A stretch of DNA of 64,000 nt, from NCBI GenBank assembly GCA_964610295.1, contig CAZSVR010000012.1, positions 4,246-68,245 of the forward strand. The letters run 5' to 3'. Positions 1 through 64,000 of the stretch are shown here, one piece after another (positions within the stretch are counted from its first letter, which is position 1; each line of letters begins with the position of its first letter). The position numbers were made by a program, and so were the translations under genes. The notes below the pieces were generated by a model. That model saw nothing but the letters and a program-made list of their open reading frames with translations. It was not told the origin of the DNA and did not search any database. This stretch comes from an uncultured Anaerolineaceae bacterium (lineage in GTDB: Bacteria; Chloroflexota; Anaerolineae; Anaerolineales; Villigracilaceae).

Positions 1-65
1 CCGAAGCGGTCTCCATTAAAAATGATTGGTATCCAATGACAGGTTGGTTTTCGACTATGATTCGA

Positions 66-262
66 TCACTGATCGGCGATCAGCCTTAAGAAGGCTTCCA
101 CAACTTGTGGGTCGAAATATTTTCCGGATTGTTCCTTGATGTACTCCAGACCTTTCTCTTTGGTCCAGGCTGGGCGGTAGGGGCGGTCACTGGTCACCGC
201 GTCCCATACATCCACTACGGCAAAGATGCGCGCCAACCGGTACGGGCCTTGATTTTTTTCTA
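66..262 (-). pseudogene. 3' remnant of an HD-GYP phosphodiesterase domain
   Basis: ARIFAVVDVWDAVTSDRPYR...FDPQVVEAFL is the HD-GYP C-terminus; the HD and HHE motifs are missing; the SD-preceded ATG near 309 is in a different frame. Confidence 0.7.
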
Positions 263-393
263 ACGACCCCCGTCGTATTCTTCTTGCGGATGGTTTGCTT
301 TGTGGACATGGCCTTCTCCTTAACTCACCAGACCAGCGATTGGTACGGGCCTCTATTCTCAAATTTGACGAAGAGAAGCACCCGACTCGCGTT

Positions 394-414
394 TATACTG
401 ATAAAAACAGTATA
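394..414. promoter_or_regulatory. Operator-like palindrome TATACTG-N7-CAGTATA upstream of the original hutH start
   Basis: Perfect 7-bp inverted repeat in the divergent intergenic region; cognate regulator unknown. Confidence 0.3.
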
Positions 415-470
415 GCACTTTCCATTATTAACGGGATTACAATACCCCCATTCTTTTTAAGGAGAACCCT

Positions 471-542
471 ATGCGTATGAGCCTCGACGGTTCGTCTCTT
501 ACGACACAGACTTCCGAAGTCTGGCAGACTTCGGAAGTCTAG
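471..542 (+). pseudogene. hutH: Orphaned 5' stump of hutH (MRMSLDGSSLT) running into a REP (TQTSEVWQTSEV*)
   Basis: SD AAGGAG at 459-464; 471-503 matches hutH 1239-1271 at 28/33 nt. Confidence 0.75.
508..540. repeat. REP doublet AGACTTCCGAAGTCT-ggc-AGACTTCGGAAGTCT (left flank of RAYT)
   Basis: Perfect 15-bp inverted repeat with 3-nt loop; twin at 1194-1226. Confidence 0.9.
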
Positions 543-554
543 AGAGGTGACACC

Positions 555-1238
555 ATGCCACGGAGATTAACTCCCTTTGCGCCCGATATGTATTACCACT
601 TTTATAATCGTGGTAACAACCGCCAGGCGGTTTTCTTCGAGTCCGATAATTATCTGTATTTCTTGAAAGGGATTGAGAAATACCTGACCTCCACTATGAA
701 TATTATTGCCTATTGTTTAATGCCGACCCATTATCATCTTTTGGTGAGGGTTAAACCCCAGACTTCTGAAGCGCCAAAGAACGGCGAAACTTCGAAAGTC
801 TCGTTGCAAGTCTCTCGTGCCATGCAAAAATTCCTGATTTCCTACACCAAAGCCATCAACAAGCGATTTCAGCGCGTTGGTTCGTTGTTTCAGGGACAAT
901 TCCAAGCCAAGCCTATTCAGAACTACCCTCATTTGCTCAACTTATGTGTCTATATTCATGCCAATCCCGTGAAAGATGGACTGGTCACTACACCCGAAGA
1001 TTGGATATACTCGAACTATCTCGAATGGCTGGGTCAACGTGACGGCACGCTGGTTGACCGCGAATTTATTCAAGAAAATTTTGGTTCACCATCGGAGTAT
1101 CAGACATTTGTAATGGATTATGTCAAGACGCGTTATTTGCCCGAAGATGTGAGAAAATATTTGCAATCATTGGAAGATTTAATCTTATCCCCCAGACTTC
1201 CGAAGTCTCTGAGACTTCGGAAGTCTATAGGAGTCTAA
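555..1238 (+). mobile_element. REP-associated tyrosine transposase (RAYT/TnpA-REP, Y1 HUH family)
   Basis: YHFYNRGNNRQ, AYCLMPTHYHLL (HUH), GSLFQGQF, YIHANPV...PEDWIYSNY motifs; REP doublets on both sides. Confidence 0.92.
1194..1226. repeat. REP doublet AGACTTCCGAAGTCT-ctg-AGACTTCGGAAGTCT (right flank, overlaps RAYT 3' end)
   Basis: Same arms as 508-540; read as RLPKSLRLRKS in the RAYT tail. Confidence 0.9.
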
Positions 1239-2762
1239 ATGCCCATCAGCCTCGACGGTTCGTCCCTTTCGATTGAAAAACTTGTTGCGATTGCGCGCGG
1301 TAATGAAAGAGTGGAATTAGTCCCTGCCGCGCTGGGACGCATCAAGATCTGCCGCGCCATGCTGGAGGAGAAACTTGCCAATAAAGAGATCATGTATGGC
1401 ACGAACACGGGTATCGGTGAATTCTCTGAGAAGATTTTGAACGATGATCAGGTAAAGGAATTCCAGAGATATCTGATCTACAACCACGCGGCGGGGATCG
1501 GCGACTCCGCGCCGATCGAGCACGTGCGCGCGGCACTGGCAGGGCGCATCAACGTCCATGCGCACGGGAATTCGGGTTGCAGACCCGAGATCACTTTAAC
1601 ACTGGTGGAGATGCTCAACAAAGGCGTCACGCCAGTTGTTTGCCAGAAGGGGTCAGTCGGCGCGAGCGGTGACCTTGCGCCGATGGCACAAGCCGCGTTG
1701 CTCCTTATGGGTGAAGGCGAGGCTTTCTATAAAGGTGAGCAGTTATCAGGTGCGGAAGCGATGCGGCGGGCAGGCATCGAAATCCCCGGCTTGCAGGCGC
1801 GTGACGGCCTGGCCGCGATCAATGGATCAAATCTATTAACTGGAATGTCCGCGTTGCACATTTATGATATGGAAAGATTCTTGAAACAAGCAGAGATCGC
1901 GGCGGCGATGTCGATTGAAGCATTGCTTGGCAACCTGAAACCATACAACACCAAGATACATGAATTACGCGGCTTTCATGGCGCGATCACCTCTGCAAAA
2001 AATATTATGAAAGTGGTTGAAGGCTCTGATCTAACAACCGGCAAGATGAAAACAAAAGTGCAGGATGCGTATTCGATGCGATCCACACCCCAGGTGATCG
2101 GGGCGGCGCGTGACGCTTTGGCCTACGCGCGTTCACAGGTTGAAATTGAATTGAACGGCGTGGGGGATAATCCGATCTTCGTGCCTGAGTTGAAGTTGAC
2201 TTTGACCGGCGCAAATTTTCAAGGCACGCCGGTTTCCCTGCCGATGGATATGGCCGGCATCGCCATCACGATGGTCTCTGTTTTATCAGAACGCAGACTC
2301 AACCGTCTGACCAACCCCGCTCTTTCCCAGGGACTGCCTGATTTCCTTGCCCATGAACCGGGTTTCTACTCTGGATTAATGCTCAGCCAATACACGGCCG
2401 ATCATTTGATCGTGGAACAAAGGATTTTATCCGCGCCTGCGAGCATACAATCCATCCCGGCCGCAGCCGATCAGGAGGATTTTGTTTCCATGGGTATGAA
2501 TACCGCTTTGAAGAATGGACAGATTTTAGATAATGCCTATGGCGTTTTGGGAATTGAATTCATGGCCGCCGCGCAGGCATTGGACTTCCGCGAGTTCACA
2601 CCCGGCAAGGGGACGAACAAGGCACGTGAAGTGATCCGTAAATATGTGAAGCACCTTGAAGTTGACCGCCCGTTGTATCCCGACCACAACGCAATGAAGG
2701 CACTGGTGAAATCGGGTGAGATATTGAAGGAAGTGGAGAAGACAGTAGGGTTGCTCGGCTGA
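1239..2762 (+). CDS. hutH: Histidine ammonia-lyase (aromatic amino acid lyase family)
   Basis: MIO-forming GSVGASGDLAP, YGTNTGIG, QDAYSMRSTPQV, QEDFVSMG. Confidence 0.88.
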   Translation: MPISLDGSSLSIEKLVAIARGNERVELVPAALGRIKICRAMLEEKLANKEIMYGTNTGIGEFSEKILNDDQVKEFQRYLIYNHAAGIGDSAPIEHVRAALAGRINVHAHGNSGCRPEITLTLVEMLNKGVTPVVCQKGSVGASGDLAPMAQAALLLMGEGEAFYKGEQLSGAEAMRRAGIEIPGLQARDGLAAINGSNLLTGMSALHIYDMERFLKQAEIAAAMSIEALLGNLKPYNTKIHELRGFHGAITSAKNIMKVVEGSDLTTGKMKTKVQDAYSMRSTPQVIGAARDALAYARSQVEIELNGVGDNPIFVPELKLTLTGANFQGTPVSLPMDMAGIAITMVSVLSERRLNRLTNPALSQGLPDFLAHEPGFYSGLMLSQYTADHLIVEQRILSAPASIQSIPAAADQEDFVSMGMNTALKNGQILDNAYGVLGIEFMAAAQALDFREFTPGKGTNKAREVIRKYVKHLEVDRPLYPDHNAMKALVKSGEILKEVEKTVGLLG

Positions 2763-2819
2763 CCAAGGACTGAGGACCGAGGCTCAAATATATTGGTCCT
2801 CTGTCATTTGTCCTTCGTC
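2762..2819. repeat. Palindromic intergenic element (GACCAAGGAC...GTCCTTCGTC type)
   Basis: Imperfect inverted arms after the hutH stop. Confidence 0.45.
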
Positions 2820-2839
2820 TTTTACCCTACAGGTGAACC

Positions 2840-3931
2840 TTGAAAAAATTTCTTCTCTCTTCCCTTCGACGTTGCTCAGGGCAGGCTTTCCTTTTTCTTT
2901 TCGCTCTTTCGGCCTGTCTTCCCACAACGACCACGCCGATCATTCCTACTCATGCTCTGCCTACAGAGATTCCGATGACATCCACAACTCAACCTGAATC
3001 CACTCCACCTCTCGGTCGCGGCGTGAACATGGGCAACATGCTCGAAGCGCCGAACGAAGGCGAGTGGGGGCTGTATGTTGAAGAGGAATATTTTGACCGG
3101 ATCAAAGAGGCAGGCTTTGACTTTATCCGTTTGCCGGTTAATTGGAAGGCACATACCAAATATTTAGGACATGATGACGGAGATACTGCCTACTATATTG
3201 ATCCAACTCTCTTTGCTCGTGTCGACGAAGTGGTCAATTGGGCTTTGAAACGCAACCTCCCGATCATCATTGATTTTCATAATTATGAAGAACTTATGTC
3301 TGAACCGAATCTCAATCAATTTGTCTTTTTGTGGGAACAAATCGCCGAGCATTACAAAGATTACCCACCACAGGTTTTGTTTGAATTGCTCAACGAACCT
3401 CACGATCAATTGGATGCCGCATTGTGGAACATTTACGTTGTTGATGCATTGAAGGTGGTGCGCGAGACAAATCCCACACGCGATGTAATTATCGGCCCGG
3501 CAAATTGGAACGCCTACGATTAGGTTTCCACACTCAATATCCCTGATGATCCACATCTCATTGTGACGTTTCATTACTATCTGCCATTCGAGTTCACGCA
3601 TCAAGGCGCGGAGTGGATCGGAGATGAAAGCAACGCATGGCTTGGCACAACCTGGGATGGGACCGACGAACAAAAAGCCGAGATCACGCGCAACTTTGAT
3701 TCCATTGCGGAGTGGGCGAAGGGACATAACGTCCGCATATTACTTGGAGAGTTTGGCGCCTATTCAAAGGCAGACCCGAACTCCCGCGTCCGCTGGACAG
3801 ATTTCGTGGCGCGTGAAGCGGAGCGTCACAACTTTGCATGGGCTTATTGGGAGTTTGGATCGGGCTTTGGGGTGTACGATCCGTTTGCAAAAGGCTGGCG
3901 TGAAGAATTATTGAAGGCGTTGATCCCATAA
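2840..3931 (+). pseudogene. GH5 endoglucanase lipoprotein interrupted by one in-frame TAG at 3521-3523
   Basis: RGVNMGN, ELLNEP (acid/base), FHYYLPFEFTHQG, LGEFG (nucleophile); the two ORFs are in the same frame; lipobox LSAC. Confidence 0.85.
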
Positions 3932-3964
3932 AAACGTCGGGACACGATATGTGTCCCGACGTTT
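3932..3964. terminator. Hairpin between convergent genes (bidirectional terminator or REP)
   Basis: 14-bp perfect stem AAACGTCGGGACAC/GTGTCCCGACGTTT. Confidence 0.75.
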
Positions 3965-4031
3965 GATTGCACAAAGACTTTAAGCAATGGAGGATTTTCA
4001 GCGCAAATGTTTCGACATCATTTCCAGTTAA

Positions 4032-5078
4032 TTATTGCTCCACACTCACCACACCACCCACCGCGTTCAGCTTCAACGTCCACGTGCTTCCAATTTGAAA
4101 TTGCTGGAATTCACTGACCGACCCCGGCGAATACGTTTCCTGCCCGTCATCTGTGTTGAAGTAAACCGTTAGTTGTTCCGAGGCATCCCCCGCGCGCTGG
4201 TCGCTTGAGATGCTTGGGTTTTCATAGACAGGATTCAAATCATTTCCGCTCAAGTCATATGTCTGGACGGTCGTCCATTCATCCACTGTGTAAGAGCAAA
4301 AATCCTCCGACTCAGTATGACACTCCTCCACTTTTTCAGCATATCCATTTCCCTGATCAACCATCTTCTCTTCACAAACCTCCTGGCTTTCGGTATGACA
4401 GGAAACATTATACGCATCTGAAGGCGGGCTGCCGCGTTCGTTGTTGTAATCCACGGCCCTCACTTCCTGTACTGGCACAGAGGTTTGCCATTCCACATTA
4501 GTAACTGTCCCCTGCACGGAACGCGAGGGGAATACGAACAGCATCAAGATCGCTGCGCAGCACAATACGAGAAATGAGCCGATGCCGCCAAGCAACAGCC
4601 AGTTCGGTTTTTTCTTTTGGGCAGCTAATGCCGGTGATGCTACCGCCTCGGCATGCGGCACCACCACGCGCGGTAATGGTGAGCCGCATTTCGAGCAAGT
4701 CCGTTCACTGCCCGGGTTTTCGGTGCCGCAATTTTTGCATGTGATAGTTTTCGGGATCACCGGACCTGCTTGCAGGATCTGCCCGGCCTGGCGCGCCTTG
4801 CCTTCCTTTATATCCCCGCCGCACTGCGAGCATGTCATTGCACTCGCCGGGTTGCGCGTACCGCAGAATCCGCAGTGGATATCCGCGCCTGCCTTGGCCG
4901 CCTCCACTGATTTCTCATCCGTAACGAGCTTCTCTTCAGTAGCACGTTGGAATTGCACATTTTCCGGCTGTGGCGCGCCGCAGTTCTCGCAGGTCTTCTT
5001 TGAGCCCTTGTTCCTGCTATTGCAATTAGGACAGACCCATTCAAGTTCGACAAAGCCTTTACTTTCCCTTCTCGACAT
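4032..5078 (-). CDS. Multi zinc-ribbon single-pass membrane protein
   Basis: Six CxxC pairs at the N-terminus (three ribbons), one TM segment, Cys-containing outer domain. Confidence 0.8.
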   Translation of the reverse strand: MSRRESKGFVELEWVCPNCNSRNKGSKKTCENCGAPQPENVQFQRATEEKLVTDEKSVEAAKAGADIHCGFCGTRNPASAMTCSQCGGDIKEGKARQAGQILQAGPVIPKTITCKNCGTENPGSERTCSKCGSPLPRVVVPHAEAVASPALAAQKKKPNWLLLGGIGSFLVLCCAAILMLFVFPSRSVQGTVTNVEWQTSVPVQEVRAVDYNNERGSPPSDAYNVSCHTESQEVCEEKMVDQGNGYAEKVEECHTESEDFCSYTVDEWTTVQTYDLSGNDLNPVYENPSISSDQRAGDASEQLTVYFNTDDGQETYSPGSVSEFQQFQIGSTWTLKLNAVGGVVSVEQ

Positions 5079-5095
5079 CTCTCACTCCTTAGTCA

Positions 5096-6100
5096 TTAAA
5101 TACCGTTCCACTTGCGGACTTCGGCAATGCGCGACTCATGGTCTGGATCCGCGTGCGGACACGTATCGCCCGCATCTTTCATGGACCCGGAAGCTGTCAG
5201 CGCAGCAAAGACAGCCGCGGCACCGTTCGCGACGTTCAGCGGTTCATAGCCGCCTTCCAAAACGAAGACGATCTTTCCTTTGCAGTATTCTTCTGCAAGT
5301 CCGACGAGTTTCTTCGAGATGTTGAAATATCCTTTGGTGGATAGACCCAGCGTGGTGATCGGGTCATTCCAATGCGCGTCGAACCCGGCCGAGACGAACA
5401 ACATCTGCGGACGAAATTTCTCCACAACGGGCTTGAAGATTTCATCTGCAATACGTGAAAATGTTTGATCCCCCGCGTACGCATGCAAAGGGACATTGAC
5501 CACGCGTCCCTTCGCGTGCGGCGCGTCTTCGATCCAACCAGTGCCGGGATAAATTCCCCATTGATGGGTTGAGATGAATCCGACGCGTTCCTCATTCAGG
5601 AAGACGGCCTGCGTACCATTCCCGTGATGCGCGTCGTAGTCAATGACCATGACGCGTTCCATTCCATTTGCCAGTGCTTCATGCGTGGCGATGGCGATAT
5701 TGTTGAAAATACAAAATCCCATGGCACGCTCCGGCTCTGCATGATGTCCGGGCGGACGCACGATCGCAAAGGCGTTCTGCGCTTCGCCGTTCAAGACCGC
5801 GCGCGTACACTCGATCAGACCGCCCGCGGCCAGCAGGGCATCTTCGTAGGATGTCTGTGTCACGTAGGTGGGAGCCTGATCAATAACCCCCGGTCCCTGT
5901 TTGCAAACTTCTTCGATCCCTCGCATCATCCCGGATTGATGCACACGCGTCACCTGTTCAGGCGTTGCTTGCTTTACTTCCACGCGCTCCACCCGGAATG
6001 AATCAAGTTGCGGCTCGAGCAATTCCAGTCTGCCGGGTCTTTCGGGGTGGCCGGGAAACTCATGCCCACGCGAAGGGACAAATGCATAAGCTGTTTGCAT
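5096..6100 (-). CDS. Histone deacetylase family (AcuC/AphA-like) protein
   Basis: HPERPGRL, RPPGHHA, GFCIFNN, DYDAHHGNGTQ, SAGFDAH, LEGGY; start moved to MQTAY at 6100. Confidence 0.92.
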   Translation of the reverse strand: MQTAYAFVPSRGHEFPGHPERPGRLELLEPQLDSFRVERVEVKQATPEQVTRVHQSGMMRGIEEVCKQGPGVIDQAPTYVTQTSYEDALLAAGGLIECTRAVLNGEAQNAFAIVRPPGHHAEPERAMGFCIFNNIAIATHEALANGMERVMVIDYDAHHGNGTQAVFLNEERVGFISTHQWGIYPGTGWIEDAPHAKGRVVNVPLHAYAGDQTFSRIADEIFKPVVEKFRPQMLFVSAGFDAHWNDPITTLGLSTKGYFNISKKLVGLAEEYCKGKIVFVLEGGYEPLNVANGAAAVFAALTASGSMKDAGDTCPHADPDHESRIAEVRKWNGI

Positions 6101-6137
6101 GTGCAAATTATAGCCTTTCTTGGTATCATTTCTGATT

Positions 6138-7010
6138 ATGAAAACAAGTGTCGCGATCCTTTTGCTTTTGCCTGCCATGCTTGCGTGCCGTTTTTCGATA
6201 CCGGCAATTCCGAGCGATGACGAAAACATATTAAGCGAGGACCAGATCATCTCTGGCGGCGTGACGCGGCATTTCCTGCTGCATGTGCCGCCATCATATA
6301 ACGGAAATCCGATCTCACTGCTCATTAACTTTCACGGATACGGATCCAATTCAAAAGAGGAGCAGGCCCTGACGGGCATGTCCCTCAAAGCAGACGAAGC
6401 AGGCTTCATTGTGGTCTATCCCGATGGAATTGAATCAACCTGGTATACCGGCCCGATCACGCAGGGCGAAGCGGACCGGCAGTTCATCCGCGATCTGATC
6501 GCGCGCCTTGAAACCCTATACACGATTGACCCAAAACGGATCTATGCAACCGGCATCTCAAACGGCGGCGGTATGACGAACCGACTTGCCTGCGACATGG
6601 CCGATCTGATCGCCGCCATCGCACCCGATTCAGGCGCGTACAACTTCTGGCAGGACTGCGATCCTGCGAGGCCGGTCCCTGTGCTGGCCTTCCATGGGCT
6701 GGATGATAACGTCGTGCCCTATGAGGGCAGTAACCCACGCGCGATCACGCCTCCGATCGAAGACTGGGCGGAGGCCTGGGCTGTACGAAATGGATGTTCA
6801 TCCACGCCCAACGTCACGACACCAGTTGAGACAGTCACGGTACGGACCTGGTCGAGTTGCAAGGAGAATGCCGATGTTATGCTCTACACATTGGCCAATC
6901 ATGGACATTCCTGGCCGGGCTCGCCCAGCATGCCAAACGCCATCACATCACAGGCTGTGAATGCAACCGATGTGATGTGGGAATTTTTCCTGGCACATCC
7001 AATGCCGTGA
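6138..7010 (+). CDS. PHB depolymerase/LpqC-like esterase lipoprotein
   Basis: Lipobox MLAC, FHGYG, GISNGG nucleophile elbow, FHGLDD, GHSWPG. Confidence 0.85.
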   Translation: MKTSVAILLLLPAMLACRFSIPAIPSDDENILSEDQIISGGVTRHFLLHVPPSYNGNPISLLINFHGYGSNSKEEQALTGMSLKADEAGFIVVYPDGIESTWYTGPITQGEADRQFIRDLIARLETLYTIDPKRIYATGISNGGGMTNRLACDMADLIAAIAPDSGAYNFWQDCDPARPVPVLAFHGLDDNVVPYEGSNPRAITPPIEDWAEAWAVRNGCSSTPNVTTPVETVTVRTWSSCKENADVMLYTLANHGHSWPGSPSMPNAITSQAVNATDVMWEFFLAHPMP

Positions 7011-7039
7011 TTAGCAAAGAGAAAGGATGAGGTTAATTC

Positions 7040-7708
7040 ATGTTCATTAAACGACTTGAATTATTGGCAGGTGATCTGGTCCCCCAGCGGGATTTTTACG
7101 CCACTGTGCTGGACTTGCCCGTTCATCTCGATACCGATTCCCTGATCGTGCAGGCCGGCAAAACGGAGTTGATCTTCGCGCAGGCTCCTCCGAATTGGAA
7201 GGGCGAATATCATTTTTGCTTCAACATTCCCGTAAACCAGTTCGTCCATGCAAAGGCGTGGCTGTCTGCCAGAATCCCGCTTTTGAAGGACGAAGAGGGA
7301 AACGATCAGTTTGAGAGCGAATCGTGGAATTCCGCTTCGCTTTACTTCAAAGATACGGCGGGAAATATCCTTGAATTGATCGCCCGCTACGAGCTGAAAA
7401 ATACGGTGCCTGCACCATTTAGCAGCGAACAGATCCTGCAGGTAAGCGAGATCGGCCTGCCTTCGCAAGATGTTATTTCATTTGCCAATGATCTGTGCAC
7501 AAGGTTGGGAATATCCATTTACAAACAGGCAGCCAACGAGACCTTTACACCAATCGGAGATGAGGAAGGGCTGTTCATACTGCCGGTTGAAAAGCGGATC
7601 TGGTATCCGAATACTGGCGTCGCGGCACAGAGGCTGCCTGTAAAAGTAAAAGTTGAAGTAAATGGGAAAGAGTTTAATCTGCGCGGCGTGCCCTATGAGG
7701 TGTCCTAA
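7040..7708 (+). CDS. Glyoxalase/VOC family protein
   Basis: RDFYATVLDL, YHFCFNIP, LYFKDTAGNILELI. Confidence 0.75.
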   Translation: MFIKRLELLAGDLVPQRDFYATVLDLPVHLDTDSLIVQAGKTELIFAQAPPNWKGEYHFCFNIPVNQFVHAKAWLSARIPLLKDEEGNDQFESESWNSASLYFKDTAGNILELIARYELKNTVPAPFSSEQILQVSEIGLPSQDVISFANDLCTRLGISIYKQAANETFTPIGDEEGLFILPVEKRIWYPNTGVAAQRLPVKVKVEVNGKEFNLRGVPYEVS

Positions 7709-7736
7709 TTTGCAGGTGCGAGGATCCTGCCGTTCT

Positions 7737-8123
7737 TTATGCATCCTCCATCAGCCATGCCATGGCCTCACCAATATCTTTGAACGTACGATACGGCAGG
7801 TTGCGATTGCGAGCCGCGATTTCAAAGAATGCCATATCGTCTTTCATCTTTTTGTCCGTTGACGGATAGACCACCGCGGTCTTTGCGCTTTTCCTCCCAA
7901 ATCCCCCTCGTTGTTGGCGTAGTTCCTGCGCGCGTTCAAAGATTTGGATGATGGGTAGATCAAAGTGAAGCTCTCGAATATCCATCAGGACTTTTGTGCT
8001 TCCGGAGGTATCCACCGCTTCCATGATCTCGCGCACCATGGCGTTATCTGTGGCTTGATCCCATTCCCCCGAGGCTGTTGCAATGATCATGTTCCCGCTT
8101 GCGTGCTGGATGCTACATTCCAT
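7737..8123 (-). CDS. STAS/SpoIIAA-like small protein
   Basis: KVLMDIRE, KTAVV, RTFKDIGEAMAWL pattern. Confidence 0.6.
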   Translation of the reverse strand: MECSIQHASGNMIIATASGEWDQATDNAMVREIMEAVDTSGSTKVLMDIRELHFDLPIIQIFERAQELRQQRGGFGRKSAKTAVVYPSTDKKMKDDMAFFEIAARNRNLPYRTFKDIGEAMAWLMEDA

Positions 8124-8207
8124 AAAATCACCGTTCCATGTCTTTCCCTGGAAAATCCCGGTTAAAGCATCGCAATGTTCATTCTGTAACAGCGCGCTGT
8201 TCAGGTG

Positions 8208-8669
8208 TTATTGCGAATCTCCCTTTCTCCTTCTATTGAACATGGACGTGTTAAAGACGGCTGTGGGACGTTGCCCGGGACCAACCAATGACCCCGAACC
8301 ATCTCCCCTGCGGTTCATCAGCCGCGTATCCTGCGTGAAAACCAGATTGACGCCCGCCAGGGAAATGAGGTCGCCCGGGTAGAGCAATCCCTGGCCAGTG
8401 CGCAGGCCGTTAACGAAGGTACCGCCCGAGGAATTCAGGTCGAAGAGCACAAAGTGGTCACGGATGACGCGGATCTCCGCGTGATGACGCGAGATGCGTG
8501 GATCGTCCAGCACCAGTGTATTGTCGTGACTGCGACCGATACTGAAAACGAGCTGATCCAGTGGCACGGCTTTGCTGCCTTCCAGTACTAAAAAGACATT
8601 GTGAGGGACCGAATTGTCCATCCCGGAATTTTCATTGTTTTCTGTGGGTTTATTCTGAGCGTCATCCAT
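8208..8669 (-). CDS. FHA domain protein
   Basis: IGRSHDN...ISRHHAEI...DLNSSGGTFVNG. Confidence 0.9.
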   Translation of the reverse strand: MDDAQNKPTENNENSGMDNSVPHNVFLVLEGSKAVPLDQLVFSIGRSHDNTLVLDDPRISRHHAEIRVIRDHFVLFDLNSSGGTFVNGLRTGQGLLYPGDLISLAGVNLVFTQDTRLMNRRGDGSGSLVGPGQRPTAVFNTSMFNRRRKGDSQ

Positions 8670-8780
8670 TTTCTAATAGAGGCGTATCCCGCCTACTCCT
8701 TGGGAATACTATATAACAATTCTTGCAAGATTGCAAGGCCCAACTAGGGAGAACACTACTTTTCTATGAGGGATGCGCAC

Positions 8781-9250
8781 CTACCCCCGCCGTCCTTCAC
8801 CCTTGGGGTACTTCGCCGACACCTTCGCAAAGCATACCCGCATCGTCCTCGATGGGGAAAGGGTGCCCCCAAACCCAATGGACTTGCCGTCTCGCATCAG
8901 CGGAGCGATCCTGTGGATAAGCGAAGCAATCCTGTGGATAAGCGAAGCACCGTCCGTGCCGCGAAGTACGACGGCACGTCGGTACGAGACGGCAATCCTG
9001 CGGACCGCCCTGGCGCTGCTCGCGGCATAAGCGAAGCACCGTCCGTGCCGCGAAGTACGACGGCACGTCGGTACGAGACGGCAATCCTGTGGATCAGCGT
9101 AGCCACCCTGTGGGTCAGCGACACTTGCGCCGCACCCCCACTTCGCTGCGCTACGGGGACTTCGTGCGTTCGTTGCAGTGCAGGTGAGCGATCCTGTGGA
9201 CGAACGGGGGTGGCCCACAGGGTGCTTCGCGAAGGCAGCAAGGGGTACTA
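8781..9250. repeat. Composite nested palindromic repeat region (21-mer units, exact 63-bp direct repeat, embedded hairpin elements)
   Basis: AATCCTGTGGATAAGCGAAGC-like units; 8938-9000 = 9027-9089; CACTTG...CAGGTG element at 9122-9186. Confidence 0.85.
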
Positions 9251-9366
9251 TGCCATGCGAAAAATCGCACCTGAGTTGGGGCTGGCAGAGAACGTTCCAG
9301 AGTGAAAGTGATTTCGGTGTCCACGATTCATTGGGCGCAAGGATGTAGCGTGTCTCTTTTTAATAC

Positions 9367-9395
9367 TTGACTCGAACCCTTCATCGTTATACACT
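9367..9395 (+). promoter_or_regulatory. Sigma70-type promoter TTGACT-N17-TACACT
   Basis: Near-consensus boxes with 17-bp spacer upstream of 9458. Confidence 0.7.
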
Positions 9396-9457
9396 CAACC
9401 TAACAACAGGAACAAGACTGCCTAAATCTGGCTCACCTTATCGGTAAAGGAGCGACC

Positions 9458-10078
9458 ATGTCAGAGGAACGATTTGTCTCACGCGGTTTTGTCGGCAAGC
9501 GGCGCGCAGGGGAGAAAAAGGATCGCATCCCGCCTGGTCAATATCTCACAAATGATTTCCCTGTGCTCTCAGCGGGACCAACCCCTTATACGCCCCTCGA
9601 TAAATGGACCTTCAGCATTGATGGTCTTGTCAAAGAAAAGGTTTCATGGACATGGCAGGAGTTCCTCAAACTCCCCATGCAGAAATATGTGGTGGATATT
9701 TCCTGCGTCACCAAATGGACGCATCTCGACATGAAGTGGGAGGGCGTCAGCCTCGATACGCTCCTCGAACATGTTGAACTCGACCGCAAAGCCATGTTCG
9801 TCACGGCGCATAGCGATGGCGGCTACACCACCAACCTGCCGCTCACCGACATCATAAACGGTCAATCCTTCATAGCTTTGAAATACGATGATAAACCTTT
9901 AGCCCCCGAACACGGCGGTCCCGCGCGCATGGTTGTGCCGCATCTGTATTTCTGGAAGAGCGCCAAGTGGGCGCGCGGTGTCCACTTCATTGAAAAAGAC
10001 AAGCCCGGCTTCTGGGAATCGGCTGGATATCACAACCATGCCGACCCGTGGAAAGAACAGCGGTATTGGAATGACTGA
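9458..10078 (+). CDS. Sulfite oxidase-like molybdopterin oxidoreductase
   Basis: RIPPGQ, DISCVTKWT, EHGGPAR, YFWKSAKW, GFWESAGYH. Confidence 0.9.
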   Translation: MSEERFVSRGFVGKRRAGEKKDRIPPGQYLTNDFPVLSAGPTPYTPLDKWTFSIDGLVKEKVSWTWQEFLKLPMQKYVVDISCVTKWTHLDMKWEGVSLDTLLEHVELDRKAMFVTAHSDGGYTTNLPLTDIINGQSFIALKYDDKPLAPEHGGPARMVVPHLYFWKSAKWARGVHFIEKDKPGFWESAGYHNHADPWKEQRYWND

Positions 10079-10083
10079 TGTAT

Positions 10084-10275
10084 GTCATGCTGAGGAGCGA
10101 CACTTGCACCGCACTCCCACTCCGCTGCGCTACGCCCACTCGCTGCGCTCGGGACTGCCGCTTTGCGGCGTGCGCGAGGGACTTCGTGCGTTTGGTGCAG
10201 TGCAGGTGAGCGACGAAGCAATCTCGCACATCGCGAGGGGATTGCTTCGGTGGAAGAACGCCACCTCGCAATGAC
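10084..10275. repeat. GTC..GCGAG/CGAAGCAATC/CTCGCAATGAC-type REP interrupted by a 108-bp CACTTG...CAGGTG element
   Basis: AGCGA duplicated at 10096-10100 and 10209-10213; uninterrupted relatives at 51557 and 57347. Confidence 0.85.
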
Positions 10276-10289
10276 GGTTCGGAGAGCTT

Positions 10290-11030
10290 ATGAAACAAAC
10301 ACTGGACTGGCAAATCGCTTCGGTCACGGACATCAAGCCTGAAACCCCTAAAGTGAAATCGTTGACGCTGAGACTCCCAGCGTGGATGCGTCACCGCGCG
10401 GGACAGCATTACGACCTGCGCCTCACCGCCCAAGATGGCTATCAAACCCAACGCAGTTACTCCATCGCATCAGAACCAGAGCGCGCAGGGGAGGTTGACA
10501 TCACGGTGGAGCGTATCAACGATGGTGAAGTCTCGACCTACTTGCATGATGTGCTTGTCAAGGGAGACCGCCTCGAAATGCGCGGACCGATCGGCGGCTA
10601 CTTCGTCTGGGAGGCGAAAATTACCGATCCGTTGTTGTTGATCGCGGGTGGGTCAGGCGTTGTGCCATTGATGTCCATGCTTCGTCATCGCGCCGCGGCT
10701 GGAGGAAAGCATCCGGCCAGTCTACTATATAGTTCACGCAACTTTGAAGACATCATCTACTTCAACGAACTCGAAAAACTGCGCGGGGCAATTAACGGCG
10801 TGCAGGTTCTTCACACGCTTACACGCTCCCAACCCGCGGGTTGGAAGGGATATGCGCGGCGCATTGATCAGGAGATGTTGAAGGAAGTCGCGCAGCCTTT
10901 GGGTAAATCTGTTCAAGTTTTCATTTGTGGACCGACGCTTTTGGTTGAATCCACTGCCAATGCCCTGGTCAAAATTGGTGTTCGCGTGGACAACATTCGC
11001 ACGGAAAGATTCGGTCCATCAGGAGGATGA
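10290..11030 (+). CDS. Ferredoxin-NADP reductase-like FAD/NAD-binding oxidoreductase
   Basis: RSYSIAS, GEVSTYL, RGPIG, IAGGSGVVP, ICGP, ERFG. Confidence 0.9.
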   Translation: MKQTLDWQIASVTDIKPETPKVKSLTLRLPAWMRHRAGQHYDLRLTAQDGYQTQRSYSIASEPERAGEVDITVERINDGEVSTYLHDVLVKGDRLEMRGPIGGYFVWEAKITDPLLLIAGGSGVVPLMSMLRHRAAAGGKHPASLLYSSRNFEDIIYFNELEKLRGAINGVQVLHTLTRSQPAGWKGYARRIDQEMLKEVAQPLGKSVQVFICGPTLLVESTANALVKIGVRVDNIRTERFGPSGG

Positions 11031-11033
11031 GCC

Positions 11034-11321
11034 ATGCAAGAGACAACAGATATTAACCGTGAACTTATGCTGGATGCGAACGCGACCGCAGGTCTGCTTT
11101 ACGAAATCTTTGGCACGGAAATGACCGCCGCGCCGACCGAATGTGCCAATTGTGGCAATGAAGCAGAGATCGGCACGTTGCTGGCTTTCACGCACGGACC
11201 GGGGATCGTATTGCGCTGTTCCGCCTGTGAGCAGGTGGTCTTGCGCATCACACAAACCCCCACGGAAATATTACTCGATGCGCGCGGCGCGGTGTATTTG
11301 AGGTTGGCAAGAATAAAATAA
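11034..11321 (+). CDS. DUF6510-like small Cys protein
   Basis: LDANATAGLL, CANC and CSAC pairs. Confidence 0.65.
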   Translation: MQETTDINRELMLDANATAGLLYEIFGTEMTAAPTECANCGNEAEIGTLLAFTHGPGIVLRCSACEQVVLRITQTPTEILLDARGAVYLRLARIK

Positions 11322-11336
11322 AGGGTCCAAGGTTAC

Positions 11337-11449
11337 CTACCCCCACCGTCCTGTCCCCTTCGGGCACCTCCCCCAAATCCGCAATTCATTCTCCAAATAA
11401 TTATGCTGAGGTTTTATTGCGTATTTGGGGGAGGCTCGGGAAGGGGTAG
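11337..11449. repeat. Inverted-repeat element (CCTCCCCCAAAT arms)
   Basis: 11367-11385 vs 11416-11434 match 18/19 as inverted repeats; outer CTACCCC/GGGGTAG. Confidence 0.7.
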
Positions 11450-11577
11450 CAAAAGATGCGTTCGCACATCCTAGGCACATCCTTCGTACTTCTTTGTAAA
11501 TGGTTCCTACTGGATGTATCCACTATATAGTAGCAACGGTACATCGCCAAAAGTGCGACTTCCTGAAAGAAGCAATC

Positions 11578-11608
11578 AAAAAATCCTAGCCAATGGCTAG
11601 GATTTTTT
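11578..11608. terminator. Bidirectional intrinsic terminator
   Basis: A6-TCCTAGCC-aat-GGCTAGGA-T6. Confidence 0.85.
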
Positions 11609-12129
11609 CTTTTTCTTTTTCCTTCTAGTTGATTTTTTCATAGGAATTGGCATTGGATGTTGAGGTTGTTTTTCTCTCTCCCTTCCAACCCGAATAAAAT
11701 TCACTATTCCGCCAAGAAATCCTCCAAGCAATACTGAATAGCCTTGAACATTCTTCCCAACCCAAAGTAAACCAATACCACCCAAAGAGAGAATTCCAAA
11801 AAGAACGAAACCTAATTTCAGCCCTAGATCAGCGCGACGAACATCACCTTGTATACACTGTTTTCTAATCCAAAACGATGTTCTTGTTGCTTCTCGGCCA
11901 TACGGAAAATTCGCTTTGGAGCATCTGGCATCACTGCCTTATACTGTGCAAATATTTTTGGATGAGGCAGTGGGCCAGAAAAAGATTCAAAGTAAGAGAA
12001 TATTCTTCGAACATTCTCTTTCCCCCCGGCCTTTTCGATTATTTCGTCGGGGATTCTTATCTCGTTGCCTGGCTCTGCCTTGGCTTTATTCCCTTTATTA
12101 GCAGGGAAGATTTCCTTTCCCTCAGCCAT
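11597..12129 (-). pseudogene. DUF2335-like membrane protein with a single-base frameshift near 11854
   Basis: FSGPLPHP...APKRIFRMAEKQQEHR; adding one A restores NSVIQGDVRRADLGLKLGFVLFG into the 11597-11785 ORF. Confidence 0.75.
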
Positions 12130-12355
12130 CCTGTTCCTCTAAATGCTCTAATGGATGTTCCTCGGCAAATATTCGAATCGCTTTACGAATGTCATTACCA
12201 ACAAATTGCCAATCAGATTCTATTGAACGAAAATCTGCCTCATTATTTGAGCGCGAAAAGTTATATTTATTCAAGCGTCCTCTAAAGTCGAACAGTCTAG
12301 CAATTCCCTCAAAGAATGAGGGGCGTGAGTATAAGCGATAAATCTCTTTGCCCAT
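12122..12355 (-). CDS. Small conserved-looking protein upstream of DUF2335
   Basis: SFFEGIARLFD...AD..IESDWQFVGNDI pattern; overlaps the DUF2335 start. Confidence 0.7.
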   Translation of the reverse strand: MGKEIYRLYSRPSFFEGIARLFDFRGRLNKYNFSRSNNEADFRSIESDWQFVGNDIRKAIRIFAEEHPLEHLEEQDG

Positions 12356-12516
12356 TCTTAGATTTATTCCTTTCTTTTGTTCTTTTTATTTCTTAGAATT
12401 TGACTGTATATGAAGTTTTCGCAGACACGAACAGGTGAGCTATAAACCCTTATTAGGATAACTGATGATTATAATTAGCACATTAGCTAATTGCAATATC
12501 ATTATACCGCTTTTGA

Positions 12517-15129
12517 TTATTTCTTTTTCCTCTTAGCAGGCTTTGAAGCCTTCTTTGGTAAGGCTTTCTTCATTGCTTTCTTTGTTTTCTTAGCCGGTTT
12601 TGCTTTCTTTCCCTTCGGGGACGATGTCGCAGCGGCTTTGGTCTTCTTTCCTTCCTTCTTCTTTACTTCCTCCACCTTCTTTACCGGAATAAATCTCTCC
12701 AACGCCCAGCCCACGGCCACAGCCACCACTTCCTCGCCGGGCTTCACTTCCACGACAACGTCGCCTTTGCTCGCGGCGCGTTTACGTATGGCCGCCAGAT
12801 CCAAGCGTGCGGATTTCGCCGCGCCTTTGCTCAAATGAACCGTCGCTACGGTATTCGGCTTGCCTGAAACCACACCAGCGATTTTCACATTCCTAGCTAG
12901 ATCCCAAACGGTCACCCCTTTGCCGTAACGTCCCTGCACGGGGAATTCCCTTTGGTCTACGCGCTTGGCTTTGCCATCAGACGTGAGCAGGAAGATCTCG
13001 CCCTCGGCAGGCAAAATTTCCATGCCGCTTACTTCGTCTTTATCTTCCAGCTTGATGCCGTTCACACCCGCGGCGACGAGTCCCATCGCGCGCACATCGT
13101 CTTCCTTAAATCGTATCGCCATGCCTTGCGATGTAACCAGCAGAACATGCTTCTTTTTGCCATCGGTCAGCCCAACCCAGCCGAGTCTATCGCCTTCGTT
13201 GACGCGCGCCAAAGCGAACGTCTGCGAGGAGGGACCGGGCAATTCACCGATCAATGTCTTCTTGACCATGCCAAAGCGCGTGGTCGTGATCACGCACGCT
13301 TCTGCGGTCAGGTCACTCTTACGCGCGGGTAATGCAAACACAGCCGCGAGCGGGTCGCTTTCAGTTAATGGCGAGACTTTATAGTACATCGAGCCGTTGC
13401 TTAATTTATCTGACTCAGGCAGCAAGTGTGCGGCCACCGCGGCGGTTTTACCCAACTTGCTCACGAAATAGATCGTGTCCGTTGTGGAAGCCTTCACCAA
13501 AAAGCGCGGCGCGTCGTTGCCCGAGTGTTTCGGCTGCTTGTCATCGTGTGTGCGCGAGACCATCCCGCCATCGGTCACACCCACCCACACAACCTGATCA
13601 GGCAGCAGGTCATTGGCGGTTAATGTCTTCCCGCCTGTTCCGGTTTTCGAACTGACGATCTGCGTGCGGCGGCGGTCTGCATACGCGGCTTTTACTTTCA
13701 ATAATTCTTCGGCCATCACACCACGCAATTTCTTCGGGGATTTCAACAGATCGTTCAGGCCCTTGATCAGCGCGGTCATTTCCTTGTATTCGGTTTCGAT
13801 CTTCTTGCGTTCGAGTGCGGCCAGCCTGCGCAACTGCATATCCAGGATGGCGGTCGCCTGTAACTCCGTCAGCTTGTAGCGCTTCATCAGTTTGGCACGC
13901 GCAGTTTCAACGTCCGGCGCGGCGCGGATGATCCCGATCAATTCATCCAGGTTCTTCAAGGCGATCATATATCCCTCAAGGATATGCGCGCGCGCTTTGG
14001 CCTTTTCCAGGTCGAATTCAGCGCGTCTTTTAATGACCGTCAGCCTGTGCTCAATATACACCCGCAGTGCCTGCTTCAGGGTCAGGGTGTGCGGCTCGTT
14101 GTCGACTAAGGCCAGCAGGTTGATGCTGAAAGTGGTCTGCATGGGTGTGCGTTTGTAGAGCTCGCGCAAAACGAAATCGGGATTCGCGTTCTTGGTCATT
14201 TCCAGGACGATGCGCATGCCCTGGCGATCGGATTCATCGCGCAGGTCGGATAATCCCTCGAGATGCCCATCGCGCGCCAGTTCGGCAATGCGCTCGATCA
14301 GGCTGGACTTGTTGACCATGTACGGCAATTCGGACACAATGATGCGGCTCTTGCCGCGTTCCATCTCCTCCACATGCGCCTTGGCCTGCACAGTGACGCG
14401 CCCGCGCCCGGAACCATACGCGGACTCGATCCCCTCTTCACCCTTCTCCTGAATGATCAGGCCGCCTGTGGGAAAATCCGGACCTTTCACAAATTTCATC
14501 AATTGCTCAACATCGATGTCGTCGAGTTTCTCCCAGCGATCAAGCATGTAGATGATGGCATCGATGATCTCGCCCAAATTATGCGGCGGGATCGAAGTTG
14601 CCATACCCACCGCGATACCCGTCGCACCGTTGACCAGTAAGTTCGGCAGCGCGGCGGGCAGGACATCCGGCTCTGCAAGTGTGTCGTCAAAGTTCGGTTT
14701 GAAATTAACCGTGTTCTTGTTGATATCGGTCAACATCTCCATGGCAGGGCTGGCAAGACGCGCTTCTGTATAACGCATGGCCGCAGGCGGGTCGCCATCC
14801 ACAGAACCGAAGTTACCCTGTCCATCCACGAGCATGGTGCGCATCGAAAAATCCTGCGCGAGGCGCGCCATGGCTTCATACACGGATGAGTCGCCGTGCG
14901 GATGATATTTACCGAGCACTTCACCCACGATACGAGCGGATTTCTTGTAGGCTGTGTCTGCGCGAATGCCCATGTCGTACATCGCATACAAGATGCGGCG
15001 TTGCACAGGCTTCATGCCGTCGCGCGCGTCAGGCAATGCACGCGCCACGATCACGCTCATCGCATAATCGAGATACGACTGTTGCATTTCCTGGTCAATG
15101 TCTATTTTTTTAATTAAGCCAAGGTCCAT
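12517..15129 (-). CDS. parC: Type IIA topoisomerase A subunit, ParC-like (no GyrA box), with Lys/Ala-rich tail
   Basis: [29 protein letters not shown]; first CTD blade lacks QRRGGKG. Confidence 0.75.
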
Positions 15130-15146
15130 ATGAAATCCTTTTTTTT

Positions 15147-15265
15147 GCCGTCTCGCACCGACGTGCCATCGAGGTTCGCGGCACGAACGATGAACCGCGA
15201 AGCACGCTAAGTGCGCTAAGAAAAACCTTATGGGCTTCTTCGCGTTCTTCGCGCTCTTAGCGGTT
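15147..15265. repeat. Two palindromic elements in the topoisomerase 5' UTR
   Basis: 15147-15190 is an inverted relative of the 44-bp hairpin at 8950-8993; 15193-15265 has AACCGCGAAG...CTTAGCGGTT arms. Confidence 0.75.
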
Positions 15266-15306
15266 AAAGATCTTTTGCAGTGAATGTATGTTCTATTGCG
15301 GGGCTT

Positions 15307-15335
15307 ATCTTACGGGGAAAGGGAAAAGGCGTCAA
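15307..15335 (-). promoter_or_regulatory. Promoter TTGACG-N17-TAAGAT for the topoisomerase gene
   Basis: Reverse strand; 17-bp spacer. Confidence 0.65.
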
Positions 15336-15398
15336 GGTAGATGGCTTCTTGCATATAACAAGTTTATGATATCGCGAACATTCCTCTTGAGGTGTACC

Positions 15399-15476
15399 AT
15401 GGATGAGACCACCAAATTGATCATCACAACCCGCGTGCCCATTCTCCTGGCAATCGTCGGATATCTGGCCATGTAG
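15399..15476 (+). pseudogene. 25-codon hydrophobic gene stump (possibly a transporter N-terminus)
   Basis: SD GAGGTG; MDETTKLIITTRVPILLAIVGYLAM*. Confidence 0.35.
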
Positions 15477-15591
15477 CTTTATAATCAGTATACAAAAAGG
15501 TCCTTTGAAATCTTAAAAGCGGAACAGGATAGATTGCCTGGAAAAAGTTAGGGCTCGACCGTCTTAATAGCTTACATCGTTGAGGTGACCT

Positions 15592-16008
15592 GTGAAACTT
15601 AATACTGCCAAGGAAGTATGGATCGCGCGTATGATCGCCTGGCTTGTGATCGGGGCGCTTTCCTGTGGGATCATTTTTATGACCACATTCACGCTCGGAC
15701 CCACTTTGTTCGGTGGTTCCAACATGACCGACAGGATCGCACTGGCAATGTATTGCCCCGGCGCGGAATCATCCACTTTACAGGAAGGCGCCTCGACGCC
15801 CACCACTTCAGACCCAACCGGCACGTATGGTCACACAGTGGAGGTCACCTGCTATTTCGCGGATGGAAGCACGCAGATCATCCGGAACGAGCAGTACGCG
15901 CTGGCATCCATCGGGGGCATGTTCGGCATCGGCGGGTTGATCGGCGTGGTGATCTCCATTCCCATTTTTCTTCTACCTTTCTTCCTGATCAGGAAAAAGA
16001 AACAATAA
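15592..16008 (+). CDS. Hypothetical two-TM membrane protein
   Basis: SD GAGGTG; hydrophobic ends around a Thr-rich loop with two Cys. Confidence 0.65.
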   Translation: MKLNTAKEVWIARMIAWLVIGALSCGIIFMTTFTLGPTLFGGSNMTDRIALAMYCPGAESSTLQEGASTPTTSDPTGTYGHTVEVTCYFADGSTQIIRNEQYALASIGGMFGIGGLIGVVISIPIFLLPFFLIRKKKQ

Positions 16009-16075
16009 TTTCAGATTAAGTCCCTTTCGGTCACTTGTTGTTGTAAAATAAAAGGAAAATTTTCAGGAGGATAAA

Positions 16076-16630
16076 ATGGCTTCTTCAATTGACGATCTGG
16101 TCTCCATGGGTGATATAGAGTCACTGTATGAGATCCTGGTGGAGGAGGACGACTGGATGATGCAACTCGACGCCGCCGAGGGACTCGCCAAACTTCGCGA
16201 CAGACGCGGCCTTGAATTCCTGATCAGCGCGGAGCAAAGCGATGACGAGGAAGTTAAGGAAGTTGCCAAAGAGATCCTGGATACGCCGGAGATCAAGCGC
16301 AGGCTGGAGGATCTCAAGGCGGATGAAGAAGAACAACGCAGGGAAAGGATCGGGGTCGCCAGGAAACGCCTGCAAAAAGGAAAGAAGGTCTTTCGTTACA
16401 AAATGGTCTACATGCCCGCAGGCGATATCCTGAATGAAGATCCATTGAGTCAGGGATTCGAGATCCCCGCGTTGGATGAATTCGGATTTGAAGGCTGGGA
16501 GGTGATCAACTTCATCCCGCGCCGCAGACAGGTGCTGGCTGGTTCAGTGGACGAACACTTCAGCGGCGCGTACTTCCTGCTCAAGCGCGAGGTTGCGGCG
16601 GATGAATCCGCAGAGCTGGATGAGACATAA
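16076..16630 (+). CDS. HEAT-like repeat plus DUF4177-like domain protein
   Basis: DAAEGLAKL helix pair; FRYKMV...LDEFGFEGWEVI...YFLLKRE. Confidence 0.6.
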   Translation: MASSIDDLVSMGDIESLYEILVEEDDWMMQLDAAEGLAKLRDRRGLEFLISAEQSDDEEVKEVAKEILDTPEIKRRLEDLKADEEEQRRERIGVARKRLQKGKKVFRYKMVYMPAGDILNEDPLSQGFEIPALDEFGFEGWEVINFIPRRRQVLAGSVDEHFSGAYFLLKREVAADESAELDET

Positions 16631-16746
16631 GTTCCATTAATTATGAAGGGACAGGTTCAACACGCGTCCCCTTTTGATCAAGGAATGAACTCGATCTTCT
16701 TTTTGGTACACAAGCCTCTCTGACCCCTGGATGAAAAGGAGGCGCT

Positions 16747-17598
16747 ATGCAATTTAATATTGAAAAAGATCTGCTCAAGTCCCTGCTGGTCATGACGGAC
16801 GTGATCGAAGCGCGCGATACCTATACGGGCGGTCACGTCTGGCGCGTTTCCCAACTTGCCAAATTGCTCGCGCTCGAGCTCGGCCTTTCGTCTGACGCAG
16901 CCATCCACGCCAGCATCGGTGGTTACCTGCACGATCTCGGAAAGATCGGCATCCCAGACTCCATCCTGCGTAAAGCGGATAAACTCACCGACGCGGAATT
17001 TGACACGATCAAGACACATCCGCAGATCGGAGCAAACTTATTGAGCGAACACCCGCTCGGGAACCTGGTGCTCGACGTCGTGCTGCATCATCACGAGCGG
17101 CTGGACGGCAGGGGCTATCCGCTTGGATTGGATGGAGACAGGCTTTCGCTGAACGCGCAGATCATCGGCCTCATGGACGCGTTCGATGCACTTACGAGTT
17201 CGCGCCCTTACCGCAAAGGGACGAAGGTCGAGGCTGCGCTTTCCATTTTGATGAAGGACAGCGGTTCACACTTTCACCCAAAACTGCTCGCGGCCCTGGA
17301 AGCCTTGAGCCGCGGCCCGGACCTGCTTCACGTCGTCGGCCACAGCGATGAAGGCCTTCCACTGATCGACTGTCCTGCATGCGGTGCGATCTTCGCGATC
17401 GTGCGGCGGACTCATGACGGAGATATCGCCTACTGCCGAACCTGCACAGGCAAAATGGTGATGCATAAAAAAGCAGATCTTTTCGAGCCTGAGTTTACAG
17501 GAACCACCGGCGCGCCGCGCGACCTGCAGCCCGAACCAAACATGGATGTGATCACGGACCTCATCAAGCGGATCCCCAACTCTTTGGATGTCCGTTGA
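16747..17598 (+). CDS. HD-GYP domain protein with C-terminal zinc ribbon
   Basis: HDLGKIG, HHHERLDGRGYP, DAFDALTSSRPY; CPAC/CRTC. Confidence 0.88.
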   Translation: MQFNIEKDLLKSLLVMTDVIEARDTYTGGHVWRVSQLAKLLALELGLSSDAAIHASIGGYLHDLGKIGIPDSILRKADKLTDAEFDTIKTHPQIGANLLSEHPLGNLVLDVVLHHHERLDGRGYPLGLDGDRLSLNAQIIGLMDAFDALTSSRPYRKGTKVEAALSILMKDSGSHFHPKLLAALEALSRGPDLLHVVGHSDEGLPLIDCPACGAIFAIVRRTHDGDIAYCRTCTGKMVMHKKADLFEPEFTGTTGAPRDLQPEPNMDVITDLIKRIPNSLDVR

Positions 17599-17607
17599 AC
17601 CTCTATT

Positions 17608-17641
17608 AAAAACAGAGCGGCCTTGCGGCCGCTCTGTTTTT
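17608..17641. terminator. Bidirectional terminator between HD-GYP gene and rpoC
   Basis: AAAAACAGAGCGGCC-ttgc-GGCCGCTCTGTTTTT. Confidence 0.88.
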
Positions 17642-17652
17642 AATAACTGATG

Positions 17653-17938
17653 TTACGCACCGTCCCGAAGGTTTGATCGGCTAAACAGGGTTTTTCACCG
17701 TTCGTCCGCAGGATCGCTTCGCTGATGCCGCGATCAGCGGCAGCCCGAACGGGGTGCGAGACGGCAAGGAAACCTTCAGGACGTTCTCCCGAAAGACACA
17801 CCTGCACCCCTGGCACTTGCACCCAGGACAAGTGTGCAACAAACGCACGAAGTCCCTCGCGCAGCATCCCGAGCGCAGCGAGTGGGCCTAGCGCAGCGGA
17901 GTGGGAGTGCGGCGCAAGTGTCGGGACGATGTGCGTAA
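17653..17938. repeat. Composite nested palindromic element
   Basis: Outer TTACGCAC..CGTCCCGA inverted arms; 17698-17768 is an inverted relative of the 8.9-kb unit; CACTTG...CAGGTG element inverted at 17799-17920. Confidence 0.8.
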
Positions 17939-17955
17939 GGTGAGTTGTTAATGAT

Positions 17956-20900
17956 CTATTCTACAACTGTTGCATCTGTAGGCTCCGCAGCGGAATCCCC
18001 TTTTTCCAATTCTGCAAAGCGGCCATGGATGAAACCGGTTCCCGCCGGGATGAGCTTGCCGATGATCACATTCTCTTTCAGGCCGAAGAGCGGATCGGTG
18101 GTGGAGCCGATGGCCGCGCTCGCCAGCACTTTGATGGTGTGCTGGAACGAGGAAGCCGAGAGGAACGAGTCGGTGCTAAGTGAGGCCTTCGTCACGCCGA
18201 GCAGGATCTCGCCAAAGCGCGCGGGTTGCTTGCCTTCCGCCAGCAAGGCCTCATTGATCTTGCGGATCTCGAGGCGGTCCACCGCGTCGCCGGGCAGATA
18301 CTTGGTATCGCCAGGGCGTGTGACCTGCACCTTGCTGATCATCTTACGAATGATGACCTCGAAATGCTTGTCGTGAATGTTCTGGCCTTGTGAACGATAC
18401 ACTTTCTGCACTTCGTTCAGGAGGTACATCTGACAGGCTTCGCGTCCCTGGATCTTCAATACACGATGCGGGTTGAGCGAGCCTTCAGTGAGCGGCTGGC
18501 CGGCTTCCACATGCGCGCCGTCCTTGACCAGCAAACGGGAACTGGTCGGGATGTCTTCGATGTTCTCTTCGCGCTGTTCATAAGAGACAACGATCTTGCG
18601 ATCTTTCTTTTCCACGGCCACGCGTCCGCTGTGCTGGGCGGTAATGGTGGCTTTGTCCTTGGTCGCGAGCACTTCGCCGACCTGCACTTCGTCTTCGTCC
18701 TTGGCGGTGAATTTCCAATCTTCAGGGATGACATATTCGTCGTGCACCATTTCAACATGTTGGATGCGGATCTCACGCATATCGGCATATTTTTCAGATT
18801 GGTTGATGTGGACCACGCCTCCGATCTCGGCGACAACTGCTTCGCCTTTCGGTTGCTTGCGCGCCTCGAAGAGTTCTTCCACGCGCGGGAGACCGGTCGT
18901 AATGTCTGCGCTGGTGGCGGCCACACCACCTGTGTGGAAGGTACGGAGCGTAAGCTGTGTACCCGGTTCGCCAATGGACTGCGCGGCCACAATCCCAACT
19001 GCGGAACCAAGCTCGACCATTTCACCGCGGCCCAGATCGATGCCATAGCATTTCGCGCAGATACCATGCGTTAACTCGCAGGTATGCGGCGAGCGGACTT
19101 TCACTTCAGCGACGCCTGCGTTCGCGATTTTGCGCGCCAAGTCATGCGTGATGACGTCGTTGTACTCGGCGAGGACTTCACCGCTCTTGGAATCAATGAC
19201 GCGCTCTGCGAACAGGCGGCTGTACATGCGGCTCGCCATGGATTGGCCGGCTACATCATCCGATTTGCGGATGAAGATACCGTCATGGGTACCGCAGTCG
19301 TATTCGTTAATAATGATGTCTTGCGCGATGTCCACAAGGCGGCGGGTAAGATAACCGGCGTCCGCGGTGCGAAGGGCGGTATCTGCAAGGCCTTTGCGCG
19401 CGCCGTGTGTAGAAATGAAATATTCCTGCGCAGTCAGTCCTTCACGGAAGTTGGACCGGATCGGCATGGGAATGATGCGACCGGAGGGATCAGCCATCAA
19501 TCCACGCATACCGGCCAATTGAGAGATCGTGGAGAAACCACCTTTGGTCGCGCCGGAGGTCGCCATGGTGGAAAGATTTCCATCGGGATCCATGTGTTTT
19601 TTCACGGCTTCGCCCACCTTTTCAGTGGTGTCCTGCCAGATCTGGATCTCACGTTCATTCTTTTCCTGCTCAGTAAGTAAACCGCGGCGGAAGTCACGCA
19701 GAACCACTTCCACCTGCTTGAGGGAATCCTCAATAATGCCCTTGCGTTCGGGCGGGATGGAAATATCGGCGACCGCGAGCGTAATGCCGGATTTCATTGC
19801 GTATTCAAAGCCGATGGTCTTTACCTGGTCGGCTACATTGGTGGTCACTTCCTGACCGCACAGTTCGTATACTTCGGCGATCAGATCCTTCACGCCGCCT
19901 TTATCGAGCTTTTCGTTCACAAACTGCACCTGTTCGGGCAGAACGCGATTGAAGAGCACCCGGCCGACGGTCGTATCAATGATGCGAGTTTCGGGCTCAG
20001 GCAGGCGGTCGCCTTTGTCGTCATACCACGTCCTGGTTTGCAGCTTGATCTCGCTGTGAACGTCCAGTTGATCGAGGCCATACGCGAGCTCAACTTCGTC
20101 GATATCGGCGAAGGCGCGTCCATCACCGCGATGGGCAGCTTTCTGTGCCATCGTCAGGTAATACACGCCAAGCACCATGTCTTTGGACGGTGAAATGATC
20201 GGTTCGCCATCGGCCGGCTTGAGCAGGTTCTTGGAAGCGAGCATGAGTTCACGCGCTTCTTTCACGGCCTTCTGTGAAAGCGGAACGTGCACAGCCATCT
20301 GGTCGCCGTCGAAATCCGCGTTGAAGGCGGTGGTGACGAGCGGATGTAATTGAATGGCGGAACCTTCGATCAGGATCGGCTCAAAAGCCTGAATACCGAG
20401 GCGATGCAAGGTGGGCGCACGGTTCAACAAAACGGGACGTTCACCGATCACACCTTCAAGCGCTTCCCAGACCTCAGGCCTGTTGCGCTCGATCAAGCGC
20501 CGCGCACCTTTGACATTCGCAGCGTAACCGTTCAGCACGAGGCGTGCGATCACGAACGGACGATACAGCTCGAGCGCCATGCTCTTGGGCAGGCCGCATT
20601 GATTCAATTTCAACTGCGGGCCCACCACGATCACGGAACGGCCGGAGTAATCCACGCGCTTACCCAAAAGGTTGCGGCGGAAACGTCCCTTCTTACCCTT
20701 GAGCATATCGCTCAAGGATTTGAGTTCACGGCGACCGCGACGAGAGAGCGCCTTGCCGCGCTGACTATTATCGATGAGGCTGTCGACCGCTTCCTGCAAC
20801 ATGCGTTTCTCATTGCGGATGATGACATCCGGCGCGCCGAGTTCAAGCAAACGCTTGAGACGGTTGTTGCGGTTGATCACGCGGCGGTACAGGTCGTTCA

Positions 20901-22194
20901 GGTCGGAGGTCGCAAAACGGCCGCCATCCAACTGCACCATTGGGCGCAGGTCGGGAGGGATGACCGGCAATACGGTCAGGATCATCCACTCGGGGCGGTT
21001 ACCGGAGCGGCGGAAGGCCTCCACAACTTTCAAGCGCGTTGTGGATTTTTTGCGCTTCTGCTTGCTCTTGGTTGTGCGCACCTCGTGCCACAGTTCTTCA
21101 GAGAGTTTATCCAGGTCGAGACGGCCGAGAATATCGAAAAAGGCTTCGGCGCCCATGTCTGCGCGAAAGACCTGTCCCCAACGTTGTTTGAGTTCGCGGT
21201 AGCGGATCTCGCTGATAAATGTAAAGGGGCGAAGCTCCACAAGTTCATCACGCAGGCGTGAAGACTGATTTGATGAAGCGGAGCTCTGATTCTCAAGTTC
21301 GCCGCGCAGGGCTTCCATTTCCTGGTCGGCTTGTGCCTTGAGCAGCGCGGCCTGGGTCTTGCTATCTTCGAGTTCGCGCTGCTTCTTGCCCTTTAATTCG
21401 TTCTCGAGCGCTTCCAGTTTCTTCTGGACAGTTTTCTGCACAATGGTGATGTGCTTGCTCGCCACCTTGTCACCCGCGTCGAGGATCTTCTCGCCTGTGG
21501 ATTCAAAGAGAATGGCTTTTTTGGCGTGTTCACCCATTTGATCTTGAAGCAATTTTTCAAGCTGCTGACCTTCTTTGATGATCGGATCGAGTTGCTCGGC
21601 GATGTTCTCATCGTAGCCCTGGTCGAGTGAAGTCTGCTTCTGTTTGAGTTCGTTGAGTTTGTGATCGCGCTTGGTCTTGATCTCGGCGATCTTGGCGTTC
21701 ACGCCCGCGGCCTGCTCGCGCTCAGAAACGGAGATTTCGTCCTCTAACCGCTTGAGGGCCTTATTGCGCGCTTCCTCGTCCACATAGGTGACTATGTATT
21801 GCGCGAAGTATAGAACGCGGTCCAGGTTGCGGCGGGAAACATCCAACAGCATGCCCATCTGTGATGGGATGCGGCGCGTATACCAAATGTGTGCGACGGG
21901 GGTTGCCAGAGTGATATGCCCCATGCGTTCGCGGCGCACCGCGGCGCGCGTTACTTCCACACCACATTTGTCGCAGGTGATGCCTTTGTAACGAGGGTTC
22001 TTGTATTTGCCGCAATAGCATTGCCAGTCACGAGTAGGGCCAAATATGGCCTCACAGAACAACCCGTCTTTCTCCGGGCGCAAGCGGCGATAGTTGATGG
22101 TTTCGGGTTTGAGCACCTCACCATACGACCATGACATGATCGTCTGAGGTGAGGCAAGGCTGATGCGGAGCGCGGTCAGTCCCTTGGTTTCCAC
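17956..22194 (-). CDS. rpoC: RNA polymerase beta' subunit
   Basis: KPETINYR, N-terminal Zn Cys, [17 protein letters not shown]; long coiled-coil lineage insertion. Confidence 0.99.
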
Positions 22195-22232
22195 GGGATC
22201 CTCTCCTAAGAAATAGTGTGCAGTTCAAGTCT

Positions 22233-22310
22233 TCTCTGCATAGCGTGTAGTCGGCCTATGCAAGAGACAAACAAAGGCAAGCGCTTTGAGGATTTTCCTC
22301 AAGCGCTTGC
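22233..22310 (-). promoter_or_regulatory. Two hairpins in the rpoC leader; the first is terminator-like
   Basis: GCAAGCGCTTGAGG-aaaat-CCTCAAAGCGCTTGC followed by CTTTGTTTGT on the minus strand. Confidence 0.55.
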
Positions 22311-22346
22311 TAGGATTAACTAGGTTATTTACATCCAACGCGGGAG

Positions 22347-22375
22347 ATTATATCCGCGCGCGTCCCGCGCGTCAA
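22347..22375 (-). promoter_or_regulatory. Promoter TTGACG-N17-TATAAT for rpoC
   Basis: Near-perfect sigma70 consensus on the reverse strand. Confidence 0.85.
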
Positions 22376-22384
22376 GGGCATCAA

Positions 22385-25381
22385 CTAAGGCGAAAACGGG
22401 GTCGGCGTTTCTGTGGGAGTCTCCATCGGGATCGGCGTATCGGATGGAATGATGGTCGCCGGCAGCGGAGTCTCTGTCACGGTTGAAGTGGGGACCGGCG
22501 TGTTAGGAGCCGGCAGGTTGAGGTTAAACGAGACGCGTTTTTCCACCTGCGTTTTATCGCCGAACACAGTGAGGCGTAAGGTGACGATCCCATTTGAGCC
22601 GTAGGAAAGATTCCATAAATAAAGCGTTGCATTTTTTACAGGACTATCGCTGGCGCTCAATGTGGACCATGAGCCCGGGTCCGCACCCTGACCATATTCC
22701 AACTTCCAATTTTTGAATCCGGCATCCGCCGCGGCCGAACCCTTGATCTCCAATGTTGGGGTTGTAATGACCTGCCCATCGTCGAGGTTGATCTCGATGA
22801 CAGGCTGCGGATCGCTCGCGTTACATTCACGTTCCGGCGCATACTGTGGATTGGTTGGCAAACCATGGCTATCTAGCCAATCGCGGCCCGCGCCGGTATC
22901 AAACCATTGGCGTGCCCACTTATCGGTGACGTTCAAGAACATTTCTTCCTCGCTCGGACCTTTGCAAACGTCTGAAGCCTGGTAACCGGTCCACAGGTCA
23001 AATTTGACCCGGCGCGCAAGGTCCTTGCCTGGCGGCAATGGAAGTTGATCGAACGCGAAGATCTCGGTATATTGACTGTCACACCAATTGGATGGCTCTG
23101 TACCGGAGAGTCTGCACACGATTTCGTCCACGATCCCTGAAGGGCGGTTGAACGGTGTGGGGTTTCCATTAGTGAGGTATGGAACTGCGAACTCCATGAA
23201 TTGCGACCAGATCGGCGCTGCGCCGCTCAAGCCTGATGAGTTGACCATCGGTGTGTAATCTGCATTTCCGATCCACACGCCAGTGACCAGGTCCGGTGTG
23301 TAACCAAGAGTCCAATTGTCGCGGATATCATTGGTAGTACCTGTCTTCGCCGCAACCTGGAAGGATAGATTAAGCGGCGAGTTGGGACCGAACATCAAGG
23401 AGCGCGCGTTATTATCAGAAAGAATGGATGAAATCAGGTAAGCATGTTCAGGGCGGATGACTTGTTCGCCAGCCTGCGGTTTATACTCGTAAATGATGTT
23501 ACCTGCAAAGTCGGTGATCTTGAGAATGGCGACGGGTGCCACGCGTTGACCGCCGTTCGCGAAGACGGAATATGCGGAGGTCAGGTCGATTAAGCTGACG
23601 TCGCCACCGCCTAGCGTGAGGGACAGGCCGTAATCATCGCGCGTGAACGATGTGATGCCAAGCCTTTGAGCCATGGCGATCATGCCCTCTTTTTCCGGTG
23701 TATTCGGGTCGTCGTAAATGCCGACAAATTCCAGTGTTTTGACGGCGGGTATATTGAACGAATTCGAAAGCGCGGTTCGCACCGTCATCCCGCCGTGAAA
23801 TTTCCCATCGTAATTTCTGGGTTCATACGGCGGATTGGTGCCATCTGGGAATTGTGTGGGCACATCCCAGATCCAGGTCGAAGGAGTCCAGCCTTTTTCA
23901 AACGCAGCAACGTATGTGATCGGTTTAATCGACGAGCCCGGTTGGCGTGTGGGACTATCTGTCATGTTGATCTGGCCCGAGATCTCCACATTGTTGAAAT
24001 CCGGCGAGCCGACCATGGCAAGGATCTCCCCTGTCGATGGGCGGATGGCGACCAGCGCGCCGTTATGTGCGCTGCTGTTCACCAACGCGGCAACCTGGTC
24101 TGTAACCAGTTGTTGCGCCTCATCCTGCATGAGCGGGTCGAGTGTGGTGTATACCACAAAGCCTGATCGATAAATGGTCTGCGCATCGTATTGTGCTTCG
24201 AGCTGTGCACGTACAAAGTTCACCCAATGTGGATACTTCGAATCAAATGAAAGCGGTTTGAATGGATAGACTTTCATCGCGTCCGCGGCTTGCGTTGCAA
24301 CGAGAGGGTCCACACAAATGGGCGCGGGACTGTTACTGACTCGAATACAGCCCTGTTCTTTGCTCGCTTCGAACATCAACACCAGCACGTGTTGCTGGCG
24401 GATGAGAGTCGCTTCCGGGTTGGTGTAAATGTCATAGATCGCCGGGGATTGCGGCAGCCCGGCGAGAAAGGCGGCTTCACCGATCGTCAAGTCTTTTGCA
24501 GATTTCCCAAAATAGGTCTCTGCCGCGGCTTCGACTCCATAAGCCAGATTGCCGTAATAAATTTCATTGATATACAACTCGAGGATCTCGTCTTTTGTGT
24601 AGCGCCGCGTAATTTCCGCCGCCAGGATGATCTCGCGCGTTTTACGCGTGTAGGTCTGTTCAACGCGTTCTTCCGGGGACAACAAAAGCGCGCGCGCCAG
24701 TTGTTGCGTGATGGTGGAGGCGCCCGAGACCGTCCCACCGCTCCGATAGTTCTGCCACAACGCGCGGACCATCGCCAACAGGTCAAAGCCCGGGTGGCTG
24801 TAGAATTCCTTGTCTTCGGTCGCAATTGTCGCCGCGATCAGGTTTGGGGAGATCTCTTTAATTGGAATGTAGGTACGGCGTCCCGCAGTGGGATCGAGGA
24901 TCTCATAAAGGACCTGTCCGTTGCGGTCTAATATACGCGTGGTCTCGAATTGTGAGGCGCGCTCCCGTAAATCCCCGATCTCGGGCAGGCTGCGTGCAAT
25001 ACGGTAATACTGGTAAAGCAGGTACGAACCCGTGCACAAACCAAACACAAGCCCTGCAAACACGAAGATAATCACCCCACGCAGGAAACATCCCATGTTG
25101 CTGCGCCAGTTGAAATTCAGACGCGCTGGTCGTGTGGCGCGGGTCTGTGAATGCATATGACCGCTGGTCGGTTCGTAGGCCGCGCGCGTCACGCGCGTAC
25201 CCTCCACGTCGATCTCATCCACGCGGCGCGGCAGAGGCATGTTATCTTTATCCAATGCGGGACGCGAGACAAAAGGCGTGGTGGTCGATCGGGGCGGGAG
25301 CGGCGCGGGCTTATATTCCCCCTGAGTATTCTCTTCGGAATTTATCAATCGCCGTGATCGGTCGTTGTCTTCGTTGCTCAT
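22385..25381 (-). CDS. Class A penicillin-binding protein (transglycosylase/transpeptidase) with C-terminal Ig-like and P/T-rich tail
   Basis: TEDKEFYSHPG, GASTITQQL, RKTREI, SSIK (SxxK), SFN, KTGT. Confidence 0.93.
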   Translation of the reverse strand: MSNEDNDRSRRLINSEENTQGEYKPAPLPPRSTTTPFVSRPALDKDNMPLPRRVDEIDVEGTRVTRAAYEPTSGHMHSQTRATRPARLNFNWRSNMGCFLRGVIIFVFAGLVFGLCTGSYLLYQYYRIARSLPEIGDLRERASQFETTRILDRNGQVLYEILDPTAGRRTYIPIKEISPNLIAATIATEDKEFYSHPGFDLLAMVRALWQNYRSGGTVSGASTITQQLARALLLSPEERVEQTYTRKTREIILAAEITRRYTKDEILELYINEIYYGNLAYGVEAAAETYFGKSAKDLTIGEAAFLAGLPQSPAIYDIYTNPEATLIRQQHVLVLMFEASKEQGCIRVSNSPAPICVDPLVATQAADAMKVYPFKPLSFDSKYPHWVNFVRAQLEAQYDAQTIYRSGFVVYTTLDPLMQDEAQQLVTDQVAALVNSSAHNGALVAIRPSTGEILAMVGSPDFNNVEISGQINMTDSPTRQPGSSIKPITYVAAFEKGWTPSTWIWDVPTQFPDGTNPPYEPRNYDGKFHGGMTVRTALSNSFNIPAVKTLEFVGIYDDPNTPEKEGMIAMAQRLGITSFTRDDYGLSLTLGGGDVSLIDLTSAYSVFANGGQRVAPVAILKITDFAGNIIYEYKPQAGEQVIRPEHAYLISSILSDNNARSLMFGPNSPLNLSFQVAAKTGTTNDIRDNWTLGYTPDLVTGVWIGNADYTPMVNSSGLSGAAPIWSQFMEFAVPYLTNGNPTPFNRPSGIVDEIVCRLSGTEPSNWCDSQYTEIFAFDQLPLPPGKDLARRVKFDLWTGYQASDVCKGPSEEEMFLNVTDKWARQWFDTGAGRDWLDSHGLPTNPQYAPERECNASDPQPVIEINLDDGQVITTPTLEIKGSAAADAGFKNWKLEYGQGADPGSWSTLSASDSPVKNATLYLWNLSYGSNGIVTLRLTVFGDKTQVEKRVSFNLNLPAPNTPVPTSTVTETPLPATIIPSDTPIPMETPTETPTPFSP

Positions 25382-25401
25382 TGTTTAACCATCATCGATA
25401 C

Positions 25402-25465
25402 ATCCACAGATATCATGGATTGGGCTGATTTTTTCAAATCTGTTAAATCTGCGTAATCTGTGGAT
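25402..25465. repeat. ATCCACAGAT...ATCTGTGGAT palindromic element
   Basis: 10-bp inverted arms plus AATCTG repeats. Confidence 0.6.
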
Positions 25466-25481
25466 CGAACCATCTCTCGTT

Positions 25482-25931
25482 TTATTTCGGCTTGCTCAAC
25501 ACGAGCAGATTTAAACTGCCGCGCTGGCAAATTTCATCGGTTTGATTCTTAACCACCACTGCCGCCGTAATCGACCCGCCTCCAATGCGCGGCAGGGGCT
25601 TGGTCTCCGTAACGCTTAACTCTGCAGAAACCGTATCGCCAATGAAAAACGGTTTGATGAATTTCCACTCATTGATCTCGCGAAATGCAAGCACGGTGCC
25701 TTCCAGGAACCCGCTCCGCATGATGAGTCCCGTGGCAACCGAGAGGCCTAAGAGTCCGTGCGCGATGCGCCGGCCGAACTGCGTCTTTTTGCTGAATTCA
25801 GCATTGGTGTGGATTTCGTTGAAATCGCCTGTCAGGCCCGCGAATGTGAAGATGGCGTCTTCACTGATGGTGCGCCCAACCGTACCGATTTTTTGCCCAA
25901 CAAAAAATTCTTCGAAGTAAAGTCCAGCCAT
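25482..25931 (-). CDS. MaoC/PaaZ-like dehydratase
   Basis: FAGLTGDFNEIH, RIAHGLLGL, KPFFIGDT. Confidence 0.9.
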   Translation of the reverse strand: MAGLYFEEFFVGQKIGTVGRTISEDAIFTFAGLTGDFNEIHTNAEFSKKTQFGRRIAHGLLGLSVATGLIMRSGFLEGTVLAFREINEWKFIKPFFIGDTVSAELSVTETKPLPRIGGGSITAAVVVKNQTDEICQRGSLNLLVLSKPK

Positions 25932-26060
25932 AGATTAGTCTCCTAGTCTGAGTGGTCGAAACGGCTTTAGTCGTTGAAGCAGTCCAAGGGGTCATTTGCG
26001 CAACTGGTTAGACCAGTAAGACCAGTTGGACCTGCGGACCAATGAATAAATTATACCCGT

Positions 26061-26089
26061 TTGACCTCTGCCCGTTTCGCCCGTACAAT
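26061..26089 (+). promoter_or_regulatory. Promoter TTGACC-N17-TACAAT, 7 nt before ATG 26097 (leaderless)
   Basis: Consensus boxes; no SD before the ATG. Confidence 0.75.
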
Positions 26090-26096
26090 AGGCGCC

Positions 26097-28475
26097 ATGC
26101 GCGATTGGTCTCTCGGCCCCGACGACCCGCTCCACCTTACCCTCGCGGCGGACGCCCGCCTGTGCAAACCTGACTACGTCAACGATCATATCTGGGAAGT
26201 CGAACTTGGCACCTCCGACCCGCCAGCAATTTCACTTTATACCACTTTCGGTTTACGGGCGCGTTCCATGCGCCTGTTTTTACGTTTTACTGAAAACAAC
26301 AGCACAGTTACGGACCCCAATACCTTTGTTTCAAAACCGTCCCTGCGCCGCTTCTATCCAAACTTCCTGACGCTCGATTTTGTTCCCATCGAAAACCTTT
26401 TTGTCACCGCCGAATTCTGGGTTCCGGAATCTCATGCCGTCGCGGGTCGCGTGCTGCTCACCAACAAAAGCAACAGCATGCGTCAACTCAAAATGGAAGT
26501 ATGTGCCACGCTCGCGCCATTGGACGGCCAATCCATCATCCCCACCCAACAACAATTAGTGAACATCCTGGCCGGACAGACCAGCGGGATCGCACCGGTG
26601 GTCTTTATGACCGGCGGCCCAAAGCATGGACCCGGCCCGCATGCCTCGCTCCTGCTGGACCTCGAACTGGGTCCCGGCTCGACGCGCCAACTCAGCTTTG
26701 CAGAGGCCGCCTTGGATACAGTTGCCGCATCCTTTGAACTGGCGCGTCACAGCGCGGCGCGTTCATGGGAAGCCGAACGCACGCGCATCGAAATGTTCGA
26801 CGCCTCACAAGTATTAGACATCCGCACAGGCGACCCGGATTGGGACGCAGCGCTGGCATTCAGCCAGAAAGCCGCGCACGCCTTGTTCTTCAACGGCAAT
26901 GAACATTTGCCAAAGCCATCCTTCGTGCAGGCACGCCATGCAGATCATGGCTTCTCGCATAAAGGGGATGGCACGGATCATGCTCCCACCTGGAATGGAC
27001 AATCGCCACTGGAAAGTTACTATCTTTCCAATATTTTGCCCGGCGCGCCGCACGTGACAAAAAATCTGCTGCTCAATTTTCTATCCGCGCAAAACGAAGA
27101 TGGCGAAGTGGATGGCAAGCCCGGTCTCGCCGCGCAACGCGGCAAATTACTGGCCGCTCCAATGCTCGCCAGCCTTGCCTGGAAGTATTATCAAATCACA
27201 CAGGACGAAGACTTCCTGGCCGAGGTCTTCCCAAAATTATTGAAATTCTTCTGGGCCTGGTTCTCCTCCGCACATGACCGCAACCGCGACGGCGTCCCCG
27301 AATGGGATCACATCCTGCAAACCGGCTTCGAGGATAATCCCATCTTTGATGTCTGGCATCCCTGGTCACAAGGGCTGGACATATCGCTGGTCCACAGCCC
27401 GTCGTTGGAAGCCATGCTATATCGCGAAGCACAGTCTCTCGCGAAGATCGCAAAGAGACTCAACAAGCCCGACGAAGAGACCGCACTGGTGCTGGCACAG
27501 GCTGAAAAGATCAAGTCATCCATTGAAGAAAGTTGGAATGCACGTAATAGTTTCTATTCGTATCGTGACCGCGAAACGGGATTGACCTCCACAGGCAAGA
27601 CGATCGCAAAGAAAAAAGGGGATGGCAACATGCGTCCGAAATTCGAGTCCGAGACGCCGATCCGCTTGCTGATCGAGATCCAGACCAAAAGTCCCGCGGC
27701 AAAGCGGCCTGAAGTTGAGATCAGTGAATATTTCGCGAAGACAAAAGGCGAAGTCGAAACGATATTAGGTCATCAATTCCAATGGCGCACGGGCGGCCTG
27801 GTGGCGACGAGTCAAAAGCTCTACTCACGTGTTGGGCGGGTGACGGTGCGCGGCCTGGATGAAAAAGATAGGATCAATGTAAGGATCATTGACACCACCG
27901 GCGAGGACATCACCCTGGCCCTGCCGATCTGGGCGGGCGTTCCCGATAAACAAAAGGTCAACGCGCTGATCGGGCGCAATGTGTTGACTGCCGATCGATT
28001 CGACCGGCCCTTTGGCATGCCCTGCCTGCCGCTCTCCCCCGACCCGCAAGCTGAACCAGTTTCGATGAGCGTGTACTTCCCGTGGAATCAATTGATCGGT
28101 GAAGGAATGCTTGCGTATGGATTTTGCGCCGAGGCTACGCGCCTCACCGCGCATCTGATGAACGCGGTGATCCAGAACTTAAAACAGAACCGCGCCTTCT
28201 ATCAACGTTATCACGCGGAAAAAGGCACAGGCATAGGCGAGCGCAATTCATTGCACGGCTTCGCGCCCGTTGGTTTGTTCATGCAGGCATTGGGAGTGAC
28301 CATCCTCTCCTCCACACGGGTAAAACTCGCGGGTAGAAATCTTTTTCCATGGCCGGTGACCATTAAATACAAAGGCCTCACCATCGTGCGCGGCATGGAC
28401 CAGACGGTTGTGACCTTCGTAAACGGCGAAAGCGCCATCCTCAAAGACGAACGAGCTTGTACCATTGAAATATAA
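26097..28475 (+). CDS. GH63/MGH1-like (amylo-alpha-1,6-glucosidase-like) (alpha/alpha)6 hydrolase family protein
   Basis: DRNRDGVPEW..QTGFED, YSYRD, FYQRYHAEKG pattern; family assignment is approximate. Confidence 0.55.
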   Translation: MRDWSLGPDDPLHLTLAADARLCKPDYVNDHIWEVELGTSDPPAISLYTTFGLRARSMRLFLRFTENNSTVTDPNTFVSKPSLRRFYPNFLTLDFVPIENLFVTAEFWVPESHAVAGRVLLTNKSNSMRQLKMEVCATLAPLDGQSIIPTQQQLVNILAGQTSGIAPVVFMTGGPKHGPGPHASLLLDLELGPGSTRQLSFAEAALDTVAASFELARHSAARSWEAERTRIEMFDASQVLDIRTGDPDWDAALAFSQKAAHALFFNGNEHLPKPSFVQARHADHGFSHKGDGTDHAPTWNGQSPLESYYLSNILPGAPHVTKNLLLNFLSAQNEDGEVDGKPGLAAQRGKLLAAPMLASLAWKYYQITQDEDFLAEVFPKLLKFFWAWFSSAHDRNRDGVPEWDHILQTGFEDNPIFDVWHPWSQGLDISLVHSPSLEAMLYREAQSLAKIAKRLNKPDEETALVLAQAEKIKSSIEESWNARNSFYSYRDRETGLTSTGKTIAKKKGDGNMRPKFESETPIRLLIEIQTKSPAAKRPEVEISEYFAKTKGEVETILGHQFQWRTGGLVATSQKLYSRVGRVTVRGLDEKDRINVRIIDTTGEDITLALPIWAGVPDKQKVNALIGRNVLTADRFDRPFGMPCLPLSPDPQAEPVSMSVYFPWNQLIGEGMLAYGFCAEATRLTAHLMNAVIQNLKQNRAFYQRYHAEKGTGIGERNSLHGFAPVGLFMQALGVTILSSTRVKLAGRNLFPWPVTIKYKGLTIVRGMDQTVVTFVNGESAILKDERACTIEI

Positions 28476-28613
28476 TTCCTTTTTGGACCGTCTGAATATT
28501 ATTTGTGGGGTTGCCGCGAATTAATCTTAATTCGAGTCCCTTATGGTATAAAACTTTTTGGGTTATTTCATCGCCACACCGCGGGGGAGGAAACAAAATA
28601 TAAGGAGGCCGGC

Positions 28614-29831
28614 ACGAAAATCATTCTTCTGCATTATTCAATCCCGCCGGTTGTCGGTGGAGTGGAAAGCGTACTGGAACAACATGCCCGCTTGATGGCA
28701 GATGACGGACATCAGCTGCAGGTCATGGCGGGACGTGGCGCACAATTCGACACGCGTATTCCATTTTTAAATGTACCCCTGATTGATTCGCGTCACGCGG
28801 ATATTCTGGCTGTAAAACGGGAACTGGATGCCGCAAAGGTAACCCAAAGTTTCCATGCTCTGGCCACCCGGATCGAAACACAACTTCTTGAACTCACCTC
28901 CAATACGGATATTTTGATCGCTCATAATGTTTGTTCATTAAATAAAAACCTGCCACTCACCGCTGCGCTTTATAAGATCTCAAAACAATACAAAACACCG
29001 CGCTTGATCCTCTGGCATCACGATCTCGCCTGGACAACGCCGCGCTATCAAAACGAATTGCATGCAGGCTATCCATGGGACTTATTAAGATCCGCATGGC
29101 CGGATGTACAGCAAATCACCATCTCTGACATGCGGCAGGCTGAACTTTCCGAGTTGACGAAGATGGACAAGTCCCGCATCGCGGTCATTCCCCATGGCGT
29201 GGACGTGGAGAGGTTTTATAAACTGGAAAAGCAAACACAGGAATATGTAAAGAAACTTGACTTGTTACAAGCCAGTCCCCTTTTGTTGCTTCCCGTCCGC
29301 ATTACGCCGCGCAAGAACATCGAATTTGCCTTGCGGGTTCTCGCTTCATTACATGCGCGATTTCCTTCTGCACAAATCGTGGTGACCGGCCCCCTTGGCC
29401 CCCATAACCCTGCAAACGTTAAGTACTTTGACCGTTTGCGCGCCCTGCGGACGGAGCTCGGGCTATCCAACGCAGCGCATTTCCTGGCTGAACTGACCGA
29501 CGAATACATTCCGGACAGCCTGATCTCGGATTTTTATAAACTCGCAGACGCGCTGCTCTTCCCAAGTTTTGAAGAGGGATTTGGTATTCCAATTCTGGAA
29601 GCAGGCTTTGCAGGCCTGCCGGTCTTTTGCTCGGATATCCCGCCCTTGCGTAAACTTGGCGGTGAATTCGCCACCTATTTTTCGCCGCAGGAGAATCCCG
29701 AATCCATAGCAAAAATGATCGCGGATCATTTTTCAGCCAGCGCAGTATTTGGCTTGCGCTCCAGTGTTCGAGCGCATTACACTTGGGAACGTATCTATAC
29801 AACGATGATCGCGCCATTATTTCAGGCATGA
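28614..29831 (+). CDS. GT4 glycosyltransferase; best start position is an ACG after a perfect SD
   Basis: KIILLHYSIPPVVGGVE, WHHDLAW, RKNIE, PSFEEGFGIPILEAG; open frame extends up to 28503. Confidence 0.85.
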   Translation, partial: TKIILLHYSIPPVVGGVESVLEQHARLMADDGHQLQVMAGRGAQFDTRIPFLNVPLIDSRHADILAVKRELDAAKVTQSFHALATRIETQLLELTSNTDILIAHNVCSLNKNLPLTAALYKISKQYKTPRLILWHHDLAWTTPRYQNELHAGYPWDLLRSAWPDVQQITISDMRQAELSELTKMDKSRIAVIPHGVDVERFYKLEKQTQEYVKKLDLLQASPLLLLPVRITPRKNIEFALRVLASLHARFPSAQIVVTGPLGPHNPANVKYFDRLRALRTELGLSNAAHFLAELTDEYIPDSLISDFYKLADALLFPSFEEGFGIPILEAGFAGLPVFCSDIPPLRKLGGEFATYFSPQENPESIAKMIADHFSASAVFGLRSSVRAHYTWERIYTTMIAPLFQA

Positions 29832-29854
29832 TCTTGGTCCGGTAAGGAGACACA

Positions 29855-31666
29855 ATGTATCCCATTCCACGGAATGTTTTCATTCCAAAAGTCCTTGTGC
29901 CTGTTTTGCATGGCTGCGAGCAAAGGTCCGCGATCCACGCCGCGCACGCCGTTGCAGGCGATCAAAACGTTCTGCTTGCGGGATTTATTTATGTCCCTGA
30001 ACGCGAATCCTTAAGCACCGCGGCTGTCAGCGCCCGTGAACTGAGAAAAACACTCAAACAACTATATAAGGTGAAAAGAGGCGATAAATGGGCCCAGGTG
30101 CATGTCTCGCATAACCTGTGGGGGGAATTGACCAAGGTGGTATTACGCGAAAACATCGATCTTTTACTGCTTGAATGGCCCTGCCAATTTGAATCGCTGC
30201 AAATATCAATTGAGAAGGTCCTCTCGCAGGCACCCTGTAATATTGCGATCGTCAACCAGCATATCGGTTCAAGCATCAAGAACATGCTACTTGCCATTCG
30301 TGGCGGCCCCTATGTGGAGCTGGCCTTGCGCATCGCGTTATCGATCCACAACTCGAACGGCACAAAAATATCCTCGCTTCATCTTTCTCCGCAAAACATC
30401 AACCGGGAACAGGACCTGGCTTTCAGAGGTGTGGAGCGTGTGTTGAGGGGCCTGCCCGAGATCCAGCGCGAAGAGATCGTTACCGACGACCCGGTCAATG
30501 CGATCTTCGACGCTGCAAAGAAATACGACCTGTTGATTATGGGTGCCTCCGCGCGGCCCATGGCTGAATTCCCCTCGATCGGGCCGGTCGCTGAAAAGAT
30601 CATGCAGGAAAGCCAGCGCGGCGTGATCGTGGTAAAAACAAAACTGCCTTACGCGGTCAACCCGGCCAGCGAAGAGGCAGGTCAAACCGCCATCTCGGTG
30701 CTGGTGGACAAATGGTTCGCAGAAAACACATTTCATGCAGATGAGTTCAATGACCTGAAATATTTGCTTTCACTAAAAAAGAAGCAAAACCTTTCGATCA
30801 GCCTGGCGCTTCCGGCACTGAACGAGGAAGAGACGGTTGGCAAAGTCATAAAAACCATCAAGAACGCCCTGATGAAGCGCATCCCCCTGTTGGATGAGAT
30901 CATGTTGATCGATTCGAACTCGACCGATCGCACACGTCAGATCGTGGAAAAAATGGGCGTGCCGATTTATATCCACCAAAACATCCTGCCCAAATACGGC
31001 GCGCGCAACGGTAAAGGCGAAGCATTGTGGAAGAGCCTGTATTGTACGCGCGGCGAGATCATCATCTGGGTCGATACGGATATTGTCAACATTCACCCGC
31101 GCTTTATCTACGGATTGATCGGGCCGCTGCTACTCAGACCCGAAATTGATTTCGTCAAAGGGTTTTACCGCCGCCCGTTGAAAGTAGGGAACAAAATGCA
31201 GGCTGGCGGAGGCGGCCGCGTTACCGAGTTGACCGCACGTCCGCTACTCAATCTGTTTTACCCCGAACTCTCCGGCATGGTGCAGCCGCTCTCTGGCGAA
31301 TATGGCGGCAGGCGCAAGGCGCTGGAACAATTTTCCTTTTTTTCAGGCTATGGCGTTGAGATCGGCCTGTTGATCGATATGCTTGAAAGATCCGGATTGA
31401 AGTCCATCGCGCAGGTGGATCTGCAGGAACGCGTCCACCACAACCAGCCGCTTGAAGCCCTGGGTAAAATGTCTTTTGCGATCATTCAGGCTGTGATTCG
31501 AAAACTGGAAGTCAGATACGGACAGAATATTTTGGAAAACGTCAACCGGACCATGAAAATGATCCGTTATGAGCAGGAGAGATTCTTTCTCGATATCGAA
31601 GAGATCGCCGAGGGCGAACGCCCGCCCATGATCGAGATCCCGGAATATCGATCCAGAAAAGGATGA
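29855..31666 (+). CDS. gpgS: Tandem USP-like domains fused to glucosyl-3-phosphoglycerate synthase
   Basis: LPALNEEETV, GKGEALWKSL, DTD, GGRVTELTARP, QPLSGEY, GYGVEIGLLID. Confidence 0.85.
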   Translation: MYPIPRNVFIPKVLVPVLHGCEQRSAIHAAHAVAGDQNVLLAGFIYVPERESLSTAAVSARELRKTLKQLYKVKRGDKWAQVHVSHNLWGELTKVVLRENIDLLLLEWPCQFESLQISIEKVLSQAPCNIAIVNQHIGSSIKNMLLAIRGGPYVELALRIALSIHNSNGTKISSLHLSPQNINREQDLAFRGVERVLRGLPEIQREEIVTDDPVNAIFDAAKKYDLLIMGASARPMAEFPSIGPVAEKIMQESQRGVIVVKTKLPYAVNPASEEAGQTAISVLVDKWFAENTFHADEFNDLKYLLSLKKKQNLSISLALPALNEEETVGKVIKTIKNALMKRIPLLDEIMLIDSNSTDRTRQIVEKMGVPIYIHQNILPKYGARNGKGEALWKSLYCTRGEIIIWVDTDIVNIHPRFIYGLIGPLLLRPEIDFVKGFYRRPLKVGNKMQAGGGGRVTELTARPLLNLFYPELSGMVQPLSGEYGGRRKALEQFSFFSGYGVEIGLLIDMLERSGLKSIAQVDLQERVHHNQPLEALGKMSFAIIQAVIRKLEVRYGQNILENVNRTMKMIRYEQERFFLDIEEIAEGERPPMIEIPEYRSRKG

Positions 31667-31730
31667 TCTTCTTCCTGCTCTGCTAATTCAGCTTTTCTTC
31701 AGGTTACATTCTCAGGAATTTTGTTCAAGC

Positions 31731-33284
31731 ATGACAACTGAAACCATCATCTTTATTGAAGAAATCATCGTGATCATGCTCCTGATCGCGTCGGGGGTTG
31801 CCATCGCGGCGCGTCGATTCCGCGTCCCTTACACGGTAGGATTGGTAATCATCGGGCTGATCCTCACCTTGCTCAATCCGCAACAGGTGGAAATTACACC
31901 GCAGATCATTATGCTATTGCTGGTCCCGCCTTTGGTCTTTGAGGCCGCGTTTCACATCCGCTTTGATGACCTGCGTCGCGATTTTTGGCTGGTCCTTTTA
32001 TTGGCCGTACCGGGCGTGGTGCTGACGACATTATTGGTGGGCTGGCTGGTCTCATGGGGAACTGGGCTTGCCTTGCAAGCCGCGCTGGTGTTTGGTGCGC
32101 TGGTCGCCGCAACAGACCCGGTCGCGGTCGTGGCATTATTCCGCAGGCTGGGCGCACCGCGTCGTTTGCAGGTCCTGCTTGAATCGGAGAGTCTCTTGAA
32201 CGATGGAACCGCGATCGTGATGTTCGGCCTGATGATCACCACCGCGCTTCAAGGCAGGTTTGACCTGAGACAAAGCGCCTCGCAATTCATCACAGTATCG
32301 GGCGGTGGTGTGGTGGTGGGATTGATCTTCGGCCTGAGCATTTCGCAGTTCGTCAAGCGAATTGACGACGCACTTGTTGAAACCACGCTGACCACGGTCC
32401 TGGCATTCGGCTCCTATTTACTGGCAGAAACCTTACATGTGAGCGGTGTACTGGCCGTGGTGACGGCAGGCATCGTGAGCGGGAATACAAGCCATCGATA
32501 TATGTCTGCAACCACGCGCATTGTGGTGTTTAATTTTTGGGAATATGCGGCCTTCATCGCCAACTCATTCATCTTTCTGTTAATTGGCCTCGCCATAGAC
32601 TTGAGGCTGCTCGTGGAGAACTGGCAGGCCATCGGCTGGGCGATCCTTGCCGCGCAGGTGGCGCGCCTCGCCAGCATCTACGGCTTTTCATTATTCGGGC
32701 GTGAGATCTCCTTCAAGTGGAAGCATGTTTTGTTTTGGGGCGGCTTGCGCGGCGCAATTACGCTCGCACTGGCCCTGGGCCTGCCTCGGGAAGGGATCTT
32801 TGTAGCCGAGCGCGGTCGCTTGCAGGCCATGGCGTTCGGGCTCACCCTGTTCTCACTGCTCGTACAGGGCCTTTCCATGGATTGGTTGATCAAGCGATTA
32901 AAACTGATCGTGCGTTCGCCCGCGCAGGCTGAATATGAACTTCGTCACGCGCGCTTTGTAGCGGCACGCGCAGGCCATGATCATCTCCGCCGGCGCAGTC
33001 AGGAAGGCATCATTTCCGAGCATACCTGGCAGAAATTGTCATCCCTTTTTAAACAAAAGAGTGATGCTTTGATGGACGAGGTCAAACAGGTGATGACCTC
33101 CGAACCGGATGTGGAAGCGGAGGAACTCGATATCGCCTATCGCGAAGCTTTACGCGCCCAACGTGCCGCGTTGGCCGGCCTTCTGCGTGACGGGGTCATC
33201 TCGGAGGAGGCCTACTCACAACTGGTCGGTGAAGTGGACGAGGCGCTTATGAATGAGAATCCATCTGCACAGCTATTTGAATGA
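31731..33284 (+). CDS. CPA1/NhaP-type Na+(K+)/H+ antiporter
   Basis: ATDPVAV, ESLLNDG, WGGLRGAI; about 12 TM segments and a cytoplasmic tail. Confidence 0.9.
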   Translation: MTTETIIFIEEIIVIMLLIASGVAIAARRFRVPYTVGLVIIGLILTLLNPQQVEITPQIIMLLLVPPLVFEAAFHIRFDDLRRDFWLVLLLAVPGVVLTTLLVGWLVSWGTGLALQAALVFGALVAATDPVAVVALFRRLGAPRRLQVLLESESLLNDGTAIVMFGLMITTALQGRFDLRQSASQFITVSGGGVVVGLIFGLSISQFVKRIDDALVETTLTTVLAFGSYLLAETLHVSGVLAVVTAGIVSGNTSHRYMSATTRIVVFNFWEYAAFIANSFIFLLIGLAIDLRLLVENWQAIGWAILAAQVARLASIYGFSLFGREISFKWKHVLFWGGLRGAITLALALGLPREGIFVAERGRLQAMAFGLTLFSLLVQGLSMDWLIKRLKLIVRSPAQAEYELRHARFVAARAGHDHLRRRSQEGIISEHTWQKLSSLFKQKSDALMDEVKQVMTSEPDVEAEELDIAYREALRAQRAALAGLLRDGVISEEAYSQLVGEVDEALMNENPSAQLFE

Positions 33285-33403
33285 TCCTGTAAGGTTGAAT
33301 CATCCCCGCACATCTGATAATATTAAGTGAGAGAAGCCTCCTCGATACAGTCATCAGATGATCGATCCCGTATGAAGCGTTTATCTTTAAAAGGAGAATC
33401 CAA

Positions 33404-33739
33404 ATGGAAACCCCAGTCCATTTATTATTGGTGGCAGTTGTTCAAGATCAAGACCTTGAGACCGCAACCAAAGCCTTGCAGGGAATTGGCGCATCGCTTA
33501 CCTATCTTTCCAGCGCGGGCGGATTCCTTGGCCGCCGCAACGCCACGCTTCTGATCGGCTTGCCCGCTGAAAGAGAAAAGGAAGCGCTGGAGGCATTGCG
33601 AGAGGCCTGCCGCCAACGAATTGAATATATGACCCTTCCTCTGGAAGGCTCGCCGATGCCCATGCCCGCGCCTGTGCCTGTCACAGTGGGCGGTGCAACC
33701 GTGTTCGCTTTGCCTGTGGAACGCTTTGAACAAATTTAA
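33404..33739 (+). CDS. Cyclic-di-AMP receptor (PstA/DarA, PII-like), paralogue 1
   Basis: VVQDQD, SSAGGFLGRRNATLLIG, VGGATVF. Confidence 0.85.
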   Translation: METPVHLLLVAVVQDQDLETATKALQGIGASLTYLSSAGGFLGRRNATLLIGLPAEREKEALEALREACRQRIEYMTLPLEGSPMPMPAPVPVTVGGATVFALPVERFEQI

Positions 33740-33745
33740 TTTATG

Positions 33746-33800
33746 GCTCTTGCCGCCGTCCTCGGCGGCAAACTCCAGCGCCGAGGACGGCGCTGGGAGC
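33746..33800. repeat. CGCCGTCCTCGGCG...CGCCGAGGACGGCG palindromic element
   Basis: 14-bp inverted arms; relative inside the APH-like CDS at 54379-54441. Confidence 0.75.
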
Positions 33801-33816
33801 ACCTGGAGAATTCGCC

Positions 33817-34077
33817 ATGAAAATGATCATTGTCATTGTACAAGATAATGACGCCGATAGCCTCACACAGGCGCTCACTGCGGGCAGTTTCCGCGTGACG
33901 CGCGTGGCCTCCACCGGAGGCTTCATGCGAAGCGGCGTCGTCACCATGTTGTTGGGTGTGGAAGATACACAGGTGGACGCGGCCATTAAAGTGGTGCGCG
34001 ATTCTCTCCCGGCCACGGGCGATAAAAAACGCGCCACACTCTTTGTTGTGCCGATCCATCATTTTGAACAGGTTTAG
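33817..34077 (+). CDS. Cyclic-di-AMP receptor (PstA/DarA-like), shortened paralogue 2
   Basis: IVQDND, ASTGGFMRSG; lacks the long B-loop and the GGA motif. Confidence 0.8.
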   Translation: MKMIIVIVQDNDADSLTQALTAGSFRVTRVASTGGFMRSGVVTMLLGVEDTQVDAAIKVVRDSLPATGDKKRATLFVVPIHHFEQV

Positions 34078-34161
34078 CACATGCATAAAGTTCGCGCGTT
34101 CCCCCACCCTCCCCAAATGTACTTTCGTTTGTCGAGCAGTTGAACTGCTCGACAAACACTT

Positions 34162-34995
34162 TTACTCCAACACAAAATTATCGATCAGCCTTGTCTTTCC
34201 GAACAGCACCGCCATGGAAAGCAAGGTCTTTCCTTTAATAACATCCAACTCTTCAAGCGTGTCGTAATCTGCACAGGAAACGTATTGCATTTGCGCGCGC
34301 GGTTCAGAGGCAAGCACATCTTTGATGATCGTTCGTAACTTTTCGGCGTTGCGCTCGCCGTTCTCATACGCGTCCTTTGCGGCGCCCAAGGCACGAAACA
34401 AAACCGTCGCAGCTTTCCGGTCATCGCCTTCCAGATATTTATTTCGGCTGGACATTGCCAACCCATCGGCCTCGCGCACCGTCGGACAAACGATCACCTC
34501 GATAGGGAAATTCAGATCCCTCGTCATCTGGCGGATGACCGCAACTTGTTGCGCATCCTTTTGACCGAAATATGCCTTCTGTGGCTGAACTGCATTGAAT
34601 AACTTTGCCACGACTGTAGTCACGCCCTTGAAGTGACCCGGCCTAAGCGCGCCTTCGAGATCCTTCGGCAACTCCTCGACCTGCACCCAGGTCTGATACC
34701 CCTGCGGATACATGATCTCAGGCGTGGGAGTCCATACCAGGTCCACGCCTAAAGGACGGATCAAATCCAGGTCACGCTGAAGGTCACGCGGATATTTCGA
34801 GAGGTCTTCGTTTGGACCGAACTGCGCGGGGTTGACGAAGATGCTCACGACCACGCTTTTGCACTCGTCCTTTGCGCAGCGAATGAGGAAGAGATGCCCC
34901 TCGTGCAGGTAACCCATCGTTGGGACGAACCCAACCGAAGGGTCCAGAGAGAGGCGGGCGTTTCTTAATTCGTCTAGACTATTTACTTCCTTCAT
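34162..34995 (-). CDS. panC: Pantoate--beta-alanine ligase
   Basis: VPTMGYLHEGH, RPGHFKGV, FGQKDAQQ, AMSSRN, RLIDN. Confidence 0.97.
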   Translation of the reverse strand: MKEVNSLDELRNARLSLDPSVGFVPTMGYLHEGHLFLIRCAKDECKSVVVSIFVNPAQFGPNEDLSKYPRDLQRDLDLIRPLGVDLVWTPTPEIMYPQGYQTWVQVEELPKDLEGALRPGHFKGVTTVVAKLFNAVQPQKAYFGQKDAQQVAVIRQMTRDLNFPIEVIVCPTVREADGLAMSSRNKYLEGDDRKAATVLFRALGAAKDAYENGERNAEKLRTIIKDVLASEPRAQMQYVSCADYDTLEELDVIKGKTLLSMAVLFGKTRLIDNFVLE

Positions 34996-35030
34996 GACCT
35001 TTTTCCTACTCGTTCCCGTAGTTTGGGGAC

Positions 35031-35059
35031 TTGACAGGCTAGAAATTTTGTTCTACACT
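35031..35059 (+). promoter_or_regulatory. Promoter TTGACA-N17-TACACT
   Basis: Consensus -35 and 17-bp spacer upstream of 35090. Confidence 0.8.
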
Positions 35060-35089
35060 TTAGGCACCCATTAGAAAAAGGAGATAATT

Positions 35090-35305
35090 ATGGCCTACGG
35101 ATTTACCAACTCGAAAGGTAACACCTACTACCTGCATAACAAGAAGTCCATGACTTCCACCGGTAAGGAACGCACCCTGTTCTTCTTCTCGAAAGAGGTC
35201 AAGGATGGTGCGTTGGATGCCGTGCCTATGGGCTACGATGTCGTTGAAATGAAGACAGGCCTGCCTGTTCTCAAGAAGAAAGAAGCCGGCGTAGCCGCAG
35301 TATAA
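35090..35305 (+). CDS. Small hypothetical protein (71 aa)
   Basis: SD AGGAG; NSKGNTYYLH...FFFSK...P.GY.V.E..TGLPVLKK. Confidence 0.8.
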   Translation: MAYGFTNSKGNTYYLHNKKSMTSTGKERTLFFFSKEVKDGALDAVPMGYDVVEMKTGLPVLKKKEAGVAAV

Positions 35306-35452
35306 CCCTGACGAAGATGTCATGCCAGTACTGATCACTCTGGCATGTTGTCGAGTAAGACACAATCCAACCGTTCTTTTAGATAAAAAAAAGGAGACTA
35401 ATATGACACGTACACAAGCATCTAAAAGTTTAGCAAAGAAAGCGGGGAAGCC

Positions 35453-35836
35453 ATGCCTACTCTAAACCGCGTCCAATTGATCGGCCGTTTAGGCAAAGAA
35501 CCGGAATCCAAGTTCACCTCCACTGGCAAGAAGGTGGCCCACTTTAGCCTTGCTGTGAGCAATCGCTGGAAGGATAAAGGAGGCGAGAGCAAAGAATCCA
35601 CCGACTGGGTCAACATCGAGGCCTGGGGACGGCTTGGCGAGGTGTGCCAGGAATACCTCAAGAAAGGCAGTCTCGTCTATCTCGAAGGCCGCCTGAAGAC
35701 CGATAAGTATGAGGATAAAGGCGAGACGAAGTACTACACCAAGGTCATCGCACTCACCCTGCAGTTCCTCGATAAGAAACCCACAGAAGAACCCATAATC
35801 GCAGTGGAAGAAGATACAGGCGATTACGAGGCATAA
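35453..35836 (+). CDS. ssb: Single-stranded DNA-binding protein
   Basis: LNRVQLIGRLG, KGSLVYLEGRL; acidic tail. Confidence 0.95.
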   Translation: MPTLNRVQLIGRLGKEPESKFTSTGKKVAHFSLAVSNRWKDKGGESKESTDWVNIEAWGRLGEVCQEYLKKGSLVYLEGRLKTDKYEDKGETKYYTKVIALTLQFLDKKPTEEPIIAVEEDTGDYEA

Positions 35837-35955
35837 GTTAATAGAAAATAGCCCACAGGATAAAACATCTCTGTGGGCTATTTGTTAAGTTGAAACAAAT
35901 CTGTGCCTGAAATCAGGCGCAGATTTTATTTTGTGTGTCACCATGAGCAAAGCGA

Positions 35956-36030
35956 CACTTGCACCGCACTCCGCTGCGCTAGGCCCACTCGCTGCGCGAG
36001 GGACTTCGTGCGTTCGGTGCAGTTCAGGTG
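35956..36030 (+). repeat. CACTTG...CAGGTG element (75 bp)
   Basis: Shares ends and the GGGACTTCGTGCGTT core with 9122, 10101 and 17799. Confidence 0.85.
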
Positions 36031-36170
36031 AGGGTCTCAGGCACGCCATCCCCTGACAATATGTAAAATTGCACGCCCAAATATGATCAGGCCGATCAGG
36101 GGAATCAGAGTAACAATAACAAGGGAGAGCAATTCGCTGAGCTGATTCCTAGGGTTTGCTCACAATCCGT

Positions 36171-37691
36171 TCAACTAAAGATTCTTTGAGTTGGCGCCGA
36201 CCCACCAAGTGAGCCTCCAATAATTCCTCCCTCGGTTAATTTTCGTAAATCACCCAACGCGGCTTCGATCTCGGCCACGGTCACCGGCCGGTTTTCATCG
36301 CGATGTTTCAACACACCTGCACGCGCCTTTTCCAGTGCCAGCTCGCGAATGGAAGCGTCCAATGCCAGCGCTTCTTCTACCAGCGCGGCTCCCTGTGCAT
36401 ACCCGATGACAGGGTTTAGCGCGGTGACGATGATCGCATTCTTGGCCAGCCATCCCTCAGCTTTCTCGCGATTGGCCGTCACGCCTTTCACGGCCCGCTC
36501 GGTAAAGGCATTCACCGAGCCGATCACCACCTGCATCATCTCAAACAAATTGTGCGCCAGAATGGGCATCATCACGTTCAGTTCCAATTGTCCGGCCTGG
36601 GCCGCGAGAGCCACCGTCGTATCACAACCGATCACATGGAACATGGCCTGATCGAGCATCTCGGCCAGCACGGGGTTCACTTTGCCCGGCATGATGGATG
36701 AACCCGGCTGAACGGCAGGCAGGCGAATTTCGTCGAAACCAGTTGAAGGTCCAGAAGCAAGCAGGCGGAAATCGTTGGCGATGCGGATCAATGTCAAAGC
36801 GAGAGTCCGCAACGAGGCAGAAAAGTCTGCCGCGTCTGCCATCGATTGCATCGACTCAAATAAATTATCAGACTCGACCAGATGGAGTCCGGTCAATTCG
36901 GATAATTTCTTCACCATGCGCGCGTGATATTCTGGATGCGCGTTCAAACCGGACCCGACAGCTGTTCCGCCGATTCCGAGGCGAGTCAGCCCCTCAGCCG
37001 ATCTGCGGATTCGTTCCACGTCGCGTTCGACTGCCTTTGCATACGCGGAAAATTCCTGGCCTAATCGCACCGGCACCGCGTCCTGCAGGTGTGTGCGACC
37101 CGATTTAACGATCTTATCGAACTCGCGCGCCTTGACCTCCAACGCCATTTGCAAACCCTTCAGCGCGGCCAGCAATTCCTCCAGCCGCCACAACGCCCCG
37201 AGACGGATCGCGGTCGGGATCGTATCGTTGGTGGATTGGGCCATGTTGACGTGGTCGTTCGGGTTGACGTAATACCTGCCGAGTTCGCCGCCCAGGATCT
37301 GCGTGGCCCGGTTGGCGATCACTTCATTGGCATTCATGTTGTGACTCGTCCCCGCGCCTGCCTGAAAAGGATCCACAACGAACTGGTCGTCCCATTTGCC
37401 ATCCATCACTTCGTGCGCGGCTTGCGCGATGGAATCAGCCAGTTGCTTCGCAGTGAAATGTTTACCGTCTGCTGCGCGATCGCGGCCGTTGAATAGACCC
37501 AATTCAAAATTCACGAGCGCGGCGGCGCGTTTCACCGCCGCAATGGACCAGATAAAAGCGCGCCATGGACGCAATCCACTGATCGGAAAGTTTTCGACTG
37601 CACGCTGGGTCTGCGCACCGTACAAGGCCCGGGCTGGCACGTGCATCTCACCTAAAGAATCTTTTTCCACGCGAAAATCTTTAGAAGTCAT
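36171..37691 (-). CDS. aspA: Aspartate ammonia-lyase / class II fumarase family lyase
   Basis: GAGTSHNMNANE, QSTND, GRTHLQDA, GSSIMPGKVNP; the AspA vs FumC call is tentative. Confidence 0.75.
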   Translation of the reverse strand: MTSKDFRVEKDSLGEMHVPARALYGAQTQRAVENFPISGLRPWRAFIWSIAAVKRAAALVNFELGLFNGRDRAADGKHFTAKQLADSIAQAAHEVMDGKWDDQFVVDPFQAGAGTSHNMNANEVIANRATQILGGELGRYYVNPNDHVNMAQSTNDTIPTAIRLGALWRLEELLAALKGLQMALEVKAREFDKIVKSGRTHLQDAVPVRLGQEFSAYAKAVERDVERIRRSAEGLTRLGIGGTAVGSGLNAHPEYHARMVKKLSELTGLHLVESDNLFESMQSMADAADFSASLRTLALTLIRIANDFRLLASGPSTGFDEIRLPAVQPGSSIMPGKVNPVLAEMLDQAMFHVIGCDTTVALAAQAGQLELNVMMPILAHNLFEMMQVVIGSVNAFTERAVKGVTANREKAEGWLAKNAIIVTALNPVIGYAQGAALVEEALALDASIRELALEKARAGVLKHRDENRPVTVAEIEAALGDLRKLTEGGIIGGSLGGSAPTQRIFS

Positions 37692-37815
37692 TTCATCTCC
37701 AGATGGTTTGTATTTATGCTATTGTACACCGTTCGTCGCACAAACAATCTGGCTTTATCCTGGGCGCGTATCAATCGTACCGAATGCAAAAGGACTGATA
37801 TATAATCAAAATACG

Positions 37816-38430
37816 ATGTTCATTCGCCTGCGTCGTTTCGTGGCTTCACCCATTTTCGAGGACGAGGAAAAGACACGCGCTGCTCAATTCCTGAATACTT
37901 TCACGTGGATTGCCATTTGTAATCTGCTGGCGATGTTTATGATTCGCGTTGTTTTTTGGCGTGAAAATATAGGCTTTTCATTGAAAGTGATCGCCGGGCT
38001 GATCGGTATCCTGGGTGCGGTTCAATTCATCATTCGGCTTGGATATGTGCGAACCGCCAGCATTTTCCTGGTCACAAGCGCCTGGGCTGCGATGGTCTAT
38101 CAGGCATCGGTAGCGGATGGATTGCGCGATGTAACGGTGATCGCGTATCTGCTCGTTACCATGCTCGCCAGTCTCCTGCTGGGATGGCGTTTTGCAATCT
38201 TCATCGGCCTGCTGAGCATATCTTCAATTTGGTATTTCGGTATCCTGGAATATCGGGATCGGATTTTTGGTCTATTCAACAAATTGGACACGGATACAGA
38301 AGGCACCGGTATCGGGTTGACTCTTGTGAAGAGAATTGTTGAGGTACATCGCGGCAGGATCTGGGTCAAGAGCGCAGCGGGCAAAGGGTCGACATTCTTC
38401 TTCACACTTCAAAGGGAACCCGAAGCCTGA
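37816..38430 (+). pseudogene. Sensor histidine kinase with large in-frame internal deletion
   Basis: Multi-TM sensor joined at ILEY/RDRIF directly to the F and G2 boxes; no H, N or G1 box. Confidence 0.75.
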
Positions 38431-38474
38431 TTCGTGTTATAACTGGCATAAATTCATTTGAGGAGGATTTTTTT

Positions 38475-39380
38475 ATGAAACGAGCGGTCAGTGTAAGCCT
38501 TGGTTCATCCAAACGAAACAAAACTGTGGAAGTGACATTGCTTGGCGAAAAAGTCAGCATTGAACGCATCGGCACAGATGGCGATATGGAAGCCGCAGCA
38601 TTAAAATACAAGGAACTCGACGGCATGGTGGACGCCTTCGGTGTGGGTGGCGCAGACCTGGGCGCAATTGTTGAAGGAAAGTTCTTCCCTTTTCACTCGG
38701 TGCAAAAGATGGTGCGCTATATCAAAAAGACTCCTGTGGTGGATGGTGGCGGGTTAAAAAATACGCTTGAAAACCGGGCGCCTGCATTTTTAGACAGGAA
38801 AATCGGCGACTATATCAACGCAGGCGGCCGCAAAATGATGATGACCCTTGGGGTGGATCGTTGGGGACTCTCCAAATCGTTTGTGGAAGCGGGCTATGAA
38901 ACCGTCTTCTGTGATCTGATGTTCGCACTCGATATCCCCATTCCGATCCGTTCGATTGGCGGCGTAAAGACACTGGCCTCGCTGATGATCCCGATCGTCA
39001 CCCGCTTCCCTTTTGAATGGTTGTACCCCACAGGCGAAAAGCAGAATGAGCACAAACCCAAATGGGAAAAATGGTATCACTGGGCGACCGTGATCGCAGG
39101 CGATTGCCTTTATATCAAACGAAACATGCCACTCGATATGCAAGGCAAAATAGTCGTGACCAATACCACAACACCCGAAGATGTTGAGTTCTTTAAGAAA
39201 TGCGGGATTAAATATCTCGTCACCACCACACCCGTCATGGAGGGCCGCTCGTTCGGCACGAACATGATGGAAGCTGCGCTGGTGGCCATCTCGGGCAAGG
39301 GCCGCCCATTGAATTGGGATGAACTGAACGAAATGCTGGATCAACTTGGCTTCGAGCCACAACTGCAGGAGTTGAATTAA
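38475..39380 (+). CDS. Conserved hypothetical protein (family often labelled quinate 5-dehydrogenase)
   Basis: VSVSLGSS, GTDGD, DAFGVGG, VVDGGGLK, GRSFGTN; function unproven. Confidence 0.6.
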   Translation: MKRAVSVSLGSSKRNKTVEVTLLGEKVSIERIGTDGDMEAAALKYKELDGMVDAFGVGGADLGAIVEGKFFPFHSVQKMVRYIKKTPVVDGGGLKNTLENRAPAFLDRKIGDYINAGGRKMMMTLGVDRWGLSKSFVEAGYETVFCDLMFALDIPIPIRSIGGVKTLASLMIPIVTRFPFEWLYPTGEKQNEHKPKWEKWYHWATVIAGDCLYIKRNMPLDMQGKIVVTNTTTPEDVEFFKKCGIKYLVTTTPVMEGRSFGTNMMEAALVAISGKGRPLNWDELNEMLDQLGFEPQLQELN

Positions 39381-39383
39381 CCC

Positions 39384-40268
39384 ATGGACGCAATCGTAAC
39401 CGCAGGCGGAATCCCACAACCCGAAGACCCGTTATACGCATATTCCAACGGCAATTCCAAAGCACTGATCGATGTCGCCGGCAAGCCCATGATCCAATGG
39501 ATCCTGGACGCGCTCGGCAATGCGAAGAAGGTGGATAAAGTCATTATCATTGGCCTTGCCCCAAGGAATGAGCTCACCTGCAAGAAGCCTTTGTACTATA
39601 TTTCCAATCAGGGGCGCATGCTCTCAAACATAGTCGCGGGCGTGGACAAATCCATTGAGTTGAACAAGAAAAGCCAGTATGTCCTGCTCGTCTCTGCAGA
39701 TATCCCCACGCTCAAAAGCGAAATGGTGGATTGGCTGGTAAACACCGCCATGAAAACCAAAGACGATCTGTATTATGGCGTCTGTCCGCGCGAAGTGATG
39801 GAGAAGCGCTTCCCCAACTCAAAGCGTACTTACACCAAACTCAAAGATATGGAAGTGTGCGGCGCAGACATGAATCTGATCCACGTCAGCATGACCAGGG
39901 AACATCTTGAGACGTGGGAGGAATTGATCGGCAACCGCAAAAATACCTTTAGGCAGGCCGCCGTGATCGGTTTGGACACCTACTTCCAATTTTTAACGCG
40001 CCAATTCACATTGCAGGGATTGGCGCAACGCGCTTCAGAGAGGATCGGCATAAAAGCCCGCGCCATCATATGGTCCCAGGCTGAGCCGTGCATGGATGTC
40101 GACAAGCCTCATCAATTGGAACTTCTCCGTGCAGACCTGGCACGCCAGCAGCGCAAGGTCACTGCGCTCAAACGATCTGTACCCCGGAAGAAAACTGTTA
40201 AAGCAAAGGCTGTAAAAAAGGCGGCCACCCATAAAGCCAAAGCGAAGGCCAAGCCCAGGCGCAAATGA
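39384..40268 (+). CDS. MobA-like NTP transferase with basic tail
   Basis: IVTAGG, KALIDVAGKPMI, SADIP, DVDKP. Confidence 0.8.
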   Translation: MDAIVTAGGIPQPEDPLYAYSNGNSKALIDVAGKPMIQWILDALGNAKKVDKVIIIGLAPRNELTCKKPLYYISNQGRMLSNIVAGVDKSIELNKKSQYVLLVSADIPTLKSEMVDWLVNTAMKTKDDLYYGVCPREVMEKRFPNSKRTYTKLKDMEVCGADMNLIHVSMTREHLETWEELIGNRKNTFRQAAVIGLDTYFQFLTRQFTLQGLAQRASERIGIKARAIIWSQAEPCMDVDKPHQLELLRADLARQQRKVTALKRSVPRKKTVKAKAVKKAATHKAKAKAKPRRK

Positions 40269-40828
40269 ATTTTCGTTCATTCCTTGAATTCGATGCCCGA
40301 CTCTCCGACCAATTGCGTGTGGCCGAAAAGCCGGGTTTTTTGCGGAATATCGCTGTCCTTTTCGCGCTTTCAGGCGACTCATGGTTTTGGGCTGGCGCAC
40401 TGATACTCTCCTGGTTCTCCAGTAATTCTGCATGGAAACAATGGGAAGCGGTTGAATTCGTGGGCATCGCAGGGCTGGCCGGCGTCGTGCTCGCCATCAA
40501 ATTCATGGTCCGCAGGCAAAGGCCGCAAGGCGAATGGGGCGTGATCTATCGCAGCACGGATCCACATTCCTTTCCCTCCGGACATGCCGCCCGCGCATGC
40601 CTGATCGCCATCGTCGCCTCTGCTCTTGCACCCACGACGTGGCTGATCCTGCTTCTATGGATCTGGGCGCCGCTGGTAGGTCTTGCGCGCGTCGCAATGG
40701 GCGTGCACTACGTCTCAGATATCCTGGTGGGCGCGATCCTCGGCATCCTCGTGGCCTTGATCGGCTTGCAGTTTTACCAACCACTTCTGGCATGGTTCAA
40801 TTCCATCATCGGTTACCCATTGTGGTAA
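40265..40828 (+). CDS. PAP2 family phosphatase
   Basis: KFMVRRQRP, SFPSGH, ARVAMGVHYVSD. Confidence 0.92.
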   Translation: MNFRSFLEFDARLSDQLRVAEKPGFLRNIAVLFALSGDSWFWAGALILSWFSSNSAWKQWEAVEFVGIAGLAGVVLAIKFMVRRQRPQGEWGVIYRSTDPHSFPSGHAARACLIAIVASALAPTTWLILLLWIWAPLVGLARVAMGVHYVSDILVGAILGILVALIGLQFYQPLLAWFNSIIGYPLW

Positions 40829-40841
40829 TAATTTATCGATC

Positions 40842-42059
40842 ATGAAGATCCGCGCGATCACATATTTTCTGAATCCAGGCTGGCCTCTAGACGAGTCCAA
40901 ACTGGGCGCGGCGGGAGAATTTCTCGCGCGGGCCAAATCCGCATTTGAAGCTGCGGGCTACGAAGTCCAGACCACGCGCCTGGCGACGATCCCATTTCCT
41001 GAATTATTGAATGGCAGAGCAGCTGAAACGCCGCGGCTTGCGGAGAAAATGTCCGGGTTGTTGCCGCAGATCGGGGTGGCGTACGCATCACTCGGTCCCG
41101 CGTTGATCGAACATCCTGATGGCTACGCGGCCATTCCAGAAGCCATGCTTGCATCCGAAAATATTTTCTTGGGTGGCGAAATGGCTTCCAAAGAGAAAGG
41201 GATATCGCTTACAGCAGTAAAAGCATGCGCGCAAGTCATTCAAAAAGCATCCGCCATTACGCCGGATGGATTCGCCAATCTGCGTTTCGCTGCCCTGGCA
41301 AATGTAAAAGCCGGCGCGCCGTTCTTCCCCGCCGCATACCATGCAGGAGATGAACCCGCCTTCGCGGTCGCAATTGAATCTGCCGATCTTGCGGTAAATG
41401 CTTTCAGTGAACGACACACAATAGAGAGTGGGCGACGCGCCTTGGTCGCTGAAATTGAGAAGCATGGTCAGGCCATTGCCCGAATATCGAAGAACGAATT
41501 ATCGAGTACTCACTTTGGCGGCATTGATTTTTCGCTTGCGCCTTTCCCCGATGATGCACATTCGCTGGGCAACGCGGTAGAAAAAATGGGCGTGCCAAAG
41601 ATCGGCTTGCATGGCTCGCTTGCCGCGGCCGCCATCCTCACCGAGGCCGTTGACCGCGCTGATTTCCCTCACACGGGCTTCAGTGGATTCATGCAACCGG
41701 TGCTTGAAGATTCCATCCTTGCAAAGCGCGCGGCGGAAGGCACGTTGACCATAAAAGATGCCTTGCTGTATTCTGCTGTATGTGGAACGGGTCTGGATAC
41801 GATCCCGTTGCCAGGGGATACAAGTGCGGCACAGCTCGCGCCGCTCCTGCTGGACCTGTGTGCCTTATCTCTTCGATTGGACAAACCGCTCACCGCGCGG
41901 CTGATGCCTGTTCCCGGGAAAAAGGCAGGCGACGCCACGAGTTTTGACTTCGGGTTCTTCGCGAACAGCAAAGTAATGGCTTTGGACTCTGCGCTGCTTA
42001 ATCTGCCTCTCGGCGGAGATGAGAATTTTACTTTGCAAGTAAAACGTTCCAACGTTTAA
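40842..42059 (+). CDS. DUF711 (PFL-like) family protein
   Basis: NLRFAALAN, PFFPAAYH, GFSGFMQPVLED, VCGTGLDTIP, KPLTARLMP. Confidence 0.85.
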   Translation: MKIRAITYFLNPGWPLDESKLGAAGEFLARAKSAFEAAGYEVQTTRLATIPFPELLNGRAAETPRLAEKMSGLLPQIGVAYASLGPALIEHPDGYAAIPEAMLASENIFLGGEMASKEKGISLTAVKACAQVIQKASAITPDGFANLRFAALANVKAGAPFFPAAYHAGDEPAFAVAIESADLAVNAFSERHTIESGRRALVAEIEKHGQAIARISKNELSSTHFGGIDFSLAPFPDDAHSLGNAVEKMGVPKIGLHGSLAAAAILTEAVDRADFPHTGFSGFMQPVLEDSILAKRAAEGTLTIKDALLYSAVCGTGLDTIPLPGDTSAAQLAPLLLDLCALSLRLDKPLTARLMPVPGKKAGDATSFDFGFFANSKVMALDSALLNLPLGGDENFTLQVKRSNV

Positions 42060-42073
42060 ACGTTGGAACGTTT
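42042..42073. repeat. Perfect 32-bp palindrome between convergent stop codons
   Basis: AAACGTTCCAACGTTT-AAACGTTGGAACGTTT. Confidence 0.85.
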
Positions 42074-42520
42074 CATGCGCGCCAGTAACTTCGTCCCCCG
42101 CCTTCGCGTTTCATTAATCCATAGCCAACGAGTTCGCGCCTCAAACTGGCTGTGTCTTCATAATAGCGGCCCAGTATTTCATTCACCTTTTTCTCGCTAT
42201 AGCGTTTATTCGGTTCAAAATCCCTGACGACGTAACGCAGGATCAATTCCAGTTTTTTACGCTGTGCCGGAATGGTTATCAAACTTCCATCTTTTCGTGA
42301 GTAATCCGCGATCACTTTGCGGTCATATGCGTCCGCATCCACATCTGCGACAGAGGCGGCCGGGCTCTCCTGCGAAAACAAACTACGCGCTCTATTCTGC
42401 AATGCTTTTTCGTTCAATTCATAAACATTGTAATAACCATCCGCACGCGCGTGGACCAGTCCCACTTGTGCCAGTTTTGCGAGGTGCTGTGAAACCGTGG
42501 AGGGCTTGAGCTCGAAGGCG
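42073..42520 (-). pseudogene. 5'-truncated ArsR-HTH/DUF2087 protein
   Basis: ELKPSTVSQHLAKL...YY HTH half, then IPAQRKK...LRRELV (DUF2087); the first ArsR helices and a start codon are absent. Confidence 0.7.
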
Positions 42521-42616
42521 CTGGCTGGTTGAACGCAAGGAGAGTGAAGCGAAGTGAATCGGTTATAATTCCTGCGTAAGAGAGTTTGTCCCATCCATTT
42601 CAACTTGGAGGTGCCT

Positions 42617-43534
42617 GTGGATCTCTCGAAGCACGCGTACTTTGAGGGAAAGATCGTCCCGCTTGCGGACGCTAAAATCAATATAGCTACTCATGGCTTT
42701 TTATATGGAACCGCCGTTTTCGGTGGTATGCGGGGATATTGGAATGAAGAGAAAAAACGTCTTTTCTTATTTCGACCTTATGACCATTTTCACCGCCTCT
42801 TAAATTCGGGGCGCATGTTGTCTATGGATGTGAAATATGATGAAGAAAGTCTGATCCAGCTCGCGCTGGACGTCTTGCGAATGGATGACTGGAAGCAGGA
42901 TGTTTACCTGCGCCCCACGATCTATAAAGCGGATCTGGGGATCGGTGTAAAACTGCATGATTTAAAAGATGAATTCTGCATGTTCGTTATGAAGTTCGAG
43001 AAGTATGTCGACAACGACACGAACGCGCATGTCACTTTTTCCTCGTGGCGGCGCATCGACGATAACGCCATCCCGGCACGCGGCAAGGTGGCAGGTGCAT
43101 ATGCAAATTCCGCGCTGATCAAGACCGATGCAAATCGCGCAGGCTTTGATGAGGCGCTTGTGCTTGACAATAACGGTCATGTCTCTGAAGGCTCGGCCAT
43201 GAACATCTTCATGCTGCGCGATGGAGTTTTGGTGACACCGCCTGTCACAGATAATATTCTGGAAGGCATTACGCGCCGCTCGGTGATTGAACTGGCTCGC
43301 AATGAAGTAGGCCTTCAGGTTATGGAACGCTCAATTGACCGCACGGAAGTTTTTATTGCTGAAGAAATGTTCATGACCGGAACGGCCGCGCAAGTGGTGG
43401 CGGTGACGAAGGTGGATCACCGCCCGATAGGTGCCGGTGCAATGGGGCCGATCACAACAAAATTACGCACCTTGTTCGATGACGTGGTGCGAGCGAAGAA
43501 TACAAAATATACCCAGTGGAACCTGGAAGTATAA
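42617..43534 (+). CDS. ilvE: Branched-chain amino acid aminotransferase
   Basis: GKVAGAYAN, EGSAMN, ILEGITR, GTAA; SD GGAGG before GTG 42617. Confidence 0.93.
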   Translation: MDLSKHAYFEGKIVPLADAKINIATHGFLYGTAVFGGMRGYWNEEKKRLFLFRPYDHFHRLLNSGRMLSMDVKYDEESLIQLALDVLRMDDWKQDVYLRPTIYKADLGIGVKLHDLKDEFCMFVMKFEKYVDNDTNAHVTFSSWRRIDDNAIPARGKVAGAYANSALIKTDANRAGFDEALVLDNNGHVSEGSAMNIFMLRDGVLVTPPVTDNILEGITRRSVIELARNEVGLQVMERSIDRTEVFIAEEMFMTGTAAQVVAVTKVDHRPIGAGAMGPITTKLRTLFDDVVRAKNTKYTQWNLEV

Positions 43535-43558
43535 ACAGGATAAAGAAGAGCAATTCAG

Positions 43559-44266
43559 TTATTTCAACAGGTCGGGGAATTCTGCAAAAGACTTGATGAC
43601 TGCGCAGTCTGCTTCGGGGAAGAGGCCGCGCGGGTCGATCAGCACAGGGGTAAGCCCGGCGCGACGCGAACCGACAATGTCTGCGAAATAATTATCACCC
43701 ACGTAGATCGATTGATGCGCAGCGGTCTCTGATAATTCCAGGGCGCGTTCAAAGATGAGTGTATCGGGCTTGAAGGATTTCACTTCGCCGCCCGCCAGCG
43801 CGAATTTGAAATAAGCATCGAGTTTCAAATCCTTTAATTCTTCGTGAAACGGGTCGTCGCGATTGGAGACCACACCCAGAACATATCCGCTTTCTTTAAG
43901 GGCTGTAAGTATGGCAAATACTTCATCAGGGATGTGCGATTGCGGCTTGTAATTCTCAGCCATGTAGGCGGAAGTTTTTGGAGCCAGTGTTTGCGCCTGC
44001 TCAGGGTCACAACCCAGCGCGACCAGTCGCCTGTAACTATAATTGATCCAGAACGCATCCCGGTCTTTGTATTCTTCCATATCCGCGCGAAGTTCAGGAG
44101 AGCTGGCAAAATAATAATGCTCCCAGCGCTGGCCCCGTTTTTCATCCTCCTTTGAAATATGCAAGCCAAGGCCAAGTGCATATTCTGCAAAAACCTGATC
44201 GCCGGTGGGAATGTTATAACGGAGCGTGCCGTCAAGATCGAAGAGAATGGCTTTGATGTTTTTCAT
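43559..44266 (-). CDS. HAD family hydrolase
   Basis: FDLDGTL, VSN, KP, VGDNYFADI. Confidence 0.9.
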   Translation of the reverse strand: MKNIKAILFDLDGTLRYNIPTGDQVFAEYALGLGLHISKEDEKRGQRWEHYYFASSPELRADMEEYKDRDAFWINYSYRRLVALGCDPEQAQTLAPKTSAYMAENYKPQSHIPDEVFAILTALKESGYVLGVVSNRDDPFHEELKDLKLDAYFKFALAGGEVKSFKPDTLIFERALELSETAAHQSIYVGDNYFADIVGSRRAGLTPVLIDPRGLFPEADCAVIKSFAEFPDLLK

Positions 44267-44319
44267 AACGATCGCGTATATATTGTCGCTTTGCAGTTCC
44301 ACTGCAAAACCAACAGAAC

Positions 44320-45324
44320 TTATCCGCCAATATGCGACATCTCCACCTTGGGTAAAGAGATCGTATTTTCAGATCGAATCTCCGAGTAACGATCGCCGCG
44401 TTTGCCCCACACGCGCGCGATCTCATTTGAAATTTCATCGTCCGTTGCGCCGCTGCGAAGCAGATCGCGAAAGTCGTGCCCTTTGATGGCGAACAGACAG
44501 GTGTAGAGCTTGCCTTCGGCGGAAATCCTGGCGCGATTGCAGTCGCGGCAAAACGCCTGAGTCACGGAGGCGACCACGCCGATCTCGCCGCTGCCATCTT
44601 TATATCGCCAGCGCCCGGCCACTTCGCCCCGATAATTCGGGTCTGCCGGCTCCAATGGCATTTCAGCATCGATCAGTTTGATGATTTCCGCGGCCGGAAC
44701 AACATCGTCCATTCGCCAGCCGTTGGAGTGACCGACATCCATGTATTCGATGAAGCGCAGAATAAAGCCCTTTTCCCGGAAGAAACGAGCCATCGGCAGG
44801 ATACTGGACTCGTTGAGACCGCGCTTGACCACCATGTTCACCTTGATCGGACCCAGGCCAACTCCGGCAGCGGCATCCATTCCCTCCAATACGGCTTCCA
44901 CCGGAAAATCCACATCGTTCATCGCTTTGAATATTTCGTCGTCTAGCGAGTCCAGGCTCACTGTGACACGTTTCAATCCGGCGTCCTGGAGGGCGCGGGC
45001 TTGTTTAACGAGCAGGGACCCGTTGGTAGTGAGAGTAAGATCGATATCAGGAATGGCGGCCAACATGGCGACCAAGAGGTGCAGATCGCGACGGACCAGG
45101 GGCTCACCGCCGGTCAGCCGAATCTTGCGAACGCCCTGCGCGACAAAAATTCGAGCCAGCCGCGTAATCTCTTCGAATGTCAAAATTTGATCGCGGTGCA
45201 GAAATTCATGATCCGATCCAAAGATCTCTTTTGGCATGCAATAAACACAGCGAAAGTTACACCGATCGGTGACGGATATTCGCAGGTCGCGCAAAGGGCG
45301 GTTAAGGGTGTCAGTGAGGGTCAC
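44320..45324 (-). CDS. moaA: GTP 3',8-cyclase
   Basis: [23 protein letters not shown]-terminal IGG; start uncertain. Confidence 0.95.
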
Positions 45325-45444
45325 TGTAGATTGCTCTGTAAAATAATCCTGTTCAAGGAGTACCCGGCAAGGGGATGTTTCGTCCAAAATGATCTTTAGC
45401 CATGGGAAGTGCATTATAACAATATTAGATGACCCATAGGGCAA

Positions 45445-45473
45445 TTGACGGTTAATCTTAGCCGTGCTATTAT
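45445..45473 (+). promoter_or_regulatory. Promoter TTGACG-N17-TATTAT
   Basis: 17-bp spacer with extended TG; upstream of the PIN/TRAM gene. Confidence 0.7.
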
Positions 45474-45518
45474 AAGTCTTGGTCTTATTTTGTTCTTTTT
45501 ATTATAAAGGAGTTATTA

Positions 45519-46592
45519 ATGAGTTTTGAATTTATTCTTCGTATTGTCGGCATGATCGTTCTCGCAATTGCAGGTGGATATTGGGGATTTGACCTCGGCA
45601 AGTTAAACCCGGAGCAGGCACTTCGCACCACTTTAACCTTTTCACTGGTCGGCGCCTTAGCCGGCCTGATCCTGACCCCATATATCACCACGCGTCCGGC
45701 ACGCGCTTTGCGTTCCATATTGGGACGGCTGTCTGCGGAGAGCCTGTTCGCAGGCATGACTGGCCTCGTAATGGGACTACTCATTGCGGCCTTGCTGGCG
45801 TTTCCACTTTCCCTGCTGCCCGAGCCGTTCAGCCAGGTGCTGCCTTTCATCGGTGTCCTGCTGTTCTCCTATTTTGGCGTTTCACTCTTTGTAATGCGTC
45901 AGGGCGACATCATGGGATTGCTCGGTGCATTGAGTGGACGTGGCGAGGGTGGCAGTTCTTCCTCGTGGACAAACCTCAATCGCACCATCCTGCTCGATAC
46001 CAGCGTCATTATTGACGGCCGGGTAGCCGACATCGCCAAAACCGGCTTCCTGCCCGGCACGCTTCTGATCCCGCGTTTTGTGTTGAACGAATTGCAATAT
46101 ATCGCAGACTCGCCAGACGGCATGCGCCGTCAACGCGGCCGCCGCGGTATGGAAGTGCTGGCCGAAATACAAAAACTCCCCAACATCCTCGTCCGCATTT
46201 CGGACATCAACGTGGATGGCGTGCGCGAAGTAGACGACAAGCTCATCGTGCTCGGCAAACAACTCAAGAGTCCCGTGCTGACCAACGATTACAACCTTAA
46301 CCGCATCGCTGAACTGCAAGGCGTGACCGTACTCAACATCAACGAACTGGCCAACGCCGTCAAATCCGTGGTATTGCCCGGTGAAGGCCTGCGCATCAAC
46401 GTCATTCAGGAAGGCAAGGAACACGGACAGGGCGTGGGCTACATGGATGATGGCACGATGGTGGTTGTTGAAAACGGCAAGGATTTCATCGGCGAATACA
46501 TGGAAGTGAATATCACCAAGGTGTTGCAAACCGCCGCCGGCCGCATGATCTTCGGCCGCGTGGATGAAGAGACCGCCAGAAAGAAGAAGTGA
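45519..46592 (+). CDS. Membrane PIN/TRAM domain protein (YacL-like)
   Basis: LDTSVIIDGR, VDDKL, TNDYNLN, GVGYMDDGTMVVV, QTAAGRMIF. Confidence 0.93.
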   Translation: MSFEFILRIVGMIVLAIAGGYWGFDLGKLNPEQALRTTLTFSLVGALAGLILTPYITTRPARALRSILGRLSAESLFAGMTGLVMGLLIAALLAFPLSLLPEPFSQVLPFIGVLLFSYFGVSLFVMRQGDIMGLLGALSGRGEGGSSSSWTNLNRTILLDTSVIIDGRVADIAKTGFLPGTLLIPRFVLNELQYIADSPDGMRRQRGRRGMEVLAEIQKLPNILVRISDINVDGVREVDDKLIVLGKQLKSPVLTNDYNLNRIAELQGVTVLNINELANAVKSVVLPGEGLRINVIQEGKEHGQGVGYMDDGTMVVVENGKDFIGEYMEVNITKVLQTAAGRMIFGRVDEETARKKK

Positions 46593-46607
46593 CCCGCCGA
46601 TGGCCCA

Positions 46608-47822
46608 TTATATGGATGAACGCGGAATATACCGGATAATTTTTTCGGGCACAATTAATGAGTATCCCACAACGAACATGATCAGGTAAACGATCGAAAA
46701 TTTCAGTGTGCCTGAACCAGCGAAGCTCAAACCGGCCAGCAGGGAAACGACCAGCGAAATAATTGACGGATAATATTGCTGAACAATATTATCTTTTTCC
46801 AAAATGCGGATAAGACAAAATATTGGGATCAATAAAAGAGTTAAGTCATGATAGTGGGCGTAGGGCAAAAGGAATATGGCTGCTATCGATATCAAGCCAA
46901 TGTGCTTTTCGCTGATCTCCCTGCTTTTGTACCACCACATGCAAAAACCTGCGACTCCCAGAACATAGCATATCCAGATCATGGTTTTTACCGGCTCTGG
47001 ATCGGTGATCCTAAAATTCCGTCTGACAATACCGGAAATTGTTGGCATATCGAAAGAGTGCGGTTCGTGCCAGATGGTATTCTCAATATACCTGATACTT
47101 TCAATAAATTTATAGGCTCCGTCGATTTTTATCAGCGCCAGACTGATTCCAGCCAGTATCAAACTTCCAATGGCAAAGCCCCAAAAAACGTTCCGATGAC
47201 GGAACAGGAAAGGAATCGCCAGGATCAAGGCGATCTGTGGGCGGACCGTAGTCAGGCTTAATCCCAGGCCTGCCAGTAAATATTTTTTGGATAATGTTCC
47301 CGAGGCCCAGAGTATCGCCCCCAACAGTAATATTGCGGTATCCTGCCCGTTCATGAAACCGCTAAATGTTGGAAAAAACAAAAAAGCCCCCATGTACAAA
47401 ATAACAAGGTTCTCTTTTGTAAACCTGCTCATTTCCAACATCTTAACCAGAAGATGGACATTAAGCACATTAAGCAGCAGCAAAACGATCGCCCACCTTT
47501 TGAAGGAGTTTACATAATCCTCATCCACCAGGGCTGTTGCAAGCGGGGCGATAAAAGGCAGGTGTGTATAAAAAATGGGAACAACTTCATGACCGACAAC
47601 CTCTTGCTCGATCTTTTTTTGTTCCTCCATGTCGTGTATATATTGAAACCCCCTGGTCTGGGAAATTCTCCCGTATGCATAAAAACCGATAAAATCTGAA
47701 CCATTTCTTGTTTTCGGATCTGCGATCATCATCGCCCATAAAAATACATAGACCAGGGACAACGAAAATAAACCCGTAAAGGCAAAGATTCGACGATAGT
47801 TTAGATTTCCCATATATGTCAT
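46608..47822 (-). CDS. GT87/DUF2029-like membrane glycosyltransferase
   Basis: SDFIGFY, NGQDT, poly-TM; AT-richer than its neighbours. Confidence 0.7.
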   Translation of the reverse strand: MTYMGNLNYRRIFAFTGLFSLSLVYVFLWAMMIADPKTRNGSDFIGFYAYGRISQTRGFQYIHDMEEQKKIEQEVVGHEVVPIFYTHLPFIAPLATALVDEDYVNSFKRWAIVLLLLNVLNVHLLVKMLEMSRFTKENLVILYMGAFLFFPTFSGFMNGQDTAILLLGAILWASGTLSKKYLLAGLGLSLTTVRPQIALILAIPFLFRHRNVFWGFAIGSLILAGISLALIKIDGAYKFIESIRYIENTIWHEPHSFDMPTISGIVRRNFRITDPEPVKTMIWICYVLGVAGFCMWWYKSREISEKHIGLISIAAIFLLPYAHYHDLTLLLIPIFCLIRILEKDNIVQQYYPSIISLVVSLLAGLSFAGSGTLKFSIVYLIMFVVGYSLIVPEKIIRYIPRSSI

Positions 47823-47985
47823 TTATACCAGAATTATCAACTGAAATTATTCAGGTTCATCAACAAGGCGACGGCGCGGTTCACGGGAGCATGGGTGTAA
47901 AATAAAAGATGCGCAGAGCGTATCTGCTGGATCCATTCTGTGTTCGCATTGTATCCACAACAGTATCTGTGGTAAAAATGGCCTC

Positions 47986-49383
47986 ATGCTGCGAATTTAT
48001 AACACCCTCACCCGTAAGACAGAAGATTTTCAAACTCTCGAACCGAACCTCGTCAAGATGTACGTCTGCGGCGTCACGGTCTATAACGACGCGCATGTCG
48101 GTCACGCCATGTCCGCGCTGGTATTCGACATCATCCGCCGCTATCTTGAATATCGCGGTTACAAAGTCAAACATGTTATGAACTATACGGACGTGGACGA
48201 TAAGATCATCAATCGCGCGAAACAGCTCAACGAAGACCCGCTTAAACTCTCGCAACGATACATCGAAGATTATGCAAACGACCTGAATAATCTGAATGTA
48301 TTACCGGCCACATCGAATCCGCAAGTCAGCAAGACCATGCCGCTGATCATCAAGTTCATCGAGGGTTTGATTCAAAAAGAAGCTGCATACGCCGCGCCAA
48401 ATGGAGATGTATACTTCCGCGTCATCAGTGACGACGATTACGGAAAACTCTCGGGCCGCAAACTGGACGACATGCAGGCAGGCGCGCGCATCGAAGTGGA
48501 GGAAGCCAAAGATCATCCGATGGACTTCGCCCTTTGGAAAGCTGCAAAGCCCGGTGAAATATCCTGGGATAGTCCGTGGGGCAAAGGACGCCCCGGCTGG
48601 CACATCGAATGCTCGGCCATGAACCTCGCCGAGCTCGGCGAACAAATTGACATTCACGGCGGCGGCAACGACCTGATCTTCCCGCATCATGAGAACGAGA
48701 TCGCACAAACCGAAAGTTACACGGGCAAGGAATTCTCACGCTATTGGGTCCACAACGGCATGTTGCAACTCGGCGGCGAGAAAATGTCCAAGTCGCTGGG
48801 CAATATCGTCAGCATCAAGGAATTTTTATCGAAGCGATCCGCGGATGTGCTGCGCATGCTCGTTTTGAACGGGACCTATCGCGCGCCGCTATTGTTCAAC
48901 GACGAGACCCTGGACGCCGCCGAAAAGAATGTCGAACGGCTGAAATCCGGACTTCGGCCTGCCGCGCCCTCCTCAAAGGGAATCAATGCTGAGTCCGTTG
49001 CCCACCTCGCGGCCACGGCCGCATCTGCCAAGACCAACTTCACCGACGCCATGGACAACGACTTCAACACCGCGGGCGCGATCGCCGCGTTGTTCGAGAT
49101 CGTCAAAGCCATCAATATCGCGCGCGACAACGGCGCGACAGATGTGCAGCTCAAGCCCGCACAAGACCTCTTCCATGAATTCGCAAATGTGCTTGGCTTG
49201 AAACTCGAGGACAAACAAGGTTCCGGCGGCGCGGAGAAGTTCGTTGACCTGCTGATCGAAGTACGAAACGATGTGAGAAAGCAGAAGTTGTGGGCTTTAT
49301 CCGACCAGATCCGAGACAAATTGAAAGAACTTGGCGTGACGATGGAAGACAGCAAGGATGGAACGACCTGGCGATGGGGATAG
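47986..49383 (+). CDS. cysS: Cysteine--tRNA ligase
   Basis: CGVTVY, HVGH, DFALWK, GRPGWHIECS, KMSKS. Confidence 0.98.
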   Translation: MLRIYNTLTRKTEDFQTLEPNLVKMYVCGVTVYNDAHVGHAMSALVFDIIRRYLEYRGYKVKHVMNYTDVDDKIINRAKQLNEDPLKLSQRYIEDYANDLNNLNVLPATSNPQVSKTMPLIIKFIEGLIQKEAAYAAPNGDVYFRVISDDDYGKLSGRKLDDMQAGARIEVEEAKDHPMDFALWKAAKPGEISWDSPWGKGRPGWHIECSAMNLAELGEQIDIHGGGNDLIFPHHENEIAQTESYTGKEFSRYWVHNGMLQLGGEKMSKSLGNIVSIKEFLSKRSADVLRMLVLNGTYRAPLLFNDETLDAAEKNVERLKSGLRPAAPSSKGINAESVAHLAATAASAKTNFTDAMDNDFNTAGAIAALFEIVKAINIARDNGATDVQLKPAQDLFHEFANVLGLKLEDKQGSGGAEKFVDLLIEVRNDVRKQKLWALSDQIRDKLKELGVTMEDSKDGTTWRWG

Positions 49384-49423
49384 ATTAGTCTGATAGTTGG
49401 TTAGTCGAATAGTCTGATAATCG

Positions 49424-49456
49424 AAAACTTCCGAGGCCTAAACTCCCGGAAGTTTT
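49424..49456. repeat. AAAACTTCCG...CGGAAGTTTT hairpin (terminator or RAYT-REP relative)
   Basis: 10-bp stem sharing ACTTCCG/CGGAAGT with the REPs at 508 and 1194. Confidence 0.55.
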
Positions 49457-49480
49457 TATTTCTCAAGTAAAATCAACAGC

Positions 49481-49664
49481 ATGAAAGAATTCATCTACTC
49501 ACGCAACGCTGTCTATGAGACTTTGCGCGCCAGGCGCAGGGAGATTTTCGAGATCGAGATTGCCGATTCCGCGCAGGAAAAAGGAAAATTGGCCGAGATC
49601 ATAAAATTAGCCAATGAACGAAAAATAAAAGTGCACCGTGTGCAGCGCGCCAAGCTGGATAAAG
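49481..49664 (+). pseudogene. rlmB: Orphaned 5' stump (61 codons) of rlmB
   Basis: Colinear with 50827-51010, 47/61 aa identical; own TAAAAT 7 nt upstream. Confidence 0.9.
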
Positions 49665-49668
49665 ATTT

Positions 49669-50655
49669 CTACCGAATGGGGACATACCCGCTTTCTTTAA
49701 CTGTCTCCTGCCCTGCATCTGTGAGGAACCAATCGCGAAGCGCGATCGCAAAACTATCAGGCGGCATGTCAGCGCGCACGACAACATACACTTCTGTCGC
49801 AAGCGGATAGACGCCGCTGGCGATTGTCTCTGAATTCGGATGAACTCCTTCGACTCCAAGCAGTTTGATATTCTCGTCGGGAAGCATGAACGTGGCATAG
49901 TAATAAACGGAGTACCCGATTCCCAGTGTGTCATCGTGAATCGCGCTGATGGGTCCCATCATGCTTGGAAAGATCATGTTTGGCGCATCGGACATTGACC
50001 TGCCTTTCATGACCAGTTCTTCCATTAATTCCTGGCTCCCTGAATTCCTGTCGCGTTGATAGGCATTGATTTCGCCTGCGCCGCCCAGTTCCGACCAGTC
50101 TGCGATTTCCCCTGCGTAGATGCTTCTTATCTGTTCCAGCGTGAGGGAAGTTACAGGATTGTCTTTGTGCACAAGGAAAACAAAAGCATCCAGAGCCATG
50201 GGGCGCACCTCGAGGATCACATCTGCTTTGGCGGCTTCCTTTACTTCGTCATCGGATGGCAGGCGCGCGACGAGGATCAGGTCAGTTTCTTTCTGGATCA
50301 AATTCACATAGGCTTGGTGCGTTCCGCGGTGGAAGATGCTGAGTACAATGCCTCCAGTCTCAGTCAGAGAAGTGGCGAGATCGGGACCGATCCCGCGCTC
50401 TACGACGAACTCCGAAAATGAGGGAAGCGTCCAGGTGCATGCGACGTTCAGTAATTTGCAGGCTGTGAGTATCTGCAACGGATGGGTTGAGGTCGAGCCA
50501 TCCACGCGGGGATAGTTCTGCGCGATGCCTGAGACATCAGGCGTGGGGCCCGGCGTATACGCTCCCGAAGGTGTGATGACTACATCCGCCCTGGATGGCT
50601 GACAACCTGTCAACAGTGCCAGCGAGAAGATCAATACAAATTTTGAAACATTCAT
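49669..50655 (-). CDS. Orphan PstS-like substrate-binding lipoprotein
   Basis: Lipobox LTGC, VDGSTSTHPL, YQRDRNSGSQ, IGYSVYYY; no permease genes nearby. Confidence 0.8.
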   Translation of the reverse strand: MNVSKFVLIFSLALLTGCQPSRADVVITPSGAYTPGPTPDVSGIAQNYPRVDGSTSTHPLQILTACKLLNVACTWTLPSFSEFVVERGIGPDLATSLTETGGIVLSIFHRGTHQAYVNLIQKETDLILVARLPSDDEVKEAAKADVILEVRPMALDAFVFLVHKDNPVTSLTLEQIRSIYAGEIADWSELGGAGEINAYQRDRNSGSQELMEELVMKGRSMSDAPNMIFPSMMGPISAIHDDTLGIGYSVYYYATFMLPDENIKLLGVEGVHPNSETIASGVYPLATEVYVVVRADMPPDSFAIALRDWFLTDAGQETVKESGYVPIR

Positions 50656-50751
50656 TTTAGCCTCCAGATTCGGTAAGGCTCGCCATTTATATTATAGTCC
50701 GTTGATGGAAGACGCGCATGAGCCGTAAAGAACTGCGATATAAAATCTAGC

Positions 50752-50815
50752 AAGTGACAGTCACGTTGCTCCCCTATTTTCCTTCGGGAGTACTCCGCAA
50801 AGGTGACTGTCACTT
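50752..50815. repeat. AAGTGACAGTCAC...GTGACTGTCACTT palindromic element abutting the rlmB -10 box
   Basis: 13-bp inverted arms; TATAAT at 50815-50820. Confidence 0.8.
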
Positions 50816-50826
50816 ATAATCGGGGT

Positions 50827-51555
50827 ATGAAAGAACTCCTCTACTCCCGCAACGCCGTCTATGAAACCTTGCGCGCCGGGCGCAGGGAGATCTTCGCGAT
50901 CGAGATCGCCGATACCGCACAGGATAAAGGCCGCATCGTGGAGATCCTCAAATTGGCAAACGAACAAAAGATAAAAGTAAGCCGCGTACCGCGCGGGAAA
51001 CTGGATAAAGTCCATGAGGATCATCAGGGTGTGGTGGCTGAAGTCAGCAAATATCCGTATTCAGATGTGGTTGAGATCCTTGAGCAGGCAAAGGGAGAGT
51101 TGCCTTTTGTGCTCATCCTTGATTCTTTGCAAGACCCGCAGAACTTTGGCACGCTTTTGAGAACAGCCGAAGCCATCGGCGTGCATGGCGTGATCATTCC
51201 ATTGGCAAGGACCGTGGATGTGACTCCTGCGGTGGTCAACGCATCCTCTGGTGCAAGCGAGCACTTACTCATTGCACAGTCCAATCTCTCACAGGCAATC
51301 GACGCACTCAAAGATAATGATGTATGGATCGTGGGCCTTGACGAGGCCGGGGCGGAGATCGAAGCTGGCTCACGTCATCTGCGCGGCGCGGTGGGATTGG
51401 TCGTCGGCTCGGAGGGCGAAGGGCTGCACGAGCTCACACGCAAGAAATGCGATATCCTGATGAAACTTCCGATGCGCGGACAGATCGAATCATTGAACGC
51501 GGCCGTCGCCGGGTCGGTCGCGTTGTATCTCGCGTATCTGGCACACACAAAATAG
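50827..51555 (+). CDS. rlmB: 23S rRNA (G2251-2'-O)-methyltransferase
   Basis: HQGVVA, QDPQNFG, GSEGEG, SLNAAVA; leaderless start. Confidence 0.93.
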   Translation: MKELLYSRNAVYETLRAGRREIFAIEIADTAQDKGRIVEILKLANEQKIKVSRVPRGKLDKVHEDHQGVVAEVSKYPYSDVVEILEQAKGELPFVLILDSLQDPQNFGTLLRTAEAIGVHGVIIPLARTVDVTPAVVNASSGASEHLLIAQSNLSQAIDALKDNDVWIVGLDEAGAEIEAGSRHLRGAVGLVVGSEGEGLHELTRKKCDILMKLPMRGQIESLNAAVAGSVALYLAYLAHTK

Positions 51556-51556
51556 C

Positions 51557-51646
51557 ATGTCGTTGCGAGGGCGGCGCTCTTCCGCCCAAAGCAATCTCCC
51601 ACTTAGCGAGGAGACTGCTTCGCCAAGGAGCGGCTCGCAGCGACAT
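51557..51646. repeat. GTCGTTGCGAG/AAGCAATC/CTCGCAGCGAC REP-type element
   Basis: Nested inverted arms; relatives at 10084 and 57347. Confidence 0.8.
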
Positions 51647-51663
51647 AATCGACAGGAGAAATC

Positions 51664-53022
51664 ATGCCTCAGGCAACTTATCATTTTCCGAAGGGATTTT
51701 TGTGGGGAACGGCAACCGCGTCCCACCAGGTGGAAGGCAACAACACGAATAACAATTGGCACAAGTGGGAAGAAGAAGGTCATACAGTTCACAAATCCGG
51801 TCTCGCCTGTGATTGGTGGGGTGGACGCTGGCGAGAAGACTTCGACCGCGCCGCCGAATCAGGTCAGAACGCGCATCGTTTATCTGTGGAGTGGAGCCGC
51901 ATTCAACCCACGCCCGATACATGGAATGAGGACGCGCTCGAAAAATATCGAACTATGTTGCGCGGGCTACGCGAGCGCGGCATCACGCCGATGGTCACGC
52001 TTCATCACTTCACCGATCCGCTATGGCTTACCGAACGCGGCGCCCATTCGACACTCCCTTCGGTCGCAGGGCAAGCATGGGAGACGGAAGAGGTTGTGCC
52101 ATTGTTCGAGAAATTCACGCGCAAAGTAGTGGATGCGTTGAAGGAATATGTGACGTTGTGGTGCACGATCAACGAACCGAATGTATATGCGTTGAGTGGA
52201 TATGTAACAGGCGCGTTCCCACCGGGCAGGAAAAACATAAGATTATCCATGCGTGTGATCGCGAATATGCTGCGCGGTCACGCCGCGGCCTATCGCGCCA
52301 TTCATGAACTGCAACCCGAAGCGCGCGTCGGTTATGCCTTGCATTATCGCCCAATGGTGTCGCGTATAAGATGGTCGCCATTGGATCGGTGGATGAGAAA
52401 CATTCGATATAGCAGGATCAACATGGGCTTCCCCTCCGCGATATCCACTGGCGTGATGAGATCACCAGTCGGAAATCAAAGCATTCCCGAAGCAAAAGGT
52501 ACGCAGGATTACGTTGGACTCAATTATTACTCTGTGGACACTGTCTGGTTTGATATTTCAAAACCCGGCGAATTATTTTCAAATAGCGGCTATCCAAAAG
52601 ATGCTGATATGAGCGATAACAATTATCTCGCCAACATTCCCGAAGGGATCTTCGACTCTATAAAATGGATCGTCCGCACGTACCCGAACACACCCATCAT
52701 CATCACAGAGAACGGCGTGGAGGACGCAGACGATCACATGCGCCCGCGTTATCTTGCGCAACATCTTCATCAGGTATGGCGCGCAGTCAATTTCAATTGG
52801 CCGGTCAAGGGATATTTCCACTGGTCATTGGTGGATAACTTCGAATGGGAGCGCGGCTGGACCCAGCCTTTCGGCCTGTGGGGATTGGATATAGATACAC
52901 AAAAACGCATCAGACGCCCAAGCGTGGATTTGTATGCTGAGATCTGCAAAGAGAACGGGATCTCAAGCGAAATGGTGCAGAAGTATTGTCCCGAGGCGTT
53001 TGACAAGCTATTCCCTGTTTGA
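51664..53022 (+). CDS. GH1 beta-glucosidase with an 11-aa repeat-derived insertion
   Basis: ATASHQVEG, TLHHF, TINEP, ITENG, WSLVDNFEW. Confidence 0.92.
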   Translation: MPQATYHFPKGFLWGTATASHQVEGNNTNNNWHKWEEEGHTVHKSGLACDWWGGRWREDFDRAAESGQNAHRLSVEWSRIQPTPDTWNEDALEKYRTMLRGLRERGITPMVTLHHFTDPLWLTERGAHSTLPSVAGQAWETEEVVPLFEKFTRKVVDALKEYVTLWCTINEPNVYALSGYVTGAFPPGRKNIRLSMRVIANMLRGHAAAYRAIHELQPEARVGYALHYRPMVSRIRWSPLDRWMRNIRYSRINMGFPSAISTGVMRSPVGNQSIPEAKGTQDYVGLNYYSVDTVWFDISKPGELFSNSGYPKDADMSDNNYLANIPEGIFDSIKWIVRTYPNTPIIITENGVEDADDHMRPRYLAQHLHQVWRAVNFNWPVKGYFHWSLVDNFEWERGWTQPFGLWGLDIDTQKRIRRPSVDLYAEICKENGISSEMVQKYCPEAFDKLFPV

Positions 53023-53050
53023 TCGGAAAGAAAGTGAAGGAGAATTGGAC

Positions 53051-53857
53051 ATGGATCTCAAAATTCAACTTACAGGTTTGAACGAATTGCTATCCATTAT
53101 CTATGGGGACAAGCTGCAGTTGAGCACCTTGCTGCGCGAAATCGGATTTGAGGGTTCCCAGATCGAACACTTGCAAGAGCAGCATCTCGAGTCCATTGTC
53201 CCCCAGTTTTTGGAGGTCATCCACAAGCGCCTGACGAGCGATTCAGGTAAGGATACCTATTATCAGATCCTGAGCCGTCGTTATGGATTGGACGGCCAAC
53301 CACCCGAGCAACTTCCTGCGATCGCCGCCAAGGAAAATCACAGCCCGGAATATCTGCGTCAGTTATTCGAAGAGATCATTCAAAGATGCCAGAGCAAAAC
53401 ATGGCAGGCCGAACTCCGCAAGAGCCTGAAATATATTGCCGTTTCTCAACTGGAGAAAATGAATGAGCGCCCGACACGTGAGCACATTGCTGAAAAACTG
53501 GAACGCCTGACCAATTTACGCGGCGCGGCGGACGTGGCCCGCCTGGATTACGAAGCCAAACGCGCGGAGATCCTTAAGCAGATCCAGGCCGAGCTGGATG
53601 CGCTCGATTCCGAATACACGCCCATACTTGAAGCAGCCGACGAAAATATTGCCGCGCTGGAAAATGAGATCAAGACCGAGGTGCTTTTGCACGGTGAAAG
53701 TGTTTCAGGTGGGGTCTATCGCGCCACGTACACGCAGGGACGCGTCTCATGGGATAACGATGGCATGGCCAAGTATGCAGCTTCCCACCCAGACGTGGCC
53801 CAATTCCGCAAACAGGGACAACCCATCGTCTCTTTGCGCACGGTGAAACAAGATTGA
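53051..53857 (+). CDS. Hypothetical protein: sigma70 region-4-like HTH, coiled coil, phage Gam/Gp157-like C-terminus
   Basis: ILSRRYGLDG...YLRQL; GRVSWD...HPDVAQFRK; domain calls are pattern-based. Confidence 0.5.
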   Translation: MDLKIQLTGLNELLSIIYGDKLQLSTLLREIGFEGSQIEHLQEQHLESIVPQFLEVIHKRLTSDSGKDTYYQILSRRYGLDGQPPEQLPAIAAKENHSPEYLRQLFEEIIQRCQSKTWQAELRKSLKYIAVSQLEKMNERPTREHIAEKLERLTNLRGAADVARLDYEAKRAEILKQIQAELDALDSEYTPILEAADENIAALENEIKTEVLLHGESVSGGVYRATYTQGRVSWDNDGMAKYAASHPDVAQFRKQGQPIVSLRTVKQD

Positions 53858-54957
53858 ATTTGCCTCCCGATTTCATCCAAACCATCCAAAGCACGTCTGG
53901 AGAAGATGGAAAACAATTGATCGAAGATCTTCCCAATCTGATCGCAGAGGCATCAATCAGGTGGGGATTATCGAATATTGAACCGATCCCAAACCTATCC
54001 TTCAACTTTGTGGCGTTTGCAAAACAGGTCTCGATACGGCGGCGTTGGTCGAGTAGGACGAAGTCCGTATACTTGCGCCGCACTGCGTTTGTTGCAGTGC
54101 AGGTGTCGAGACCCGCCGCCTACTCGACCAACCAGCAGGACGTAGTACTGAAAATTGGGGTGCCACGCGATGAATCGATCAGCGAAATGGCCGCGTTGCG
54201 TCTCTTCAATGGCGATGGCGCGTGCCGTTTACTAGAATATGATGAGTCGCGCGGTTTTTTATTGCTGGAACGACTTCGGCCTGGGACGATGCTCTCGGAA
54301 TTGGAAGATGATGACGAACGCACTCACATCGCTGCGCAGGTGATGAGCAAGCTTTGGCGAGAAATTCCTGTAGACTCCGCTCAAGGCGGCGTCCCCGCCG
54401 CCGTCCCACAGGGATGCTTCGCGAAGGACGGCGGCTTGAGCATTGTTTCCAAATTTATTAAATTATCAGATTGGTTTGATGGGTTGAAGAGGATTCGTCC
54501 ACATTTCAATGGAGGAACCGGACCCTTCCCAAAAGAACTTTTGGAACAAGTGGACGCTTTTTTGCCAGAGTTGTTCGCGGATGAAAACGTAAATCTCATA
54601 CATGGGGATTTTCATCACTTCAATGTGTTGCTGTCAGACCGCGGCTGGCTGGCGATCGATCCCAAAGGCGTGATCGGCCCAGTGGGTTATGAGGTGGGTC
54701 CGTTCATGCTCAACCCGTGGAGCGGCATCTCGGACGCGCACCAGTTCAAGGCTTGTCCTGAGCGAAGTCGAAGGGTCCAGGCAGAGAGGCGGGTGAGTAT
54801 CCTTTCAGAGAGACTCGGCTGGGAGCGCGAAAAGATCATTCAGTGGGCAACCGCCCATGCCGTCTTATCTGCATGGTGGAGCATAGAAGATGGCGGGGAA
54901 GAAACGGGTTGGGAGTATTCGATGTGGTGTGCACAGATGTTTTCAGAGATTAAATAA
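53854..54957 (+). CDS. Aminoglycoside/hydroxyurea resistance kinase (APH(6)-like) with three repeat-derived in-frame insertions
   Basis: VVLKIG, LLLERL, HGDFHHFN, IDPKG. Confidence 0.85.
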   Translation: MNLPPDFIQTIQSTSGEDGKQLIEDLPNLIAEASIRWGLSNIEPIPNLSFNFVAFAKQVSIRRRWSSRTKSVYLRRTAFVAVQVSRPAAYSTNQQDVVLKIGVPRDESISEMAALRLFNGDGACRLLEYDESRGFLLLERLRPGTMLSELEDDDERTHIAAQVMSKLWREIPVDSAQGGVPAAVPQGCFAKDGGLSIVSKFIKLSDWFDGLKRIRPHFNGGTGPFPKELLEQVDAFLPELFADENVNLIHGDFHHFNVLLSDRGWLAIDPKGVIGPVGYEVGPFMLNPWSGISDAHQFKACPERSRRVQAERRVSILSERLGWEREKIIQWATAHAVLSAWWSIEDGGEETGWEYSMWCAQMFSEIK

Positions 54958-54989
54958 CACAACCTCCCGTTTGGGAGGTTGTGTTATTT
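54952..54989. terminator. Bidirectional terminator
   Basis: 17-bp perfect stem AAATAACACAACCTCCC/GGGAGGTTGTGTTATTT. Confidence 0.85.
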
Positions 54990-55000
54990 GGCGAAGTTAT

Positions 55001-55165
55001 TTATTTGCCGAACAACGCGGCAATGGCGTAGACCAGGGCCAGGATGCCAATAAGCATCGGCATAAAGGTCATGCTGGCAAAGACGCCAGGCAGGACACCG
55101 ACGAGGCCGGTCAGCAGGAAGAACAGCCACATGCACCAACCAGAAATCGTCTTAGGCATCATCAT
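55001..55165 (-). CDS. 54-aa two-TM small protein (absent from the ORF track)
   Basis: SD AAAGGAG; MMMPKTISGWCMWLFFLLTGLVGVLPGVFASMTFMPMLIGILALVYAIAALFGK*. Confidence 0.75.
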   Translation of the reverse strand: MMMPKTISGWCMWLFFLLTGLVGVLPGVFASMTFMPMLIGILALVYAIAALFGK

Positions 55166-55298
55166 TTTACACTCTCCTTTAGAGATAAATCTTGTTGTCT
55201 GGCAGAATTACCAGGTTGTCAGTAACAACACTTCCTCAAACCCAAAGTTCCGCATGAAAGAAAAGGGATATGCCAAAATCCTAGCAGGAAACTTCGCC

Positions 55299-55418
55299 AT
55301 GAAATCACGCTGGGTAACTCACAAGGGCGTTCGTGTGTTCATTTCTGATTTTTCAATTTATGGCAGCGACGCAGCCGCAATGCAGGAGGAAATGGATCGT
55401 TTGGTGAAGCAGGTTTAA
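55299..55418 (+). pseudogene. 39-codon gene stump (MKSRWVTHKGVRVFISDFS...)
   Basis: Looks like the N-terminus of a small STAS/SpoIIAA-like protein that stops early. Confidence 0.4.
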
Positions 55419-55531
55419 GCTGACAATTTTAGGACAGATTAAGGAGGAAACCTTTCGCATGAAGCGGAAGGTTCTTTATGTTGAGGTCGTCTATCAACTG
55501 CTTTCTTTATCCCAAATGGTACAATCTTATG

Positions 55532-57340
55532 ATGTCATTGATCAGCCTGCCTGCAGAATTTACATTGGAACGCAAGCATATTTACAACCGCACATCTGCA
55601 GTCCGCTGGATCTGGTCGCATGCGCGTGTTTACTGGTGGATCATCCTGATGATCTTCGCGGGCGCGATCGGCAACGCAGTACTGGCGGTGGTCGTGCCTG
55701 TGTTGACCGGCGACGCGTTCAATGCCATGTTGAAAACACCGCCGGATACTTCGGTGTTGTGGCCGCTGGCTTTCACGATTGGTATCTCACAAGTCATTCG
55801 AGGCGTGCTTCAACTGGGCCGCAACTTCGGCGCGGAACTCATGGCGCAAAAGATGGAGCGCGACATTCGCGATGAGTTGTATCTATCCCTGCTCGGCAAG
55901 AGTATGACCTTCCACAACCTTCAACCGGTGGGGGATACGATGGCGCGCACCACCAACGATGTACGTGAAGTGAACTATATGTTCAGCCCGGGCGTGAACC
56001 TGGTGGTTGGCTCGTTCATGTTCATCATGATGCCATTGATCTTCGCGCCGCGTTATCACATCTCGCTGATCATTACACCGGTCATATTCACGATCATCTA
56101 TTTCTTGGCCCTGGCGCGTTATCTCAAAACGCTGGCGCCCATTACAGATGAAGTGCGTGCTACATTCGGAAAGATGAACACGCATCTGTCAGAATCGCTT
56201 GACGGTGTGGAGATCATGAAAGGCGCGGCACAGGAAGGCGCGGAAGTGGAACGGTTCGTCACTAACGCGCGGCATGTGCGCAATGCCTTCGTGCAACAAG
56301 GTGACCTTGAAGCGCGCTATATCGCGAACCTGCTGCTCGGCCTGGCTTACGCGAGCGGACTGGTCCACGCCTTATTGCTCTTTCGCGCAGGCCTGATCGA
56401 CATCGGCGCGGTGATCGCGTACTTCGGTATTTTGCGTTTGCTTGAATTCCCCACTTTCACATCCACCTGGGCTTATTCGCAAATTTCACTTGGACTGTCC
56501 TCCGCGCGCCGCATCCTGGAACTGATCAATCGCGAAACGAAACTCGACCAAAACGCCTCCGGTCGGACCTCGGCCATGCGCGGCGAAATTGAATTTCGCG
56601 GCGTTTCATTCCACTATCCCTCTCCCGATGGGGCACCTAAAGGTGTGCTTCGCGAAGGGCAGGGTGAGGGAGAATCTGTTTTGCAGGATATTTCCTTCAA
56701 AGTCAAACCCGGTCAGACCGTTGCCATCGTCGGGCAAACCGGCGCGGGGAAGACCTCGCTGGTCAAATTGATCAACCGCACCTACGATTTAAAATCGGGG
56801 CAGGTCTTTATCGATGGTGTCGACGTGCGCGAATGGAACCTGGCCGCATTGCGTTCGCAAATATCCATTATTGAACAGGATATCTTTTTGTTCTCGCGTT
56901 CCTTAAGTGACAACATCGCCTTCGGAAAGCCCGGCGCAACCAAAGACGAGATCATGGCTGCCTCCATCGCGGCACAGGCACATGACTTCATCCTCGATTT
57001 TGATCGAACTTATGCGACCACCGTTGGCGAACGCGGTGTCATGCTTTCCGGCGGACAACGCCAGCGCATTGCGCTGGCGCGTGCATTCCTGACTGACCCG
57101 CGCATTCTCGTGCTGGACGACTCCACCTCTGCAATCGACTCGGCCACAGAAGATAAGATCCAACGCGCCATCTCCAACGCCGCGCGTGGACGTACCACCT
57201 TCATCATCACACATCGTCTCTCCCAGATCCGCTGGGCAGATGTCATCATCGTGCTCCGCAAGGGCAGGATCGTCGCGATCGGCTCGCACGCTGAGTTGAT
57301 GAAAACATCCGTAGCCTATTCAAGAATTTTCCGAGAATAA
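55532..57340 (+). CDS. ABC exporter (TMD+NBD) subunit 1 with a 16-aa repeat-derived insertion
   Basis: GQTGAGKT, LSGGQRQR, LVLDD; TACAAT 6 nt before the ATG. Confidence 0.92.
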   Translation: MSLISLPAEFTLERKHIYNRTSAVRWIWSHARVYWWIILMIFAGAIGNAVLAVVVPVLTGDAFNAMLKTPPDTSVLWPLAFTIGISQVIRGVLQLGRNFGAELMAQKMERDIRDELYLSLLGKSMTFHNLQPVGDTMARTTNDVREVNYMFSPGVNLVVGSFMFIMMPLIFAPRYHISLIITPVIFTIIYFLALARYLKTLAPITDEVRATFGKMNTHLSESLDGVEIMKGAAQEGAEVERFVTNARHVRNAFVQQGDLEARYIANLLLGLAYASGLVHALLLFRAGLIDIGAVIAYFGILRLLEFPTFTSTWAYSQISLGLSSARRILELINRETKLDQNASGRTSAMRGEIEFRGVSFHYPSPDGAPKGVLREGQGEGESVLQDISFKVKPGQTVAIVGQTGAGKTSLVKLINRTYDLKSGQVFIDGVDVREWNLAALRSQISIIEQDIFLFSRSLSDNIAFGKPGATKDEIMAASIAAQAHDFILDFDRTYATTVGERGVMLSGGQRQRIALARAFLTDPRILVLDDSTSAIDSATEDKIQRAISNAARGRTTFIITHRLSQIRWADVIIVLRKGRIVAIGSHAELMKTSVAYSRIFRE

Positions 57341-57346
57341 CTACAC

Positions 57347-57436
57347 ATGTCGTTGCGAGGACGATCCTCCTTCGTCCGAAGCAATCTCCAAATAAATCGG
57401 GGATTGCTTCGTCGCTATCGCTCCTCGCAATGACAT
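57347..57436. repeat. GTCGTTGCGAG/CGAAGCAATC/CTCGCAATGAC REP-type element
   Basis: Same family as 51557 and 10084. Confidence 0.8.
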
Positions 57437-57449
57437 AGAAGAGAGAATT

Positions 57450-59264
57450 ATGGGATTCTTTACCGGATTAAACGACGAAAAATATGACCGCCAGTATACA
57501 GACCGTGTACTGGTGCGTCGCATGATCGGTTATTTCAACACGCAAACCAGGAGATTGGGGTTTGCATCGATCGTCATTATGGTACTGGCAGTCATCGGCG
57601 CGTCTCTACCCGTCGTCGTCAGCCGTATGGTGGATCTACTGCGCGAACAGCCGTCGCTCACATCGATCGGATTGGTAGGCCTGGCATTGGTGATCGTGGG
57701 GGTTGGCCTGTGGGCATTGAACTGGTTACGGCGCGCCCTGATCGTACGCGCCGTTGGAGATGTGGTGCTGGATATGCGCGCACGCGCCTTCCGCGCGGCG
57801 GCCGAACATGACCTTTCCTTCTACGACCAATTCTCCTCGGGCCGCATCGTCTCACGCATCACATCAGACACAAATGATTTTGGGCAGCTCGTTGTGATTA
57901 TCACAGACGTGGTCGCTCAAATAATTCAAGCCATTTTAATTGCCATCGTACTCTTTCGCACCGAATGGCGGCTCGCACTACTTCTCATCGGATTCCTGCC
58001 CATCGTCTTTGGGATTGCATCAGGTTTTCGCGAGCTTGCCCGCCGCGTGACTAAACGCGGCATGCAGGCCATGTCCGACGTGAACGCGGCCATCAAGGAA
58101 ACCATCAGTGGGATCTCGATCGCCAAGAATTTCCGTCAGGAAGAAGGTATTTTTAAATCGTTCGACGAATCGAATCAACAATCGTATCATGTCAATGTGC
58201 GGCGCGGCTTCGTTCTTTCGCTCGTCTTCCCCACGCTCAACGCGGTGAGCGGCATCTTTGTGGGCGTGCTTATTTATGTGGGCGGCTTTAGCGCGGTGCA
58301 GGGCGCGGTCAGCATCGGTGCGTGGTATCTCTTCATCATGAGCCTCGACCAGTTCTTCTTCCCCATTTTGAATCTCACCTCATTCTGGGCGCAGATCCAG
58401 GGAGGTTTGTCGGCCGCAGAACGCGTGTTTGCCTTGATCGACGCGGATCCGAATGTCATTCAGCAGGAAAAGCAGGACGTACCGCGTCTCAAAGGAGAGA
58501 TCCGTTTTGAGAACATGTACTTCCGTTATTCGGATAAAGAACCGGTCCTGACGGACTTCAACCTGCTCGTTCAACCCGGAGAGACGCTCGCCCTGGTCGG
58601 TCACACCGGCGCGGGGAAATCGTCGATCGCAAAGTTGATCGCGCGCTTTTATGAATATCAACAGGGGCGTCTGCTGATCGACGGACGCGATATCCGCACC
58701 TTTGACCTGAGTCAATATCGCAGGCAACTTGGCATTGTGTCACAAGTCCCATTTTTATTTTCAGGAACGATCGCAGAGAACATCCGTTACGCCGCGCCGG
58801 GAGTGCCCGAAGAAGAAATGCTCAAACTCTCAAGACGTATCGGTGACGGTGAATGGCTTGAGACCCTGCCGAAGGGATTACAGACCGAAGTCGGCGAGCG
58901 CGGCAACCGACTTTCGATGGGGCAACGTCAGCTCGTCGCGCTGATGCGCGTGCTTGTCCAAAACCCCGCCATTTTCATTTTGGATGAAGCCACCGCCAGC
59001 ATTGACCCATTTACCGAATGGCAGATCCAGCAGGCATTGAATCTAATTCTAAAGAATAGCACCAGCATCCTGATCGCACACCGCCTATCCACGGTCAAGG
59101 CCGCGGACCGCATCGTGGTCATGCAAAAGGGGACGATCATCGAGGAAGGCAGCCACGATGGATTGCTGAAACAGAACGGCCATTACGCAGAGTTGTACAA
59201 CACCTATTTCAGGCATCAGTCCCTTGCCTACGTGGAACAGATGAAGGAAATGATCAGCAAGTAA
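57450..59264 (+). CDS. ABC exporter subunit 2 (heterodimer partner)
   Basis: GHTGAGKS, LSMGQRQ, ILDEAT. Confidence 0.93.
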   Translation: MGFFTGLNDEKYDRQYTDRVLVRRMIGYFNTQTRRLGFASIVIMVLAVIGASLPVVVSRMVDLLREQPSLTSIGLVGLALVIVGVGLWALNWLRRALIVRAVGDVVLDMRARAFRAAAEHDLSFYDQFSSGRIVSRITSDTNDFGQLVVIITDVVAQIIQAILIAIVLFRTEWRLALLLIGFLPIVFGIASGFRELARRVTKRGMQAMSDVNAAIKETISGISIAKNFRQEEGIFKSFDESNQQSYHVNVRRGFVLSLVFPTLNAVSGIFVGVLIYVGGFSAVQGAVSIGAWYLFIMSLDQFFFPILNLTSFWAQIQGGLSAAERVFALIDADPNVIQQEKQDVPRLKGEIRFENMYFRYSDKEPVLTDFNLLVQPGETLALVGHTGAGKSSIAKLIARFYEYQQGRLLIDGRDIRTFDLSQYRRQLGIVSQVPFLFSGTIAENIRYAAPGVPEEEMLKLSRRIGDGEWLETLPKGLQTEVGERGNRLSMGQRQLVALMRVLVQNPAIFILDEATASIDPFTEWQIQQALNLILKNSTSILIAHRLSTVKAADRIVVMQKGTIIEEGSHDGLLKQNGHYAELYNTYFRHQSLAYVEQMKEMISK

Positions 59265-59300
59265 ACAATCATCGTTCCCGCCGGAAACATCGCCGAACAT

Positions 59301-61928
59301 CTAGGGCACAGGACTTGTTGTGGGTGTATTCGTAGTTATCGGCAATGGCGCAGCGGATAGGGAGTCAATGATGAACCGCGCCTGCGCGATCAAATCGTCT
59401 GCGGCTTCATCGCTGATGTTTCCATCTTTGTGATCGTGCCCTCCTTGATCGTTTTTACCACCGTTATTGTGATCGTTATCGTGGTGGTTCCCGTCGTCGT
59501 TGCCGTTATCGTCATGGTCGTCGTGCCCATCATTATGATCGTGATGGTTTCTGTCACGCTGGGCTTCCACCTCGTTAATAAAGGCTTGCAATTGATCAAT
59601 GGCCTTGGCGGGTTTTCCCTTCGCCAGGTTCTTTTCTGCAGCATCAATTTTGCTCAACAGGCTCTTTTGTAGTTTTGCGTCGATCTGGCGATCAGCTGCA
59701 TAATCCTTGACACTGGCCCGCAGATTGGCCAACAGATTGACAGGCAAAAGAGTGGGGGTGGATGTAATTTCTGGTGTGGATGTTTCCGTCTCGGTGGCGG
59801 TGGGTGTGGCAATCGGTGATTCCGTTGCGGTAGGCGCTGGGGTTTCAGTGGGTGTATTCGCGGGAGTGTAAGTTGCTGTTACGCTTGGCGTATCGGTCGG
59901 CATGGATGTGGGTGTGTCCGTAGGCGTGGCCGTGGAGGTGGGAGTGGATGCAGGCGCCTCTCCAAGGACGAGCGTGGCACTGGCAGCGGATGTGCCTCCA
60001 TCCTCGTCAGCCACAGTAAATGTCACTTGATACGTGCCGGCCAGTTCGTAGGTATGCGTCGCCTCCAGGCTTTGACCCGCCACCGGCCCCGAGCCATCCC
60101 CAAAGTCCCAGGTGATCGTATGTGTATCCAGTTCGCCGGGGTCATAGACTGAGCCTGTGAATGTGATCGTCTCGCCGGCATCCGGGTCGAATGGATTGTA
60201 ATAAAAATCCACACTTGGCGCGACGTTTTGAACGGTGATCGTGACCGAATCCGTGGCGCTCAGCCCGTGGATATCGGTGACAGTTAACCGGGCAGTGAAG
60301 GTGCCCTCGTCTTTGTAAATATGATCGACGAGAAGCGCAGTGCCAGGGGGAGTTCCATCGCCAAAATCCCAACTGTAAGTGTGGTCAAGCGGGCTGTCGG
60401 GATCAGTGACCTCCGCAGAGAGAACGAGATACTCTCCCTCGCTGGTAGTGAAGTCTTCCCCGACATTCACTTGTGGAGCCTGAGGCTGGATCGCCGTGAG
60501 GCGGAATGGGGCGGTGGGAGGAATACCAGCCGAACTGCCGACATGAATGCTATATGGATAATACGCGCCATCGATCATCAGGCGCACAGTTATTTCTGTC
60601 ACGGACGGATCTGGTTTGAAACTGACCTTATCTTCGCTATTCGATTCCGTTGCATCGATCACCAACGCATCTCCATCGGCGCTGACGGAATCGCCCGCTT
60701 CCAATCCAATTTGTTGAAGCACCGTAAAGGGAGCATCGGCTTTGATTTCGCCAGTGAAGGTGTGAGGCTCTCCATCAGCGGACCAGGCCAGGGTCCATTC
60801 GAAGGTATCCGGGTCCACCCACAGATAATATCCCTTGGAATGACCGGGCTGGTAATTCGGCGCTCCAGGCAGGTCGAATGGGAATTCGGGTGATTCAGCA
60901 GGAAGAGGACCGTAATATGCCAGGCCGGTATCATAAGCCGCCAGCCACAAGCCGCCTCCATCGTCCATAGCCACATCCAGCACGTCGTCTTCGGGCAGGG
61001 GAGAATTGGAGATGGTGTACGTTTGCCAGTCACTTAAATTCGCAGATAGCCGCGCGGCCCCGCCACCCAATGTGCCGAACCAATAATTGCCCTGTGGATC
61101 GACATAAACACGTTGTATGAAATTACTGGATATCCCAGAGTTGGACGTATCGTAGACGGTCCAGTTGGAATTGGACGCATCCAGCACGACCACGCCGGAA
61201 CCATCCGTGGCGAACCATTTGTTGCCGGCCGCGTCGATCGCAATATCTGTGACCGCCTGGTTGGGCTTGAACGCCCCGGTTTGCAGCGGATCGGGAATCT
61301 GCACTGGCAGGGTGTAGCTGACCCACGTATCGCCCTGTAAATTGGCTACGCCATACCCAACCGTACCGGCCCAGGGAGAACCGCCGTTTGAAGCAATGGC
61401 GTAGATATCGTCGTAAGGCAAATTCGAATTGGCCTTGTTATAAGTCGTCCAGCTGCCGCCGGAATAGCGCGAGACACCACCGCCCAACGTGGCCAGCCAC
61501 GCCTCACCGCCATTGAGGGAGAGGTCCCAGGCATTTTCGCCGGCAATGCCCGGGGGTGTGAGATCTGTAAAACTTGCACCATCGCTCGTGAGGTTAAGAC
61601 TGCCATCTTGAAGCGCCAACCACTTCTGCCCATCCCCATCCACCGCAATGGATAGGACATGATCCCCACCGAGGCCATCTGCCGTGGTATGGCTCGCTGA
61701 TTGGCCGGTTTCCAGGTTCCATTGGGTGAGACCGCCTTTGTAATGCCCGGCCCATAGTGCAGAACCATCCCAAGCCACACGCTGCACCGGGGTGCTTGTT
61801 TCCCATACCACCCAGCCGGTTTCCGATTGTTGGAACATGACCTTCAAGGCATAGGAAATAAATTGAGGCAAAAACGCAAGCGCGAGGATGACGGCAATTG
61901 AGGATGATTTGGCGGAGAATTTTTTCAT
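59301..61928 (-). CDS. Secreted beta-propeller/PKD/FIMAH-like protein with P/T linker and His/Asp-rich loop
   Basis: Signal peptide; D..G..WF.T.GG repeats; two SWDFGDG PKD motifs. Confidence 0.8.
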   Translation of the reverse strand: MKKFSAKSSSIAVILALAFLPQFISYALKVMFQQSETGWVVWETSTPVQRVAWDGSALWAGHYKGGLTQWNLETGQSASHTTADGLGGDHVLSIAVDGDGQKWLALQDGSLNLTSDGASFTDLTPPGIAGENAWDLSLNGGEAWLATLGGGVSRYSGGSWTTYNKANSNLPYDDIYAIASNGGSPWAGTVGYGVANLQGDTWVSYTLPVQIPDPLQTGAFKPNQAVTDIAIDAAGNKWFATDGSGVVVLDASNSNWTVYDTSNSGISSNFIQRVYVDPQGNYWFGTLGGGAARLSANLSDWQTYTISNSPLPEDDVLDVAMDDGGGLWLAAYDTGLAYYGPLPAESPEFPFDLPGAPNYQPGHSKGYYLWVDPDTFEWTLAWSADGEPHTFTGEIKADAPFTVLQQIGLEAGDSVSADGDALVIDATESNSEDKVSFKPDPSVTEITVRLMIDGAYYPYSIHVGSSAGIPPTAPFRLTAIQPQAPQVNVGEDFTTSEGEYLVLSAEVTDPDSPLDHTYSWDFGDGTPPGTALLVDHIYKDEGTFTARLTVTDIHGLSATDSVTITVQNVAPSVDFYYNPFDPDAGETITFTGSVYDPGELDTHTITWDFGDGSGPVAGQSLEATHTYELAGTYQVTFTVADEDGGTSAASATLVLGEAPASTPTSTATPTDTPTSMPTDTPSVTATYTPANTPTETPAPTATESPIATPTATETETSTPEITSTPTLLPVNLLANLRASVKDYAADRQIDAKLQKSLLSKIDAAEKNLAKGKPAKAIDQLQAFINEVEAQRDRNHHDHNDGHDDHDDNGNDDGNHHDNDHNNGGKNDQGGHDHKDGNISDEAADDLIAQARFIIDSLSAAPLPITTNTPTTSPVP

Positions 61929-61967
61929 GGCGAATTCCTTGCAGTTATAGCGACTTCGCTTCAATCA

Positions 61968-62540
61968 TTAGCAAATCTGATCTTGCGGAGGATAGCCGGA
62001 AAGTTTTGGTGATTTTGCGATCATATGATATTCTTCGATAAATCGAATATATTGTTCCCAGATATCTGTATAGCGCAGATCAAAGAGCTTAAACAGGCGC
62101 AGACTATAATGCTCCCAAATAGCCGCATGCATGCTTATCAGCCATTCAGGCTGATTATGTTCTAAGCTCTTTCCAAGTTCAGATTCCTTAAATTGTTCAG
62201 CCACATTTGGCCATTTTCCCAGATACAACTGATCCACGGCTTGTTGAGGAGATAACCCATCTAGGAAATTAAGCGCTCCTTTAATATCATGCCAACAATA
62301 GCATTCCATATCATGCAGAGTCATAACCCATTTATCGTTTGGTGCGTGCAACCTTCCGTAGTAAATTGAAATACTGTTTCCTGTATACATATCCCATCCC
62401 TGCCATACAAACTTTACCCGGCACCATTGTGAATTGTAAATAATGGTTAAATCTGTTTTTACGCTCTCGGTAAAGTTCCAATCCTGAAGCGGCAAAGAGC
62501 GCTGAATAAGATTTGTTAAGGCAGGAGTATTTAGTTTCAT
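61968..62540 (-). CDS. Putative immunity protein, paralogue 2
   Basis: Shares WCR, GWDMY, YYGRLHA, CYCWHDIK, QPEWLI and WEHY with 62559-63161; AT-rich. Confidence 0.55.
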   Translation of the reverse strand: MKLNTPALTNLIQRSLPLQDWNFTESVKTDLTIIYNSQWCRVKFVWQGWDMYTGNSISIYYGRLHAPNDKWVMTLHDMECYCWHDIKGALNFLDGLSPQQAVDQLYLGKWPNVAEQFKESELGKSLEHNQPEWLISMHAAIWEHYSLRLFKLFDLRYTDIWEQYIRFIEEYHMIAKSPKLSGYPPQDQIC

Positions 62541-62558
62541 TGGAAGAATCGTAATTTT

Positions 62559-63161
62559 TTAACAAGCTTTATAAAGAGGAGGATCAATAGGAATAGGGCC
62601 CTTATTAACTAGTCGGTGATATTTTTTAAGAAAATCAACATATTTTTCCCATAAATCAGGACGTCGCAGGTCAAACATTTCTAAAAAACGTTGTCCATAA
62701 TGCTCCCAGGCTACGGCATGCATTCTTATAAGCCACTCAGGTTGTTTATCAACCAAACTTTTTCCAACTTCTGATTCTTTGAATTCCTCCATCACTCGCG
62801 GCCACTGCCCATGCACATATAATTGTTCAAATGCTTCTTTGGGAGATAGCCCATCTAAAACATTAATTACCATTTTTATATCGTGCCAACAATAACATTC
62901 TTCACCCTTCCACTTCATTGTAAATTTATCGCTCACCGCATGCAACCTGCCATAGTAAACCATTACAGTATCACCTGCATACATATCCCACCCTTCCCAT
63001 AGAAGTTTTAGGCGACACCATTCAGAATCGTAAATCACAATTGGGTGAGGAGCAACCAAGCGGTCACTTTGCCGGAAGTCCCAGGAATTGAGAGGCAAGA
63101 ATTGTTCGGCGATTTCAATCATTTCATTGCATTTCAATTCATATTTTTCATTTCGATTCAT
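62559..63161 (-). CDS. Putative immunity protein, paralogue 1
   Basis: Directly after the toxin-like ORF; Trp/Cys-rich; AT-rich. Confidence 0.55.
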   Translation of the reverse strand: MNRNEKYELKCNEMIEIAEQFLPLNSWDFRQSDRLVAPHPIVIYDSEWCRLKLLWEGWDMYAGDTVMVYYGRLHAVSDKFTMKWKGEECYCWHDIKMVINVLDGLSPKEAFEQLYVHGQWPRVMEEFKESEVGKSLVDKQPEWLIRMHAVAWEHYGQRFLEMFDLRRPDLWEKYVDFLKKYHRLVNKGPIPIDPPLYKAC

Positions 63162-63175
63162 CTGTCCTCCAATAT

Positions 63176-64000
63176 CTAGGGGTTAATAAGTCTTAACGAA
63201 TTAGTACTGTTATTTGGGATTGGGAGCAATATTTGATATCCATTTGCACGAAGGAGCTTTAGTTCTTGCATGCGTCCAGGCATGTTACTTACTCCTAAGA
63301 GAGTTTTTATTGTATTATCGTCTGCACCAGCCCAAATCGCATTTATTGCGCTAATTTCTTTGGATTGATCAGGAACATCAAATAAGGAATACTCAAAAGG
63401 CATCCTACTATTTATAGGCGTGAGTAATGCTTGTTCATTTACAGACCATAATATCTTGCCGCGCTCAACCGAATCAGGAAAACGGTCTTGTAAGATATTA
63501 TATATCTCCGGATGAGATGAGTAAAATTTACTTCCTCCGCCGAAAACTTCGGTATACCTTGCGTATAGAATGTATCCACCATCATAGTCGTTGAATTTAC
63601 CTAAAATAAATCGGCCTCCGCTTCCGTTCGTGGAGTTTGCAGCTATTTCTCTAATTAGTCTCATTGCAGCAGGGTCATTTGCAAGATTATTGAAATCCAA
63701 TGGTCCTAGTCTTAATAATTCATCCAATTTCCCTAATGCGATCGCGTCTTTCCCTGCACGCTGAGCTAGCTCTTTAGCTATTGCATCATTGCGCAAAATA
63801 GGTCTTCCGGCACCATCTACTAGTGCCCCTCCCGGAAAATCAATGCCCCACCCTGCAAGAGAGCGTACTGCTTCCGGTCCTTTTTTCACTGCAACATCAA
63901 TTGCTTCTTTACTAACTGCTGCATCCCCCAAATTTTTGAAAATAATTCCCGTCAATTCGTCCGGAGTGTCTACATATCTCGTAACCAGTATTGCAAGATT
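63176..64000 (-). CDS. 3' end of a longer gene; putative polymorphic-toxin C-terminal domain
   Basis: Frame stays open to the window edge (NLAILVTRYVDTPDELTG...); AT-rich; followed by duplicated small genes. Confidence 0.5.
   Translation of the reverse strand, partial: NLAILVTRYVDTPDELTGIIFKNLGDAAVSKEAIDVAVKKGPEAVRSLAGWGIDFPGGALVDGAGRPILRNDAIAKELAQRAGKDAIALGKLDELLRLGPLDFNNLANDPAAMRLIREIAANSTNGSGGRFILGKFNDYDGGYILYARYTEVFGGGSKFYSSHPEIYNILQDRFPDSVERGKILWSVNEQALLTPINSRMPFEYSLFDVPDQSKEISAINAIWAGADDNTIKTLLGVSNMPGRMQELKLLRANGYQILLPIPNNSTNSLRLINP

Follow-up and report, generated by a model that had tools for sequence, protein, structure and literature searches.

Host Gene and Its Insertions

The window is a stretch of 64,000 nt on contig C12 of a draft assembly (3.73 Mb, 51.7% GC, 163 contigs, 96%-complete) from an Anaerolineales bacterium. 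It carries a phosphotransferase gene that is interrupted in frame by repeat-derived sequences, and the main features of this gene are as follows.

53854-54957, + strand, host gene: intact 367-aa APH(6)/streptomycin-6-kinase-like phosphotransferase (Pfam PF04655, orthologue alignment)
54028-54129, + strand, net in-frame insertion of 102 nt = 34 codons, aa 59-92, VSIRRR...PAAYST (filled vs empty site DNA)
54384-54442, + strand, second, unrelated repeat-derived in-frame insert, about aa 177-197 (repeat match C7:6394-6452)

The open reading frame (ORF) of the host gene matches the aminoglycoside/hydroxyurea kinase family PF04655 with E = 5e-35 (121.5 bits; cut-off 27) and is collinear with its orthologues from end to end in the alignment. 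Every column invariant among 52 homologues is kept, including H250-G-D-F-H-H-x-N257 and D269, and the Pfam match and the intact catalytic-loop motifs HGDFHHxN and IDPKG together place the product in the APH(6)/hydroxyurea kinase family. A Foldseek search with the predicted model found a fold like those of choline kinase, methylthioribose kinase, and APH(4). The interrupted kinase is presumably made and active.

The kinase was found in 18 of 40 related genomes by a six-frame search, and nearly all matches consist of residues 1-58 and 94-367, skipping residues 59-93. In 14 orthologues of the same genus, a turn of only four residues separates AK[RQ] from V[VI]LK; this kinase has 38 residues there. 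The palindromic span of 107 nt (54027-54133) is not divisible by three, and the in-frame gain relative to orthologues is 102 nt. The first-pass annotation of this DNA had described the frame as open with a gain of about 35 residues; the open frame stands, but the gain is 34 residues (aa 59-92). The frame in use contains no stop codon, and stops occur in two of the five other frames. The same annotation had named, as evidence against its reading, retention of the peptide by orthologues that lack the palindromes. Those orthologues lack the peptide and all invariant residues of the kinase are kept, so that its own test does not refute its reading.

Since PDB sequence searches with the kinase gave no useful template, the position of the loop is based on the AlphaFold model (mean pLDDT 75.6) and on Foldseek. 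In the model, the insert is bounded by beta-strands 52-58 and 95-101, and pLDDT is below 50 for residues 64-91. It is thus placed in a beta-hairpin turn that immediately precedes the strand with the conserved ATP-binding lysine (VVLK), and its 34 added residues are predicted to form a disordered loop between the two strands. Structure prediction had been proposed in the first-pass annotation for locating the loop, and this is the placement that it gives.

The second insert (54384-54442) has 95% identity over 59 nt to C7:6394-6452, has further partial copies, and is itself layered. It is missing or different in orthologues, and residues 177-192 have pLDDT below 50. A further repeat-derived in-frame insert of the kinase (ACPERSRR) lies at about 54751-54775, for which no additional genome matches were found at the threshold used.

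Structure of the Nested Composite

The insertion at 54027-54133 is composed of the following parts, the arms of the outer unit being defined from solo copies.

54027-54043, + strand, outer unit, left arm: GGTCTCGATAC and stem GGCGGC
54044-54069, - strand, inner unit of the same family, inverted; + strand 5' part: GGTCGAGTAG, hairpin GGAC-GAA-GTCC, and GTA
54070-54105, + strand, 36-nt hairpin element of the CACYTGC..GCARGTG family, the last layer (family consensus, clean empty sites)
54106-54113, - strand, inner unit, remaining arm: TCGAGACC
54114-54133, + strand, outer unit, right arm: stem GCCGCC and CTACTCGACC, with extension AACC

All parts of this span are confirmed as repeats and are not chance palindromes. 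The breakdown into 17+27+36+7+20 nt in the first-pass annotation holds, and its layers are separate repeat elements, each having copies where the controls have none. The innermost hairpin has the length of 36 nt claimed for it, but the family consensus and empty sites place it at 54070-54105, one base to the left of 54071-54106. It had been assigned to the loop of the inner unit and is found in the 3' arm of that unit, between GTA and TCGAGACC. In place of three families only two are involved; one of them comprises both the outer and the inner unit. The 36-nt element in the kinase reads TACTTGC..GCAGGTG, with T in place of the consensus C at its first base. Once the 36-mer is taken out, the inner unit, read as its reverse complement, matches solo units in two other genomes (G008 and G022) at 31/31 positions.

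As RNA, the segment 54020-54140 has a folding energy of -53.2 kcal/mol (z = -3.8), which was not reached by any of 200 shuffled sequences. In its most stable structure, 54044-57 is paired with 54119-32, and the layered pairing is not seen. A single element with 14-bp perfect inverted repeat ends at these two positions was also considered and was rejected, as no such family exists and the arms are family consensus. No Rfam family matched the window or the site.

REP-Like Family

Genome repeats were scanned by blastn-short and paired-motif scans. Since a single 10-mer arm with one mismatch occurs at background frequency, arms were scored as pairs only. The family of the outer and inner units, here called REP-like, has the arms GGTYTCGATAC and CTACTCRACC, which enclose a self-complementary, variable hairpin 5-25 nt in length. 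Its units are 27-45 nt long, and in all strict copies CTAC abuts the 3' side of the variable stem-loop (GTAG on the 5' side on the other strand). This genome has 30 strict matches, and the control read backwards has none. The family is present in 54 of the 61 genomes of the genus, at 0-151 copies per genome (control, 0). According to a crude ORF map, 15, 8, and 9 of 32 loci in this genome are intergenic, at gene edges, and inside ORFs, respectively, and many inverted pairs 30-50 bp apart are seen among the copies listed. A short stem-loop with an unpaired GTAG/CTAC, together with many dispersed, mostly intergenic copies that often have inverted neighbours, places the REP-like units in the GTAG-tagged REP superfamily.

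A composite form, the double, is 67 nt long and consists of a GGCGGC-stem unit carrying an inverted unit in its loop. The junction diagnostic of doubles was found in 17 of the 61 genomes (control, 0). In 12 doubles inspected, the outer GGCGGC/GCCGCC stem is invariant and the inner hairpin is variable.

CAC Family and Its Target Site

The 36-nt layer belongs to a second family, CAC, with the near-inverted ends CACYTGC and GCARGTG. Its 36-mer has 31 copies at two or fewer mismatches in this genome (backwards-read control, 0), and the 36-nt form occurs in 27 of the 61 genomes, often identical at 36/36 positions. Pairs of CAC ends within 170 nt number 116, against 14 in the reversed-genome control, and the preferred sizes are 21, 36, 57-63, 65, 80, 108, and 123 nt. 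This series indicates that a larger member is a smaller one that contains additional hairpins.

In REP-like host units the CAC site is GTA^TCGARACC (TCGA^TAY on the other strand). The junction of GGTYTCGA with CACYTGC is present in seven units here and in 15 other genomes (control, 0). At 12 inspected loci from 10 other species, length-variant CACs lie at the same phosphodiester bond in host units that have different hairpins. In the flanks of 106 CAC loci, CGA is found on one side in 62 and GA in 72. When the flanks were joined (9+9 nt, at most one mismatch), 58 of the 106 were found uninterrupted elsewhere, mostly as multi-copy sequences, that is, other repeat families. The target-site duplication by which MITEs are recognized was not seen, as these 58 joined flanks restore an intact sequence and the kinase copy is clean. 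The solo REP-like unit of locus L031, which lies between CAG and GGC, is also without duplication.

CAC nesting into the REP-like arm is targeted. The earlier proposal that the elements target each other's hairpins is supported for CAC, which enters a fixed site in other repeats, but targeting was seen in one direction only, and the CAC site lies in an arm and not in a loop. Two cases are observed: CAC elements enter other repeats, and a REP-like unit enters the loop of a like unit that has a GGCGGC stem. On the crude ORF map, most solitary CAC elements fall between genes, and what looks like an intragenic copy is usually a chance pairing of ends or a short spurious ORF; the CAC element of the kinase is therefore best explained as following its host repeat into the gene.

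More elaborate nests are present in the same genome. One of four layers (C3:68728-68859) is a double whose inner unit has a CAC element holding a 29-nt hairpin, and another (C3:62577-62733) is a double with a 57-nt CAC variant and a further insert in the right arm. Across the 61 genomes, the REP-like arms and the 36-nt CAC element are identical to the base in many species in which the kinase orthologues are 60-70% identical, and copy numbers range from 0 to about 150 between species.

The Same Elements in Other Genes

REP-like units were found in frame inside other genes, in both orientations and encoding unrelated peptides.

C13:59570-59636, REP-like unit in the N-terminal region of a PLD-like protein, in frame
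C34:11264-11303; C79:102-138 and 1926-1958; C119:794-834, REP-like units in methionyl-tRNA synthetase, GT4 glycosyltransferase, polysaccharide flippase, and methylmalonyl-CoA mutase

The copy in the PLD-like protein is a double and encodes nearly the same 22-residue peptide as in the kinase. In methylmalonyl-CoA mutase the unit lies in the N-terminal region. Since unrelated genes thus read one family in different frames and orientations, what is conserved is the DNA and not the peptide.

The ABC-transporter gene neighbouring the kinase (ORF 55478-57340) contains an in-frame 55-nt composite of another palindromic family at 56618-56672 (+ strand), with arms CCCTCTCCC ... GGGTGAGGG and peptide PSPDGAPKGVLREGQGEG. 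In the kinase encoded on another Anaerolineales contig (L064), the loop is filled by the same 55-nt composite.

Kinase Loop across Anaerolineales

Among the best 120 kinase homologues, 70 have the empty turn of four residues and 50 have in-frame inserts of 6-34 residues there; the list comes from a word-seeded search and may slightly favour sequences that share the query insert. The inserts belong to at least four element families, listed here by their peptides.

VSI..YST, the REP-like family: 9 homologues
PST..RGSAQ: 19 homologues
PSP..GQGEG: 16 homologues
VTLSEAKG: 5 homologues

About 10 of the 50 inserts are compound, and these occur across families. On a maximum-likelihood tree of the kinase built without the insert columns, the insert families are scattered; the REP-like type needs eight changes, at least four of which are forced by well-supported branches. 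Several sister pairs have different families in the same loop (e.g., P0007/P0010, P0060/P0070, and P0022/P0003), which suggests rapid turnover or replacement of inserts at the loop. Solo 36-nt REP-like units, of two hairpin types, are found in kinases on three contigs of other Anaerolineales at the same boundary and in the same orientation and frame.

Depending on the family, inserts begin 0, 3, or 6 nt into the 12-nt turn. A hotspot in the DNA, or an exchange of cassettes, was considered for this site. The start points of the four families differ by a few bases, and this difference favours a permissive loop filtered by selection over a single DNA target, although the REP-like inserts share one boundary in the four sequences compared.

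Order of Events and Alternative Explanations

When positions 54070-54105 are removed, the composite is identical at 66 of 67 positions to an intact 67-nt double in another genome (G008:C5, L033), and about two positions differ from a double in G020 (L039). The closest relative of the kinase double in this genome (C3:121789-121843) is without the 36-mer. The 36-nt layer came last, because its removal regenerates a double that is intact elsewhere. The first-pass annotation had proposed that one insertion seeds stepwise growth. This is supported for the last step; three stages are less likely than two, since the double is found pre-assembled in 17 of the 61 genomes. The orthologue alignment that it had suggested for ordering the layers confirms that the insert is missing in the 14 orthologues of the same genus, but it provides no intermediate allele. 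Neither a solo unit nor a double without the 36-mer was found for this lineage among the kinase homologues, of which the nearest has only 79% identity over shared columns; with none above this level, no intermediate alleles are available.

In the steps that we propose, the double would enter the kinase at the codon boundary after Ala-Lys-Gln and add 66 nt (22 codons), and a 36-nt CAC element would then split the inner-unit arm between GTA and TCGAGACC, without target duplication, and add 12 codons. Insertion of the CAC family would occur directly 3' of a short motif, mostly CGA, and as this motif is itself part of other repeats, nesting would be automatic. Both steps would preserve the frame and bring no stop codon, and the product, a basic disordered loop of 34 residues, would be tolerated by selection. 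The double probably arrived in the kinase as one piece, and the insertion of the 36-mer most likely happened within the kinase gene; the presence of the double in 17/61 genomes makes two insertion events likelier than three. Taken as a whole, it is likely that these are selfish repeats, the double followed by the 36-mer, which are tolerated in a permissive loop and form no functional module.

The number of events may be smaller or larger than two. The kinase might have received a ready-made three-layer composite of 102 nt in one step, with no stepwise growth in the gene. In line with this, a triple of the same architecture exists at C34:22095-22198 (89% identity over 104 nt), as does the four-layer nest at C3:68728-68859, and composites spread as units elsewhere, with at least 12 copies of a 108-nt CAC composite and the double in 17 genomes. 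However, the C34 triple was not the donor, since its inner hairpin is entirely different (GCCTGAAAGGC vs GGACGAAGTCC). Moreover, no second copy of the exact kinase triple was found in the 96%-complete assembly, and the nearest relatives of the outer two layers are all without the 36-mer, so that we hold a single event to be rather doubtful. Three events in place, in which a solo unit is followed by an inverted unit in its loop and then by the 36-mer, would keep each intermediate in frame, because 36, 66, and 102 nt are all divisible by three. Solo 36-nt units do occur at exactly this boundary in the three other kinases, and solo units with a GGCGG stem are present here (C79:102 and C106:106). 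The solo-bearing kinases are, however, not the nearest relatives on the tree, and the double is a conserved 67-nt entity in at least 17 genomes with an invariant outer stem, for which spread as a unit is the simplest account; this course is unlikely.

The hairpins could instead be functional, either because the mRNA folds into a structure by which kinase translation or stability is regulated, or because the encoded loop is a selected protein module. Such a role would agree with the strong RNA fold (-53 kcal/mol, z = -3.8), with the conservation of the REP-like arms and the 36-mer to the base across species, and with the position of the loop next to the ATP-binding strand. It agrees poorly with the lack of an Rfam match, with the occurrence of the same DNA in other frames and orientations in unrelated genes and mostly in intergenic regions, with the predicted disorder of the loop, and with the homologues, 70 of 120 of which have no insert at all while the rest have unrelated sequences. 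We consider a functional role very unlikely. An assembly artefact or a decaying pseudogene is still more improbable. The assembly is a draft of metagenome type in 163 contigs and a repeat region is hard for assemblers, but the insert is exactly in frame and free of stops, the gene is full-length with flanks collinear with orthologues, all invariant residues are kept, and similar in-frame inserts are found in many independent assemblies. The insertion of a double and then of a 36-mer, both selfish and tolerated, is thus the reading that we adopt below.

Candidate Mobilizing Enzymes

Insertion 3' of a short motif, the absence of a target duplication, and hairpin ends are hallmarks of Y1/HUH transposition. 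The CAC family inserts 3' of a fixed motif without duplication and has hairpin ends, as expected of an IS200/IS605-like element. Clean insertion by a short motif, hairpins, and exact conservation across species are together hallmarks of HUH/Y1 systems (IS200/IS605 and RAYT), and elements of 27-36 nt that are exact between species with 30-40% protein difference point to an active and specific mobilizing enzyme. By analogy with these systems, we infer that the elements would be moved by a hairpin-recognizing single-strand transposase of HUH/Y1 type. CAC elements resemble the miniatures of IS200/IS605 (HUH survey, bioRxiv 10.1101/279083) in short-motif 3' insertion, lack of duplication, a hairpin, and occurrence on both strands; they differ in that their basic forms are only 21-36 nt long and that no cognate transposase is linked to them.

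Nine Y1_Tnp genes are present in the genome: one bona fide IS200 transposase, three IS200-like genes, and four to five RAYT-like genes, the last being below the NCBIfam cut-off. The flanks of all nine (250-300 nt) contain other hairpins, and neither the REP-like nor the CAC family was found in them. Unlike in REPIN-RAYT systems, no RAYT gene here is flanked by these repeats. Two RAYT-like types were followed across the 61 genomes, and their presence does not track the element counts. The window itself contains a RAYT-like Y1 gene (585-1265, + strand) that has its own flanking hairpins and a duplicated gene start, unrelated in sequence to both families.

Comparison with Known Systems

In-frame palindromic insertions are a textbook oddity of Rickettsia. 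As summarized in PMC10969869, the Rickettsia palindromic elements (RPEs; Ogata et al., 2000, 2002) are palindromic repeats lying in frame in unrelated, apparently functional genes; they add peptide segments at fold-compatible positions and are read as selfish DNA. The kinase case, which we compare by behaviour only, is like RPEs in having in-frame palindromes in genes, and on sequence evidence it appears as a stop-free, in-frame insertion in an intact, conserved kinase gene. Unlike RPEs, which on that description are single elements of about 100-150 bp in an obligate intracellular alphaproteobacterium, the units here are 27-45 nt long with two families nested, the host belongs to a free-living Anaerolineales lineage, and the same loop has been hit repeatedly across many species.

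GTAG-tagged REPs (Di Nocera et al., 2013; PMC3733652) are stem-loops of 20-40 bp that end on one side in an unpaired GTAG/CTAC. Some GTAG/CGTC REPs are located inside ORFs, also as dimers or as clusters, the latter encoding up to 82 residues, and the REPs of some families are regularly found within other palindromes, an example among the Chloroflexi being Thermomicrobium roseum (PMC3733652). Since nested and intragenic REPs have thus been published, nesting and coding insertion are not new in kind, and the statement of the first-pass annotation that such nesting has no known precedent was too strong. GTAG-REPs and REPINs (PMC3733652; Bertels and Rainey, 2011, PMC3116915) share with the present units the GTAG/CTAC tag, the stem-loops, the frequent opposite pairs, and a copy number that varies among related species. 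The present units differ from them in having extra conserved outer arms and a hypervariable inner hairpin, and the composite differs from REP dimers in that a unit lies in the loop of another unit and not at its side. Mobile repeats of less than 30 nt lying within other repeats, and occasionally in conserved genes, were reportedly described in 2008 by Elhai and co-workers in heterocystous cyanobacteria. These small dispersed repeats are like ours in size and nesting, and belong to a different phylum and have different sequences.

What is new here is the taxon, the two families themselves, and the hierarchical way in which modules are added; the precision, to the base, with which one miniature family targets the arm of another throughout the genus; and the density of independent in-frame insertions on one enzyme loop. 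Tentatively, the families may be part of an undescribed, interlocking community of ultra-small hairpins in Anaerolineales, in which arm sites serve as landing pads, composites assemble themselves, and the process is an ongoing, major source of loops.

The locus presents a process of the Rickettsia type in free-living Chloroflexi at a much higher resolution, because each layer has its counterpart in intact copies and in empty sites. Which step came last is directly readable, and the 36-nt element has a base-precise target across many species. The kinase loop forms a natural series of empty, single, and compound states, with at least four families in 120 homologues, for the study of how proteins absorb random peptides. 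It is an unusually clear case of a known route by which bacterial proteins gain loops. If the tentative proposal is true, conserved enzymes would gain new surface loops in large part from the hairpin community; 42% of the kinase homologues carry such a loop, and compound forms would arise repeatedly. In its strongest form, a resident element would raise the chance of further insertion, and loop growth would be self-reinforcing and not merely tolerated.
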